Of a stretch of 64,000 nucleotides of DNA, positions 1 through 64,000 are shown piece by piece. Location: contig NC_087250.1 in assembly GCF_037042905.1 (NCBI RefSeq), positions 27,220,001 to 27,284,000 on the forward strand. The letters run 5' to 3'. The notes under the pieces were generated by a model that ran no database searches, was not told the DNA's origin, and saw only the letters and a list, made by a program, of their open reading frames with translations. The position numbers and the translations under genes are program-made. Position 1 is the stretch's first letter; each line of letters starts with the position of its first letter. The DNA is from Lytechinus pictus. Lineage: Eukaryota.

Positions 1-777
1 CATTGAATCACATGGATCCTTTTAATTTATACAGTCTTTTATATATCTATATAATACACTGAAATATGAAGAGTTAATGGACGAGGTGTAATGTTTAATA
101 CTTAATTCTTATATTGCCCCCTTTCCTGTCCAAACGACGGTGTAATATTCGCAACAATCACCCTCATGAACATTTGGTATTTGCATACTATACCAGCATG
201 CTGACAATCACCATGTAGAAGCATGCTCATTATAACTGTAACGTTAAATATTTTTTAAATGATATGTTATTTTTCCTGTTTAACCATCCTTGTGATCCCA
301 TACAGAGTGTTGTGCATATGAAGAGTTTAGTTACAAAAGGGGTTAGGTCCACTATGGACCATTTCGAGAAATAACATGTTTTTTATTCTCACTTATGTAA
401 TGTTAAGTTGGTGGAATGACACTGTATATCACTGAGATGGACACGTGACTGATTGAACTCTCAAATAACAAGTTTATTAACAACCACTTAGCAACCACGC
501 GCATGCGTAAACATATATCATAACCAGGGCCGTAGCTGGAGGGGGGGGGGGGGTATGGGGGTGTGACACCCCCCCCCCCTACATTCATGGCAGTCGGCAA
601 AATCATGTACCAGTTGGCAAAATGGAGGATAGGGGAAAAAGAAAGAGGGAAAGAAAGGAAGAGAAAAAAAGAAAGAAGGAGAGAGGGGAAGAAAGAAAAA
701 GAAAGAAAGAAAGAGAGAGAGAGGGGGAGAAGGGGGGGGGGGGGAGAAAGTGAGATAGAAAGAAAGAAAGAAAGAAA

Positions 778-1007
778 TAATAATAATGATAATAATAGGC
801 ATTTATATAGCGCCATCTATCTAGAAATATTCTATTCCGAGGCGCGTTGTTATTATTATTATCACCCCGGCTTTAGCTCGATCTGCCTTTCAGCGCTCAT
901 GCATTCAAGGAATTAATCCTGCCAGGTACCCATTCACCTCACCTGGATCGAGTGCAGCACAATGTGGATAAATTTCTTGCTGAAGGAAATTACGCCATGG
1001 CTGGGAT
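778..1007 (-). mobile_element. 5'-truncated tRNA-derived SINE
   Basis: Core GGTACCCATTCACCTCACCTGGATCGAGTGCAGCACAATGTGGATAAA is shared with the copies at ~38.9 kb and ~45.2 kb. (TTA)n tail at ~778-798. Breaks off where the B-box would begin. Confidence 0.8.
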
Positions 1008-1009
1008 GA

Positions 1010-1052
<43 letters not shown>

Positions 1053-1053
1053 T

Positions 1054-1084
<31 letters not shown>
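1008..1084. repeat. (GAAA)n microsatellite at the 3' flank of the Tx1 element
   Basis: About 19 tetranucleotide units with one interruption. Confidence 0.95.
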
Positions 1085-1085
<1 letters not shown>

Positions 1086-1223
1086 CTTTTTTGACTTTTC
1101 AAATGAAAACTTTATTTACAAATTATAATCACAAAAGTCAGGTATATAATAAAAGAATAGTTTGACATAAACATTCAAATGAGATCAGGTTGATTACAAG
1201 CACAGAGTTATAAAATCAAATGT

Positions 1224-4200
1224 TTAAATGAGCCATGCAATGCTGCCCTCGTTAATTGTAAAAAGTAATCTATTCATACACCATTTACGTGAAAAAGCAT
1301 CAATATTAGAACATAATTTGTAATAAGTAAATTCATAGAGTATTCTGTTTTTGAGACGATGTAACCAAATTATAAGTGGATCGGTGAAATTTGAGGTACG
1401 GTACATAGAATAAATTGTACTTTTTAAACTAATAATAAGGAAATTAGCAAGGCGGATAGTCTTTCCGTCACGCCCTCTGGCATGCGGAATGAGTGCCCAG
1501 TACAGGTCAAAATTAAGTTTGAGAGAGGGGAGGAGATTGTTCAACAGTCTATGAAGAAGATTGAGAGGGGGTTGAATTCCTTTACATTCGATGAACAGAT
1601 GTTGAATGGTTCCTGCTTCTCCGCACCATCCGCAAAAAGAAGAAATGTCTGTATTAAGATGATGGAGTACAGTGAGCGACGGTAAAATATTGTGAAGGAG
1701 TTTGTATTGAATATCAGCCTCTTTTTTAGGTGTTGGTAGTTGATAGATAGATAGCCAGTTCACTTTTGTAGATGGATCGAGAAATCCAGTATCATGCCAA
1801 TGTGAGCTTGATGAGATTGTCGTGTTATCTAGTTCTTTCCTGTAGATTGTGTAGATGGCTTTAGAAGAAGCAGTAAGTCCATTTTCGGAAGAAGCCAGAG
1901 TGAAGTTGATCGGAGTTACTGGAGCAGACAATAAATCAGAGTATTCGTGTTGACAGCCTGAGTCATTAAAATATGTAGGAAAAACTTTAGAGAGTGCAGT
2001 TCGAATGAGTAATGTTTCACGTTCGATGAGACGCGATGATGGTTGTCGAAGTCTTCTTGGAAAGTTCTTTTGGAGACAGCTACTCTCAATCCAAAGACCG
2101 GTTGAGTGGTTTATCAAATGGCGAACTAGTTTCACTCCGCATGCCATCAGGCGCGTCGGAAAAAAATTATCAACATCAATTGCATCAATAATATGAAAAC
2201 TACTTAACGGCATGTTAATTGCATGGCTGAAAGAGAGGGATTGTGTCACAATTCGAGCTCCAGATGTCAACCAAGCTCGCAGAACTTCACTATAGTAAAC
2301 TGGAAGACTTGTGTAAAACTTAGGATCAATTCTTGTAAAGAACAAATGGTAATCAAATCCTAATTTACAATACTGTCTCAGAAAATGAGCCATAAAGTCA
2401 TTTACTGGATGAGAATTTAACGAAAGAAACCGTTGAATAATCGAAAATCTGTAAGTTAGAACACGAGCTTGGAGACAAGCTAGCCCCAGCCCTCCTTCGT
2501 CAGGTTTTTCATACAACACTTCTTTCTTTAACCAGTGCCGCTTATTTGACCAGATAAAATTCACAATTAAATTCTGAAGTTCGTTTAATACATTTTCAGG
2601 AGGAGAAAGAACTGCAAGAACATGAAATATTTTTGATGCAGCGAGCTGGTTTGCAATCAATACCTTGCCTTTAAATGAGAGTGAGTTCGATAAACGAGAC
2701 CACGAAATGAAAGTCTTATTAAGTCTTTCTTTACATTTAATCCAGTTTTGTTTAGAATAATTAAAGGTGTTCCCTAAATGAACTCCTAAAAAAGGGAGAC
2801 CTTCACTATTCCAAGAAAAGTTGAGGGGTTTATCATTCCGCCCTTTCCAACGGCCGACCCAAAGGCCTTGTGATTTTTTTGTATTTAAACATGCAGCAGA
2901 GGCCAGACTAAACATATTGTAAGTTTGTTCAACTAATTCAAAGCCAGCATCGGCTGTAACAAATATCGATACATCGTCTGCATATGCAGATACTACACAA
3001 CGTTTGTTAATAGCAGGGATATTTAATGCATGATTTGACACGTTCTCTCTTAGTGAGTTCAGGAGAGGCTCAATGGCGAGAGTATATAGCAACCCTGATA
3101 GAGGGCATCCCTGTCGTATTCCTTTCTCAAAGGGGAAGGGAGCTGTCAGGGATCCACACACTTTAATAAGGCTTTCAGCCCCTTCATACAGAATTTGTAT
3201 ATAAGATATAAAATGACTTCCAAAGCCCATGCGTTTCATAACATTGAATAAATAAACATGATCTACATTATCAAATGCCTTTTTCTGGTCCAAGTTCAAT
3301 ACAGCCAAAGAAATATTATCAGTGTTTGCATAGAACAAAATATCTCTAATGAGATTAATGTTGTCATAAATAGAACGACCGGGGATACAATAACTTTGGT
3401 CTCTTCCAATAACATGGTCAATGCATGATTTTAGCCTACTGGCAAGCAGCCTAGCAAAAATTTTATAGTCTGTGTTGAGGAGGGAGACGGGACGCCAATT
3501 TGAAATATCAGCGAGGTCTCCTTTTTTGGGGAGTAAAGTAATGACCGCCCTCCTAAAAGAGTATGGTAAAAATCCAGATTCAAGAGAGGAGGTAAGAACT
3601 TCGAGAAAATCATCTTTGAGCATGGGCCAAAAGACATGATAAAATTCAGAGGTAAGTCCATCGATACCAGGAGACTTATTTTTGCCTAGCTGCTTGACAG
3701 CATTATCAAGTTCTTCTACAGATATTGGATTCTCAAGGTCCTTTGATAAGGACGGATCAAGCGTCTTGATATTTACAAGTAAACTATTGATGGCGCTCTT
3801 GTCAGTTGGCTTTCGAGTGTAAAGAGATTCATAAAATTCCCGAACATGATTTTTTATCTCAGAAGGGTTCTCCGAAATACGTCCCGAAGCGAGCCGAATG
3901 CGGGATATACTTTTTGATAAAGAATTCTTTTTTTCTAAGTTGAAGAAAAAATTGGAGCATGAGTCTGTTTCATTTGTGTATTTAAAGCGAGACCTCACAA
4001 GAGCTCCGCGTGCTTCATTTTTCAGTAACGAGTTTAATGCATTTCTATGCTCGTCGAGAGTATATTTATCTTGTTGGCTAGATTCTTTTGCGCTCTGAAG
4101 TTTATCAATCTCTTTGTTAATTTCTATTAGAGCTTGCCTTTTCCTTTGTACTATTTTTTTGCTATACATTTGAGTAATTGATTTTATATGAACCTTGCCG

Positions 4201-5081
4201 AAATCCCACCAAGATGCAAGGTTCGGGAAGTCATTTTTTTCTTTTTGCCAATCTGACCAAAAAAGACGAATAATATCAATGTAACTTTCGTCTTCCAAAA
4301 GAGTGTTATTAAAAATCCAATATGCACTTTTTCCTTTAGCTCGTATTGGAAATTTCAAGGTTAGAGAAACTGCAGAGTGGTCAGATAAGGAACAAGGTAT
4401 AATTTCACACTTATGAATAGAAGAAACTAGACACGATGGTACATAAAATCGATCTAATCTAGACTTTGAAAAGCCCTGTGCACTGGCTGGATTGTGCCGT
4501 TGCCAGGTGAATTTCTTTTCATTTGGATTTAGAAAACGCCATGCATCACAAAGAGAAGATTTATTCAGAACATTTTGCAAAGCCGTAACAAGTTTAGGTC
4601 TGCGTTCTGTGAGCGTGCACAAACGATCAATCGCAGGATTTTCAGTGCAATTAAAATCACCCACAATCACAATATTATCTTCGCAACAGGTGGATATATG
4701 ACAATTAAGGGCATTAATAGCTTTAATTGCCATTTCATCAGATTGAGGAATGAGTGTGTTGTATACATGATAAATACAGTTATTATGGGAGAGCTTGTTA
4801 TACAATATATAGCCATCAAAAACAATACAAGTAGATAAAATATCGACTTGAGAATTATTAACCAAAGTTGTCACTCCTGACCCTCGAGTAATACCGGGTG
4901 AGCAAAAAGGTTTATGCGACCAGTTGCTCCAGCAAGGATTGCTATCTTTAAGGTGGTAAGTTTCCTGTAAAAATACAACGAGCGGGTTGCATGCAATTTG
5001 CTCAACATAAACTCGGAAGGAGGCATTTTGAGTTTGGGAGGAGCATCCTCCGGTGTTGAGGGTCAGCATTGACAGTGCCAT
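1224..5081 (-). CDS. Tx1/L1-type ORF2: APE endonuclease + reverse transcriptase + C-terminal zinc finger (1285 aa)
   Basis: APE motifs FLQET, VGDFN, SRLDRFY, SDH. RT motifs KSPGIDG, NWRPVSLLNTDYKI, LDQKKAFDNV, GIRQGCPLS, AYADDV, FLGV. C-terminal CGWC...HLFIEC. Uninterrupted. Confidence 0.97.
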   Translation of the reverse strand: MALSMLTLNTGGCSSQTQNASFRVYVEQIACNPLVVFLQETYHLKDSNPCWSNWSHKPFCSPGITRGSGVTTLVNNSQVDILSTCIVFDGYILYNKLSHNNCIYHVYNTLIPQSDEMAIKAINALNCHISTCCEDNIVIVGDFNCTENPAIDRLCTLTERRPKLVTALQNVLNKSSLCDAWRFLNPNEKKFTWQRHNPASAQGFSKSRLDRFYVPSCLVSSIHKCEIIPCSLSDHSAVSLTLKFPIRAKGKSAYWIFNNTLLEDESYIDIIRLFWSDWQKEKNDFPNLASWWDFGKVHIKSITQMYSKKIVQRKRQALIEINKEIDKLQSAKESSQQDKYTLDEHRNALNSLLKNEARGALVRSRFKYTNETDSCSNFFFNLEKKNSLSKSISRIRLASGRISENPSEIKNHVREFYESLYTRKPTDKSAINSLLVNIKTLDPSLSKDLENPISVEELDNAVKQLGKNKSPGIDGLTSEFYHVFWPMLKDDFLEVLTSSLESGFLPYSFRRAVITLLPKKGDLADISNWRPVSLLNTDYKIFARLLASRLKSCIDHVIGRDQSYCIPGRSIYDNINLIRDILFYANTDNISLAVLNLDQKKAFDNVDHVYLFNVMKRMGFGSHFISYIQILYEGAESLIKVCGSLTAPFPFEKGIRQGCPLSGLLYTLAIEPLLNSLRENVSNHALNIPAINKRCVVSAYADDVSIFVTADAGFELVEQTYNMFSLASAACLNTKKSQGLWVGRWKGRNDKPLNFSWNSEGLPFLGVHLGNTFNYSKQNWIKCKERLNKTFISWSRLSNSLSFKGKVLIANQLAASKIFHVLAVLSPPENVLNELQNLIVNFIWSNKRHWLKKEVLYEKPDEGGLGLACLQARVLTYRFSIIQRFLSLNSHPVNDFMAHFLRQYCKLGFDYHLFFTRIDPKFYTSLPVYYSEVLRAWLTSGARIVTQSLSFSHAINMPLSSFHIIDAIDVDNFFPTRLMACGVKLVRHLINHSTGLWIESSCLQKNFPRRLRQPSSRLIERETLLIRTALSKVFPTYFNDSGCQHEYSDLLSAPVTPINFTLASSENGLTASSKAIYTIYRKELDNTTISSSSHWHDTGFLDPSTKVNWLSIYQLPTPKKEADIQYKLLHNILPSLTVLHHLNTDISSFCGWCGEAGTIQHLFIECKGIQPPLNLLHRLLNNLLPSLKLNFDLYWALIPHARGRDGKTIRLANFLIISLKSTIYSMYRTSNFTDPLIIWLHRLKNRILYEFTYYKLCSNIDAFSRKWCMNRLLFTINEGSIAWLI

Positions 5082-5135
5082 TATGGCTATAGCAACTTGA
5101 GCGTACGTAATGAATGGAGAGAAGGTAAAAAGGAA

Positions 5136-6680
5136 TTAGCTCTCCAGAGTGCTGATCAATTTGTATATCCTCTGCTGCATGTTACGTTTTACTAGGGGGC
5201 TGTTTTTCAGGGGCTTTAATTGTTTAACTAGCCCTGGAATATTTGATGTATATTTCCGTGCAATCTGGGCAGGCTTTTTCCGCCCTTTTACGTTTGACAG
5301 AAATTTCACAATTTGGCCTTGGGAGAGGGGGCCTTGAGTCAATGGGAGTGCATCTTCCTTCGGGACATCTTCATCCGTTTGGGCATCTTCCCAAGTCATG
5401 GAGTCAGTGTCGGTAGATGAATCTCCAACTGTGGAGGATGGGGTAGGAGGGATATTGGGGGTTTGGGAGTCAAGGACTTGCGTTAAGGTTGGAGAGTCTA
5501 CGGTTTCGGTTTGGGAGGAGGGAGCTTTCCTGGCCACTTTCCGAAGAGGAGAGGGGGCCTTCAGTGTAGTAAGAGTAGTATTGTTTTCGTTTGATTCGGG
5601 TGTTAGTTGCTTACGTTTTGAAACAACTTCAGAGAAAGTTCGGACAGGTGATGGGGGAGTTTTCCACACAGGCGAAGGGCACGCAGAAATAGATTTGGGG
5701 GGAGGGGACTTGGAGGACACGACTATTGGCGTGGTAGTTGAATTGCTGGACGGCTGAGCAGGTGATGTCAGAGGTATGTGCAGTGGGGAGGATTGAGGCT
5801 TCCTGATGCGCGAGGGGGTGGCTGAGGTAGAAAGGGGCCCACAATCACGAGGTGGTAAACTAGGGAAATCAGAGGAGGTGGGTACAGGTGGGGGCATTGT
5901 AGTTGCCGCCAAGGGGGGAGGTGATGGTGGCATGGGGTCCGAAACCGTAGTGAGGGGCGGGGAGGATCCGCGCTGGCGCACTCTCGTGTCATTTGAAGCT
6001 GGGGCAGCGTTTGTCTTTGACTGATTAGTATTTGTGCTTGTTTGAGGTTTCTTACAATTGCGGGAAATATGACCAAATTCACCACAGTTAAAACATCTGA
6101 CTGACTCAGTTGAAATAAAAACACGATAGTTCATACCTGAAAACACGAAATTAATGTTATCTGGAAGTGTTGTGTTAGGTTTCACTAACACTTGAACGTG
6201 CCTTCTAAAACTCATAATATGGTTTAGACGTTTGTCTTTAAATCCTAGAGGTATTGGTTTGCAGTCGGACACAACTTTGCAAAAAGGTGCTAGATTTTCA
6301 GTCAAGACAGAATTCGGTAGTTCTGGGTATACATTAGATAAAATGACTCGAGTAGTGGGCCGTACAAGGGGGGTTAGTTCAAGAAAGGCCCCCTCATACT
6401 CAAGGCCTTTTTGTACAGCATTGATAACAGCTTCTTTTGATTTTAGATACACAGCTATGCGACCATTAGAGATGCGAGAGGCAGATATTACGTCATTAGC
6501 GGGTATAGTTGTAGTAAAGACATTGATATAAGATTGTATCGTTACATTTTCAATAGCTTGAAAGCTTACACCATTGTGACGGGTGACATTTTTAAAATGT
6601 CCTACATTGTTTAACAAAGGGCCAGCTGCACTTGTGGTACGCTGGCCCTGTACACTACGTTGGTTTGCTTGACTGGCCAT
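5136..6680 (-). CDS. Tx1-type ORF1 nucleic-acid-binding protein with CCHC zinc knuckle (514 aa)
   Basis: CFNCGEFGHISRNC knuckle. SASRI / ILSNVYP / HIMSFRRHV segments resemble Tx1 ORF1. Pro/Ser/Thr-rich C-terminal half. Lies directly upstream of ORF2. Confidence 0.93.
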   Translation of the reverse strand: MASQANQRSVQGQRTTSAAGPLLNNVGHFKNVTRHNGVSFQAIENVTIQSYINVFTTTIPANDVISASRISNGRIAVYLKSKEAVINAVQKGLEYEGAFLELTPLVRPTTRVILSNVYPELPNSVLTENLAPFCKVVSDCKPIPLGFKDKRLNHIMSFRRHVQVLVKPNTTLPDNINFVFSGMNYRVFISTESVRCFNCGEFGHISRNCKKPQTSTNTNQSKTNAAPASNDTRVRQRGSSPPLTTVSDPMPPSPPPLAATTMPPPVPTSSDFPSLPPRDCGPLSTSATPSRIRKPQSSPLHIPLTSPAQPSSNSTTTPIVVSSKSPPPKSISACPSPVWKTPPSPVRTFSEVVSKRKQLTPESNENNTTLTTLKAPSPLRKVARKAPSSQTETVDSPTLTQVLDSQTPNIPPTPSSTVGDSSTDTDSMTWEDAQTDEDVPKEDALPLTQGPLSQGQIVKFLSNVKGRKKPAQIARKYTSNIPGLVKQLKPLKNSPLVKRNMQQRIYKLISTLES

Positions 6681-6889
6681 GTACGAACCAGTCTAGAAAC
6701 CTTACAAAAAATAACAGAAAATGTGTTTAAAAAACACTAAAATTGGTAAACCTGACGAAGGAGGATCGAGACTATATCAATCTATAACCCAACACAATTG
6801 TAATGGTACAAAAATCAAGGACCAAATGGTCATATAAATCAGTGAAAAACCAGAAAAACCGGAGCTCGAAAAAAACACAACTACCTCAC

Positions 6890-7003
<114 letters not shown>

Positions 7004-7934
7004 AAAAGGAAAGAAAAATAGGGGTACTAACTACGAAGAAGGTTACGACTTTTAGAGTAAAGACAACCAGTTGGCAAATCCAAGTCCATGTAGCCAGGCT
7101 TAGAGCCCTACTAGTCAGCAAAATACAAAGGACAAAACAGATGGAGCTATAATAACACACAAAGTAAGCCCCCGGTCCTCCCCCAATATAATTGAGTTTG
7201 CAAATTATACCACAATTATTGACGATTTAACAAGCACATTAGTTTTGTAAAATTAGAAGCAAGACTAGGTAAATAAATATGGGGTGGGATGAATTTCCAA
7301 GGTTTAAGTTGAATAATCAAAGCCAAAGTATAGTTGGCAAATTATAAAGTGGGCCTATTAAAGTGGCAGAACACTATACGCTCTACCAGTCAGCAAAGTG
7401 ATATACAAGTACTGCCCCGTTTCAGATCTGAAAATAAACAGAACTAAAGACTTAAAAAACTGGTAACTCTTTTGGCAAATTCATGAAGACAAGTCTACAA
7501 CTTGTAGACTTGTCTACAAGTTTGCAGTTGGCAAAAAACACAAAAATGTTCTAAGTTATTTTTACTAAATTCTGTCGCCGAAGATTTTTTTTTAATTCAT
7601 GGTGTCAGAATGTGCTTGGGGTGGGGATGGGTGGGAGTGGGGGCAGGTTGGGGTTGCATCATTCCTGGTGCTCTTATTGTCTGACTAATGAGATATATAG
7701 TCCTGTTGTATTTTAAGTCCATATTAAGATTATGCACCAAATCATCTCCTCGCACTTCAAGTTATTATTGTTTTATGTAGTGCCATATGCTTTTTTCATG
7801 ACTATATACTTAAAGTGATTGCCCCCTTTTAAGGCCTTAATAAAACATTTCCAGTCTGTGCTTACGTCCGCATTGGTGTGGACCGATATAGATACAGGGC
7901 TGGTGTTAAATCAACACTGGCGTTTTTGCAGTGC

Positions 7935-8617
7935 ACGAATTCCTAAAGACAGTCCTTAAAATGTCCCTTTTTCTGATCTAATTATAACAAATTTTCAGCT
8001 CGCGCTTTGCGCTCGCATCACTTAATTAGTGAAATAGTAAATTCCTACAAACAAGCCATAGAATGCCCCTCTTCAGGTCCGAATTCCAAAAATTGTCAGC
8101 TCGCGCTTCTCGCCCGCAATATTTCATTAGTGAAATACGTATCATGTTCATGATTACAATGACCACAAAAAGTGCTTCATGTACCAGTGTAATTCTTTCA
8201 AATCAGCAAGCGCTTGGCGCTCGCATTAGATGACTATGATGAGATACGTACGCACTTCATGAATTCCGAAAGATAGTCCTTAAAATGTCCCTTTTTATGG
8301 TTAAGTTATACAAAAAAATTCAGCTCGCGCTTCGCGCTCGCATTGTTTTGTGAGACAGGTACGTATCACGATTACAAAACTTTGCTTATAATGTCCCTTT
8401 TTAGGACTGAATATCAAACATTTTCAGCTCGCGCTTCGCGCTCGCATTATTTCATTACTAAGATACATATCCGTTTAATGGCACAGTCCTTAAAATGTCT
8501 CTATTAGGTCAGTATACCTGGCAATTGAGCGCGCTTCGCGCGCCCACTTAATGACTCAAAATTTTTGCTGATGCCCCCCCCCCCACAAAAAATGCCGTGA
8601 CCCACGGTACGCCACTG
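7935..8617. repeat. MITE fragment with tandem CAGCTCGCGCTTCGCGCTCGCA units; the same family recurs at ~12770-14560, 22020-23590, 58520-58760 and 63450-63940
   Basis: Recurring TTTTCAGCTCGCGCTT(C/T)GCGCTCGCA motif. Ends in TIR-like CCCACGGTACGCCACTG at 8617. Confidence 0.7.
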
Positions 8618-9753
8618 TTAGCAGTAGCACTCTTGACATTTTAGTTGAGACATCTTGCACAGAAGGTCAATTAAAAATTAACAAATCTTTGATTTTGATA
8701 TTATTAATGCATATAGGGCACTATACTGCAAGTTAGCAACTACGGCACACTAGCCTTTCTATTTTGATCCAAAATTTTTATTTTTACAGTGCAAGTATCT
8801 TTGTATATCTTTGTATAATTTACCTTAAAGTATTCACCAAGTGCCACTAATTCAATTCTAAAAAATCAAAATCTTTTAGCATGTGTTTATTGTAGGGGGG
8901 CACATCCCCCATCAGACTCCCCCTGTGCTCACGTTGGCGCTGTCACGCCAAATTTAGTTGGCAAATTTAGCTGGTACACCCCCCCAACAAAATGCTTCTG
9001 GCTACGGCCCTGATCATAACATGACAACTTAGTGCAATATTCTTACGAGAAACTAAATTATCATGATATACTACTCTATCATGTGAACATAAAATTGGTT
9101 ATAAAAGAAATCTACCTGCCTTCAATTTTTTTCTATATATTCTTTTAAAAATCATAATTGTGGACCTAGCCCCTTTTGCAACTAAACTGAAATGAATCCA
9201 ATCTATTTTGATTAAAGAATTGATTATTTCTTTGCCACTTTTATTCACGTTTTCATGAAAATTTTAAATTTTCTTTGTTTTCATCAGAGCAACATAAAAT
9301 TTAGAGGTTTTGAGACAGAAAACAATAACATTTATGAACAATGGACCTAACCCCTGTTGACAAATGAGGTCTTCAGAAGAGTTTGTTTGCATAAGGGGTT
9401 CGTTCCACTCCAAAAAATCATTTTTTTTAATTCTTCCATATTGCAATATTCTTATGCGAAACTAAATTCTAATGATACCCCACCATGATAACATAAAATT
9501 GGGTATAAACAAAATTTACATGTCTTCATCTTTTTCATGATATTCTTTTCCAAAAAAAATTGTATGGACCTAACCCCTTTTGAAAAAAAAGGTGATTTTT
9601 CTTTGCCATTTTAGTTCGATTTTTAATAGGAATTTCAACTTTTCTTTGGCATCATCTTATAGAGCTACTGAAAATCTATACATTAAGACATAAAAATCAA
9701 ATTTGATGAAAAATGGACCTAACCCCTTTTCCAAGTGAGCTATTCATATACAT

Positions 9754-9806
9754 CGGAAGTGATCGACGGAAACATGCAAATAAACGTTCAAGTTGAAAGT
9801 GAAAGT
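9754..9806 (+). promoter_or_regulatory. Putative promoter of the TRIM-like gene with ETS-like (CGGAAGTG) and IRF/Blimp1-like (GAAAGTGAAAGT) motifs
   Basis: CGGAAGTG at 9754-9761 and GAAAGTGAAAGT at 9795-9806, ~70-120 bp upstream of the putative first exon. Motif match only. Confidence 0.4.
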
Positions 9807-9869
9807 TGTTCATTCTAGGGACTGATACAGGATGTAAAACTGCACGTTCAAAACTTGTAGATTATATTC

Positions 9870-9921
9870 GCATTCATCCACACAGTGAACAGAGATAGAG
9901 GGTGTGAACTTGAAATTATCG
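9870..9921 (+). other. Putative non-coding first exon of the TRIM-like gene (copy 1)
   Basis: Ends in consensus donor CG|GTAAGT (GT at 9922). Conserved with copies at ~36641 and ~48708. Strong poly-T/TAG acceptor at 15363, just before the coding exon. Confidence 0.6.
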
Positions 9922-11287
9922 GTAAGTTTTGATAATTAGGAATACCCTAATCCGTATTTTCTTTTCATTATTCCGTATTGATAAACTGGAGAACATGTAA
10001 GCTAATACTACATAATCCTGAATCACTTCATATGAATTTATAGGCCTACTTTATTAACACTTGGGATACGAGAAATTTCCTAGTCAATAGAAAATCGAAT
10101 CTAAACATAATCTTGCTGTAGCCTATAACATTGACACTATAAATGTTAGAGGTGAGAGAATTCAAAATATAAGTATGATAAGAGATGAAGAAGGACAATT
10201 TTATTAGGACTCGAACATTTGTTAATAGAGATAATGAGGGTGACTTTTGCATGTGGTAAACGAATGTGGTGAAAGAAATGATTTTCGTTCTCGCTGATGT
10301 ATGACTTTCTGTGATAATACAGCATCCCCCCCCCCATGGTTATGCACGTGATCAGGAAATTACAAAGAAACATGTTTGAAAGTCTCCGTTTCTTTTAATT
10401 TTTCGTTGTTCTTCCTTAATTGGAACCATAGTAGAATATAAAGTTCACTATCAAACCGTATTCACAAAAACAAATAAACGTTGTTTCTGTCTTTTCAATA
10501 TGAGACACTACACTCAAAGCAAAATATACAAAATTAGAAGAGATGTATTGTGTATCAACATGTTTATTGTAAACTGATGTTTCATACATATTTTGCCCAT
10601 GCAACCAGCTAACTGTGACACCTCATCCCTCTCTTTCCTCTCTCTCTTTCTTTCTTGTATCACTATAATCAATATGTAAAAGAGAGAGCTCTGGGGCTAG
10701 GCCCACCCCAAAAGTTCAAGCACCAAGATAAAATTGAGAAAGAGAAAGAAAGGAAAGGAAGAGGTGTGAATTATATACACATATTTTTTCTTAATTTTCT
10801 TATTTTCTTATTATTTTTTATCTATCAGAAAATAAGCTATCCTCTTTTGCTCCCTTTCTTTACTCCGTTTAATGACCTTTTTATCTTTTGGACAATGTTT
10901 GGCCCCCTCATTTTTTGTTGGTTCATCACCGCATTGGCACAAGGCTTTTATATTTGACAAAAGTTTCTGAAACTGTGATCAAAAAAACAATTTTTGTTCT
11001 AATATCATTCAGACTAAAAATATTCCTTCTGGATAAAAATGAAGGGAAATTATAAAACTAATCAGCATTTGTAATAATTATCTACTGTATTATCATAATA
11101 GTACAAAACAATTGAATCATATTGGATGGTTCAGAACGGAATATCAGAGATATTTCAATAGTTTTGTATAGTAGCCTGTATGGTATGCGGAGGATATCAG
11201 TCCTTGGTTCAATATGCTGTCATATTAAACAGACAACTGATTCAGACAAAAATACACATTAAAAATGCATCGCTAAAACCATGGACC

Positions 11288-13320
11288 GTAGTAGGTTCCA
11301 TGCTAAAACACTCTGTAGATTACAATCCTTGATATCAGTATTAATGATATATGACCAGTATTGTCAAAGACATGGTCAGTTATTAAATGTTATTTTCATC
11401 TACAACGTTATTATCATTCTTATTATAGTTATGGTGACTTTGATTTTTCGTTATCATAATCAAAATTATTACCATAAATGGTGACAATTATAATAATAAT
11501 AATAAAGTAGGTGGCCCTAATGGTACTATTATTATGGTAATATTCACCATCAACGTTATCTAACATACACAATGATAAAACATTTAAGTTTCATGCAGAA
11601 AAGTCTATAGAAAGTACAAATAAAAAAGGCTTTGAAAATGCCTTGAAATTTCAAGGCTCAAAATCCTCAAGGCCTGAAAGTCCAAGGCCAAGGCATCGAA
11701 CAAGTTGGCCTTAAGGCGCTTGAAGGCCATGGTCGAGCATCAAGGCACTACAACAATGGTTCTTGATTACAAAAAATACTTTTAAACTTTCCAAATTTTA
11801 GGTCAGGATGTCAATTTTCAGCTTCGTTTTTTGCTCGCTTCAATAATGTTTAGATGTCTGTTTACCCATCCCAGTTTAAAAGTCGAAAAAAAAAAATCAC
11901 AGCTCTCTCTCTTCTCGCTCGTATCAGAAGGTTAGTAAGAAAGCTACTTTGCTAATATTTAAACAAAATGCTAAAAATTCCGAATTTAACAATCGGAAAA
12001 TTTTTTGATCATCGCGTCACGTAATCAAATGTCCAAGATTTAGTGTCGATCTTTGTATGTTGGTAATTCTCTTATTGATGCAAAGCCCAGTGTACGGAAC
12101 CTTGGTGTTCAATTTAATTCTGAAATGTCATTGGCTTCCCATGTGAATTTGACATGTAGAAATGTGTATTTTCAAATTCATAATATTAATAGTATTAGAA
12201 AATCCATGTCCACAAATGTAACTTTATCTGTTTTACATTCATACATTATTTCTCGTTTAGACTATGGCAATGCGCTGTTGTTCAACGCTAACAACGATCA
12301 GATCCGCAAGCTTCAAAGAGTGCAAAATGCCGCTGCCCGATTTCTTAGTAAAACTTCTGAAAGAACTTCACTGGTTGCCTGTGGTGGAGAGAATAAAATT
12401 CAAGATTTTGTTGCTTACATGGGACGATTATAAATGGTTGTGCTCCTCATTATCTTAACGATCTTATCTCTGAATATGTACCCTCTAGAAATTTAAGATC
12501 TTCAGGGACCGGGTTGTTGACAACTCGTAGAATCAAATGCTCATTTGGTGAAAAAGCTTTTGCTCATTGTGCTCCAACTTTGTGGAATGCACTCTCATCA
12601 ACAATACGCGATGCCAAATCTATAGAGTCATTCAAAGCCAACCTTAAAAAACATAGATCTATTCTCATCATATTTCAAATAACACCCCCTTCTGTTTAAT
12701 AATTCCCTCTTCGCCTCTGAATAGGAAACTAGATAGAAGGCGCACTCTAAATGCTATTAAAATAAAAATGTTCAGCTTGCGATTTGCGCTCGTATAGAAC
12801 GTGTAAATAGATAGCTATCGTCTTAAGGATTACAAAACTTAATTTCAAATGTTTAGTCTGAAAATGAAAATTTCAAGCTTATGCTTCGCCCTCGCATTAA
12901 TATTGTTTAAATAAATAATATCATGTTTTTGTTTGCAAAATTACTTATTGCTCACATTGATTGGTAGGATATGTATTCTTCTCATGTGTTACATGGAAAC
13001 ATTCATTAACAGGTAGCTTTTCAGATCATTATAGTAACATTTTCAACTCCCGCTCGCAATATCCTCTACATTAGCCACTGTAAAACTGTTATTATTAACT
13101 CCCTTTTTAGATTAGTGTATTGAAATTTTGGCTCGCGCTTCGCGCTCCCATAAATTATTTAGTTACATACCCATATTGTTAATGATAATTTAACAACTGC
13201 TCAGAATATATCACTATACATGAAATATAAAAAAAAAATAGCTCGCGCTTTGTGCTCGCGTTATTTCTTAATGCCTTATCCTGCTATCTTGTGTGGAACA
13301 CCAAATCTGAAATGAATTAA
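11288..13320 (+). repeat. Intronic segment duplicated at 62730-64000
   Basis: Colinear similarity from CCATGCTAAAACACTCTGTAGATTACAATC through CTATCTTGTGTGGAACACCAA. Confidence 0.9.
12001..12758 (+). mobile_element. 5'-truncated, decayed L2-type LINE (RT C-terminus plus 3' end)
   Basis: RNLGVQF, SRLDYGNALL, LQRVQNAAAR, LHWLPV..RIKFKILLL, FGEKAF...APTLWN across frameshifts. Absent from the paralogous site near 63440. Confidence 0.88.
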
Positions 13321-13765
13321 AACTTCAGTCTTTCGAGAGGAATACCCCTAAAAATTAGCTCTTGGCAGCTAATCGGAATAAAAATATATTTGTTTCTGCC
13401 GATCATTATTATTGTAAGATAATGTGTTCTTTCCCCGGATAACAAAAAATTATTATTACATACGCATATTGTTCATGAACAAAAAAAAACCAACTGCTCA
13501 GAATATCAAAGTTTATATCACTATACATGAAATATTAAAAAAAAAATAGCTCGCGCTTTGTGCTCGCGTTATTTCTTAATGCCTTATTCTACTATCTTGT
13601 GTGGACGCACAAACCTGAGATGTAGTTAAAACTTCGGTCTTTTGAGAGAAATACCCCTAAAAATTAGATCATGGCAGCTAATCGGAATAAAAATATATTT
13701 GTTTCTGCCGATCATTATTATTGTAAGATATGTGTTCTTTTCCCCGGATGACAAAAAATTATTAA
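13170..13765 (+). repeat. ~310-bp tandem duplication (2 copies)
   Basis: CAACTGCTCAGAATAT...TTCCCCGGAT..CAAAAAATTATTA occurs at ~13193-13455 and ~13491-13764. Confidence 0.85.
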
Positions 13766-15459
13766 GCTCTTGCTTTAGCTTTAGATTCCCATCATCCATT
13801 AGTGAGATAATTATATCCTCTCAACAATTTTTATGCCTCTTAAAAAGTGTTCAAAGGTTTCCACTTTTGGTCACTATAATAAAATTTTCACCTTGCGCTT
13901 TGGACTCGCATCAATCATAAAATTAAGATACACAAATTGTTCTTTATTTTAAAAACGTGCTTAAACTTTTCAATTTTCAGATGGGAATATGAAAATATCC
14001 CAGCTCGCACCCCAAGTTTGTATGGCTTAATTAATCATGCTTAAAAAATTCAATTTTCAGTATAGATAAAAAAAAAAAAAAATCAGCTCGCACTTGGCAC
14101 TCGCATCAATTTTTTTATTATAAAGGCATCTTATCTTGAATGATTATACGCGACCACAAAGCGTGAGCTGCATTTTTTTTTTATTCTAACCTGAAAAACG
14201 AAAATGATCTTTTTCATATTATTATAGAAAATTTCAGCTCGCAATTCGCGCTCACATTTTTTGTACTTATCCCTTGTAAGATACCTTACCGTGTTTTTGA
14301 GAATCTTCGGACGGTTTCTACAAAACATATTTATTTTGGTGCCCCCTACAAATGTTCAAGCAGCCCCCCCCCCCCCCTCCCAGCTGAATTAAGTCTCAGA
14401 TACGCCATTGCCTTCAAGATTACATTAATTCCAAGGGAGGTTATCAATAATATTTCTAACCTCCCGCTCACACAATTCTAGGCCTACTCTGATTAAAAAA
14501 TACATGAAATTGAAACCCCCAAATACTTAAAACACAAATTACTCGCGCTTTGCGCTCGCATTTATTCTTTTTGAAGAAAAAGTGACATTACATATATTAT
14601 ATATATGTGGATTTATTTCCTTCATGAAAATATGATTAAAAAATAGTGGTCTTCAAATGCCGTGTTTTATGTGACTAGGAAATAAAATAATTCAACACGC
14701 ATTTAAAGCACTTTTCTTGCTCGGCGGGGAGGGAGGAGGCGTATTTTTTTCTCTCTAAAATGGCACCAAAATCAGGTCAGGTTTCTGCCCCTCCCTACGA
14801 AATCCCAGATCTTATTATCATTATTCTATACATGAGGAATTTCGTATATCATTTTTTACAATGAAAAGAGCCTTTAGACTTTTTTCTCTTCGAACATTTA
14901 AATTTCGCTGTAACTTATGCTCACTGCATATACTAAATTTGTGCCCTAAACATACTAGACATCTTTTTGACGTTGTTTGTCGTTTTCTCTACGCACTATC
15001 ATAATTTATTTCCAAAATTCTTTGCAATTTGAGCACTGATCCACGTTTATCATGAGCTAAAAATAAAAACCATACCACCTAATATGTTTATACACTGCAC
15101 CTCTTCGTGTATTCGTGTTTAATAATACATTATACAAGGATCTCAATTCAACTAAAGGAAAAAAAAAGTATTAAATTAAGTGTTGTTTTATCGGTTCACA
15201 AAACAACGCAAGAAAAATTAAGATTAAATCTGAGAACACTTTCACTGTGAAGGTTTCTGAGAAAGCGAGAGAATGTTTAATATACCCTCGTAATTTTTTG
15301 ATCAAATGTTTCTTGAGTTCATTTTAACTTTTCTTGCGTTTTTTTTTTTTTTTTTTTTTTTAGGTAGGCTACTGTCCCTATTTTATCTTCGTCATGGCGT
15401 CTAAGTTCCCAAAAAAGAAGGGTGGATAGGACGAGCTTCGTACAAGGAAAGGTCATGAC

Positions 15460-17046
15460 ATGAAATGGTCATGTGACAAGCATGGTGAGCCAATGAAATT
15501 TTACTGTAAGAAACACAAAATTCCTATTTGTCATCCATGCGCTACCAAAGATCACAGTCAAAAACCATGTCAGCTAGACGACATCGAGGATGTCATCTTC
15601 GAAAGGAGGAGACAGCTAGATGAAAAACGGCCAAAAATACAGGAACTTCAGAAACAATTGGACGCCCTCAATGGGAAAATAAAGACTGTGTCAACGTCTG
15701 GAAGTACTCATCTTCGGAAAATTAACAACAACATTCAAGATTCATATCACGACAAGATCGAATCTGTTGGAGAAAAGGAGAACAGGATGATTAGGGTTAT
15801 TAACGAGGAGGCAGATGAGGAAATAAGACTCGTAAATGAGAAGAGAGAAAAACGGATCAAGGATTGCAACACCGAGAGAGAAAATGAGCGACAAATCATC
15901 AAAGACAAAAAAGCAAAACTTTTATCAGATGCAAAGAAAATCAGCGAAGTTGTTTCTAAGAAGATCAAAGATCTTGCTAATAAGAATCAGCATGTAATAA
16001 ACACTGTAAAGAACATTGAATCAACCATCAAACGTATAAACCAACATGATGAAACATTGGTGAATGAAGCTCCTCAAGTACTTGCATCTATTAATGAAAA
16101 TTTAAGTTTGAATGTTCATCAAGATGATAGCGACTGTCTTGACCGAATACAGAGTGAAGTTGATAGAGTGAAGTTTGTAGAGGGGGAAGTAGGTGGAGAA
16201 TACTATGGTAGAATTGATGGGTATATTGGTAAATGGGAACTTGTCAAGACAATTCACATTCCATCGGTTGTTAATAACCCGTATGTGCATGGTTTAGTCA
16301 GTGATGATGAGATATGTGTGCAAGACGTAGGTAACTATGACATGTATATTACAAACATCAAAACTCAACACACAGAGAAAGTCATTGATGGAGGTGTGCG
16401 ATCATGTGCGCCCATAGACAGTAACGTAATAGTATGTGGTAAGATGAGAGATGATTACACGGGTGACAGGTTGGATGGATGCATCACTCTCTATGACAGA
16501 CAATGGAAGGTGATTAGATACATCAGCATACCAAGGAATGGATACGATAGTCGTGTGTATGTTGATGTTGACAGGGATGGGATGATCATTGCTGCTCAGT
16601 TAGCTCAGTCTAATATCTACGTCATCAATCCTGCTGATGATAAGATAGTAAACACTATTACGATGCAGGGTAAGGTGGTGTGTGATGAGATACAAGCCTT
16701 GTCATCAGGTGATATCGTTGTGAAGACAGGTAATGATAAATACACTGTCATCTCACGATCAGGAAAAGAGAAGGCTGTCATACACTGTGATGAGTGGGAC
16801 TGGTCAGAGTGTTGCGTTGACAAACTGACAGACACACTCTACATCGCGTACAGGGATGAAGCGCGTAATACATACGCAGTTGATCAGGTGTCACGTGATG
16901 GTATCATCCAGGCAAGGAGGATCGTGGAATACGTGCAATCAGATCGCTCTCACTGGGTCAGCCCTTGTCTTGTTACTCCTTCTGGTAACCTCGTAGGATG
17001 TGATGGAGACAAACTTCTTATCTACAAGAACACATTAATCTTGTAA
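15460..17046 (+). CDS. RING-less TRIM-like protein: B-box zinc finger, coiled coil, C-terminal NHL-like beta-propeller (528 aa, single coding exon)
   Basis: CDKH...FYCKKHKIPICHPCATKDH..KPC fits a type-2 B-box. A long E/K/I-rich helical region follows. The C-terminus has repeated beta-blade motifs (VDVDRDGMII, IYVIN, IQALSSGDIVV, CLVTPSGNLV). Splice acceptor at 15363; several AATAAA downstream. Confidence 0.88.
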   Translation: MKWSCDKHGEPMKFYCKKHKIPICHPCATKDHSQKPCQLDDIEDVIFERRRQLDEKRPKIQELQKQLDALNGKIKTVSTSGSTHLRKINNNIQDSYHDKIESVGEKENRMIRVINEEADEEIRLVNEKREKRIKDCNTERENERQIIKDKKAKLLSDAKKISEVVSKKIKDLANKNQHVINTVKNIESTIKRINQHDETLVNEAPQVLASINENLSLNVHQDDSDCLDRIQSEVDRVKFVEGEVGGEYYGRIDGYIGKWELVKTIHIPSVVNNPYVHGLVSDDEICVQDVGNYDMYITNIKTQHTEKVIDGGVRSCAPIDSNVIVCGKMRDDYTGDRLDGCITLYDRQWKVIRYISIPRNGYDSRVYVDVDRDGMIIAAQLAQSNIYVINPADDKIVNTITMQGKVVCDEIQALSSGDIVVKTGNDKYTVISRSGKEKAVIHCDEWDWSECCVDKLTDTLYIAYRDEARNTYAVDQVSRDGIIQARRIVEYVQSDRSHWVSPCLVTPSGNLVGCDGDKLLIYKNTLIL

Positions 17047-18673
17047 ATAATCTAGACTATCAAAGGAATCATATCGGATTTGTAAGAGAAATATAGACCA
17101 GAGATTTGTTTTCACTTTTACTTCCATTTCAATTTACGTCCTTCTATCTCTATATGTACGTGACTACAGTCATATACACATGGCCATGGTGTGTATAATG
17201 TTGTATCAATCCATATCAAATAGAAAACTGTCGGTAATGTCCACTCCGTCTAGATTTAGGTCTGTAATAAATGCCCTCAGATCCAAATGAATAGTTTACT
17301 CGTAACCTGAACAAAATAAATGCAAAATGTGTTAACGAATTGCCTACTTGAACCAGATGGTTATTGTAGAAAGTATTTTAGAATGGCTGAATTCAGTATT
17401 GAACGTGTTAATAACTGATTTCTGTGAAGTGAACCCGATCATTTACCAAACAACATTTCGTTCAATTTCATTCGATGTTATTCTCCTAATAGTGATCGGG
17501 TTATTCCTTGATTAAAATTGCTCTCAATTTTAAGGTATTTGATTCGAATCAATTCATCAGGACCCCATTTCATTAAAAAAATGTTGGCTATGAAAACAAC
17601 TCTTGCTAAAATGTCAATGACCATGACAACAATAACGATTCTGCTTCCTGATTGGCTCATCCTGATTGGCTCATGGTTTCATGAAATGGTACCCTGGTTG
17701 ATTTCATTTTTTTTTATTCTGTGGTAAAAAAAAAAAAAGTGGGAAGGGGTCAAAACTGTATGAAATAGAAGTTTCGTAATGTACACAACCCCCCCCCCCT
17801 CATGAAGTTAGATTAAAATAAGATAAAATCTCGTAAATAATGGTGTTTAATAGGGTTCTTGTTTAGTCTACATTCATATGACAATATGAAGGGAAAGGGA
17901 TAATGTTTCCCGTATAATTCTTTTTTTCGCCAATTAAATATTCTCTAGTCATGTATAACAAAATAGGTGAGATTTTTCTCAAAAATATTTAATACACGGT
18001 ATATTCATCATATTCCTGAAAGTATTGCATCATATTACTTATTTCAATCAGTTCATTTTTCTTCGCTTGCACAACTTTTATTTTATCCTCATATCGCTTA
18101 ATATTTTCAACATAGATTACTGATTAATTGTATCCCTACACGAATAATATCATCTTACACATTGGCTACCTGACTTTCAAATCTTAAGTAACAATGATAT
18201 GGAAGTGAAACATTTTTTAAAAATAGATATTTGTGTCGACGTTCTGTAATGATGTGTTCGCATTACTACGTTCAGTTATGTTTATCAACATCATGAAATT
18301 ATGTCAAATTAATTTCATTATAAAGATCATATGTCAATAAAAAAAAAACACATGATAGGCTAGCGTACAATGCTGTAAATAAATAAAACAGGAATCTATT
18401 TTGTTTAACAGACAGGATTAGATAATTTGTCAAATATCTGCCCATAATGTAGCTTTTGTTCGTGGTTTCATGTTAATATAATATATAACTCGATTCAATC
18501 CATTTGTTTATTTCGTTTGCATTTTAAATTGTGTTTAGTGTGTAAACTGGAAGTCTATTCCAGAGGCATTGGCTAAAGTGAATATTCTTAAGATGAAAAT
18601 GGTTGTATTCTTCTGATCATAATTTATTTACATTGTAGTAATCCTTATACATGTGCCCCCTCTATCTCTCTCT

Positions 18674-19260
18674 TCAAGTTTACCCCGACAAAAAAATGAT
18701 TTGAATAAAAAGAGAAAAATCCAACAAGCATAACACTGAACATTTCATCAAAATCGGATGTAAAATAAGAAAGTTATGACATTTTAAAGTTTCGCTTAAT
18801 TTCACGTAACAGTTATATGCACATCCGGGTCGGTATGCAAATGAGGAGACTGGTGATGTCATCCACTCACTATTTCATTTGTATTTTATTATATGAGATA
18901 TGAAATATTCTAATTTTCTCCTAATAGTCAAGTGAAACAGTGATTAATTCCTCACTGAACATGTGGAATTAGCATTGTTAATACTATATGGTTCAGTCAA
19001 GTCTGTCCCTATGGTCAAATCTGTGAAAATGAAATATTGTATAATTCAAACAATAAAAAACAAAAGAAATAGTGAGTGATGGACATCATCAACTGACTCA
19101 CCTAGTTGTGCATATCACTTTTTTGTGAAAAATAAGCGAAACTTTAAAATGCCATAACTTTCTTGTTTTACATCTGGTTTTGATGACATTTTCAGTGTTA
19201 TGCTAGTTTGATTTTTCTCGACCTATTCAAATCAATATTTTGCTGGGGTGGACTTGACCT
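18674..19260. mobile_element. Kolobok-like MITE with long inverted repeats (left tip lost)
   Basis: Right end GGGGTGGACTTGACCT-TTAA, left end TCAAGTTTACCCC. Arms are inverted-complementary over more than 120 bp. Confidence 0.75.
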
Positions 19261-20469
19261 TTAACCCCCAAATTAGCCCTTTTACTGTATAATACGACAT
19301 GGGTATCTATGTTGCTGTAATAAGTTGTATATAAATCGTTATTGTTCAAGGTGTGTTGTTTTAAGGTAGGAGTATATCATTTTTCAAAAGAAAAAAAATC
19401 CATTCGAATTTATTCTTGCAATAATCAACTTTGTACAGGTTGAGTTTAGGTAGGGTTTATGCTTTATTTCAACTATCAATTCAATTGCTCGTTATTGTCT
19501 ATATAGTATAGGTTATTCAAAGTTTGTTCCTAAAACTGGAATGGGAGAGAGTGCTATATATCAACATTTTCTTCCGGCAATATGTCAGATCTAACGACTT
19601 TGCTTGATTTTGATTGCCTGAGAAGCACTGTTACTATGGGAGCTGTTGAATGAAACGCTTGACAATCCCATCTTTTTTTTATTTGCTCAATATTTGTTGC
19701 CTAATATATACAGCTCATTACAATTTGCTTAATAAAATTTGGGAAACTATTGTACATAACATGCATAATAAACATTATTATGATATAATGTATATCATGA
19801 TATCTATTATTTTCAAGTGTATATTGAAGGATGAGTAGGAAGTATACGTTTGCTTTTGATATAATATATTTTAATTATACTTTGTTGTGAATTACTAACA
19901 TTGTTGAATAGGAACAAAAGCCAATGCTTGTTGTTGTATAGACTTAAATCAAGACGAAATTAATCTTAAATACTTGAGAGCTGAAAATAGTCATGTGAAA
20001 ATAGTTAGGAAATATCTTTCTTTACTGTGGGTAAATGTATTTAGTACATTTCGAGAAAGGTTTGCCAATGCAATATATACATGATATAGTTGTATAAAAA
20101 TTACTGATCAAAACACCAATTACCAACCGATCGAACTATATCTTCACTAAGGGTTATCTACTACATTTCGAGAAAAGCTTACCAATGCACAATCAGTTGT
20201 ATGCACATTATTCATCTAAAAACCAAGTATCAACCGATCTGAATAAATGCTTAATATTTTTAAACTGATCGAAATCTTTGCATTTTTTTTTTGAGGTCAT
20301 TATCATGGTGATGGGGAGGGTGATTTTAATGCACAAACAATCATGTAATGTTATAATCAAATAATTTTGTCAGCATAAACGAAATTAAATGTAAAAAACC
20401 CGACTCTATATGCAGTTCATATTTGTGATTTACAAATGATTTTATTGGACATGTAGGACTGATGGTAAC

Positions 20470-20890
20470 AGACGAAGGGGGGGGGGGATGAGAAGATAAA
20501 GGGAAAAGAGAGGGGGTGGCAAAGTGGAGGGGAGTGAGAGATTAAAAAAAATGGAGAGACGAGGAAAGTAAAGATGGAAAAAAAGACATGATGACAAAAA
20601 TATATATATGAAAATATAAGGATAAAGAGACGGAAAGGAAAGGGATAGAAAAGATAAGAGAGAGGGGGGGGGGAACGATAGAAGAAGGGGAGAGAAAAGA
20701 ATGAAGAGACAGTGAGAATAAAGACTGAGAAAGAGCGAGAGAGAGAGAAGTGGAGGAGTGAGAAGGAGAAATGGAGAGACAAGGTGATTACAGATGGAAT
20801 AAGAGAGAGAGAGAGAAAGAGAGAAGAAGAAGAAGAACTACCGAGAGACAAGGAATGATAGAGAGAGATGGGGAAAGGGGACGGGGTGAA
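20470..20890. repeat. GA-rich low-complexity tract
   Basis: Polypurine composition. Confidence 0.85.
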
Positions 20891-21049
20891 TTTGTAATTA
20901 AGTTTGTATTGGTATTTTCCTTTCTTAGGAAACAAAAAAACATTACATTACAAAGTGAAATACATCACAAACCATGTCAATCATAAAAATTCATAACAAA
21001 ATTGAAGAAAGGTTGAATTTGAACTACGTAGATAGAACTGGCTTCATCG

Positions 21050-21463
21050 ATATTCGCTAAACATCTTGGATGCCATCTTGAAAATAACCACTTTCCCGGA
21101 TGCGGATTTTGGTAGATTTTTAGTATGTTATTCCTGAGGTCAAATAGTACACAATACCGTTGAAAAATCATTTGTTGCAATTTGTTCCGGGTCAAACCAT
21201 ATATTGACCCGTCTATAATGAAAATTTAAGTTTGAATGTTCATCAAGATGATAGCGACTGTCTTTTTGGGGATGAGACATTTTCAGCTCACCTCTTGAAT
21301 ATTCATCAGGACATCCATAGAACTGCCTAGTAATGCAAATCTTTAAAATTAAATAACTTCGTAATTTGTTACCCGATTTTGATCAAATTTTCAGAAGTTT
21401 GCTTTTTGAATTTTATTATTTTTATTGAGATATAAACATCTCCAGCCTGGACCATCCCTTTAA
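21050..21463. mobile_element. Two DNA-transposon end fragments (one ending GACCCGTCTA at 21215; a Kolobok-like one ending GGACCATCCCTTTAA) joined by a TRIM-exon-derived piece
   Basis: Terminal motifs only; no partner TIRs found. Confidence 0.45.
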
Positions 21464-23747
21464 ACATGACCATTATGTTACTTCAGTGTATGCAAAGAAC
21501 TACACCACTGTCATGACTGTCATATTAAATTTATGTTCAATGCTTCACCAAAGTAATATATCAAAATATAATAACACACTAAAAGAAATACATTTAACTA
21601 TAAAATTATACAGAATACAGAAGGTTATGACAATGTCAATTAATAAAAGAGAAACATGTAAAATAACCTGCATAAAAAGCTGAGCTTGTAATATCTGAAG
21701 GTTCCTAAATATAGTTTGGATGCTTTCCTGTTTTCATGGTACTTCCTCAAGGGGGAAGGGGGCTTCAAGTATATCTAACAAAATATTATATATACATAGA
21801 CATACTGAGCAACTCACCTGGCTTATGAAATCACCCAATGAAAGTGATTTTCTACTTCATTAAAAGCCCCTGTATTTTTGGCCTCCATAAATTGGCAATG
21901 ATCTGAAGTCGGCTATCATCTATTGGGGGAAAAGAAATAGAAGATAGTCATCATTCATGATGACAAAATGTCCTTAGGCCTAAAATGTCTCGATCCTGGG
22001 TCAAATAAATAATAAAATATCAGCTCGCGCTTCGCGCTCGCATTATTTATATAGTGCTATCAAATTTCCCTATATACACAGTGCTGTAAACAATGCTTAA
22101 ATTGACCCTTTTAATATCGGAATTTCAAATATTATTTTCAGCTCGGGCTCTGCGCTTGCATTATTGATTTTTATGATGAAAATGAAATGTATTCAGATTG
22201 CCAGGATTCTGTCTAACTCTAAAACACGCGCGCGCATGTTTTTGAGATACAAAGCTTGATCTTATTCAAAACGTGCTAAAATTATCCAGTTTGGAATCAG
22301 AATATCAAAAATTTTCTGCTCGCGCTTTGCACTCGCATTATTATTGTAGGAAGATACCAAAAATTACCCATCCTTTTTCATGATTCACAAACATGAATCG
22401 AATGTCCCATTGGGGGATTTGAAATCTAATCTTTTTAGGTTGTAATATAAAAAATGTTCAGCTCGCGCTTTGCGCTTGCATTATTTAATCGTTGAAATAT
22501 GTATCGTCTTAATGGCTAACTGCAAAATATCCTTAACAGGACCCTATTTGACCAGGCCAGAACGAATATTTAACATTTCTGCTCGCGCTCGTGGTAATTA
22601 TCTAGTTACATACGCGTCCTGTTCAGGTTCACAAACATTGCCCAAAATGTTCAATTTTCAGGACAAAATACATGAAATTTCATTTTTAGATTACATAGGG
22701 CTTAAGAGATTATTACACATTAATGTTGCTTATAAAGTAAAGCTAGGAAATGACTGTTAGGACATGGGCGTTTTGCCCCCCCCCAAAAAAAAAAAAAAAT
22801 ATATAAATAAATAAATAAATAAAATAAAAGACAGAATCAAAACTAAGAAAAAATAGAGAGAAAAGAAAAGGAATTAGGATGAATTATAATATTATTTTCC
22901 AATATTATGTCAAAATCTACCACAACCTTGTATTTTTGTGATAAAAATTTCAGCATATTTGCTTGCTCGCTTCGCTCACTGGCAACTTCTTATTAATTTT
23001 ATGCGATACACCATATCGAGCCCCCTCGAAATTGTTGGCTCATTACGGCACTGGGACAACCCCTTCAAAGAAAAAAAAATATGATTTGAAAATATGGGTG
23101 AAAAAATTGCCCCTCAACCTATTGGCGGAAGCTGGGTCCGCCCCTGACTTAGGCTTTCAGGATATAATACATGAAAAATCTATTTAAAAAAAAAAGGAAA
23201 AAAAAGATCGAGCTTCGCGTTCTCATTATTTATTTAGGCCTTGTGAGATACCTCAATTTGTTTTTAAGAATGAAATCTCAGATTTTCTTTGACGTCTACC
23301 CCCCCCCATTTCATTTATTTTTTTTTACTTGGTGCCCTCGCCACCCCCCCCCCCCCGTGCACCCATGCTGAATTAATACGCCACTGATGAGGAGAATTAG
23401 TCGATTGCTTCGAGATTGCATTATTCCCAAGAGGTTATCATTAATATTATTGAAGGGTATTCTAACACAACAGTACAGAAACCACAGCTCCCGTTTTACA
23501 CAATATTCTAATAGGGCCTACTCTGGTTAGAAGTTAAACCAAATTGAACCCCCCTCCCCCCCCCCCAATCGCTCGTGCTTCGCGCTCCCATTGATATTAC
23601 ATTATATATTCCTGGATTTTCTTTTCAAGAACACATGAAAAAGTGGTCTTTGTTTTTTTTAATGTGATTATAAGATAATTCAAAATCCATTTAAGGCACT
23701 TAAGTTAGCCTGATCGGGAGGGAGTGGGCGCCATTTTTCGAAAAGTT

Positions 23748-23778
<31 letters not shown>

Positions 23779-26700
23779 GGATTGGAGTGGGTCGCACCTC
23801 ATTTTTCCTGTATCATTTCGTCTTGTTTATTAGTGATTCGTAAGTCCTTACTGCACAATTTTTGAAATATAGTATACTTTGGATCTATGGATACACCTCG
23901 GAGCAGAATTGTGTGAGTTTGTGTTGAACTTTTCGTGTATATTAATTTTACAATTTTGTACATCATTACGCACCATCGTCATTTCTCAATGGACTTGTAT
24001 TACATACATTCACACATAGCTAGAGCTTCATGTTTGTGAAACGATACATGGATGTGAACCGCACTGACAAATCGCATGTTGATTACGTAACAGTCATAAA
24101 TATTCACGATGTATTGTCACAGCCAGTTCGGGTTGGTCTCCATAGTGACCCTGTTGCTACTTACCGGGTCTGTGTTGCTTTTTACTAATACCACCTATGA
24201 TTCCGATTATGGTGTAAAAAACTCTGAACAAACGAACATTCGGAAAATAAAATATCTGAAATGTCCAGTATCGTATTACAATACATGCAATTCATGTTCA
24301 ACGTTCAACATATGCATACTTTGCCATGGCGATGTGGAGAAAAACCCAGGTCCTCGTTCCCACTCCAATAACCCACCCCAATCTGACTCACAACAGGGTA
24401 CATCAACAAATCGTCCAATTACCCAAATCTCCTCTGTTATATTTAACGCTCGAAGTTTAAGGAATAAGATGAATGAATTTAATTCATTCTCTGAGACGTC
24501 ATCCCCAGATATCATAGGAATTACCGAAACCTGGTTCTCAGATATGGACACAACGGTTGATGTCCATTTCCCCGATCACGTAACGTTCCGTCGAGACCGA
24601 TCAGGAACCAGGGGTGGAGTTGTACTGCTTGCTGTCAAACCTAACCTGATACCAAAACGCCTCCCGCAATTGGAAAACGCCAATATTGAGATGGTGTGTG
24701 TCGATTTTGCCTGTAAACCCAACATCAAATGGCTTATCTGCGTACTGTATCGCCCGCCATCAGCAACTGTTGAATTCTGGGATCACCTACAACAAGCAGT
24801 CGACGACATTCAGGCTATCTCTTCTGACTATCAAGGGATCATTCTTACTGGAGACTTTAACACCAACTGGGCCGATCAAGAGCTCCCCATAGTTCATCAG
24901 CTAGACTCCATCATGTCATCGATGGATCTTACCCAGCTAGTAGAAGATATCACTCGACGTTCGTCCCAAGACCCTTCCAGGGGAACTATCATCGACTTAC
25001 TTTTCACAACTTCTCCCTATTATATTGATAATGTTCAAACCATGTCCAACCCAGTCTCAAGTGATCATGACGCAGTTTTCTTCGAAATAAAGTTTAAGAA
25101 GCTCCGATCTCCTAAAAATATTATTAGGGAATTCTTACAGTACGATAAAACTGATGTTGAACATTACAATAATCTAATTACTTACGCCCCTTGGGAATTG
25201 TTTTTCGACGAAACCGATATAGATAAGGCCTGGGAAGGGTTTCATGATTTGTTTGATGCTATATCACGTGATTGCATTCCAAGGAAAGTGGGTCGTGCCA
25301 AACAACGTAGCCCATGGATCACGGATGAAGTCCGGAAGTTGGCCTCTGAAAAAAGTAAAGCTTTCAAAAAAGCAAAGAAATCAGGCTTAGACACTCATTG
25401 GGAACTGTATAGACAATTACGGAATCGCATTAAAATTATTACCAGTATATTATACCATTCCTTTATAAACCGCTTATTTTCTGATGAATCCGATAATAGG
25501 AAGAGATTTTTCTCATTCGTCAGGGCCCAGAAAAAGAGTCAAGATCCTCTAACAATCAATGACAATAACATAATATTGTATGAGTCTGATAAGATCGCGG
25601 AGTTGTTTGGTCGATATTTCAATTCTGTTTTCACACCCTATTCTGATGCACCAATAGAAACCCCCCCCCCCCCCCCAATTAGAGGAAAATCCACTTGCTA
25701 CATACTTACGTACTATTGAAATCAAAGAAATAGATGTGCTTAATGTGGTAAAAGGTTTGAAGAAGGAAAAATCTCCAGGTCCAGACAAAATCACTCCAAT
25801 GATGTTGAAATTGGGTTCTACTACCATTACACCTGTATTATGTAAGATATTTCGCCTCTCACTCTCTTATGGTAGATTGCCTATGTCTTGGAAACGTGCC
25901 AATATATCCCCTGTGTTCAAATCCGGGGATAAGGCTCTGGTACAAAACTACAGACCTATTGCCCTAACTTCGGTTGTATGCAAAGTATTGGAACGTATCG
26001 TAACAAACCGTATTCAAACACATATCAGTGACCATTGTCTACTTAACCCTAACCAACATGGTTTTGTGAAAGGCCGCTCTTGTGTGACTCAGTTAATGAA
26101 TATTACAAACAAATGGTTGAATTTTCTTGATACCTCTCCCACACCAAAACTTGACGTTATCTTTTTCGACTTTGCAAAAGCTTTCGATATAATGCCACAT
26201 GACGTGTTGATGAAAAAGCTCGCTTCACAATTCTTCATTACTGGAAGTGTCTGGAATTGGATTTTTTCCTTCCTTCATGGTAGGGAACAAAGAGTAATTT
26301 ACAGGGGTTCCACCTCTTGCTGGTTGCCCATAACTTCTGGTGTACCGCAAGGCAGTGTTTTAGGGCCGTGTCTCTTTAATTTGTTTATAAATGACCTTCT
26401 CTCCCAAACCATATCATCATGTGCACTTTTTGCTGACGATACGTTATTATACAGACCAATATTTACACCCTCTGATAGTTGTCAGTTGCAAAACGATATT
26501 GATAATATTCATTCATGGTGTACGAACAATAGAATGCGTATTAATTCATCCAAATCTAAAGTTCTACGGATAACATGGGCAAAGAACCCTGGAGTACCTT
26601 ATTATACTTATGACAATATTGTTCTAGAATCAGTTCAGCAATACAAGTATCTAGGAATAATGCTTAATAATAAGTTACAATGGAATACTCACGTTGAACA

Positions 26701-27676
26701 CATTGTTAAGAAAGCAAATCGTATGCTCGGTTTTGTATTGTCAGTCTCTAAGTCCTTGACCGCATCTTCCATATTCTCCTTGTTCAAAACAATTGTTCTT
26801 CCGATTCTTGAGTACGGTCAACCAGCTTGGCACTTGCATACGAAATATCTATCCCAAAAGGTCGAAAATGTTCAGAGACGAGCCACCCGCATAATACTCA
26901 AACAAAAAAGACAAGAAATGTCCTATCATGACAGATTATTAAAACTCAACTGGCAAACATTGGAATCAAGGAGGAAATTTTCACTACTATTTTATGTTGT
27001 CAAGGCTTTGTATGGTATTGTACGTTGTGATGCAGTTAGATGTTCCATTATCATTAACAGTCGGCATTTGGAGGACGTGAAGTTCAACCACCTCCGAGCG
27101 CGAACAAATCGACTTCATCTATCAGCTATTAATTCTTTTCCCCGTTACTGGGATGAATTGCCGGTAAGTTTGCGCTCTGGGGTGGTTGTTAACTCACTTA
27201 TCTCATGGATGAATGAACTAAGAAACAATTTTGTGCTTAGCCGGTGATGAATGACCATGTTTATTTTTGCAGGAGTTTATTATTTAGGATTGTGTTTGTG
27301 GCAGTTATCCTTGTTGTTTTTATATCTTCGTAGCGACTATTTTATTTTTAAATTTAAATTCATTGATATTGATATTTTAAGTTAAGATGAAGTGATATCA
27401 AGTAGACCTATGTTATTCTATTATAATTGATCTTAAACCTTTTTGTTCATACTCACTCTTTTATCCGCTTCTGTTTTATGTAAGCACCCACTGGATAGGG
27501 TCAAATGGTCTTCATTGACTACAGTAATTCAGTTAACTTTATTTGACCCTGGCAGTCCAGTGGGTGCTCAATCTATACTCTGTTATGTTTATTATGTGTT
27601 GTACTTCACTGTACCAATTTCTATACTTTTCACTGCCGAAATAAATAATAATAATAAAAAAAAAATAATAATAATA
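23779..27676 (+). mobile_element. Single-ORF CR1/L2-group LINE (APE + RT) with a 2A motif; near-intact
   Basis: Begins after a poly-T tract and ends in an (AAT)n/A tail. Interrupts a repeat that is contiguous at ~14700-14810. Confidence 0.9.
24109..27247 (+). CDS. LINE polyprotein (leader-2A-APE-RT), ~1045 aa if one C is removed from the C16 run at 25661-25676
   Basis: GDVEKNPGP; NARSL, GITETW, YRPP, GDFN, SDH; KSPGPD, NYRPIALTS, NQHGF, DFAKAFD, GVPQGSVLGP, LFADD, YKYLG. The only lesion is a frameshift in a homopolymer. Confidence 0.88.
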
Positions 27677-27891
27677 TGGGCGCCAAAAATCAGGTCAAAT
27701 TTGGACCCCCCTCCCTCCCCACGAAATCCTGGATCCGCGCCTGGGTTCTATAACAATAACCCAATTAGGGCAATCAACCCCTGACAACTACTTCAAGGAA
27801 AATATTATCCTTATATTTTTACCGCCGGGGACTGATACCCCCCCCCCGGAAATTTACCCTCCAGACAATTACCCCGGATAATTACCCCTAG

Positions 27892-28600
27892 TACGGAGCC
27901 TTGAAAATGCCATCAACGTGACGACATGGCGTGGTACTTTATCTTGCCATGTCTTAATCAATCATTGGCGGCGGAAGGCAAAACAATTTAGGGGGGTCCA
28001 CCTGAAATTTTGGGATGGACACAGATAAAAAATTTGACAAGCAATCAACCAAAATTTATAAGAAGGACCACCAAAATTTTTTGACAAGAAAAAAAAGGTT
28101 GTCAACCAAAATTAGGGGGGGGGGGGCAAAAAGATTTTAGGGGGGTCCACCTCAATTTAGGGGGGGACGTAGAAAACAAATTGACAAGCAAAAAAAGGTT
28201 CTCAACTAAAAATCTAGGGGGGACCGTCCCTCACCTCAAATTTAGGGGGGAAAGGTCCCCCCCCCCCCCCCACCGCTTCGCCGCCTAAGTAATTAATACG
28301 CTTATTATTTCGACATACATGTAGCGGTATATTCTATCTTGTCAAGTCGATATGTCCACATGGCGAGATATGAATTGTACAAGTCCCGGCGAGAATCCCG
28401 ATATATCGCTATGTTGACATGTAACTTATTTAAGTCGACTTGGCAAGATAAAATATCTCGCCATGTTGACATATATAACTTTTTATAAGTGGCAGAATAA
28501 CGTATCGCGCCATGTGGACATAATAAGCTTATTTAGTCGACATGGCAAGATAAAGTATCTCGCCATGTCGTCTAGTCGATGGCATTTTAGAGGCTCCGTA
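27892..28600. mobile_element. MITE with TACGGAGCC termini
   Basis: ~40-bp TIR (TACGGAGCCTTGAAAATGCCATC / GATGGCATTTTAGAGGCTCCGTA). Internal GACATGGCGAGATA-type repeats. Confidence 0.75.
27963..28289. mobile_element. Small hAT-like MITE
   Basis: TIR CATTGGCGGCGGAAG / CTTCGCCGCCTAAG. 7/8 TSD match TAATCAAT vs TAATTAAT. Confidence 0.7.
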
Positions 28601-28804
28601 TGGCGTCTATAGAGGGTAAATTTCCGGGGGGGGGGGGGTAACAGTCCCTGACGATAAAAATATGGGGATAATATTTTCCTTGAAGTAGATGTCAGGGGGC
28701 GATTGTCCTTAGGGTCATCGTTATAGAACCCCATGGACTCGTATCATTGGCCTTTTGACCTCTTAATTGGATCTCACTATATCCTGATCATAATTTTACA
28801 CACA

Positions 28805-28892
28805 CCGCGGACAATCGGACCCGCGGTCTATCGGACCCGCGGACTATCGGACCCGCGGTCTATCGGACCCGCGGTCTATCGGGCTGTAACCG
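28805..28892. repeat. 16-bp tandem repeat (TATCGGACCCGCGG(A/T)C); terminal fragment of a foldback transposon
   Basis: About 4-5 units ending in TGTAACCG, similar to the terminus at 49528. Confidence 0.7.
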
Positions 28893-29010
28893 AAAAAGTT
28901 GGATAACATCATATCTATAAATTCTTGATTACAGGGGGTATTACGATCTAACAAGTTCAAATTAAAATCTCCCATTATAAAAACCTTTTTCGCTGATGTG
29001 GTTTACGGTA

Positions 29011-31365
29011 CAACTCAAGCCAGACGACCTAGACAAAGTTCAGGCATTCAACAACTACACATCTCGCAAAGCCTTCCAGTCCACCAAACTTAAGCAAATC
29101 AACAAGTTCGACCGACTCCACTCCCGCAAGCCTACACAAGCCAACCAACAACCTTCGACCGAAGCAACCAAGGACACCGTAATCAACCTGAGCCGACACC
29201 AACTTACCCAAGCCGAACACAAAGTACTCTCCCTCGGACTCAACTTCGCCGTAGCTCCTAAGAAGATCCCCTTCTCCGACATAGTACAGCAAGTCGAACC
29301 CAAGCTCCGGTTTCTTTCCAAAGCGGCCGCCAACGAAATTAGACTCAAAGTAACCAATGCTCTCTCCGACGCCAAGCCACCTAAACCAAACCTCTCGAAA
29401 GAAGAACACTCTGCCATCCAGGACCTCCGACGTAACCAAGCCATCCACATCCTTCAGGCTGACAAGGGCAACGCCACCGTTATTATGGACCAAGACGTAT
29501 ACGATGACAAGATCGAAGACATTCTCCAGGACAAGGAAACCTACTCCAAACTCAACAGAGACCCAACTCCGGCCAACGAAAGGAGAATCAACCAACAACT
29601 GCTAACCCTACACCGATCTGAAGCACTACCCAAGGCACTCTACTTCCAACTCAGATCCTCTTCAGCCAAGTCTCCAATCCTATTCGGACAACCCAAGATA
29701 CACAAGCCTAACACTCCTCTCCGCCCTATCATCTCCACCCGCGGGTCACCCTGCTACAACACAGCACGTCATCTGGCCAACATCCTTCAACCACTCGTAG
29801 GCCAAACCCAGCACCATGTCACCAACTCCAAGCACTTCATTGACGTCGTCTCCAAGACCAAGATCCGGCCCTCCGACACACTCGTCAGCTTTGATGTCGT
29901 CTCCCTCTTCACCAGCGTACCTGTAGACCAAGCATGTGACATCATCAAGCAACGCCTGATCACCGACTCAGACCTCGCATCCAGAACCAATCTCACACCA
30001 GACCAGATCCATGACCTCCTCCTCACCTGTCTCAACTCCAACTCCTTCAAATGGCGCAACAACTACTACAAACAACTACAAGGAGCAGCCATGGGTTCAC
30101 CTCTCTCACCAATCATCGCTAACATCTTCATGGAACATTTCGAGCACCAAGCACTCAAGACTGCGGACAAACCTCCTTCACTCTGGCTCCGCTATGTCGA
30201 CGACACCTTTGTCATCTGGCCGCACAGCACACCCGACCTTCACCAGTTTCTCAACCACCTCAACCACCAGCACCCCAGCATCAAGTTCACCATGGAGACC
30301 CAACGCGACGACTCAATCCCTTTTCTAGACGTTCGCATCACCAAGACACCATCTGGATTCCCATCTCACCAGGTGTACCGGAAACCCACCCACACAGACC
30401 GCTACCTCAATTTCCGCTCACACCACCACCCATCCGTCCACCAATCAGTCGCCCGCACTCTCATCAGACGAGCCCACCAACTCAGCGACAAGGCACACTT
30501 ACAGCAGGAACTCAAGCACGTGACCAATGCACTCACCACCATCAACCATTACCCCAGGAGAAGGATTAACACTCAACCGTCCAGCCACCAACCCAACACC
30601 AACAGAACGGAAAACCCATCCGAAACCAAGCCTATCGCCACCATAGCACTTCCCTACATCGGCAAGACTTCACACCGACTACAACGCATCCTTCACTCTG
30701 CCAACATCCTCGTCAGACACCAATCCTCTCGCAAGCTACACTCCATCCTGCACTCTCATAAGGACAAGCACCCATCCAACAAGCAACCAGGCGTCTACAA
30801 GATCCCCTGCGACTGTGGCAAAGTCTACATTGGAGAAACCGGCCGAGACTTCGACACCAGACTCAAGGAACACAAGACCCACCACCGACGCAGCGACTGG
30901 GACCGATCTGCCATCGTCAAACACGCACAACAGGAAAATCACAGCATAGACTGGGACAAGAGCCACCTAATCACCAACATCCGGCACTGGAATACCAGAA
31001 GGGTCAGGGAAGCCATTGAGATACATCAACACAACACCGTGCCTCAAGACCCTGGTCTCCACATCAACACCATCTGGCACCCAATCCTACGTCACCACCC
31101 AACTTCCAACCAATCCACAACCAACTCCACAAGCAACTCGCCGTCCACCGTCACCCTACCAAGCCCTCCTACCCAACACAGCAGTCTGATCGAATCACCA
31201 ACTCAACCAGCAACTTCGCCGACGCACACGCCACCGACACCGACGCCTCGCTACAACCTCCGCCGACGACCCAACACCTCATCCGCACACCAGGCCACCC
31301 ACTCAATCCCGCCGAAGCCTACCCGACGAGTCCGCCGACCAACACGCACGGAACGCCACCACTGA
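29011..31365 (+). CDS. Penelope-like RT + GIY-YIG endonuclease (N-terminally truncated, otherwise open)
   Basis: ADKGNATV, PKIHKP.TPLRPIIS, SFDVVSLFT, GAAMGSPLSP, WLRYVDDTF, PFLDV, YRKPTHTDRYL; GVYKIPCDCGKVYIGETGR...RLKEH. The listed ATG at 28996 comes from the inverted junction fragment, not the native start. Confidence 0.93.
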   Translation, partial: QLKPDDLDKVQAFNNYTSRKAFQSTKLKQINKFDRLHSRKPTQANQQPSTEATKDTVINLSRHQLTQAEHKVLSLGLNFAVAPKKIPFSDIVQQVEPKLRFLSKAAANEIRLKVTNALSDAKPPKPNLSKEEHSAIQDLRRNQAIHILQADKGNATVIMDQDVYDDKIEDILQDKETYSKLNRDPTPANERRINQQLLTLHRSEALPKALYFQLRSSSAKSPILFGQPKIHKPNTPLRPIISTRGSPCYNTARHLANILQPLVGQTQHHVTNSKHFIDVVSKTKIRPSDTLVSFDVVSLFTSVPVDQACDIIKQRLITDSDLASRTNLTPDQIHDLLLTCLNSNSFKWRNNYYKQLQGAAMGSPLSPIIANIFMEHFEHQALKTADKPPSLWLRYVDDTFVIWPHSTPDLHQFLNHLNHQHPSIKFTMETQRDDSIPFLDVRITKTPSGFPSHQVYRKPTHTDRYLNFRSHHHPSVHQSVARTLIRRAHQLSDKAHLQQELKHVTNALTTINHYPRRRINTQPSSHQPNTNRTENPSETKPIATIALPYIGKTSHRLQRILHSANILVRHQSSRKLHSILHSHKDKHPSNKQPGVYKIPCDCGKVYIGETGRDFDTRLKEHKTHHRRSDWDRSAIVKHAQQENHSIDWDKSHLITNIRHWNTRRVREAIEIHQHNTVPQDPGLHINTIWHPILRHHPTSNQSTTNSTSNSPSTVTLPSPPTQHSSLIESPTQPATSPTHTPPTPTPRYNLRRRPNTSSAHQATHSIPPKPTRRVRRPTRTERHH

Positions 31366-31581
31366 TGTACCTACCACGCCGCCGACACACACCGCCGCCG
31401 TAACTCACCCCGCCGTCTACTCACCGCGTCCGCATACCACGCCAACTCGTTTCCCGCCAAAACCGCCGACCCACGCACAGAGCGCCACCTACGACGTCCG
31501 CCCGCCGTGACCGCCGGCCCAGCGCTTTCCCCCACGTCCGCACGAACGCCATAAGTACCGCCGCACGCTAAGCGAACACTC

Positions 31582-31622
31582 ACTCCTGAAGACGGACAGT
31601 CAACCTGCCCGAAACGTCGAGT
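31582..31622 (+). ncRNA. Minimal type I hammerhead ribozyme in the PLE pseudo-LTR
   Basis: ACTC-CTGAAGA-C-GGACAG-TCAAC-CTGCCC-GAAA-C-GTC-GAGT. Conserved core, stem I ACTC/GAGT, stem II 5 of 6 bp, loopless palindromic stem III (ACGT), GUC cleavage triplet. Confidence 0.82.
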
Positions 31623-31909
31623 CTCTCTACTACTCATCATCTCTACTCGCCGACTCAAGCCAGCATCTCCTCACTAGCTCTACTACTCAAGCTGTTCTCA
31701 ACTCATCAATCTTTCCTGGTTTACAGTCCTTTTCAGGACTACTTTCAAGAAAGAATACTCTACTCTCAAATCTCCACTTTCTCGCCTATCCATTTCTTCT
31801 CTTTTCCTATCCACTGTTTCTACAACACTTCACATGGTGTACCGTAAACCACATCAGCGATTGTACATACCACCATGCAAACCTTCAAACAACATCCAAA
31901 AACCTTTTT

Positions 31910-32450
31910 ATTATTCAAAACATGCATTGACAAAAGACTTTGAGCACAGTGTAAAAAATCATGGACACTACCTTTAGGGGGTCTGTATATTTCTCCAACA
32001 ACTATTTGTTTTTTATCAGGTAATTCTATTTGGATAAATATGCATTCAATAACCTCAGACATCACATAAAGCTCGGTAAGTTCATTGACTTTCAAGTTAT
32101 TTGATACATAAAACCCAACCCCGCCTCCTCTTTTGTGTTCCCGATTGTTTGTATAAAAAGTAAAGCCGTCAATGGTTACGAAGGATCGCTGCTGGTCATT
32201 CAACCACGTTTCAGAAAATCCGATAACGTAATATCCATAACAAAGTTGCTCAATGAATGTCTGAAATTGGTCGATCTTTTTATTAATGCTTCTTATATTA
32301 TGATGGAGGAGAAAGAGTTTATTTTTTGAGTTGCGGGAACTTACAACAGTATCGTACTCAGAGAAGTATTTGGTACATATGGAGTGCATAGAACGATCTT
32401 CAGGATGGAAATCAAATTGGAGTTCTGGCATTTCCAGGTTAAGTAACGCT
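31910..32450 (-). pseudogene. APE endonuclease domain of the Crack-like LINE ORF2 (N-terminal part)
   Basis: ORF 31820-32431 carries APE motifs. Its last ~30 codons read into PLE sequence. Confidence 0.85.
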
Positions 32451-35400
32451 GGAAGTGGCCATTATCATTTAAATCAATATTATGTTCATCCATAAGGAAT
32501 TACGAGATAACTGTAGAAAATAGAGTGAGGATTCCTGTTATGTATAAAAGTAGAAAATGATGCATTGCTTACTATTGATAAAACGCACTGGCTGAGCAAA
32601 TTATAGAGTGGCAAATGATGTACAAGAATGTAAAACAAGTCAATTACAGAATTAATTAAAGTAAGGTGATATTCGAATATCACAAAAAGTAACCAAGCAA
32701 ACATAAACGATTTGCTTCTATAATCATTGGCTATTTGCAACCACCAAAGTTTAAAGAGATAACAAGTCATTACAATGAGGTAATTAAAAGAATTGCATAA
32801 CAATCATTGAAAATATTCAGAAGGTCAACAAAATGAGATAACTATACTTTTGCATACTATGGCGACAGTATCTTCAATTTAACCTGAGAATGCATGTGAG
32901 CAAAATAGTAAATGAGTATGAAATGCAGTAAAATATTGTGAAGACCATAGAGCAATAATTCAAAGCAAATTACATACAATTTCCAAGAAAACCCAGTCAT
33001 TTTAAATCGAAACCATCGCTTATGTTATAAATAATGATACTTCTATCTTGGTTTAGGTTTGGATTAAACAATGAAAATTGGCCGAGCAAGGCTGACAAAA
33101 ATGAAATAAAATATCAAGCTGTCGTGCTCTTTGAATGTCATATAGCAGAAAATTGAAGACTAAAAGGAAAACCGAGTTTCTCCTCGAGGTTGATTTTTAG
33201 TGATATAAAATGAATTGATTGATTAAATGCAGTTTCATGGACTAAAATGAAATAGTCAAATCAGATCCTAAAATGCTTTTAAGGAAAAAACCCATGAGGG
33301 CAAAAACATCAGTGTGAAAAGTAGCACTCATTTGGTATATATATTTGAAATGCAAATAAAAACCACAAACTCAGCATGAAATATTTTTCTTCTCCATTTC
33401 AAATATATGGGAATGACCAAGAATTAAAAAACTCAAGTAAGGATATTCATATAAGTCAATATGCTAAAGTTATGAGTGATTTCTTTTTAGGTGAAAAAAG
33501 GAAAGGACCCATTCGCAAAAACAACTGGAATTAAAGAAAATTTCTTTTGAGTGGAAGAATCTTTATACCATGAAATATTGTGAACCAGTATAACAACGTT
33601 GTACAATATCCTCAGATTGATATGTCCTTTAATGATATTTAGCAGAAAATAATCTGTTTAGAAAAACCAAAGTGTTAATTCACTGAATGTATTTGATATG
33701 AAATTAATTGCATATCAAATGCAATGTTAAAGGCTAAATAAGATAGCAAATCACAATCTAACTTATATTTAAGCAAAAGCTCATGGGAGCAGACCGTCAG
33801 AATATAAGCCTAAGGTAGACAATATCCCATGGTAGATATCTGAAATACAAAGTAACACTATACGCAGCTACATGACTGTGTAGGCAGGATCAATATCTAA
33901 TTCTTCTCTTTATTATTATGGGTGGGGTCTTCCTTCCAATTACATAGAAATGTAAAGAAATACAGCAAATCTCACAATCATGATCATAGATCATAAAGAT
34001 ATTTAAGCCATTTTGGTAGTGATTTGTGAACGTTTCTTTTCTTCGTGAAAACAAAGACTCTCAATTAAAACAACTGACAACCGGTAATACAGAAAATTTC
34101 CTGTATACACAGAAACCATCTATCATAAACACTATTAACCAGTATGTAATATCCTCGTAGTAACACGAATTTGAATGATATCTAAAGTAAATTTCAATAT
34201 ATTTACAGAAAACAGAGTAAACACCCTAGCTGCATTGGGTTATATTCTGCTATAAAGAGAGTTGTTTAAATGCAAATCAATAGACTAAAGAAAAAGGGCG
34301 AGTCAGCTCATTACTTGCAAGTTTTGAGTGAAGTCTCAGGGATACAGAGCATCGTAAAGCAGGGAAAAACATTTTTGATGTAATCATGTTTGTGACAGAT
34401 ATTTGAAAATTAAAAAAATAAAAATAACATTGTAGAGTAGGCATCAAATATATAATTCTTTTCAATATGGGTATATAGGGGCCTGCGTACCTATTACATG
34501 TAAGTGTACAGAAGTTCAGTAACTCATATAATTATCATGGATATTCACATGGAGGTGAAAGAGAGTTTTTGTGAAAAAACCATTTGAGAAGTAACCGAAA
34601 AAAATACCTATACGTGGAAGAATGTACTATGCAGTATTATTTATCAGAATATTAAAAAGACTATATCTTCAAGGTAATACTTCTTGCATGACATTTAGCG
34701 AAAAAATGGCATATCTTTCCAGAAAGACTGACAAATATAATTCAAAGACAGAGCCACTTCGTGAATTTATTCTGATATGAGATGGAATGTTTGTAAAGAA
34801 ATGTGATTTATTTATTTTAAAGGCAAAAGTCAAATAAGCAAGTTTGATCCTAACTAGCATGGGACCAGACCATCAGATCATTAGACCATTATAAGTAAAA
34901 ACAATATGACAGATATTTGAAATGCAAAATTGCAATATTGGCAGCATCAAATATTCTTATTCTTTATGGGTTGGGTCTTCATTCAAGTTCCAATAAAAAT
35001 GTACAGAACTACATAGCTCAATATTCATAAGTCAATAGACTGATGATGAAGGCGCCGAGAGTAAATTTTGTGAAATAAAATCGCATTTAAAAAAACAACT
35101 GCAGTTAAATTTCCTACATGTATAGGCCTACCCCGCAGAATCTGTCACAAAACGAATATAAAATGGATTGTTTAAAGCAATTAGATAGGTATGAAGGGTA
35201 TAATAATAAGACCATCGTTTAATTGCATTTAAGCAAGGACACATGGATGCAATATCAGAATACAATATAAATACTGTACTTTTCCTGATATAAAATATTC
35301 AGTGAAATTTGAGCCAGACTGATCTTATCTTGCAATCAGACAAAAGCACACAGGGTACACAAAAAGGAAAACAGATTTATATATGAACATGTTGAAATAG

Positions 35401-35534
35401 TCAAAGTAACACTAGAGAGCATCAATTTAAGGTTTCTTTCCTTTTTATAGATGGGGGTACATCTGATCTAAATAAAGTAATACATCAGTGTAGACAAGGT
35501 GAACATACCATCAAATATTTGGATGAACTTGAGC

Positions 35535-35970
35535 TTATTCTTGGGAGGTGTTCCATTCTCTTGTGTTCTTTTGCTTCCACTTCAGAATAACTTGAGTTCC
35601 TACAAGGATGATTTTAGTTGAAAGTCCTCTTTCCTTCCTCATTTGGTATGCTTTATTTGCCAGTTGACTTCTACGGGCTTTCAGAGCTGGGGGTAGATCA
35701 GAGCGTACTGTAAGCCTGTTCTACTGTGGACGCTGTAGCGATGGGTCACCGGTGTTGTTTGGCTGGCGCGAGCGGTTTTCGTAGGCGGCGATGACGCGGT
35801 TCCGATCTCGAACATACACAAACTTCGCGATAATAGCCTTGGGTGGAGATGGGCGGGGCTGGTCACTAACGGCGAGGTGAGACGCATCTTCGCGGCGAGG
35901 CAGGCGATGAGCGTTGACCAAGGCGATGTCGGTTGCTTCTTCAGCGTTGATTCCAAGGTAGATGAAGACA
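35535..35970 (-). pseudogene. LINE ORF1 remnant (L1-ORF1-like RRM/CTD) with one in-frame TAG
   Basis: DIALVNAHRLP...PKAIIAKFVYVRDR...PQ*NRLTVRSDLPPALKARRSQLANKAYQMRKERG...EWNTSQE*. Confidence 0.72.
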
Positions 35971-36194
35971 TCACGCAGTAGGGCGTATACATTTTCCTCA
36001 CGTACTTCATTTTCCTCACGTACATTTTCCTCACGTAATTACTCATGCATGACTCAACCGATCAATCTAATTTTTCTCCAGGAGTTGCTTAGTGAGTGTA
36101 AAAAATTAACCTACAAAATATCATATCTCAAAATAATTCCATTCAAAAGTTACAGCAATTTTATTTAGGGGGGACTTACTTTTTTGTATATATA

Positions 36195-36900
36195 TATTTG
36201 GAAGCCTATCTTTCTACAACCTCTTTTTTTTATTGTAAGGTATCCACTGTTATCCATTTCGTAGTGAACCTTGTGCTAAACCCTACTTAATTTGATCTTG
36301 GAAGGCTATATTTGAGAATAACTAATAGGCTATATGCTATTTGTTGTAAAGTGTACCAAATACATTCGATTCGATTTAATACACCCTGTACATATATGAT
36401 CCATTCTGTTTCATTTGCCAATACAAGTGTTACTACGAATACACCAGCCATTACAATACGCCATTGCTATACTAAAAACCACAATGAACTTGTACTTGCA
36501 TAGTTGTGGAAAGATGACAATCGTAATAATATATAACATTTGACACTTTATTTGATTTATGCACTGATCCATGATGTGGAAAATCCCAAATGTATTGAAA
36601 CACAAACTGAACGTTTAATTTTAGTTGTACATTGAATTCTCATTCATTCACACAGTGTGCAGAGATTGTTAGCTGAAAGAGCGTGTATACTTGAACTTAT
36701 CGGTAAGTATGTAGCTAGTTTTACTGAGGAAGGAAAAAATCATGACTTTGAAAACTTACTCGATAGATACATTACAAATTGTGATCCACTTTAATTTGTT
36801 TCAGACCGATGCTTCAGAAATAATATCCTACCGAGTCTTTCTAATAAATTCCCTTGTAATGACGCCATCCTACAACAAATCTAGTTCGTCTCATTTTCAT
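36195..36900 (+). promoter_or_regulatory. Promoter + non-coding first-exon module, copy 2
   Basis: kB-consensus GGAAAATCCC at 36578-36587, Inr-like TCATTC at ~36640, donor CG|GTAAGT (GT at 36703). Colinear with 48258-48985. Confidence 0.55.
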
Positions 36901-37528
36901 GCAGTTTTAAGCAGTTCTTTTTCTTATGTTATGTATATAGTTTGCCTCTGCACTTTTCCTGATTAAGTTGGGCGTTTACATTTAATTTTTGTCTTACTCT
37001 AGCTGTAATTGTAAGTTGGTTATACGATCGTTACGTCATATTATGATTATGTTTCATTTATTTGGGTTTTTTGTTGTTGGTTTATTCAATCCAATAAATG
37101 CATGAAATAATGCAAACAGAAGTTAGCATAAAAAAGCGTTGCAAAAAAATCACATGATGGAAAAAACTACATTACACCCGAAATATAGTCCTTTCCATTT
37201 TCAAAATAAGATAATAATTGTGTACTTCATAACTGAAATACATACGTCTTATATGAATTTCATGCTTGAACCATGTTAATTTTAGTTGGTTATGTTATAT
37301 TTTACCTTTAAGTGTTGCATACAAGCGGTTTTTTTTTTGCATTTGCTTCTTTTTGGGGTGAAAGAACTAATGAGGCTCTTCTGCCTTTAAACTGTTCTCA
37401 TTTTTTTTTATTATGTCTGGGTTTGAGGAGTGTCTTTATGCAAACATGTGTATAAATGTACTTTAATTTTTGAATAAGATAAATGCATATGAATGAATGA
37501 TATTTTGTCTTGTCTATGGAAGTATTCG

Positions 37529-37815
37529 GAGGCGCGGATCCATTGGGGGGCCGAGGGGGCATTAATTGCCCCCCCCCCCCCCGCTCGAAAAAAAGAGAGA
37601 AGAAGAGAAGGAAGGAAGAAGTGAAAAGGGGAAAGAAGAGGAAAAAAATAGATAGAAGAATAGAGGAAGAGGGGGAAAGGGGAGAAGAAAAAAAAGGAGA
37701 GGAAGAGGGGGAAAGGAAGAGAAGGAAAGAGAGAGAGAGAGAGGGGAAGAGAGGAAAGGGAGAAAAAAAATGTTCAAACGGGGGAGGGAATTGAAGTTTA
37801 TACTAGGGGCGCCGA
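37529..37815. mobile_element. End fragment of a hAT-like MITE with a GA-rich tract
   Basis: AGGCGCGGATCCA terminus resembles the TGGATCCGCGCCTG end at 27730-27743; polypurine interior. Confidence 0.5.
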
Positions 37816-38764
37816 ATTTATTTTATTTGAAAGCAAAATTCAATTATTTATTCATGACTTTGGTACCACCATATCAAAAAGCAATGAGCAAAGAATATTT
37901 TCTGAGATTTTCAAGAAATTCAATGAAGTTAGTTTATATCAACAAGCCAAAGAAGAAGAAAAAAAGTGATCAAAATATTTCATCAAAAAATCACATCCAC
38001 TGAAACATGCATTTTTATCGGTACCATCCAGAGCATAACAGTGTTAGATTATTCAAGTTTAAACAATTTGATTAAAAAAAAATGTTGTGACGACACTTTA
38101 AGGGTATTTACAGTTGTGCATTATTCGATTCGTTATTATTATTCATGGAGCACTTTTTTTCATAATCTAAAACACAGGTATGTTGTATACCACAAACGAC
38201 AATGGGAGTCGATGATCAAAATCAACTGCATGAGTGTGATTACTTGTAAATTGATATGTTGACGTAATAATGCGTCGCACAGAGAAGGTCATAAGGTCGC
38301 ATTTAATACTTTGGTGACAAAGCATCAGCGACAAAAAGCCTGTATTAAGTGAACATAATTGCAAATGATGTCGATTTTATCTCGTTGATAAATTTACGTA
38401 CTAATTGATGTTCCCATCTTATCTGTATTTGGTGTTTTGTTAATATAGATTTTGAGGTTACGCTTTACAGACATATCTCTTTCATTTTCTATAAATTTAA
38501 CAATTAATGTTGTTACATTAGTGTACAACTTCTTTGAAGTTGTTTTTAGTTTGTTCGCAATTTTTTTTTTGATAATCGTACTTATCAAAATGAAACAATT
38601 AATAAGTTGGGGGTATTTGTTTAGGTGCCTTTATGGATCAACCTCCCCCCCCAAAAAAAAAGAAAAATGATTCGACTGATTATTGTTATAAAAAAACTTT
38701 CTCCAAGATTTTGAGTTTTTACCATAAGCTTTTATATAATAATATAAAATATATAACGCTTTTT

Positions 38765-39018
38765 TGCCAGAGGATACACAGCGCTGCTCTTATCACCCAA
38801 GCTTTAGCTCTGAGTCGAGCTACCATCACCATGATCACTGGCGCGGCGCTCAGTGGATGCAAAGAAGTGCGTGCCGGGTACCCATTCACCTCACCTGGGT
38901 CGAGTGCAGCACAATGTGGATAAAATGTATTGCTATTAAAGGTAAACACGCTATAGCTAGGATTCGAACCCTTGACCTCTACTTGTAAGGTGAAAGTCGG
39001 AACCACTAGACCACTATG
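38765..39018 (-). mobile_element. tRNA-derived SINE
   Basis: Minus strand: A-box-like TAGTGGTCTAGTGG, B-box GGTTCGAATCC, and the shared SINE core. Confidence 0.8.
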
Positions 39019-39441
39019 TAAAATGTAAAATAAATGTAGAATGGCGAGGCTATAACAATAATGTAAACTATATATTCCTATATTCTGTCGATTGATTTTC
39101 TATAATAAATGTAAATAACTTGTTCTGTGTAAACAAAAATTCGATAATGAGCCGCTATTATACAATGGAAAATGTACAATCCTAGATTCCAGTATTCACA
39201 GCATTTTCTTGGTAATATTTTCTTAGATTTTTGTTTAAAGAGTCAAACTGGCTTATGGACATTTTATGTATAAGGTGTTTATTTGGCAGAAAAGGATATC
39301 AGTTTATCTGGATCAATCAATATATCATATTAAACAGCCCCAAAACATAAACCAGCATAAAAGAAAACAAATTCAACGAAAGTTATAATCAGCATGCAAA
39401 CTGCGATGGATGGAGGCTAAGGAAAAAGTGCTAAATTTACT

Positions 39442-39734
39442 GGCCCGTATTTTGATAGCAGGTTTAACTTATACTCAGGTTTAAAGTTGTGGTTTAAGTA
39501 TGAGAAGCCAAAAGTATCAAATATTTTATTAAGTTGTATGTTTCTTATGTTTACTGTGCTCTTTCCTGATTTATTGATGGTGAAGACAATCATCTATGTA
39601 TACTTTCTAGACAATTATGAATAATTTGAGAGCCAAATGAGCTGAAGTATGATATATCTACTGTTAGTGATTTTGAAACAATTGGCTTTTCATACTTAAG
39701 CCACAACTTTAAACCTGCTATCGGAATACGGGCC
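39442..39734. mobile_element. PIF/Harbinger-like MITE
   Basis: TIR GGCCCGTATT.TGATAGCAGGTTTAA / TTAAACCTGCTATCGGAATACGGGCC. 3-bp TSD ACT. Confidence 0.8.
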
Positions 39735-40242
39735 ACTGAGTGTTGTAATTCGTTGGATTGCTGTAAAGGGATGCCAAGAAAATAGAAACTTTTCTTTTTA
39801 AAACAAAACTAACACCATCTTGCTAAGGACTTCTCTTTTCTACTATTCTGCAATTCGACAAATTCATATCAACGAACAATATTATTTTACTTTAAAAAAA
39901 TTCATTTACCCACAAACTTCCAACAGGTTCTTACTTGTTTTGATTGTCTAATTTATCGTGGTAAACATTTAAGTTTATGTTGTAAATGTTACGAGACTCC
40001 CCCTCGTTTGTAACAATATCTCCTCTTATAAAGATACTGAGAAAGTTATTCCAAAGAAAAATAAAGTAAAATGGCAAATCACAAATAAATTGTTTACTTC
40101 CAAAGCATGAATTTATCTACTGTAGCTTTGTGTTCATTATAATTATTTTATTTTCTTCTTTTATTGAAGCAGCTTTGCTGTAAGTTCTTTTAACTTTCTG
40201 TTTATGTTGTAGTAGTGTGTTTATGTCATACTTCCTGTGAGA

Positions 40243-43200
40243 TTTTTTTTTTGTTAATTATGTTTTTATTGTTTTCATAAATAATCAATTACAGAAAATC
40301 ACAATATTCACATAATTAGACATGATCGTAAACAAACAAACAAAAATAAAACAACAACATTGATAAAGAAAAAAGAAAAAAAGTGACAAGTAACATAATC
40401 CAGAACAAACTAAAACAATTAGAGTTATACATATACGTACAACCATTATATCAGGTAATGAGCCGTGGCAAAATATTAAGCTGTACTTGCGGGGTATAAA
40501 AAAAAGCAACGTGTTTTACAAGTGAACTTCTTCAAAGCTCAAATCTCCATTTTTTTTAATGTAAAGCAAGCTTGTTTCTTTTTTTGGCCGTATAGTATTC
40601 AGTTTCCCTTTGAGATTTGATAAAATTCTTAAAGAATTCAACATTTGGAGTATCACCTCTAAATTTACAAATATATATGTAATATTTCACAATCAATAAA
40701 ATGTAAGTTACAAACTTATCAGTTATTATACCAAACAGTTTTTCAAAATTCGTAAGATTAATAACATTGCCTTTACGTTCTAACGAATTTGTAACATATT
40801 TCCAAAGTGGAGTCACCTTTTCACATTCGCAAAATAAGTGTACAATCGTTTCTTCTTCTTTTTCACAAAATACACAGTTGGGAGATTCCTTTCTATTGAT
40901 TTTGAATAAAAAATCATTCAATGCTATACTTTTATGAAATATTTTAAAATAAAAAGAGCGCAATCTAGTGTCAATAGTACAAGTGAAATTGACATTATGA
41001 ACCTTCTCCCAAATGGTTTCTTCAGGAACAGTAATTTGACTTTTCCAATAATAATACCTCTTCTCAGGGATCTGAGGTACATTCATTATCTTATAAGCAT
41101 ACTTCGGTACTTTTTTAATAGCAAGTAACGAGAAAACTAGGGAATCATGAATGTTTACACTATATAAAAAAGGAACGTCTAACCAGTCCTCTGGAATGTG
41201 TTTGATCAAAAAATTATATTTTCTTCGATCTGATCTCGGAATGTCAAAGTCTAAAATCAATTCTTCAAACAATTTATGGTTTGGTAAGGGTGGGTTCAAT
41301 ATATCTGAAATGCTTGAGATGTTCTTGTTATCCCATGATTCATAATAAAAATACCTTTTGGATTTAGAGCGAATGAGTCTATTAAACCAAAAAATCTGAC
41401 AAGTACCAATTTCAGAGAATTTAGCGTGATATGATTCTAGAGTAGCATATTCACGATAGACATACCAAGTTCGCAATGAATCGGCTATTTGAGAGTTTTC
41501 CAGAGATTTTAAAATTGATTCTGGGGCAAATGCTTTCCATAAAATTTTGTTATCCTTATGAAATTTTTCCAAAGCCAGCACTTCAATGGACTTCCATGCT
41601 GAAACATATTTATCATTAAGTAAAAGTTTCACCCAAGACATTTTCTGAGCAAAAGAAAAAAACCCAAGGATCAATCATTTTTAGGCCACATTGAATATAA
41701 TCACTATACATATATTTTATTTTGACTCTATCTTTTCCACCATCCAAATAAACTTGAAAAAAGACTATTTAATTCATTAAAATATTTTTGGAGTATTTTT
41801 ATACTTAACACAGAGAACAGATACATTTGTTGAAGCAAGACTAAAGACTTGATCACACAAATTTTACCAATAAGAGATAGATTTCTCATCCGCCAACAAT
41901 TTATGGTCTGTGTCATTTGCTTAAGTTTTTCTTTATAATTAAGATCAAATATCAAACTCAAATCCAATGAAAAATTTCTCCCTTAAGACTTAAATGTAGA
42001 GTTTCTCCAAGTAAGTCCTTGATTACTCATGGGGAAGTCTTGGCACCCTTTCTTTGACCCAATCCAAATTGCTTCAGTCTTAGATAAATTCAACTTGCAT
42101 CCAGAATATTTCCCAAATTGGTACAAAACATCAAACAATGAATCAAATGACTTTCTGGACCCATCTATAAAACAAACAGAATCATCTGCAAACAAAGAAA
42201 TTTTAACTTCATGATCATGTATCTTCATCCCATTCAAATTATCGTTTTGTCTTATTGATAATGCCAAAATCTCAATGACAAACAAAAATAAATATGGAGA
42301 AATAGGGCTGCCTTGAAAAATACCTCGTTGCATAGAAATGCGATTAGTCAAAAAGCCATTATTTAGTACATAAGAAGTACGTTCCTTATATAAAGAGTCT
42401 TTATCCAATATAAGAAGTTGTCCCCAAAGTTGAACTGTTTTAAAGTCTGAAAAAGGAAATTATGATTTACACTGTCAAAAGCCTTTTCAATATCAAGTAA
42501 TAGTATAGCTCCTGGTATATTATTTGCTTCAGTGTACTCTATGATATCAAATATTAAACGTACATTATGACTTATGTTTCTACCTCTTAAAAAAGCAAAT
42601 TGATCAGTATGAATAAGACAATTAATAAAACGTTTAATACGTTCTGCCAGACATTTTGCCAATATTTTATAATCAACCGTCAAAAGCGTAATAGGCCGGT
42701 AGTTTTTAATCAAAAGGTCATCCCTGTTTTTTTTCGGAAGGAGGGTTATAATACCATTTCTTTGTGATAATGACATCATCCCACTTCGTAGAGAATAATT
42801 AAAAGAATCTAATAACATATCACATATATCCGGCCAAAACACTATGTAAAATTCAATAGGAAGACCATCAAAGCCAGGGGCTTTGTTGGTTTTTATAGAT
42901 TTAATGACATCAACTATCTCTTGTTTTGAAAGTGTTTTTTTTTCTCCTAATTCTTTTTCACTATCTGTTAATTTAGGAATATTTATCTTATTAAATAGAT
43001 CTTGGAAATTATCATCTGAGCTATTCTGATGTTGGGAATTACTATACAAGTTTTCATAAAAGTCATGAATTTCTTTTGATATCTTATCTGGGTCAGAAGA
43101 CAACTTTCCCTCTCCATCCTTGATTGTACTGATATTTTTTTTTTCTGCCAAGATCTATTTTCTAAATTACAAAAATATTTTGAATTCTTTTCTCCTTCTT

Positions 43201-44992
43201 CTAACCATCTGACCCTGGATCTGATTATCAAACCTTTTGTCTCGAAATCATATAATTTATCCAATTTATCTTCCAGATCAGCTATATTTGCTGAAAGAGT
43301 ATTATTCTTGGAGACATTTTCACTTAGTTAATAATAATAATAATTATAACATTTGTAGGGCGCTTAATACAGGTGTTTCTAAGCGCTCAGTTTTCTGCCT
43401 ATCAACTAAATTACCGGGGAAAAAAAAAATAAATAAAAAAATAAAAAATAAAAATAAACCTTGATATATTCAAAGCAAAATTTTAAACAAACAAATGCAA
43501 CTAAGATGTGCACCTCAATATAGACCAACCCACAACTGATACCTATACATTAAAAAGGTGGGTCTTTAGCAAGGTCTTAAATTGATCAAGGGAGTTGGCA
43601 TTATGGATGTGAGATGGTAATTTATTCCACTGGATTGGAGCGAAAACGGAAAAGGCTCGATCCCCATAACTGGTATTTGTACGTGGTCCTAAAGTAAGCT
43701 GCAAGGTTGTTGAAGAACGAAGTGGTCTGAGTGAGCTAGAAGAGCGGAGAGAAATGAGATTAGAGAGGTATTCAGGAGCTAGGCCATTGATTATTTTATA
43801 CGTCATGAGAAGAACTTTGAAAATGATGCGTTGGCGTATTGGAAGCCAATGAAGTGATTTCAGAATAGGTGTAACATGTTCAGATTTTCTTGAAAGAGTA
43901 ACAAGCCTTGCAGCACTATTTTGAATTCTTTGAAGTGGGCGTAAATGTGACAGTGGGATACCAGAAAGAGCAGAATTGCAGTAATCAATGTGGGAAGATA
44001 CAAAAGCATGGGTAAGTTTAGCAGTTGTGGGTTGGTCGAGTAGCCTCCTCATTTTTCCAATCTTAAAAATACCAAAGGAGGCAGACTTACAAATATTCTT
44101 AACATGCTGTTGAAATGTGAGATTCTTGTCAATTGTCACCCCAAGATCCCTTACCAACTCATTACACATCAAAATACTATCGCTAGTGCTACTTGTGGTT
44201 GAGAGCATTGGGAAGGACTCGGTGTTTCTAAATTTGGAGGAGATGTGGATCATTTCAGACTTGCTTTCGTTAAGACAGAGTTTGTTATCATGTGACCAGG
44301 CTTTGATGTCCTCTAAGCAACTATTGAGCTTCTGAGACTTCATTATCTCAATTTCTTTATTGAGATGATCCTTTTCTTTTTTCCTTTCTTTCTTTTTCCT
44401 GGCAAAGTATTCCATACTGCAACCAGTAATTACACATTTAAGGGCATCCCACTGAGTGTTTGGATTACATTCAGTTATCCTTATGTATTTTTTTAAATTC
44501 AGAGATCTTCTCCTTAATTAAATTCATATATTCTGCATCATGATGTAAATAATGACAATTAAGCTTCCAATATCCTTTACCTCTTTTGGGACTATTATCG
44601 TTGAAATGTATAGATACTATGGAATGGTCAGATTGGATTCCCGGGGATATTTTCGACTTAACGCAGTTACCTATAAAATCACTAGAAACCAAAATGTAAT
44701 CCAATCTGGAGAGAACTTGGGGTGACTTTTGATGTCGTGTATATTGTCGCTGTGTTGGGTGAAAATGTCTCCAAACATCAATTAAGTTGTATTCTTCCAT
44801 GAGATCTGAAATCATATTGCTAGCCCTAACATTAGAGTGATGGTGTCTTGTACCCTGGTAATCTATATCACTAAGGGTGGCATTGAAGTCTCCGCCCAAG
44901 ATTAAGGACGAACTTTCAAACTTGTCCATTTCTGCAAATGTCTCTAGAAAAAAATTAGGGTCATCGTTGTTGGGAGCATAAATGTTAACATG
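40243..44992 (-). mobile_element. Decayed, 5'-truncated L1/Tx1-group LINE (ORF2 with several frameshifts)
   Basis: NIYAPN, GGDFN, SRLDYIL, SDHS, GYWKLN, KAPGFDG, NYRPITLL, LDIEKAFDSV, QGSPISP, FADD, CVFC..HLFCEC spread over several ORF pieces. A-tail at ~40243-40252. Confidence 0.92.
43329..44331 (-). mobile_element. 5'-truncated L2-type LINE inserted in the L1/Tx1 element
   Basis: NKLCLNESKSE, VRDLGV, SHIDYCNS, LQRIQNSAAR, LHWLPI, YGDRAFS...WNKLP, FKTLLKTHLF. (TTA)n tail at ~43330-43345. The host ORF resumes on the other side. Confidence 0.9.
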
Positions 44993-45135
44993 TTTAATTT
45001 ATTTTTTTATTTTTACAATATTGTTTGCTATATGAATGTTAACAGGTTGAGAATAGTTGTTTTACAGTTAAAACAAGTTTTTAAAGTCTTGAATATCAGA
45101 GCTTGATATTTAAAATAAATCTAATATGCAATATA

Positions 45136-45430
45136 GGCACATTGTGGTCTAGTGGTTCTGACTCTAGGGGTCGAACCCTAGCCACGGCGTGTTTTTCTTC
45201 AACAAGAAATTTATCCAGAACTGCACTCGACCCAAGTGAGGTAAGTTGGTAACCGGCAGGATTGATTCGTTAAATGCACTGAGCGCTGAAAAGAACCTCG
45301 AGCTAAAGCTGGGGTAACAATGCACCTCAAAATAGATTGTTTCTAGATAGATGGTGCTATATAATTAAATGTCTATCTTATTTTTATTATTATCATAATT
45401 ATTAATTTTATTATTATCATTATTGTTGCT
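45136..45430 (+). mobile_element. Decayed tRNA-derived SINE
   Basis: TGTGGTCTAGTGG A-box-like, GTCGAACCC B-box-like, core CACTCGACCCAAGTGAGGT, tail TCTAGATAGATGGTGCTATATAA plus (TTA)n. Confidence 0.8.
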
Positions 45431-46116
45431 AGTTTAAACATTATTGTTCAATAAATTGAACATGAATGTTTAAACTGTACTGTAAAGAAAAATAGTAAGT
45501 AGCGTTGTATAAGAACTAAACAGCGCTTTATTATGGTTATAAAATGTTTTCCTTGAATAAGAAATATTAATTAGATGTGGAATATTAATTATGATTTGAT
45601 TTCGAACCAGAGTTACATATATAAATCAAACACAAATGATTACCGAAAGGGTTCATGATGCACGGTTTATACGCAAATAAATATCCTTAAAAAATATAGA
45701 AGTAAGGAGAGGAGTTGGAGGGGAAAGTTCCATTCCTAAGTTTTCTCAAATTTTGACATGCAAGAATGCTTAACTATATGTTTTGTGCGTTAAACAAAAA
45801 CATCGGATTTTTATTAGCGACACTTTGTAAATTATTTTCTTTAGGATTATTTGATAAATTTATTAGGAATTCAACCCGAATGAAAAATAAAATATTAACA
45901 CAATTCGCCTGTATATTATGTTAATAATATTCAACTGCTTGTCAAACAACACTGATCTATTACGTTAATAATATTATACTGCGTGTCAACAGAGACAGTA
46001 CTATTATGTCGATAATAATGTACCGGCATCCACTGGAACGGTAACAACAAAAAAACGAAACAATAATAAAAGAGGAAAAATTCGATTTGGTGGGTGTTTT
46101 ATAGAGCTGTTCGTAA

Positions 46117-47305
46117 AGCCCCTTTCACAATTGACGTACGACCATTTGCGACCTTTTGGTCGTGCGACAGGCTGCAACAGGCATCAATCGCTAGTCATCT
46201 CATAAGATCGCACAGAGGCTTTTACAGTTGAAACAGCTGTCGTACAACAAAAACAACCAGTAAACCCCGTTGCACGAGTAAGTCGCATATGCTCTTATTG
46301 TGCTCGTGCGATCACATGCTAGTGTTGCACGAGGGATTGCGAGTGGAACGGTCGCATACATGCGAATGAAACGGTAGTGCAATGTTGGAAGCCGTTGCGA
46401 TCGGTCTTGCAACAGTCTTATGGCCCATATTAGTATCGCAACCAGTAGCAAGACAGGTCTCTGTACATGTAGGTCGCTTGCACATGTGCAAGTGTTGCAC
46501 GACCTCCAGTCAAGTAAATGCGACTACTTAGTTGTGCCACCTCTCGCACCAAGTCGTACAACGTTGAACAACACTCGCACGATGATCGCCCGACCGATGG
46601 TACGACCCCGGGTACGGCCTGATGCGAGTGAATCGATCGTATTTGATCGCGTTCGGATTTTGAACATGTTCAAAGTTCAGATGTGACCAGTCACGACCAC
46701 CTCGAGTTCGTGCGACCGTCTACAACGACTGCGAGTGCTCGCAAGACACCAAGAGATCGATCGTGCAACAACAAGAAAAAACTGTTGCAGGCGGTCGTAA
46801 ACTGGTCGGACGTCAATTGTGAAAGGGGCTGAACGGTCGCATACATGCGAATGCAACGGTAGTGGAATGTAGTAAGCCGTAATTTCGATCGGTCTTGCAA
46901 CAGTCTCATAATATTATCGCACCCAGTCGCAAGACTGGTCTCTGTAGGTCTCCAGCACATGTGCAAGTGTTGTACGACCTCCAGTTGACTAAATGCGACT
47001 ATACTTAGCTGTGCCACCTCTCGCACCAAGTCGTACAACGTTGAACAACACTCACACGATGATCGCCCGACCGATGGTACGACCTGTTGCGAGTGAATCA
47101 ATCGTATTTGATCGCGTTTGGGTTTTGAACATGTTCAAAGTTCAGATGCGACCAGTCACGATCACCTCCGACCACCTCGAGTTTGTGCGATCGTCTACAA
47201 CGACTCCGAGTGCTCGCAAGACACCAAGGGATCGATCGTGCAACAACAAGAAAAAACTGTTGCAGGTGGTCGTAAACAGGTCGTACGTCAATTGTGAAAG
47301 GGGCT
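46117..47305. mobile_element. PIF/Harbinger-like MITE with a duplicated 3' half and two right TIRs
   Basis: TIR AGCCCCTTTCACAATTGACGTACGACC. Right TIRs end at 46830 and 47305. Flanks are TAA/TGA. Empty site visible in the paralogous block near 55600. Confidence 0.88.
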
Positions 47306-48257
47306 TGAGGTACAAATGTCTTTGCGCAAGACTGGTAAATGTTCTCAGGTGATAAAGTCAGCTACATAGGCATCCGTTAACCAAAGAAAGGTTCACCAGT
47401 CTGTGTTTCATAAAGCTCTTCGTGAGTTATGACGAATGCCCGTCATAACTCACGAAGAGCTTTATGAAACACACAACAGATAGATTTTTACATTGACTAA
47501 TAACAAAACATGCCCAAACCTTTGACTTCCATTATTAAAAACAACTCTATTTAAAGTTATGTACGTTTACATGTACAGTTTGAAGGTATGACGAAATGAT
47601 TATTTACGCGAAAAGATGGATATAATATTTTAACATCCGTTAATGAGAGCCGCTATAGAAAATTTTATCACGGCAATTATAGACGATTGTCGAAATAAAT
47701 AATTGACACTGATTATGCACTTTGAGCACTCCACAAAGTGTATTTGGTGGTTTTTTAAACATTAATTTTATTAATATTATCATCATATATTTATGTATAT
47801 GATATACGTTGAGAAAATATTAATTTTTCAAATGTTTCTTGATTGTATGATTAAAATAGAGCAGAGAGGTATTATTGATAATTTTCAAGCAAACCATTAT
47901 TCTTGTATTGGTGTTATTAAATAGATTTGAATTTTTCGCTTGCATGGTCGTAGTAATCATTTTGGAAGAAAAGGCACTTCATATTAAACAGCATTTGTAT
48001 AGAAAGTGATAGGAATATAGGATTCTTGACCAAACTTGTAAAGTGTTTTAGTTACTTAAGAAAACTTTTTTTATTTGACAGTTTTTATTTATATTTCTTG
48101 TGTACTGTAAAAGGCAACTATAAAAAAAAAAATCTAGCCGCTATGTTCTATTAGGAATCGAATCTTTGACACAATAAACACCATCATGGAGCGACTAATA
48201 AAGATTTCAACAATTTTATACTCATTACTAGGAATCAAGAACCATTACTGTACATAC

Positions 48258-48985
48258 ATTTGGAAGCCTACAATCATTTTCTACAGCCTCTGATTTTTAG
48301 TCAGGTTCCCAATGTTTGTTACACACTCTAGTGCAGGGTTGCTCTAGTGTACCCTATAACATGTATAATAAATACTTGATTTGATCTTAGAATGCTATGT
48401 TTAAGAACATTTTTCTGATATAACCATTGACCATATCTTATTTATTGTAAAAGTGTAACAAATAAATTCTGATTCAATTCAATACAACCTGTAGTATTTC
48501 TTCCGTTTCAGTTATTACTAAACCAACCATTACTGTATGTCATTGATATACTGTAAGCCATATTAAACTTGTGGTTGTATAAAATTGGATCGTAATGATA
48601 TCTAACATTGGGTATTTTATTTGATTTGTGCACTGACCCAGGATGTGGAAAATCCCCAATATGTTTTAAACCACATTGCACGTCTACTCAGTTGCACACT
48701 TAACTCGCCTTCATTCACACAGTGTGCAGAGATTGTTTATAGCTGAAAGAGTATACTTGAACTTATCGGTGAGCATGTAGCTTTGGTAATATATTGTTTG
48801 TGAAATTAGTAAAGGACATGACTGATAACTTACATTAAATACAGTTGATCGACTTTACTATAACTTGGCTATTGTTTTGGACATGACTGTGCTTAAAAAC
48901 AAATGTCATACCAAGTCTTTCTGATAAAATCCCTCGTAATGACGTCATCCCTATATACAACACATGTAGCTCGTCTAATTTCTTA
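48258..48985 (+). promoter_or_regulatory. Promoter + non-coding first-exon module, copy 3
   Basis: GGAAAATCCC at 48647-48656, TCATTC at ~48711, donor CG|GTGAGC (GT at 48769), intronic TGACGTCA at 48940-48947. Confidence 0.55.
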
Positions 48986-49075
48986 TTAGCACTGACAAGG
49001 ACAAAGGTTGCAAAAAAGCAAAGATCCCATGCTTGGGGGATACTCTTTTTTACTGATAATGAATGAAATCTCATA

Positions 49076-50130
49076 TCACACTGTACTTTTTTTCCTTAAC
49101 CCCGGGAAATTGGTGGGGCTAAGGGGGGAGGGGGGGGGGGTCTTAGCCCCACCAATTTCCCGGAGTTAAGCTTAGCCCGCTTCGTTTTCACACTACGTTT
49201 TAGCAAAGTTGGCTGGCACGGTAAATAATACGGTACTATCTGGCCCTGCCAAAATATCAGGGTTAGCCGGTGCTAATTGCGATGCTAAGAGATGCAGTGT
49301 GAAACGAAAGTGGGCTAAGGAGGAAAAGTGGGGCTAAGCATTAACCAATCACAAAAGTCGAAATTGCACGTTAATTGCGTTCTGTATGATAAAATCATCA
49401 ATATTAATGAGCTGTGTGATAGTTAGGGGTGATAACCCCGGCTAAGCAAATAGCATGGGGTTAAGAAAGACAGTGTGAATTAAAAAAAAATATTATGGGG
49501 TTAAGGATAGTACGGGGTTAAAGGAAAGGGTTACACTTCCGAATTCCGAAGGTTCGTAATTCCGAAACACGTAAATTGCCTATACAGTTGTACCTCGATG
49601 TTCGTTAATCCGAAAACGTTAAAGGGTTCGTTAATCCGAACATTTGTGGCGTTATTCCGAAGGTTCGTTATTCCGACGGTTCGATAATCCGAAAACGAAA
49701 TAAGGTTCAATGTTCCGAAGGTTCGTTAATCCGATAACGAAACAAGGTTCGTTGTTCCGAAGGTTCGTTAATCCGAAAACGAAATGAGGTTCGTAATTCC
49801 GAAGGTTCGTTAGTCCGAAAACGAAATGGTTAACGAACCTTATTTCGTTGTCGGACTAACGAAGCTTCGGAACAACGAACCTCATTTCGTTTTCGGATTA
49901 ACGAACCTTCGGAATTACGAACCTCACTTCGTTTTCGGACTAACGAACCTACGGAATGACGAACCTCATTTCGTTTTCGGACTAACGAACCGTCGGAATT
50001 ACGAACCTTCGGAAATACGTACCTTTGGAATAACGAACCTTCGAAATATCCGAACCTTCGGAATAACGAAGCTTCGGAATTACGAATGTATGCGAAAGGA
50101 AAGTATGGGGTTAAAGAAAATGCAGTGTGA
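49076..50130. mobile_element. Harbinger-like MITE hosting a foldback insertion
   Basis: TCACACTGTAC...CTTAACCCC and GGGGTTAAAGAAAATGCAGTGTGA form inverted ends; internal GGGGCTAAG repeats. Confidence 0.6.
49528..50094. mobile_element. Foldback (MuDR-like) MITE made of head-to-head arrays of a ~39-bp repeat
   Basis: TTCCGAAGGTTCGTTAATCCGAAAACGAAAT-type units switch orientation at ~49830. 8-9-bp TSD AAAGGAAA(G) at 49520 and 50095. Confidence 0.85.
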
Positions 50131-50465
50131 AAAACATAATAGAAGGGTAGCAGTGTTTTTGTTCTCATAAATCAAAATAATCTAATCATTGTAAAGTGAA
50201 ATATATCACAAGGCATGTCATTTATTGGAATTCATAGCAAATTGAAGAAAATATGAATTTGAACTCCGTAGATTGATCTAGTTTTGTGAAAATTAAGTAA
50301 AAGAAAACATAGCTAGGAGACTTGCCAGGAAAGATTAAGTTTAGGAGATAGAAAAATGGGGATAAAAGAGAGAGAGAATAAAGAGGAGGGAGATAGCAAG
50401 CAAGATTAGAAAGAAGCAGAAAGAGAGAGAGTGTGTGTGCAGAGGGGGGGGGGGGGGGGTAGATA

Positions 50466-50631
50466 CACTGTAAAAAATGAAGTTCTAACTTAACACTTAA
50501 GGTGCTTGTATAGTGACTGCACTAAGAGTGCTGAATTTCTAGTTAAACTTTAAGCTAGAAAATTAGCACTCGTAGTGCAGTCACTCTACAAGCACTGTAA
50601 GTGCTAAATTAGCACTTCACTTTTTATAGTG
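50466..50631. mobile_element. Short palindromic CACTG-terminus MITE
   Basis: Near-perfect 166-bp hairpin CACTGTAAAAA...TTTTTATAGTG flanked by TA. Confidence 0.82.
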
Positions 50632-50633
50632 TA

Positions 50634-52363
50634 CAGTGCGTCCCCCAAAAAACTATACACTTTTGAAATGGCTGCCAAAAAAAAAATGTAGCACTTTGGG
50701 GGAAAAGACTTACATATATGGAAAGCCAATAAAGTCAACTTTCAAATGACACCAAAAAGTTGGAAAACTATTCATACTTGAGCGAGCACTGTCCACTAAA
50801 ACAAAGGGTATGAAAATTAGGGTGGGCCGGAATTAGCCTTCCAATTTCTTTCAGGATTTTTTGTTTGGTACTTGCAAAGTTGAGGGTTATTTGGTGAATT
50901 AAAGATCAGTTGTGATCAGTTTGTTGTTTGTGAAAATTAATGTGTTATTAAATTGAAATTTAATACATGAGTGATCATGATTTGCACATTTTAGTGCAGC
51001 ATTGTGTCTTTATCATGTGGATCTCAACAATGTGTTCATGAGAGTCAGGAGAAGAGGGGGGGGGGGGAGGGGTGTATATGACTTAGGTAGGTGAAGTACG
51101 TTGATGGGATAAAGGTCAACAGAACATTTAGCAGCCACTCCCTCCATCTTTACCCCCTCCCCCTCTTCTCTCCTCCTGAGAGACTAAGCTTGGCTAGGCT
51201 GTGTAGGAATTAGCCTTACCAGTTTTTTTTTGAGAGGTTAGTCCTTTGGAACTTACAAAGCTAAGGGTGTTATGCTATTTATGAGTGAAATAAGTAAATG
51301 GTTTCTTAGGCAAATTTCATGGGTTACTAAATTTCAGTATAATGCATGAGTGAACAGGAATTGTAATATTAGTGTAGCATATTCATCTTGTGGATCTCAG
51401 AAGTGTGTTCGTAAGAGGCAGAGTAATGTGATGGTACATGTTACAAGCAAGAGGGCGAGATATTCTAAGACTTGGTTAAAAATGCATTCCTCTTCTTTTT
51501 GTCCTTTTACAAATTAAAAGTCATAACCCTCCCCTCTCCACCTCCATTTCCCAGCCCCCCCCCCCCTCACTCTCTGTCTCACTTCATGGATTGTAGCCTA
51601 TTCAAAACTTAGCTGCCAAGTAACCGGTGGCTGATGGTCAGTTTTTTTTATTGAATGATTACCAAGAAATTTAATGATTATGATGATTAATGAAGTAATT
51701 TATTGAAAAAAAAACCGAATGTTTGATGCATCACTTTGCACATTAAATGAGTTTATTAACTGATAAATTGTTCATTAAATGATTGATAGGAAAAAGTTGA
51801 TGCCCCAATTCAGAATTAATCATTAAATCAACATTCTGCTATGGACTTCACGCGTTCATGACTATAGCCATCAGTCTCTCAACAGGAGGGGAGGGCGGGA
51901 AAAGGGAAGGGGGGGGGGGGGGGCTTAATGTTCTGTTGACCCTTATTCCATCAACCTTTTTCTCCCACATGATAAAGTTGAAATGCTGCCCCAAAAGTGT
52001 AATATATGTTCACTCATGCATTAAAGTTCAGTTTAATAATACCAAAAAAAATTGCTTAAGCAACCAAAACTGGTCACGGTTGATCATAAATTTACCACAA
52101 CGCCCTTAACTTTGCAAGTTCGAAAGGATTTGCCTCTCAAAAACTGGCATAAATTGGAAGGCTAATTCCAGCCCACCCTAATTTTCATACCCTTTGTTTC
52201 AGTGGGCAGTGCTCGCTCAAGCATGAATAGTTTTCCAACTTTTTGGTGTCATTTGAAAGTTGACTTTATTGGCTTTCTATATATGTAAAATTTTTCCCCC
52301 AAAGTGCTACATTTTTTATTTGGCAGCCATTTCAAAAGTGTATAGTTTTTTTGGGACGCACTG
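50634..52363. mobile_element. Non-autonomous Tc1/mariner-like element with long TIRs
   Basis: TA-CAGTGCGTCCC...GGGACGCACTG-TA. TIRs of more than 200 bp. No transposase ORF. Confidence 0.9.
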
Positions 52364-53240
52364 TAGATCTCAACGCCCCTACGCTTTGTGCATAACCAGG
52401 GAATGCCAGCACGATTACAAGCTCGTTGGACGGCATGAAATTATGTAATTTCTCTACAAAGGTCAATATTGGGGAAACCCCTTTATTAATATGCTTATCC
52501 ATTCTACATTAAAAGATGGCGCTCTTCCAAACCTTGATTGAACTTTCATTGAATCACTTGATGAAGATGTGGTTCCGGACATTAAATCATTTGAAATCAG
52601 AAACAATGGGAAGTATACATTACCTTCATTTAATAACTTCAATAAGCTAAATACAGACTCCCTTTAAACAAAACACTAGAATCACATTATATTCGGATTC
52701 AAGATTAGTATGATATTGAAATTGAGCATCCTTGCATAGAACAAACATGAATTCGGATGATTTTTTTTTCTCAAAAAAAAGACATATCTGCCATATACAT
52801 GCTACTAACTATCACGTGCATAATGTGTCAAAACATTGTAAAAGAAGATCAAATGAAATATTTCCAAAAATAATTTCGTCTATAACTATTTTTCAATCGA
52901 TCATGGCGATTGTGTCCCTGTGTAAAGCACTTCATTTCCATTATATCATTATGGAAATTGAAAAGATGGACATCATTTCTACTCTGCACTTTGAATGATG
53001 AAAGTACTCTAGTTAGCTATATACTTTTTTCATATTTCTATATAAGCAGTATTTACCCTGTATCAATAAATGTAATCGTAGATGGTTGTTATATGTTTTT
53101 TAAAATGCGGTATATAAGTCTTGCAATGATGTGAAACCTCTTTGTAGAAAGTTTAATGCGGTATATATATTGATCGCCTGATTTGCTAGGATACCATGTA
53201 TTGCTTTAGATAATCATTGATGTATGATTACTTAACAGCT

Positions 53241-54505
53241 CTAATGTACATTATGTTACATCTTTAATGTACATTATATTACATCTTCAATGTACATTAG
53301 GTTACATCTTTAATGTACATTATGTTACATCTTTAGTGTACATCAATTTACATTTTTAATGTACATTAATTTACATATTTAATGCACATTATGTTACATC
53401 TTTAATGTACATTATATAACATCTTTAATGTACATTATGTTACGTCTTTAATGTACATTATGTTACATATTTAATGTACATCAATTTACATATTTAATGT
53501 ACATTATGTTACATCTTTAATGTACATTATGTCACATCTTTAATGTACATTATGTTACATCTTTAATGTACATTATGTTACATATTTAATGTACATTACG
53601 TTACATTTTATGTACACAAATTTACATATTTAATGTACATTATGTTACATATTTAATGTACATCAATTTACATATTTAATGTACATTATGTTACATCTTT
53701 AATGTACATTATGTTACATCTTTATGTACATAAATTTACATATTTAATATACATTATGTTACATCTTTAATGTACATAAAGTTACATTTTTAAAGTACAT
53801 TAGTTCACATATTTAATGTGCATCAATTTGCATGTTTAATGTACATCAATTTACAGAATTAATGTACATTATTTACATCTTTAATGTACATTAATTTACA
53901 TCATTAATGTAAATCAATTAACATATTCGTGTGGAGGAGCCGTGGTGTAGTGGTTCTGACTCTCGCCTTGTAAACAGAGGGTCGTGTGTTCGAATCCCAC
54001 CGCGGTCTAGCGTCCTTTGGCAAGGCGTTAATCCACACTTTGCCACTCTCGACCAAGGTGCTTAATGGGTACCCGGTAGGATGTGAAAGTCATTGTAGCT
54101 TGTCCAGTACTGTGTGCGCCTCACAGGCGACTGACTGGAATACTCCCAGGGAGTGGAGGATGTGTACACATTGTGGGAATGACTGATTGAATCCGACGAC
54201 CGGGGTAATAATATATATGTGAAGCGCTTGGACACGTCGTTCCGATGGATTAAGCGCTTTATAAAAGCGGTTATTATTATTGTTATTATTATTATTATTA
54301 TTAGTAGTAGTAGTAGTAGTATTATTATATTCAATGTATATCAATATACACTTTTAATGCACATCAGTTAAGATATTTAATGCATATCAATTTACATCTT
54401 TAATGTGCATCAATTTACATTTTTAATTTACATCAAATTACATCTTTAATGTACATCAATTTACATATTGGATGAACATTATTTTACATCTTTAATGTAC
54501 ATCAT
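53241..54505. repeat. 22-23-bp minisatellite (TTTAATGTACATTATGTTACATC) interrupted by a SINE
   Basis: About 30 units before the SINE and ~8 decayed units after it. Each unit has the palindromic core ATGTACAT. Confidence 0.95.
53933..54328 (+). mobile_element. Full-length tRNA-derived SINE
   Basis: tRNA-like head (TGGTGTAGTGG A-box, GTTCGAATCC B-box), central core ...AATGGGTACC, L2-like tail AAGCGCTTTATAAA plus (TTA)n/(TAG)n. Confidence 0.9.
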
Positions 54506-54959
54506 TTCAAACTAGATTGCCTACTTTATTCATTTCACCATCTCCTTTTATTTTCCATTAGTCATCACTAAACACCCCCAAACTAAAGTGTTTTAACCTA
54601 AATACTTCAATTTACGAGTCAATAATGAACGTCGTTCCATTGACCTTCCAAAATATGTATGTACTGGGTGAGTGTTTCTTTTCCGTCTATCTCAAGACAT
54701 TCATATAATTTATCCGAACCATTTTCATTCATCTTTACTGCACAATGATAGTAAACGAACTTTATGTAAAGATCTCCAAACTCTGTCTTCTTTTTGTTGG
54801 ATTAATCTGAGTAATATTTTTCTCTTTAAGGCATCCAAACTTGTCTTTAACCCCCCCCCCCTTTACTCATCAATGCAAAGCAAGAACAGTCACTAACGTT
54901 CATTATAATTACCCTATTAGTAAAAGTTGTTGTTTGAGCTTCTCTTTTAAAGTACATTA

Positions 54960-57900
54960 TCTTTCCCTTCCATTTATCACACTTTTAAGTACATTTTCTA
55001 TTTCATCAGAGTTTTCTTTTTCCTATATAGATTACCTAATATTAAAAGTTTACCCGTTCTTTACTCCTTAATGTTTTATAATCTTATGCCTCAGTACAGA
55101 TGGGTTCATGGTCCAGCGCACAAAGAGTTAATTCTCGTTTAACTACTTTAATTTCTTTAGTTGTTTCAGTTGTCTTTTTGTTATTTCACTGATTTAGTTC
55201 AATATAAATACAACAAGTTCTTCTCTTTAATGTCAGCTACTAATGGTCTGAAAAATAAAGGTCTAAAATTTGAACCTCACGAATCATGATAATGTTTTGA
55301 TAAATCTATAAAGAATTCACCCCTGTTGAATACAAAAATGCCATAATTCGCGTGTTATATTGAAAATATGTCATTGCGTGTCAACCCACACTGTTCTATT
55401 ATGTTGATAATATGTCATTGCGTGTCAACACAGACTGTCCTATTATGTTGATAATATTTCATTGCGTGTCGACCCAAGGCTGTTCTATTATGTTGATGAT
55501 AATGTACCGGCACCCACTGGAACTGTAACTAACAAGGGAAAATAAAAATAATAAAAAAGGGACAAACTTGGTATGGCAGTTTTTTCATAAAGTTGTTCCG
55601 AAGTTACGAATGGCTTTACTCAAGACTAGAATATGTTCACAGTTGTTAAAGTCAGCTCCAAGTCATAGGGATCCGTTAACCAAATAAATGTTCACCAGTC
55701 TGTGTAAAGTTATTCGTCATAACTCACGAACAGCTTTATGATACACACAATATATATATTTTCACATTCACATTGACTGATAACAAAAGATTACCAAAAC
55801 CTTTGACTTCCATTTCTGAAAGCAGCAGCTTGGTTTATAGTTCGTGTATGTACTGTTTGAAGGTATGACGGAATGATTGTTAGCATGAAAAGAGAAGATA
55901 ACATTCTAACCTCCGTGGATGAGACCCGCTATAGAAAATTGAGTATCTGAATATAAAAACGGTCAAGTCCAATTGAGTTAGATATGGGAAATTGTTCCTT
56001 ATACAATGACTCATCTTGTGTATAAATGATAAATCTGAAATCATCTCTGAAAAGGGGAGAAAGCTGGTTTGAATGTAATAAAAGCCAATGTCTAGGACTT
56101 AATTGTCCCTCTATTTTCTATTTCATCGGAGTTTTATTTACCCTTGATTACCTACTATTAAACTTTTACACGTTTTTTAACAAGTATATTGTTATCAGCT
56201 TCTTCATTGTTTTGTAATCTTATGCCTCTTAATTCTTGTTTAACTACTTGTAATTTATTTCGTTATTTCAGTTGTTTTTCGTTATTTCACTGATTTAGTT
56301 CAATATAAATGCAACATGTTTTTCTTTTTAATGTCAGCTACTGATGGTCTGAAATATAAAGGTCGAAAATTTGAACCTCACGAATCATGATAATGTTTCG
56401 ATAAATCAATAAAGAATTCACCCCTGTTGAATAGAAAAAAAATGCCATAATTCGCCTGTTATATTGAAAATATGTCATTGCGTGTCAACCCACACTGTTC
56501 TATTATGTTGATAATATTTAATTGCGTGTCAACAAAGACTGTTCTATTATGTTGATAATAATGTACCGGCACACACTGGAACGGTAACTAATGAGAAAAT
56601 AATAGTAAATAGGACAAACTTGAATTGGCAGTTTTTTCATAAAGTTAAAGTTACGAATGGCTTTATTCAAGACTGGTACATGTTCTAATCTGATAAAGTC
56701 AGCAGCATAGGGATCCGTTAACCAAATAAAGGTTCACCAGTCTGTGTAAAGTCATTCGTCATAACTCACAAACAGCTTTATGAAACACCAAACATATATA
56801 TTTTCACATTGACTGATAACAAAAGATCACTGCCAGGAAAGAAATTCAATGCAATTCTAATGTTTCAGTTGACATGGTTGAGTTCAAACATGTGTTTAAA
56901 ATATTTACTTGGTCCAGGTTATGGTAGGCCTGTAGACAATTGTATATGTACATATGTTTTGAATGTTTCAAAAGCAAGCGTTGGAAACGTTTGATACCCC
57001 CCCCCCCCCGCTTAGAGTAAAAGTGTACCAGGTTTATGTCATATTTTGTAAAGGTGTTAACATATTTCTTATTAGGTGAAGCATTTTCATACAGGTATCA
57101 TAAATAGCAAAAAGTGCTCTAGCAATGATGAATGTAGGTGTAGAGATGCCCATGAAGTTTTTTGTTATTAAGAATGTGTCGCTTTATGCATTCATCTGTT
57201 ATTGAAATTCTTTGAATTACTTTATATAATTTTTACAGTTAGTCCTAGTAACGGTAGGGTATATTATGAGGTTAGTTTTAGTAATTCAGGGAGAACCACC
57301 TAAGCTAGAATAAACCACATATGTTCGTATAGGCAGTCTAAGTTAGAACTGAGGGACTACGTCGGTGACGAGATAACGACCCCAGCTGCCGCCGGTTCTC
57401 CACCGACATGATTGGTCAAAATTCATGTCTTCATTGGGGGCTCGATCTCGTCCACTAATTCGTTGAAGCCTCATCTCTCTGATCTGGGGGTTACTCATCA
57501 AGGGGCAACACAGTCTGCGGAGGCCGAGGCCGAGTGGAAGAGACATCGCTAGCTGCGGAGGCCAGGAACTGGACCGACCACCAGGGCCGAGTGGGGCATG
57601 TCAGGCCAGATGAGATGATGGGGGCTAGTGTCAACGATTACCGTTAAGTTGTATTTTGTTATATCTATATATATTTTCATGTACAATTAGTGTAAACCCA
57701 ATCAAAAGGATACCACAGAATGACAAAAGAGATTTGATTAAATCTTTTTTAATAGCTGTATTCATCAGTTTTACGTATTCTTTATTTGGTGTCAAGCAGC
57801 AGTAAGTAAATACTTTAAAAAAGTCACTTCCCACGTGACAATCACCAAACCTTTGACCTCCATTATTGAAAGCAGTTTGGTTCATAGTTCGTGTATGTAC

Positions 57901-58155
57901 TGTTTGAAGGTATGACAGAATGATTGTTAGCATGAAAAGTGGAGATAATATTCTAACATCCATGGATGAGACCTGCTATAGAAAATTGAATATCTGAATA
58001 CAAAAACGTCCAATAGAGTTAGATATGGAAAATTGTTCCTTATACAATGACTCATCTTGTGTAAAAATGATGAATCTGAAATCATCTCAGAAATGCCTTA
58101 AATTAAAGGGTGGGAAGCTGGTTTGATTGTAATAAAAGCCAATGTCTGGGACTTG
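54960..58155 (+). repeat. ~1.1-kb tandem duplication (~54960-56100 vs ~56100-56830 + 57841-58155); third diverged partial copy at ~45870-47660
   Basis: Shared TTTGAACCTCACGAATCATGATAATG, AATGTACCGGCA, TCCGTTAACCAAA and GAAGGTATGAC blocks in the same order. Confidence 0.88.
56831..57840. mobile_element. Solo LTR (1010 bp)
   Basis: TG...CA ends (TGCCA / TGACA). 5-bp TSD ATCAC (56826-56830, 57841-57845). Absent from the duplicate copy at ~55790. Confidence 0.8.
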
Positions 58156-58805
58156 GGCTTTTCTTATAAAAAAGGGTTTTTCTTACATTTATATCCAAGC
58201 GCCCTCTCTCTTTACATCAATACTGTACATGCACTAACTGCATTATAAGTTGTTTTTGGTTTGACAGAGATGTTGTGCAATCGTTGTGACCAGAGGCGTC
58301 GATCATGGGGGGGGGGGGGCAGGGGGGGCAACCGCCCCACCAATGAAAATATTGGGGGGGGGGCAAACATATCGTTTTGCCCCCCCAATAATTCCGCATG
58401 TGCAAAAAATAAAATAAGATTGTAATGTAACACATAAATCAGCAAGCGAGATTGAGATACGCAACTCGTTCTTCATCTAAAATCGTGCTCAAAATGTCCG
58501 GTTTTCAGATTAGAATATTAAAAATTTTCAGCTCGCGCTTTGCGCTCGCATCATTTCTGTAGCAAAAACCCATACTTTTCATGATTGAATAGGTGAATAG
58601 AATGTCCCGTTTTCAGTTCTATACCTCAAAAGAACTCCCACTTCGATTTGCAATAACCTTTTGTTGGATATATTTCTTGTTCTTTATTAAAAACGTCAAT
58701 TAAACTCTTTTTTTTAAAGATCAAAATATCAAAATTTTCAGCTCGCGCTTCGCGCTCTCATCTATTATTTTTTTATTTTTTTTTAAATTTAATTTGTTGG
58801 TGAGA

Positions 58806-58878
<73 letters not shown>

Positions 58879-59097
58879 TTTCCTCACCTCTGGTCTACCA
58901 ATGGTTTCGCGCCTCGATCACGGGCGGCTCATCAGGACACTGAAGCTAGTTGGATTTGGTGGGGGCCCTCGGTTGGGGCAATGGATGCATTTCACGGTCC
59001 GGCGGTTCTTTGTTCCTTCTTTTGTGATTTAATATATATATATAATCTATATATATATACATATAGGCGTATGTGTGTGTGTGTGTGTGTGTGTGTT
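58806..59097. repeat. Compound (TG)n/(TA)n microsatellite split by a ~160-bp insert
   Basis: (TG)n(TA)n at 58806-58873, unique insert, then (TA)n...(TG)n at ~59032-59097. Confidence 0.9.
58893..58938 (-). ncRNA. Minimal type I hammerhead ribozyme in a ~160-bp insert (58874-59031)
   Basis: Minus strand reads GTC-CTGATGA-GCCGCCCG-TGAT-CGAGGCGC-GAAA-CCA-T-TGG-TA-GAC. Perfect core, stem I GTC/GAC, stem II 7 bp with two bulges, stem III ACCA/TGGT, GUA triplet. Confidence 0.75.
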
Positions 59098-59337
59098 TGA
59101 GTCTGTTTGTTTTGTGTGATCGAGCGCCTTTGGAAAGTTGATTCACGATTTTGCCCCCCCAATCTGAAAAATGGATCGACGCCCCTGGTTGTGACGGATT
59201 AAAAGTATTCATCTGAACCTTAAACCTTTTTTCAATGTTATATTATTTTTATTTTCCCCTTCTTTTGGACATGATGAGATTGATGTTTTCAATATTGATC
59301 AGATGTAAAGTGGAATCTTGATGTGTTTTGGACCAGG

Positions 59338-59507
59338 TGGGTGTGTATCAAAGCTATTCGTAAGATTAGAGCGACTTTAAGAACGACTAGTGATCCTTTC
59401 TTTTGGTAAATGGTATACACCATTGGCGATGGCTTAGCGCGTAAGAAAGGTTCACCAGTCGTTCTCAAAGTCGCTCTTAACTTACGAACAGCTTTATGAA
59501 ACGCCCC
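59338..59507. mobile_element. Small palindromic MITE; related decayed copies sit in the 46-47 kb and 55-56 kb duplicated blocks
   Basis: AAAGCTATTCGTAAGATTAGAGCGACTTT vs AAAGTCGCTCTTAACTTACGAACAGCTTT form inverted arms. Confidence 0.75.
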
Positions 59508-59730
59508 CCCCCCACTGGAATAAAATGTTTAAAAAGTAATGAGTGGAAGATCACTTGCAAATGTCCGTGCTTCTGTGTGTGTGTGTCAGAGGGTGTGTGA
59601 GGGGTGTATGGTTGGGTGTGAGTAAAAAAAATAGCTCTTCAAAAATAACAAAAATAATAATTCCTATGCTAATGTGCGTGTGAGGAAGTGGGGCATGCAA
59701 GGACAGATTAAATATTGATATTTGGACCCT

Positions 59731-62722
59731 GGGCCCGTATTCCATAAACGAGATAAGCATGCTTAAGTCAAAAATCTAAGCATTTTGTCTTATTTTTCTG
59801 TCTAAGACAAAATGCTTAGCCAAAACGCGTATTCCATAAAGAATTGGCTAAGAATTTTGTCTAAGAATTTGGCTAAGAAGTTTTGCGCGACTAAGACAGA
59901 TTTAGGATGAATGGCTAAGTAACTTTTCTTAAATATGCAGAGTCTGTATTTCATAAATACAACATGGCTAAGAATTTAGCCCTAACTTTAAGACAGTTGT
60001 GAGCTGTCTTAATTGTTGTAGTTTCAAGGCAATTTCAGCCAACAAAATTTTAGAATTTATACCTATATTGCATTTCGAGCTCCTATCTCATTTTTTAAAA
60101 CCGATTTTCATGAAATTTGGAACACACATTAGTCTTAAGGTAAGGAGGTGGAAGATTTTGTTCTTTTTTTTCTTTTTCAGAAATTGTGTTGCCATGGTAA
60201 CAATATATTATGGCCCAAATTTTGCCGTTTAAAATACTTCATTAGTTTTATACCAATTCTCATGAAAGTTGGCTCACACATTGGATTTGAGGAAAAGATG
60301 TGCAAGACACATTTTTGCATGTGTCGGAAAATGTGTTGCCATGGTAACGGTATATTATGGCAAAAATTATGTATAAATCTCGCTGTTCCAACTATTTCTC
60401 TAGTTTTTATCCAATTTTCATGAAATGTGGCACAAACATTAGTCATGATGTGAAAATGTGCAAAACATGTTTTATGCCTATATAAAAAAATGTGTTGCCA
60501 TGGTAACAAATAAAATACCAAAAATAAATGAAAATCTTGTGATTGAATTACTTTATCAGTTTTCAACTGGTCTATTCTCCTAAGAATTTGGCATACACAT
60601 TAGTCTTGAGTTGAAGATGTCTAAGACATATTTTTGCCTGTATCAAAAATTGTGTTGCCATGGTAACAACATATTATTTAACGAAAATAAGGTGAAACTC
60701 TTGTAGTTTGAATTCCTTCATCTCTTTTCAACCAATGCTCATGAAATTTGGCACACACATCAGTCTTGAGTTGAAAATGTGCGAGAATATTTTTGTTTGT
60801 ATCAGAAATTGTGTTGCCAAGGTAACAACATATCATACGCCAAAATAAGATTAAGACAGTGGTCAATGCTAACTTTTGTTTGGCTACATAGAAAACTACA
60901 TGTAGCTGTGGGCTTAGTTATCGTTTTTAATTTTAGGATGGGGGGAGGGCTAGACCTCTAGATCTCAAACTACAGCCCCTAGCTTTAGATGTAAGCCAAA
61001 GATCAAGATCCTTCAGTCCTAGAAATAATCCAATGCTATATCCCAAGCTTACTTCCTTTTTCAGGCCTAATGTTAGATGAATAGATCTAGACTAGCCTAC
61101 ATTTACTATTTTTTAGAACTAGAATCTATATTTTGATAGAGTATACAAGTCTCTACTCTAGATCTCGACCTATTACTTAGATTGATATAGTTCTACTTCT
61201 AGATCTAGATAGGGTCTAACTTTTAGTCTTAGTCATTTAGTCTAGATCTAGGCCTACATTAGAGATTCCAGATCAAACAGTAGACTAGTCTGACTAGATC
61301 AGCCAACGTTAGGGCTACCGGCTAGGCTAGACATAGAATCTGGAATGAATAAAAGAAAGCATAGCCATACTAGGCTAGGCCGCCTAGATCTTAACTAAAT
61401 TTTTATATAAATCTAGCTCCCAGTCTAGACTGAGTTGTTGGTCTAGGTTTTAATTTAGGCCTGTTTTGTAGAAACCTAGATCTAAACAAACTTCCCAAAA
61501 TGTATTTAAAAAAAACTCCTCCAAACAAACAGATGGACCTAAAAAAGAAGTAGGCCTAGATCTAACTTAGTTAGATCTAACTTTTTACATAGATTTCTAG
61601 GTCAGGATTATAAGTTCAGGCGTAGTTGGCAAGCAATGCATAGCGATAGGTCTAGCACTGTAGACAGGAATATCCGTCGTTTCTGGGGATTTATTTAAAA
61701 GTTTCTGACATTTACTGTCAGTGTCATGTCACATTGGTGAGATTAGGGTCTAGGCCAACGTAATGTTAGACTGTCGAGTGTCTTACTCTTACTCGTAGTT
61801 TAGCAGAAAACCCAAAATACAGATGGAGACTGAAGCTTTTGGTCTAGGCCTAACTCTAACTAAGTCAGATGGTCCTACATTGACATGTAAATCTATCCCT
61901 GTCCTAAGTAAGGCTAAGCCAGGCTTAGTCCCGAATGTTGTTCTAGGCCTAGACCAATATTATTTAGGTCTAGATCTATGTACTATATGTAGCTTCAGTC
62001 TCGGTTGCTCCACTAAGTATGGCGTCCCACTACTAGACTAATTGTAACAGAGTTACGTTTTGCAGCCTTCATGAAAGTAAAAAAGTCAAAACAATGTTCA
62101 ATTCTCCTCAAAACAGACAGATATTTTATAGATCTTGGGCCTAGGCTAGAACTAGGCCTAATGTTAGACCCAAGGCTAGTCTCAAAAGTTACAAAAGTTT
62201 TCCCTTAGGGGGCCTAGGTCTACTTAAACTGAAGTTAAAGTAAACTGTCGAGAGGAATTTATAGTTTATATTTTGACAAATAACAATACATGAAAAGTAA
62301 TAAATGGGACTGATACACAAAGAAACTGTGCAAGTCACTCGGTTTGGGATTGAAATGTTTTGGTAATTAACAAAATATATATAATTTTAATAAAAAGTTC
62401 TTACCATATATGGGTGATAAATGCTCTTCTCTTACTACAATAGTTGTAATTAGTTTCAATAAAATCCAAAGTTTTAAGAAAAAACAACTTCAGTGACATT
62501 TTTGCAAGTTTGTTGCAGTCACCCCTGCAGCAATTTATTATTGAGAAGGTCGCTGAAGGTCATAGAATTTGAGACTTTGGCTTAGCCATATCGCCTGACT
62601 TGAGACAAATGTCTTAAAGTTTATAGAATATCGTTAGGGAAGATTTCTTAGACAAGCAAAATGCTAAGACAAATTGCTAAGACTTAAGCAAAAAGCTTAT
62701 CTTGTTTATGGAATACGGGCCC
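59731..62722. mobile_element. ~3-kb non-autonomous PIF/Harbinger-like element
   Basis: TIR GGGCCCGTATTCCATAAAC(G/A)AGATAAGC at both ends with subterminal CTAAG(A) repeats. TSD ambiguous (CTG/CAG, or GGACCCT). Confidence 0.82.
60090..60850 (+). repeat. ~159-bp tandem array (5 units), each with GTTGCCATGGTAAC
   Basis: Motif at 60188, 60335, 60494, 60654 and 60813 (last has one mismatch). Each unit also has CATGAAATTTGGCACACACAT-like sequence. Confidence 0.88.
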
Positions 62723-62729
62723 AGGACCC

Positions 62730-64000
62730 TATAGTAAGGTCCATGCTAAAACACTCTGTAGATTACAATCTTTGATATCAGTATTAATAGTATATAACCA
62801 TTATTGTTAAAGTCATGGTCAGTTATTAAATGTACAACATTATTATTATTCTTATTATAGTTATGGTGATTTAGATTTTTCGTTATTATAATCAAAATTA
62901 TTATCATAAATGGTGACAATTATGATAATAATAATAAAGTAGGTGGCCGTAATAGTACTATTATTATGGTAATATTCACCATCAACGTTATCTAACATAC
63001 ACAATAATAAAACATTTAAGTTTTATGCAGAAAAGTCTATAGAAAGTTCCAATAAAAAAAAATGAAAATGCCTTTAAAATTCAAGGCTCAAAATCCTCAA
63101 AGCCAAGGCTTTACAGTCCAGGGCATAGGCTTCGAAAAAGTTGGCCTTAAGGCGCTTAAAGACCAAGGTCGAGCATCAAGGCACTACAACACTAGTTCTT
63201 GATTACACAATTTTTTTTCTAAACTTTCCAGATTTTAGGTCAGGATATCAATTTTCAGTTTGCGTTTTGTGCTCGCTTCAATAATGTTAAGATGTCCGTT
63301 TACCCATCCAAGTTTAAAAGTCGGAAATAAAAAAAAATCACAGCTCTCTCTCTCTCTTGTATCAGAAGTTTAGTAAGAAATTTATTTTGTTCACAGTTAG
63401 AAAAAAAGGGCTAAAAATGTCAAGGTTAAAACTCGGAAAATAAAAATTTTCAGCTCGCGCTTTGCGCTCCCATATTTTGTGTAGTAAGATACCTATCCTC
63501 TTAAGGATAGCAAAAAGTTAATTTCTTATTGTTTAGTCGGAAAATTTCAAGCTCATGCTTCGCGCTAGCATTAATATTGTTTGATTAAATACATATCATG
63601 GTTATGTTTGCAAAATTACTTGTTGCTCGCATTGATTGGTACATGTAGGATATGTATTCTTCTCATGTGTTACATGGAAACATTCATTAACAGGTAGCTT
63701 TTCAGATCAATATAGTAACATTTTCAGCTCCCGCTCGCAATTTCCTCTACATTAGCCACTGTAAAACTGTTATTATTGGCTCCCTTTTTAGATTAGTGTA
63801 TTGAAATTTTGGCTCGCGCTTCGCGCTCCCATAAATTATTTAGTTACATACCCATATTGTTCATGATAATAAACAACTGCTCAGAATATATCACTATACA
63901 TGAAATATAAAATAAGAATAGCTCGCGCTTTGTGCTCGCGTTATTTCTTAATGCCTTATCCTGCTATCTTGTGTGGAACACCAAGCCTGAGATGAATGAA
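62730..64000 (+). repeat. Paralogous copy of the TRIM-like gene intron (matches 11288-13320 minus the L2 insertion)
   Basis: Colinear similarity to the window end. Confidence 0.9.

Follow-up and report, generated by a model that had tools for sequence, protein, structure and literature searches.

Penelope-like retrotransposons of the Hydra clade have already been described together with their (TA)n target and their ribozyme. According to the main text and supplementary files of that study (Craig et al. 2021, PMC8557442), the clade is defined by C-terminal motifs, by hammerheads and by insertion into (TA)n, which is listed for 26 of the 27 published families. Its members have a GIY-YIG domain without CCHH, a CxCX5C linker and a single ORF with DKT and RWK within less than 3 kb; stem III of their hammerheads is palindromic, with 4 bp around a centre of 1-2 nt, and their alignment rows carry ELISTCRH-type ends where other clades are gapped. 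Sea urchins are unmentioned in the main text. Cleavage as a dimer was proposed by Cervera and De la Pena (2014, PMC4209133). It has been shown that the Poseidon protein PAc of the green anole nicks AT-rich DNA and uses uncut RNA, and that two adjacent internal starts of reverse transcription bound an optional tail (Frangieh et al. 2024, PMC11167929). The article text names no conserved signal for the internal start and does not contain the word Hydra.

Here, we analysed a stretch of 64,000 nucleotides from Lytechinus pictus (the window) and found that a short insert in it is very probably a 5'-truncated copy of a (TA)n-targeting element of the Hydra clade. Of such a Penelope-like retrotransposon, the insert would comprise the hammerhead motif and the ORF end, with the last 26 codons and the stop (Table 1). 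A preliminary description of this DNA had considered a Penelope-like origin, which is supported by an ORF tail with 24 of 27 positions identical to protein P0002 and a Hydra-type end. It had also spoken of a possibly undescribed family; the clade is described, but the element family of the insert looks new.

Table 1. Features of the insert and its surroundings (window coordinates), and related loci with twin hairpins
Feature	Position or loci	Strand	Basis
End of a Hydra-clade RT-endonuclease ORF (26 codons, TAG stop)	59026..58946	-	24/27 identical to P0002 C-terminus
Type I hammerhead motif	58893..58938	-	Motif scan and folding; layout as in the Hydra table of PMC8557442 File S2
Possible stem I extension past an internal loop, two registers	58882..58946	-	Predicted only (folding)
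5' truncation point; other copies run on into the ORF	59027..59028	-	Loose ends of X1 and X4 behind 59027/59028, of X17 behind 59013
3' end of the copy; TATA common to element and target	58870..58892	-	Loose ends before 58870, 58876 and 58880
(TA)17 target array at the element's 3' end	58840..58873		Repeat scan
Interrupted TA array at the truncated 5' end	59030..59065		Repeat scan
Host element, ~900 bp, with short terminal inverted repeats, holding the TG/TA microsatellite	58291..59187		Inverted ends by eye
Near-identical twin hairpins	L008, L010, L012, L016, L038, L041, L044, L046, L047		
Further twin hairpins	L050, L057, L062, L063, L088, L089 and others		

The insert had been called non-coding, but it carries the end of an ORF. 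The frame is open over 59026-58949, and its TAG lies 10 nt before the hammerhead core. P0002 was the sole protein returned for the ORF-tail query (1 candidate; tblastn E 1.5e-10). It is an endonuclease fragment whose end reads CNLC..E..N..ELISTCRH, and the window copy starts at the H of CxH. The ELISTCRH end corresponds to a Hydra-only column block in the text of Fig. S7 (PMC8557442). P0002 has 89 relatives among 250 candidates, giving a set of 90 proteins. Two Hydra-clade endonuclease patterns occur in 85 and 72 of these, both of them in P0002, and a GIY-YIG-like pattern was found in P0002 and 77 of the 90; by eye, this region of P0002 lacks the inner cysteine pair (no CCHH motif). All 16 long relatives (650-900 aa) contain DK[TS] (as a loose pattern), a CxC..C-P-x4-C linker and YxDD, and 14 of them RW[KR]. 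The linker is present in 74 of the 90 proteins, while P0002 starts too late and holds only the last two of its cysteines. Pfam detected no GIY-YIG in P0002 and neither RT nor GIY-YIG in the eight relatives scanned. The domains of the Hydra-like proteins are suggested by these motifs and by a likeness, judged by eye, to the published alignment, in which P0002 appears to resemble Hydra-2_Ajap.

The window contains a second element with a hammerhead. At 28981-31365 on the plus strand lies a 794-codon open frame with RVT_1 and GIY-YIG matches, followed by a minimal hammerhead at 31586-31618; from motifs read by eye, this element would be of Penelope/Poseidon type. We rejected a Penelope/Poseidon kinship of the insert, as the Hydra proteins are only 19-38% identical to this ORF and no DNA match was found, the ribozyme included. 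This agrees with the earlier remark that the two hammerheads are unrelated in sequence, for which BLAST similarity is indeed absent.

The hammerhead core noticed on the minus strand of the insert is real. We located CUGAUGA at 58935-58929, a GC-rich, bulged stem II at 58928-58909, GAAA at 58908-58905, a 9-nt near-palindromic stem III at 58905-58897 and the cleavage triplet GUA, with a predicted cut between 58896 and 58895. Folding closes the motif by a stem I of 3 bp and gives stem II 6-7 bp; of the two registers for an extension of stem I, the predicted energy favours 58942-58946 with 58890-58886. It was the single match of the motif scan in the 64-kb window, compared with 0.17 loose and 0 strict matches per window in 100 resampled controls. 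The motif near 31586 was missed because the scan allows no spacer between the core and stem II.

Sequence variation among copies in four public runs (X1, X12, X17 and X4) touches several parts of the ribozyme. In one X1 contig a stem II pair is preserved by a double change at 58925 and 58911, and core or stem positions 58909, 58930 and 58935 are altered in some X1 contigs. The centre base of the palindrome, 58901, varies in X12, X17 and X4, with no change listed at its two neighbours. Runs X1 and X4 commonly show a two-change variant of upper stem II (58917, 58922) that X12 and X17 lack; from this distribution, there are at least two subfamilies.

For a comparison across the clade we used 96 loci encoding relatives, namely the best 80 of 470 from metagenomes and 16 from genome contigs. 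The latter (L081-L096) are contigs with Hydra-clade elements that were deposited as bacterial genomes, several of them of invertebrate symbionts, and are probably animal or host DNA within microbial assemblies. The endonuclease end is reached in 91 of the 96 loci, and a hammerhead follows it in 66 of these 91. Where 350 nt of room was available, a hammerhead was found behind the ORF in 47 of 59 loci and on the reverse strand in 3 of 59. This recurrence of the same motif in the same place argues against a chance match and against a regulatory ribozyme of the host that has nothing to do with mobile elements, as does the 24/27 identity of the ORF tail. It is true that Rfam gave no hammerhead match in the window and that the insert region folds no better than shuffles (z 0.69 and -1.09). 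The folding result is uninformative, however, and Rfam likewise missed the hammerhead in all 20 related loci scanned. We regard such an unrelated origin as extremely unlikely.

The preliminary description had assigned stem III a 1-nt loop. Its near-palindromic nature was confirmed, but such a loop cannot close in a single molecule; the monomer forms 3 bp with a 3-nt loop at +0.4 kcal/mol. In the monomer ensemble the pairing probability of stem III is 0, and the catalytic fold (-15.6 kcal/mol) lies 4.6 kcal/mol above the minimum-energy fold (-20.2 kcal/mol). Two copies of the palindrome as an intermolecular duplex reach -8.9 kcal/mol. After removal of near-duplicates, 49 hammerhead loci of the clade remained, 48 of them with a stem III of 9 or 10 nt. 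A fourth pair in this stem would leave a loop of 1-2 nt, which is impossible within one molecule. Nevertheless, the fourth pair is Watson-Crick in 42 of the 48 loci, with all four types represented, while shuffling, which ignores kinship, gave a mean of 14.0 and reached 42 in none of 10000 trials. A pair that cannot form in a single ribozyme and is yet mostly Watson-Crick favours dimer cleavage, as had been supposed for the insert. The ribozymes of Hydra elements thus likely cleave as dimers and that of the insert only as a pair, as far as covariation and folding can tell. The covariation of stem III makes the dimer idea a clade-wide prediction.

The insert had been taken for a stand-alone unit of about 160 bp ending at 59031. 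It is single in the window by BLAST, where searches for the two continuations of its family gave 0 and 0 matches. Copies elsewhere were compared in the assembled contigs of the four runs, which show presence and not absence; counts from them are lower bounds, as the listing gave 21 of the 51 loose ends and 28 of the 152 pieces, and contig depth was not taken as copy number. We found that other copies extend past both ends of the insert. To the left of 58870 a common sequence continues in X1, X12 and X4, and to the right of 59027-59028, where the family sequence stops in the window, another one continues in X1 and X4 (in X17 from 59013). Hand-translated on the element strand, this right-hand sequence of X4 and X1 encodes the residues that precede the ORF tail in P0002. 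In X17 a synonymous codon change was found at the residues before the insert's ORF tail.

Among the ends listed, the truncation points of other copies are scattered (58914, 58918, 58929, 58930, 58936, 58944 and 59015). One X1 contig contains a head-to-head joint of two truncated copies on opposite strands (58907/59015). In X1 and X12 coverage drops from the 3' (ribozyme) end toward the 5' side. On 58874-58945, X12 shows many very short copies with little beyond the ribozyme, several of them TA-rich on the truncated side. The observation that (TA)n lies on both sides of the insert was correct (Table 1), and with TA-rich flanks at several other copy ends (among the ends listed, and with no background count) the proposal of (TA)n as the target is supported as well.

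Three interpretations as something other than a truncated copy can be weighed against these data. A monomer of a small retrozyme family, one of the two identities first offered, found no support, given that the insert is protein-coding, that its family continues past both ends and that no head-to-tail joint of a 160-bp unit is listed in the four runs. A piece of a non-autonomous Hydra derivative, i.e. a retrozyme-like tandem unit that includes the ORF tail and spreads in trans, would agree with the several-fold greater coverage of the ribozyme end than of the ORF tail in X12 and with its many very short pieces; moreover, retrozymes of 51-972 bp derived from pseudo-LTRs are reported by Li et al. 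2026 (10.64898/2026.07.22.740005). Yet no joint returning to the insert start is listed (two joints in all in the contigs of the four runs), and the frame is open, with the synonymous change. As record 28 of X4 extends 320 letters beyond 59027 and no return was listed for it, any tandem unit would have to exceed about 470 bp, again with the reservation that contigs show presence and not absence. We consider such a derivative quite unlikely.

The other identity first offered, a solo pseudo-LTR, came close; a 5'-truncated insertion, with the ORF end still in it, is the better reading. A solo pseudo-LTR could be left when a longer tandem insertion is deleted by recombination or slippage in TA arrays, and the flanking arrays could support such a deletion. 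However, its right end lies inside the ORF, where other copies continue, and the scatter of truncation points is what incomplete reverse transcription predicts, which makes this origin very unlikely.

The stretch of the insert is widespread in public data. It is wholly or partly contained in 21 of the 24 listed runs, 20 of them with at least half of its words, and these runs belong to 12 studies with four organism labels as well as marine metagenomes. No RNA run was listed with the stretch; that the contigs of X17 and X4 are RNA-derived is only a guess. The part 58924-59027 is near-identical across the four labels, with 104 letters and 0 differences for label D, 75 and 0 for A, 59 and 0 for C, and 61 and 1 for B, which may reflect close relatives, label variants or horizontal transfer. 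A DNA pattern scan for the family gave 0 matches in metagenome contigs, the insert had no BLAST match in the 96 related loci, and viral contigs yielded 0 relatives among 8 candidates. Protein searches found no full-length member of the insert's own family, and its RT is thus unseen.

The preferred explanation, a truncated Hydra-clade insertion, starts from direct observations: an ORF end, a ribozyme motif, TA flanks, a family that continues on both sides and head-to-head joints. The TA microsatellite would have been nicked by the element's own RT-endonuclease. Reverse transcription would then have begun at an internal RNA site, in a TATA shared with the target array, and halted after about 155 bases. 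From PMC11167929 and from the copy ends, the internal start would lie just before a conserved hairpin, some 25 nt past the point where the ribozyme cuts. Since the copy spans about 25 nt past the predicted cut site, the RNA template would have been uncut or rejoined there. The ribozyme itself would act in tandem transcripts, as a dimer formed via the palindromic stem III. The window copy has no RT, identifiable promoter or partner ribozyme and is probably inert, an ordinary dead copy.

In longer copies the 3' end region is followed by a small bulged hairpin at the left loose end, which we read by hand and compared with a published consensus and related loci. By eye, a similar hairpin stands at the ends of four of the six new Hydra consensus sequences in PMC8557442, the main text of which does not use the words hairpin or stem-loop. 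We searched for it with the pattern GCTC, N, inner stem, N, two bases, GAGC[AG]C; as RNA, the hairpin consists of GCUC, a covarying pair, a variable upper stem, a 2-nt bulge and GAGCAC. Of 34 non-redundant loci that offer enough room, 19 contain the pattern at a distance of 36-61 nt behind the cut site, and the reverse-strand control gave 12 matches in 275,791 nt. When both of its positions were left unconstrained in the search, the fifth pair proved to be Watson-Crick in 60 of the 62 distinct motifs (39 C-G and 21 T-A; 33.2 when shuffled). The next three pairs include 59 Watson-Crick, 11 G-U, 4 A-C and 19 other combinations, which would lean mildly toward the sense strand as RNA.

Moreover, the hairpins come in pairs. 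Gaps between successive motifs are below 100 nt in 21 of 38 cases (20 of them at 59-83 nt; 18 non-redundant pairs), and a further 11 of the 38 are 2343-2496 nt, which is one element length. The twin hairpins lie between the ribozyme and the start codon, and for 16 of the 21 pairs an open ORF begins 13-40 nt after the second hairpin. They are outside the window, as the window copy stops before hairpin 1. Copies of Hydra loci often end in TA just before one hairpin or the other: among 15 loci without hairpin 1, seven have a TA-type tract in its place, and among 17 loci with room behind hairpin 1, four continue into hairpin 2, seven into a TA tract and six into something else. Six of these seven tracts start 27-42 nt on, about where hairpin 2 would be expected. 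With such mixed sequels, the link between copy end and hairpin is a tendency and not a rule.

We consider it possible, though somewhat short of probable, that the hairpins are an undescribed pair of conserved RNA signals, each of which binds the RT-endonuclease and sets one internal start. This would explain both the optional tail and the end position of the present copy. That the two hairpins set two starts of reverse transcription seems likely to us, with protein binding as a further inferred step; they may instead act in transcription or translation. Rfam did not match the hairpins in the 20 loci scanned, and literature searches, which covered openly accessible article text, listed no paper that describes the twin motif. 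The choice of internal starts and the formation of tails have been shown for one element only (PMC11167929, main text), and the value of the insert is that of a pointer to a signal common to dozens of divergent Hydra families, which adjoins their copy ends and can be directly mutated in an assay. The hairpin may also serve as a marker by which element ends can be located in the Hydra clade, where Pfam missed the proteins.

The surroundings of the insert are rich in other repeats. The microsatellite belongs to the element at 58291-59187, which we take to be of hAT type and which is flanked by an 8-bp direct repeat (58283-58290 and 59188-59195); there are thus three nested layers. Duplicated local segments were seen by eye at ~55350-56100, 56460-56830 and 57840-58150, including a 44-bp tandem unit. 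On the minus strand, 1224-6692 holds a non-LTR element whose two ORFs are open, one with a zinc knuckle and the other with endonuclease, RT and zf-RVT; it is located between (GAAA)n arrays at 1008-1085 and 6890-7016 and, as we presume, possibly microsatellite-targeting and Tx1-like. On the plus strand, 24100-27247 encodes a LINE-like endonuclease and RT in two overlapping frames, and 15430-17046 is an uninterrupted frame of 538 codons with a B-box zinc finger. A position of the insert antisense in a probable intron, as previously assumed, found no support, with Pfam identifying no host exon in the 17 nearby ORFs scanned (17 of 30 listed); short exons may have escaped the scan.

Compared with retrozymes, as outlined in PMC7229834 and the preprint 10.64898/2026.07.22.740005, the insert shares a type I hammerhead on a short dispersed repeat, for which an ancestry from pseudo-LTRs has been proposed. 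Retrozymes are, however, non-coding tandem units of 150-450 bp with at least two ribozymes, whereas the insert codes for an ORF end, is single, has one ribozyme and shows no returning joint in the four runs. Its hammerhead also differs, with a helix I of 3 bp and a helix II of 6-7 bp instead of 6 and 4 bp. Like the hammerheads of metazoan Penelope-like elements presented in PMC4209133, it has a short helix I, a long bulged helix II and a small palindromic helix III, in the layout of the Drosophila virilis type variant, and these ribozymes were proposed to be dimeric. As helix III of the insert allows three intramolecular pairs, it is not a strictly minimal motif, unlike that of the element at 28981-31365.

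The closest likeness is to the Hydra clade and, within it, to Hydra-2_Ajap of Apostichopus japonicus, going by the text and supplementary alignments of PMC8557442. Common to both are the C-terminal endonuclease with CxxC and CxH around conserved E and N, the hammerhead near the 3' end with a 4-bp palindromic stem III, and the (TA)n target; the bulged hairpin behind TA at the 3' end is likewise shared with the clade. Unlike Hydra-2_Ajap, the insert's family has a longer, Pro-rich C-terminal tail. Its core lies 10 nt behind the stop codon, compared with mostly 28 to more than 300 nt in relatives, and its hairpin 1 follows the cut site after about 28 nt, compared with 34-61 nt. With PAc, as characterised in the text of PMC11167929, the Hydra elements have in common an AT-rich target and copies that extend past the ribozyme cut site, and probably also two internal starts of reverse transcription that bound an optional tail. 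In PAc the starts fall within one AC-rich stem-loop 111-118 nt inside the ORF, with a tail of 30-40 bp, whereas the Hydra loci have two near-identical bulged hairpins 59-83 nt apart and upstream of the ORF, with copy ends just 5' of each.
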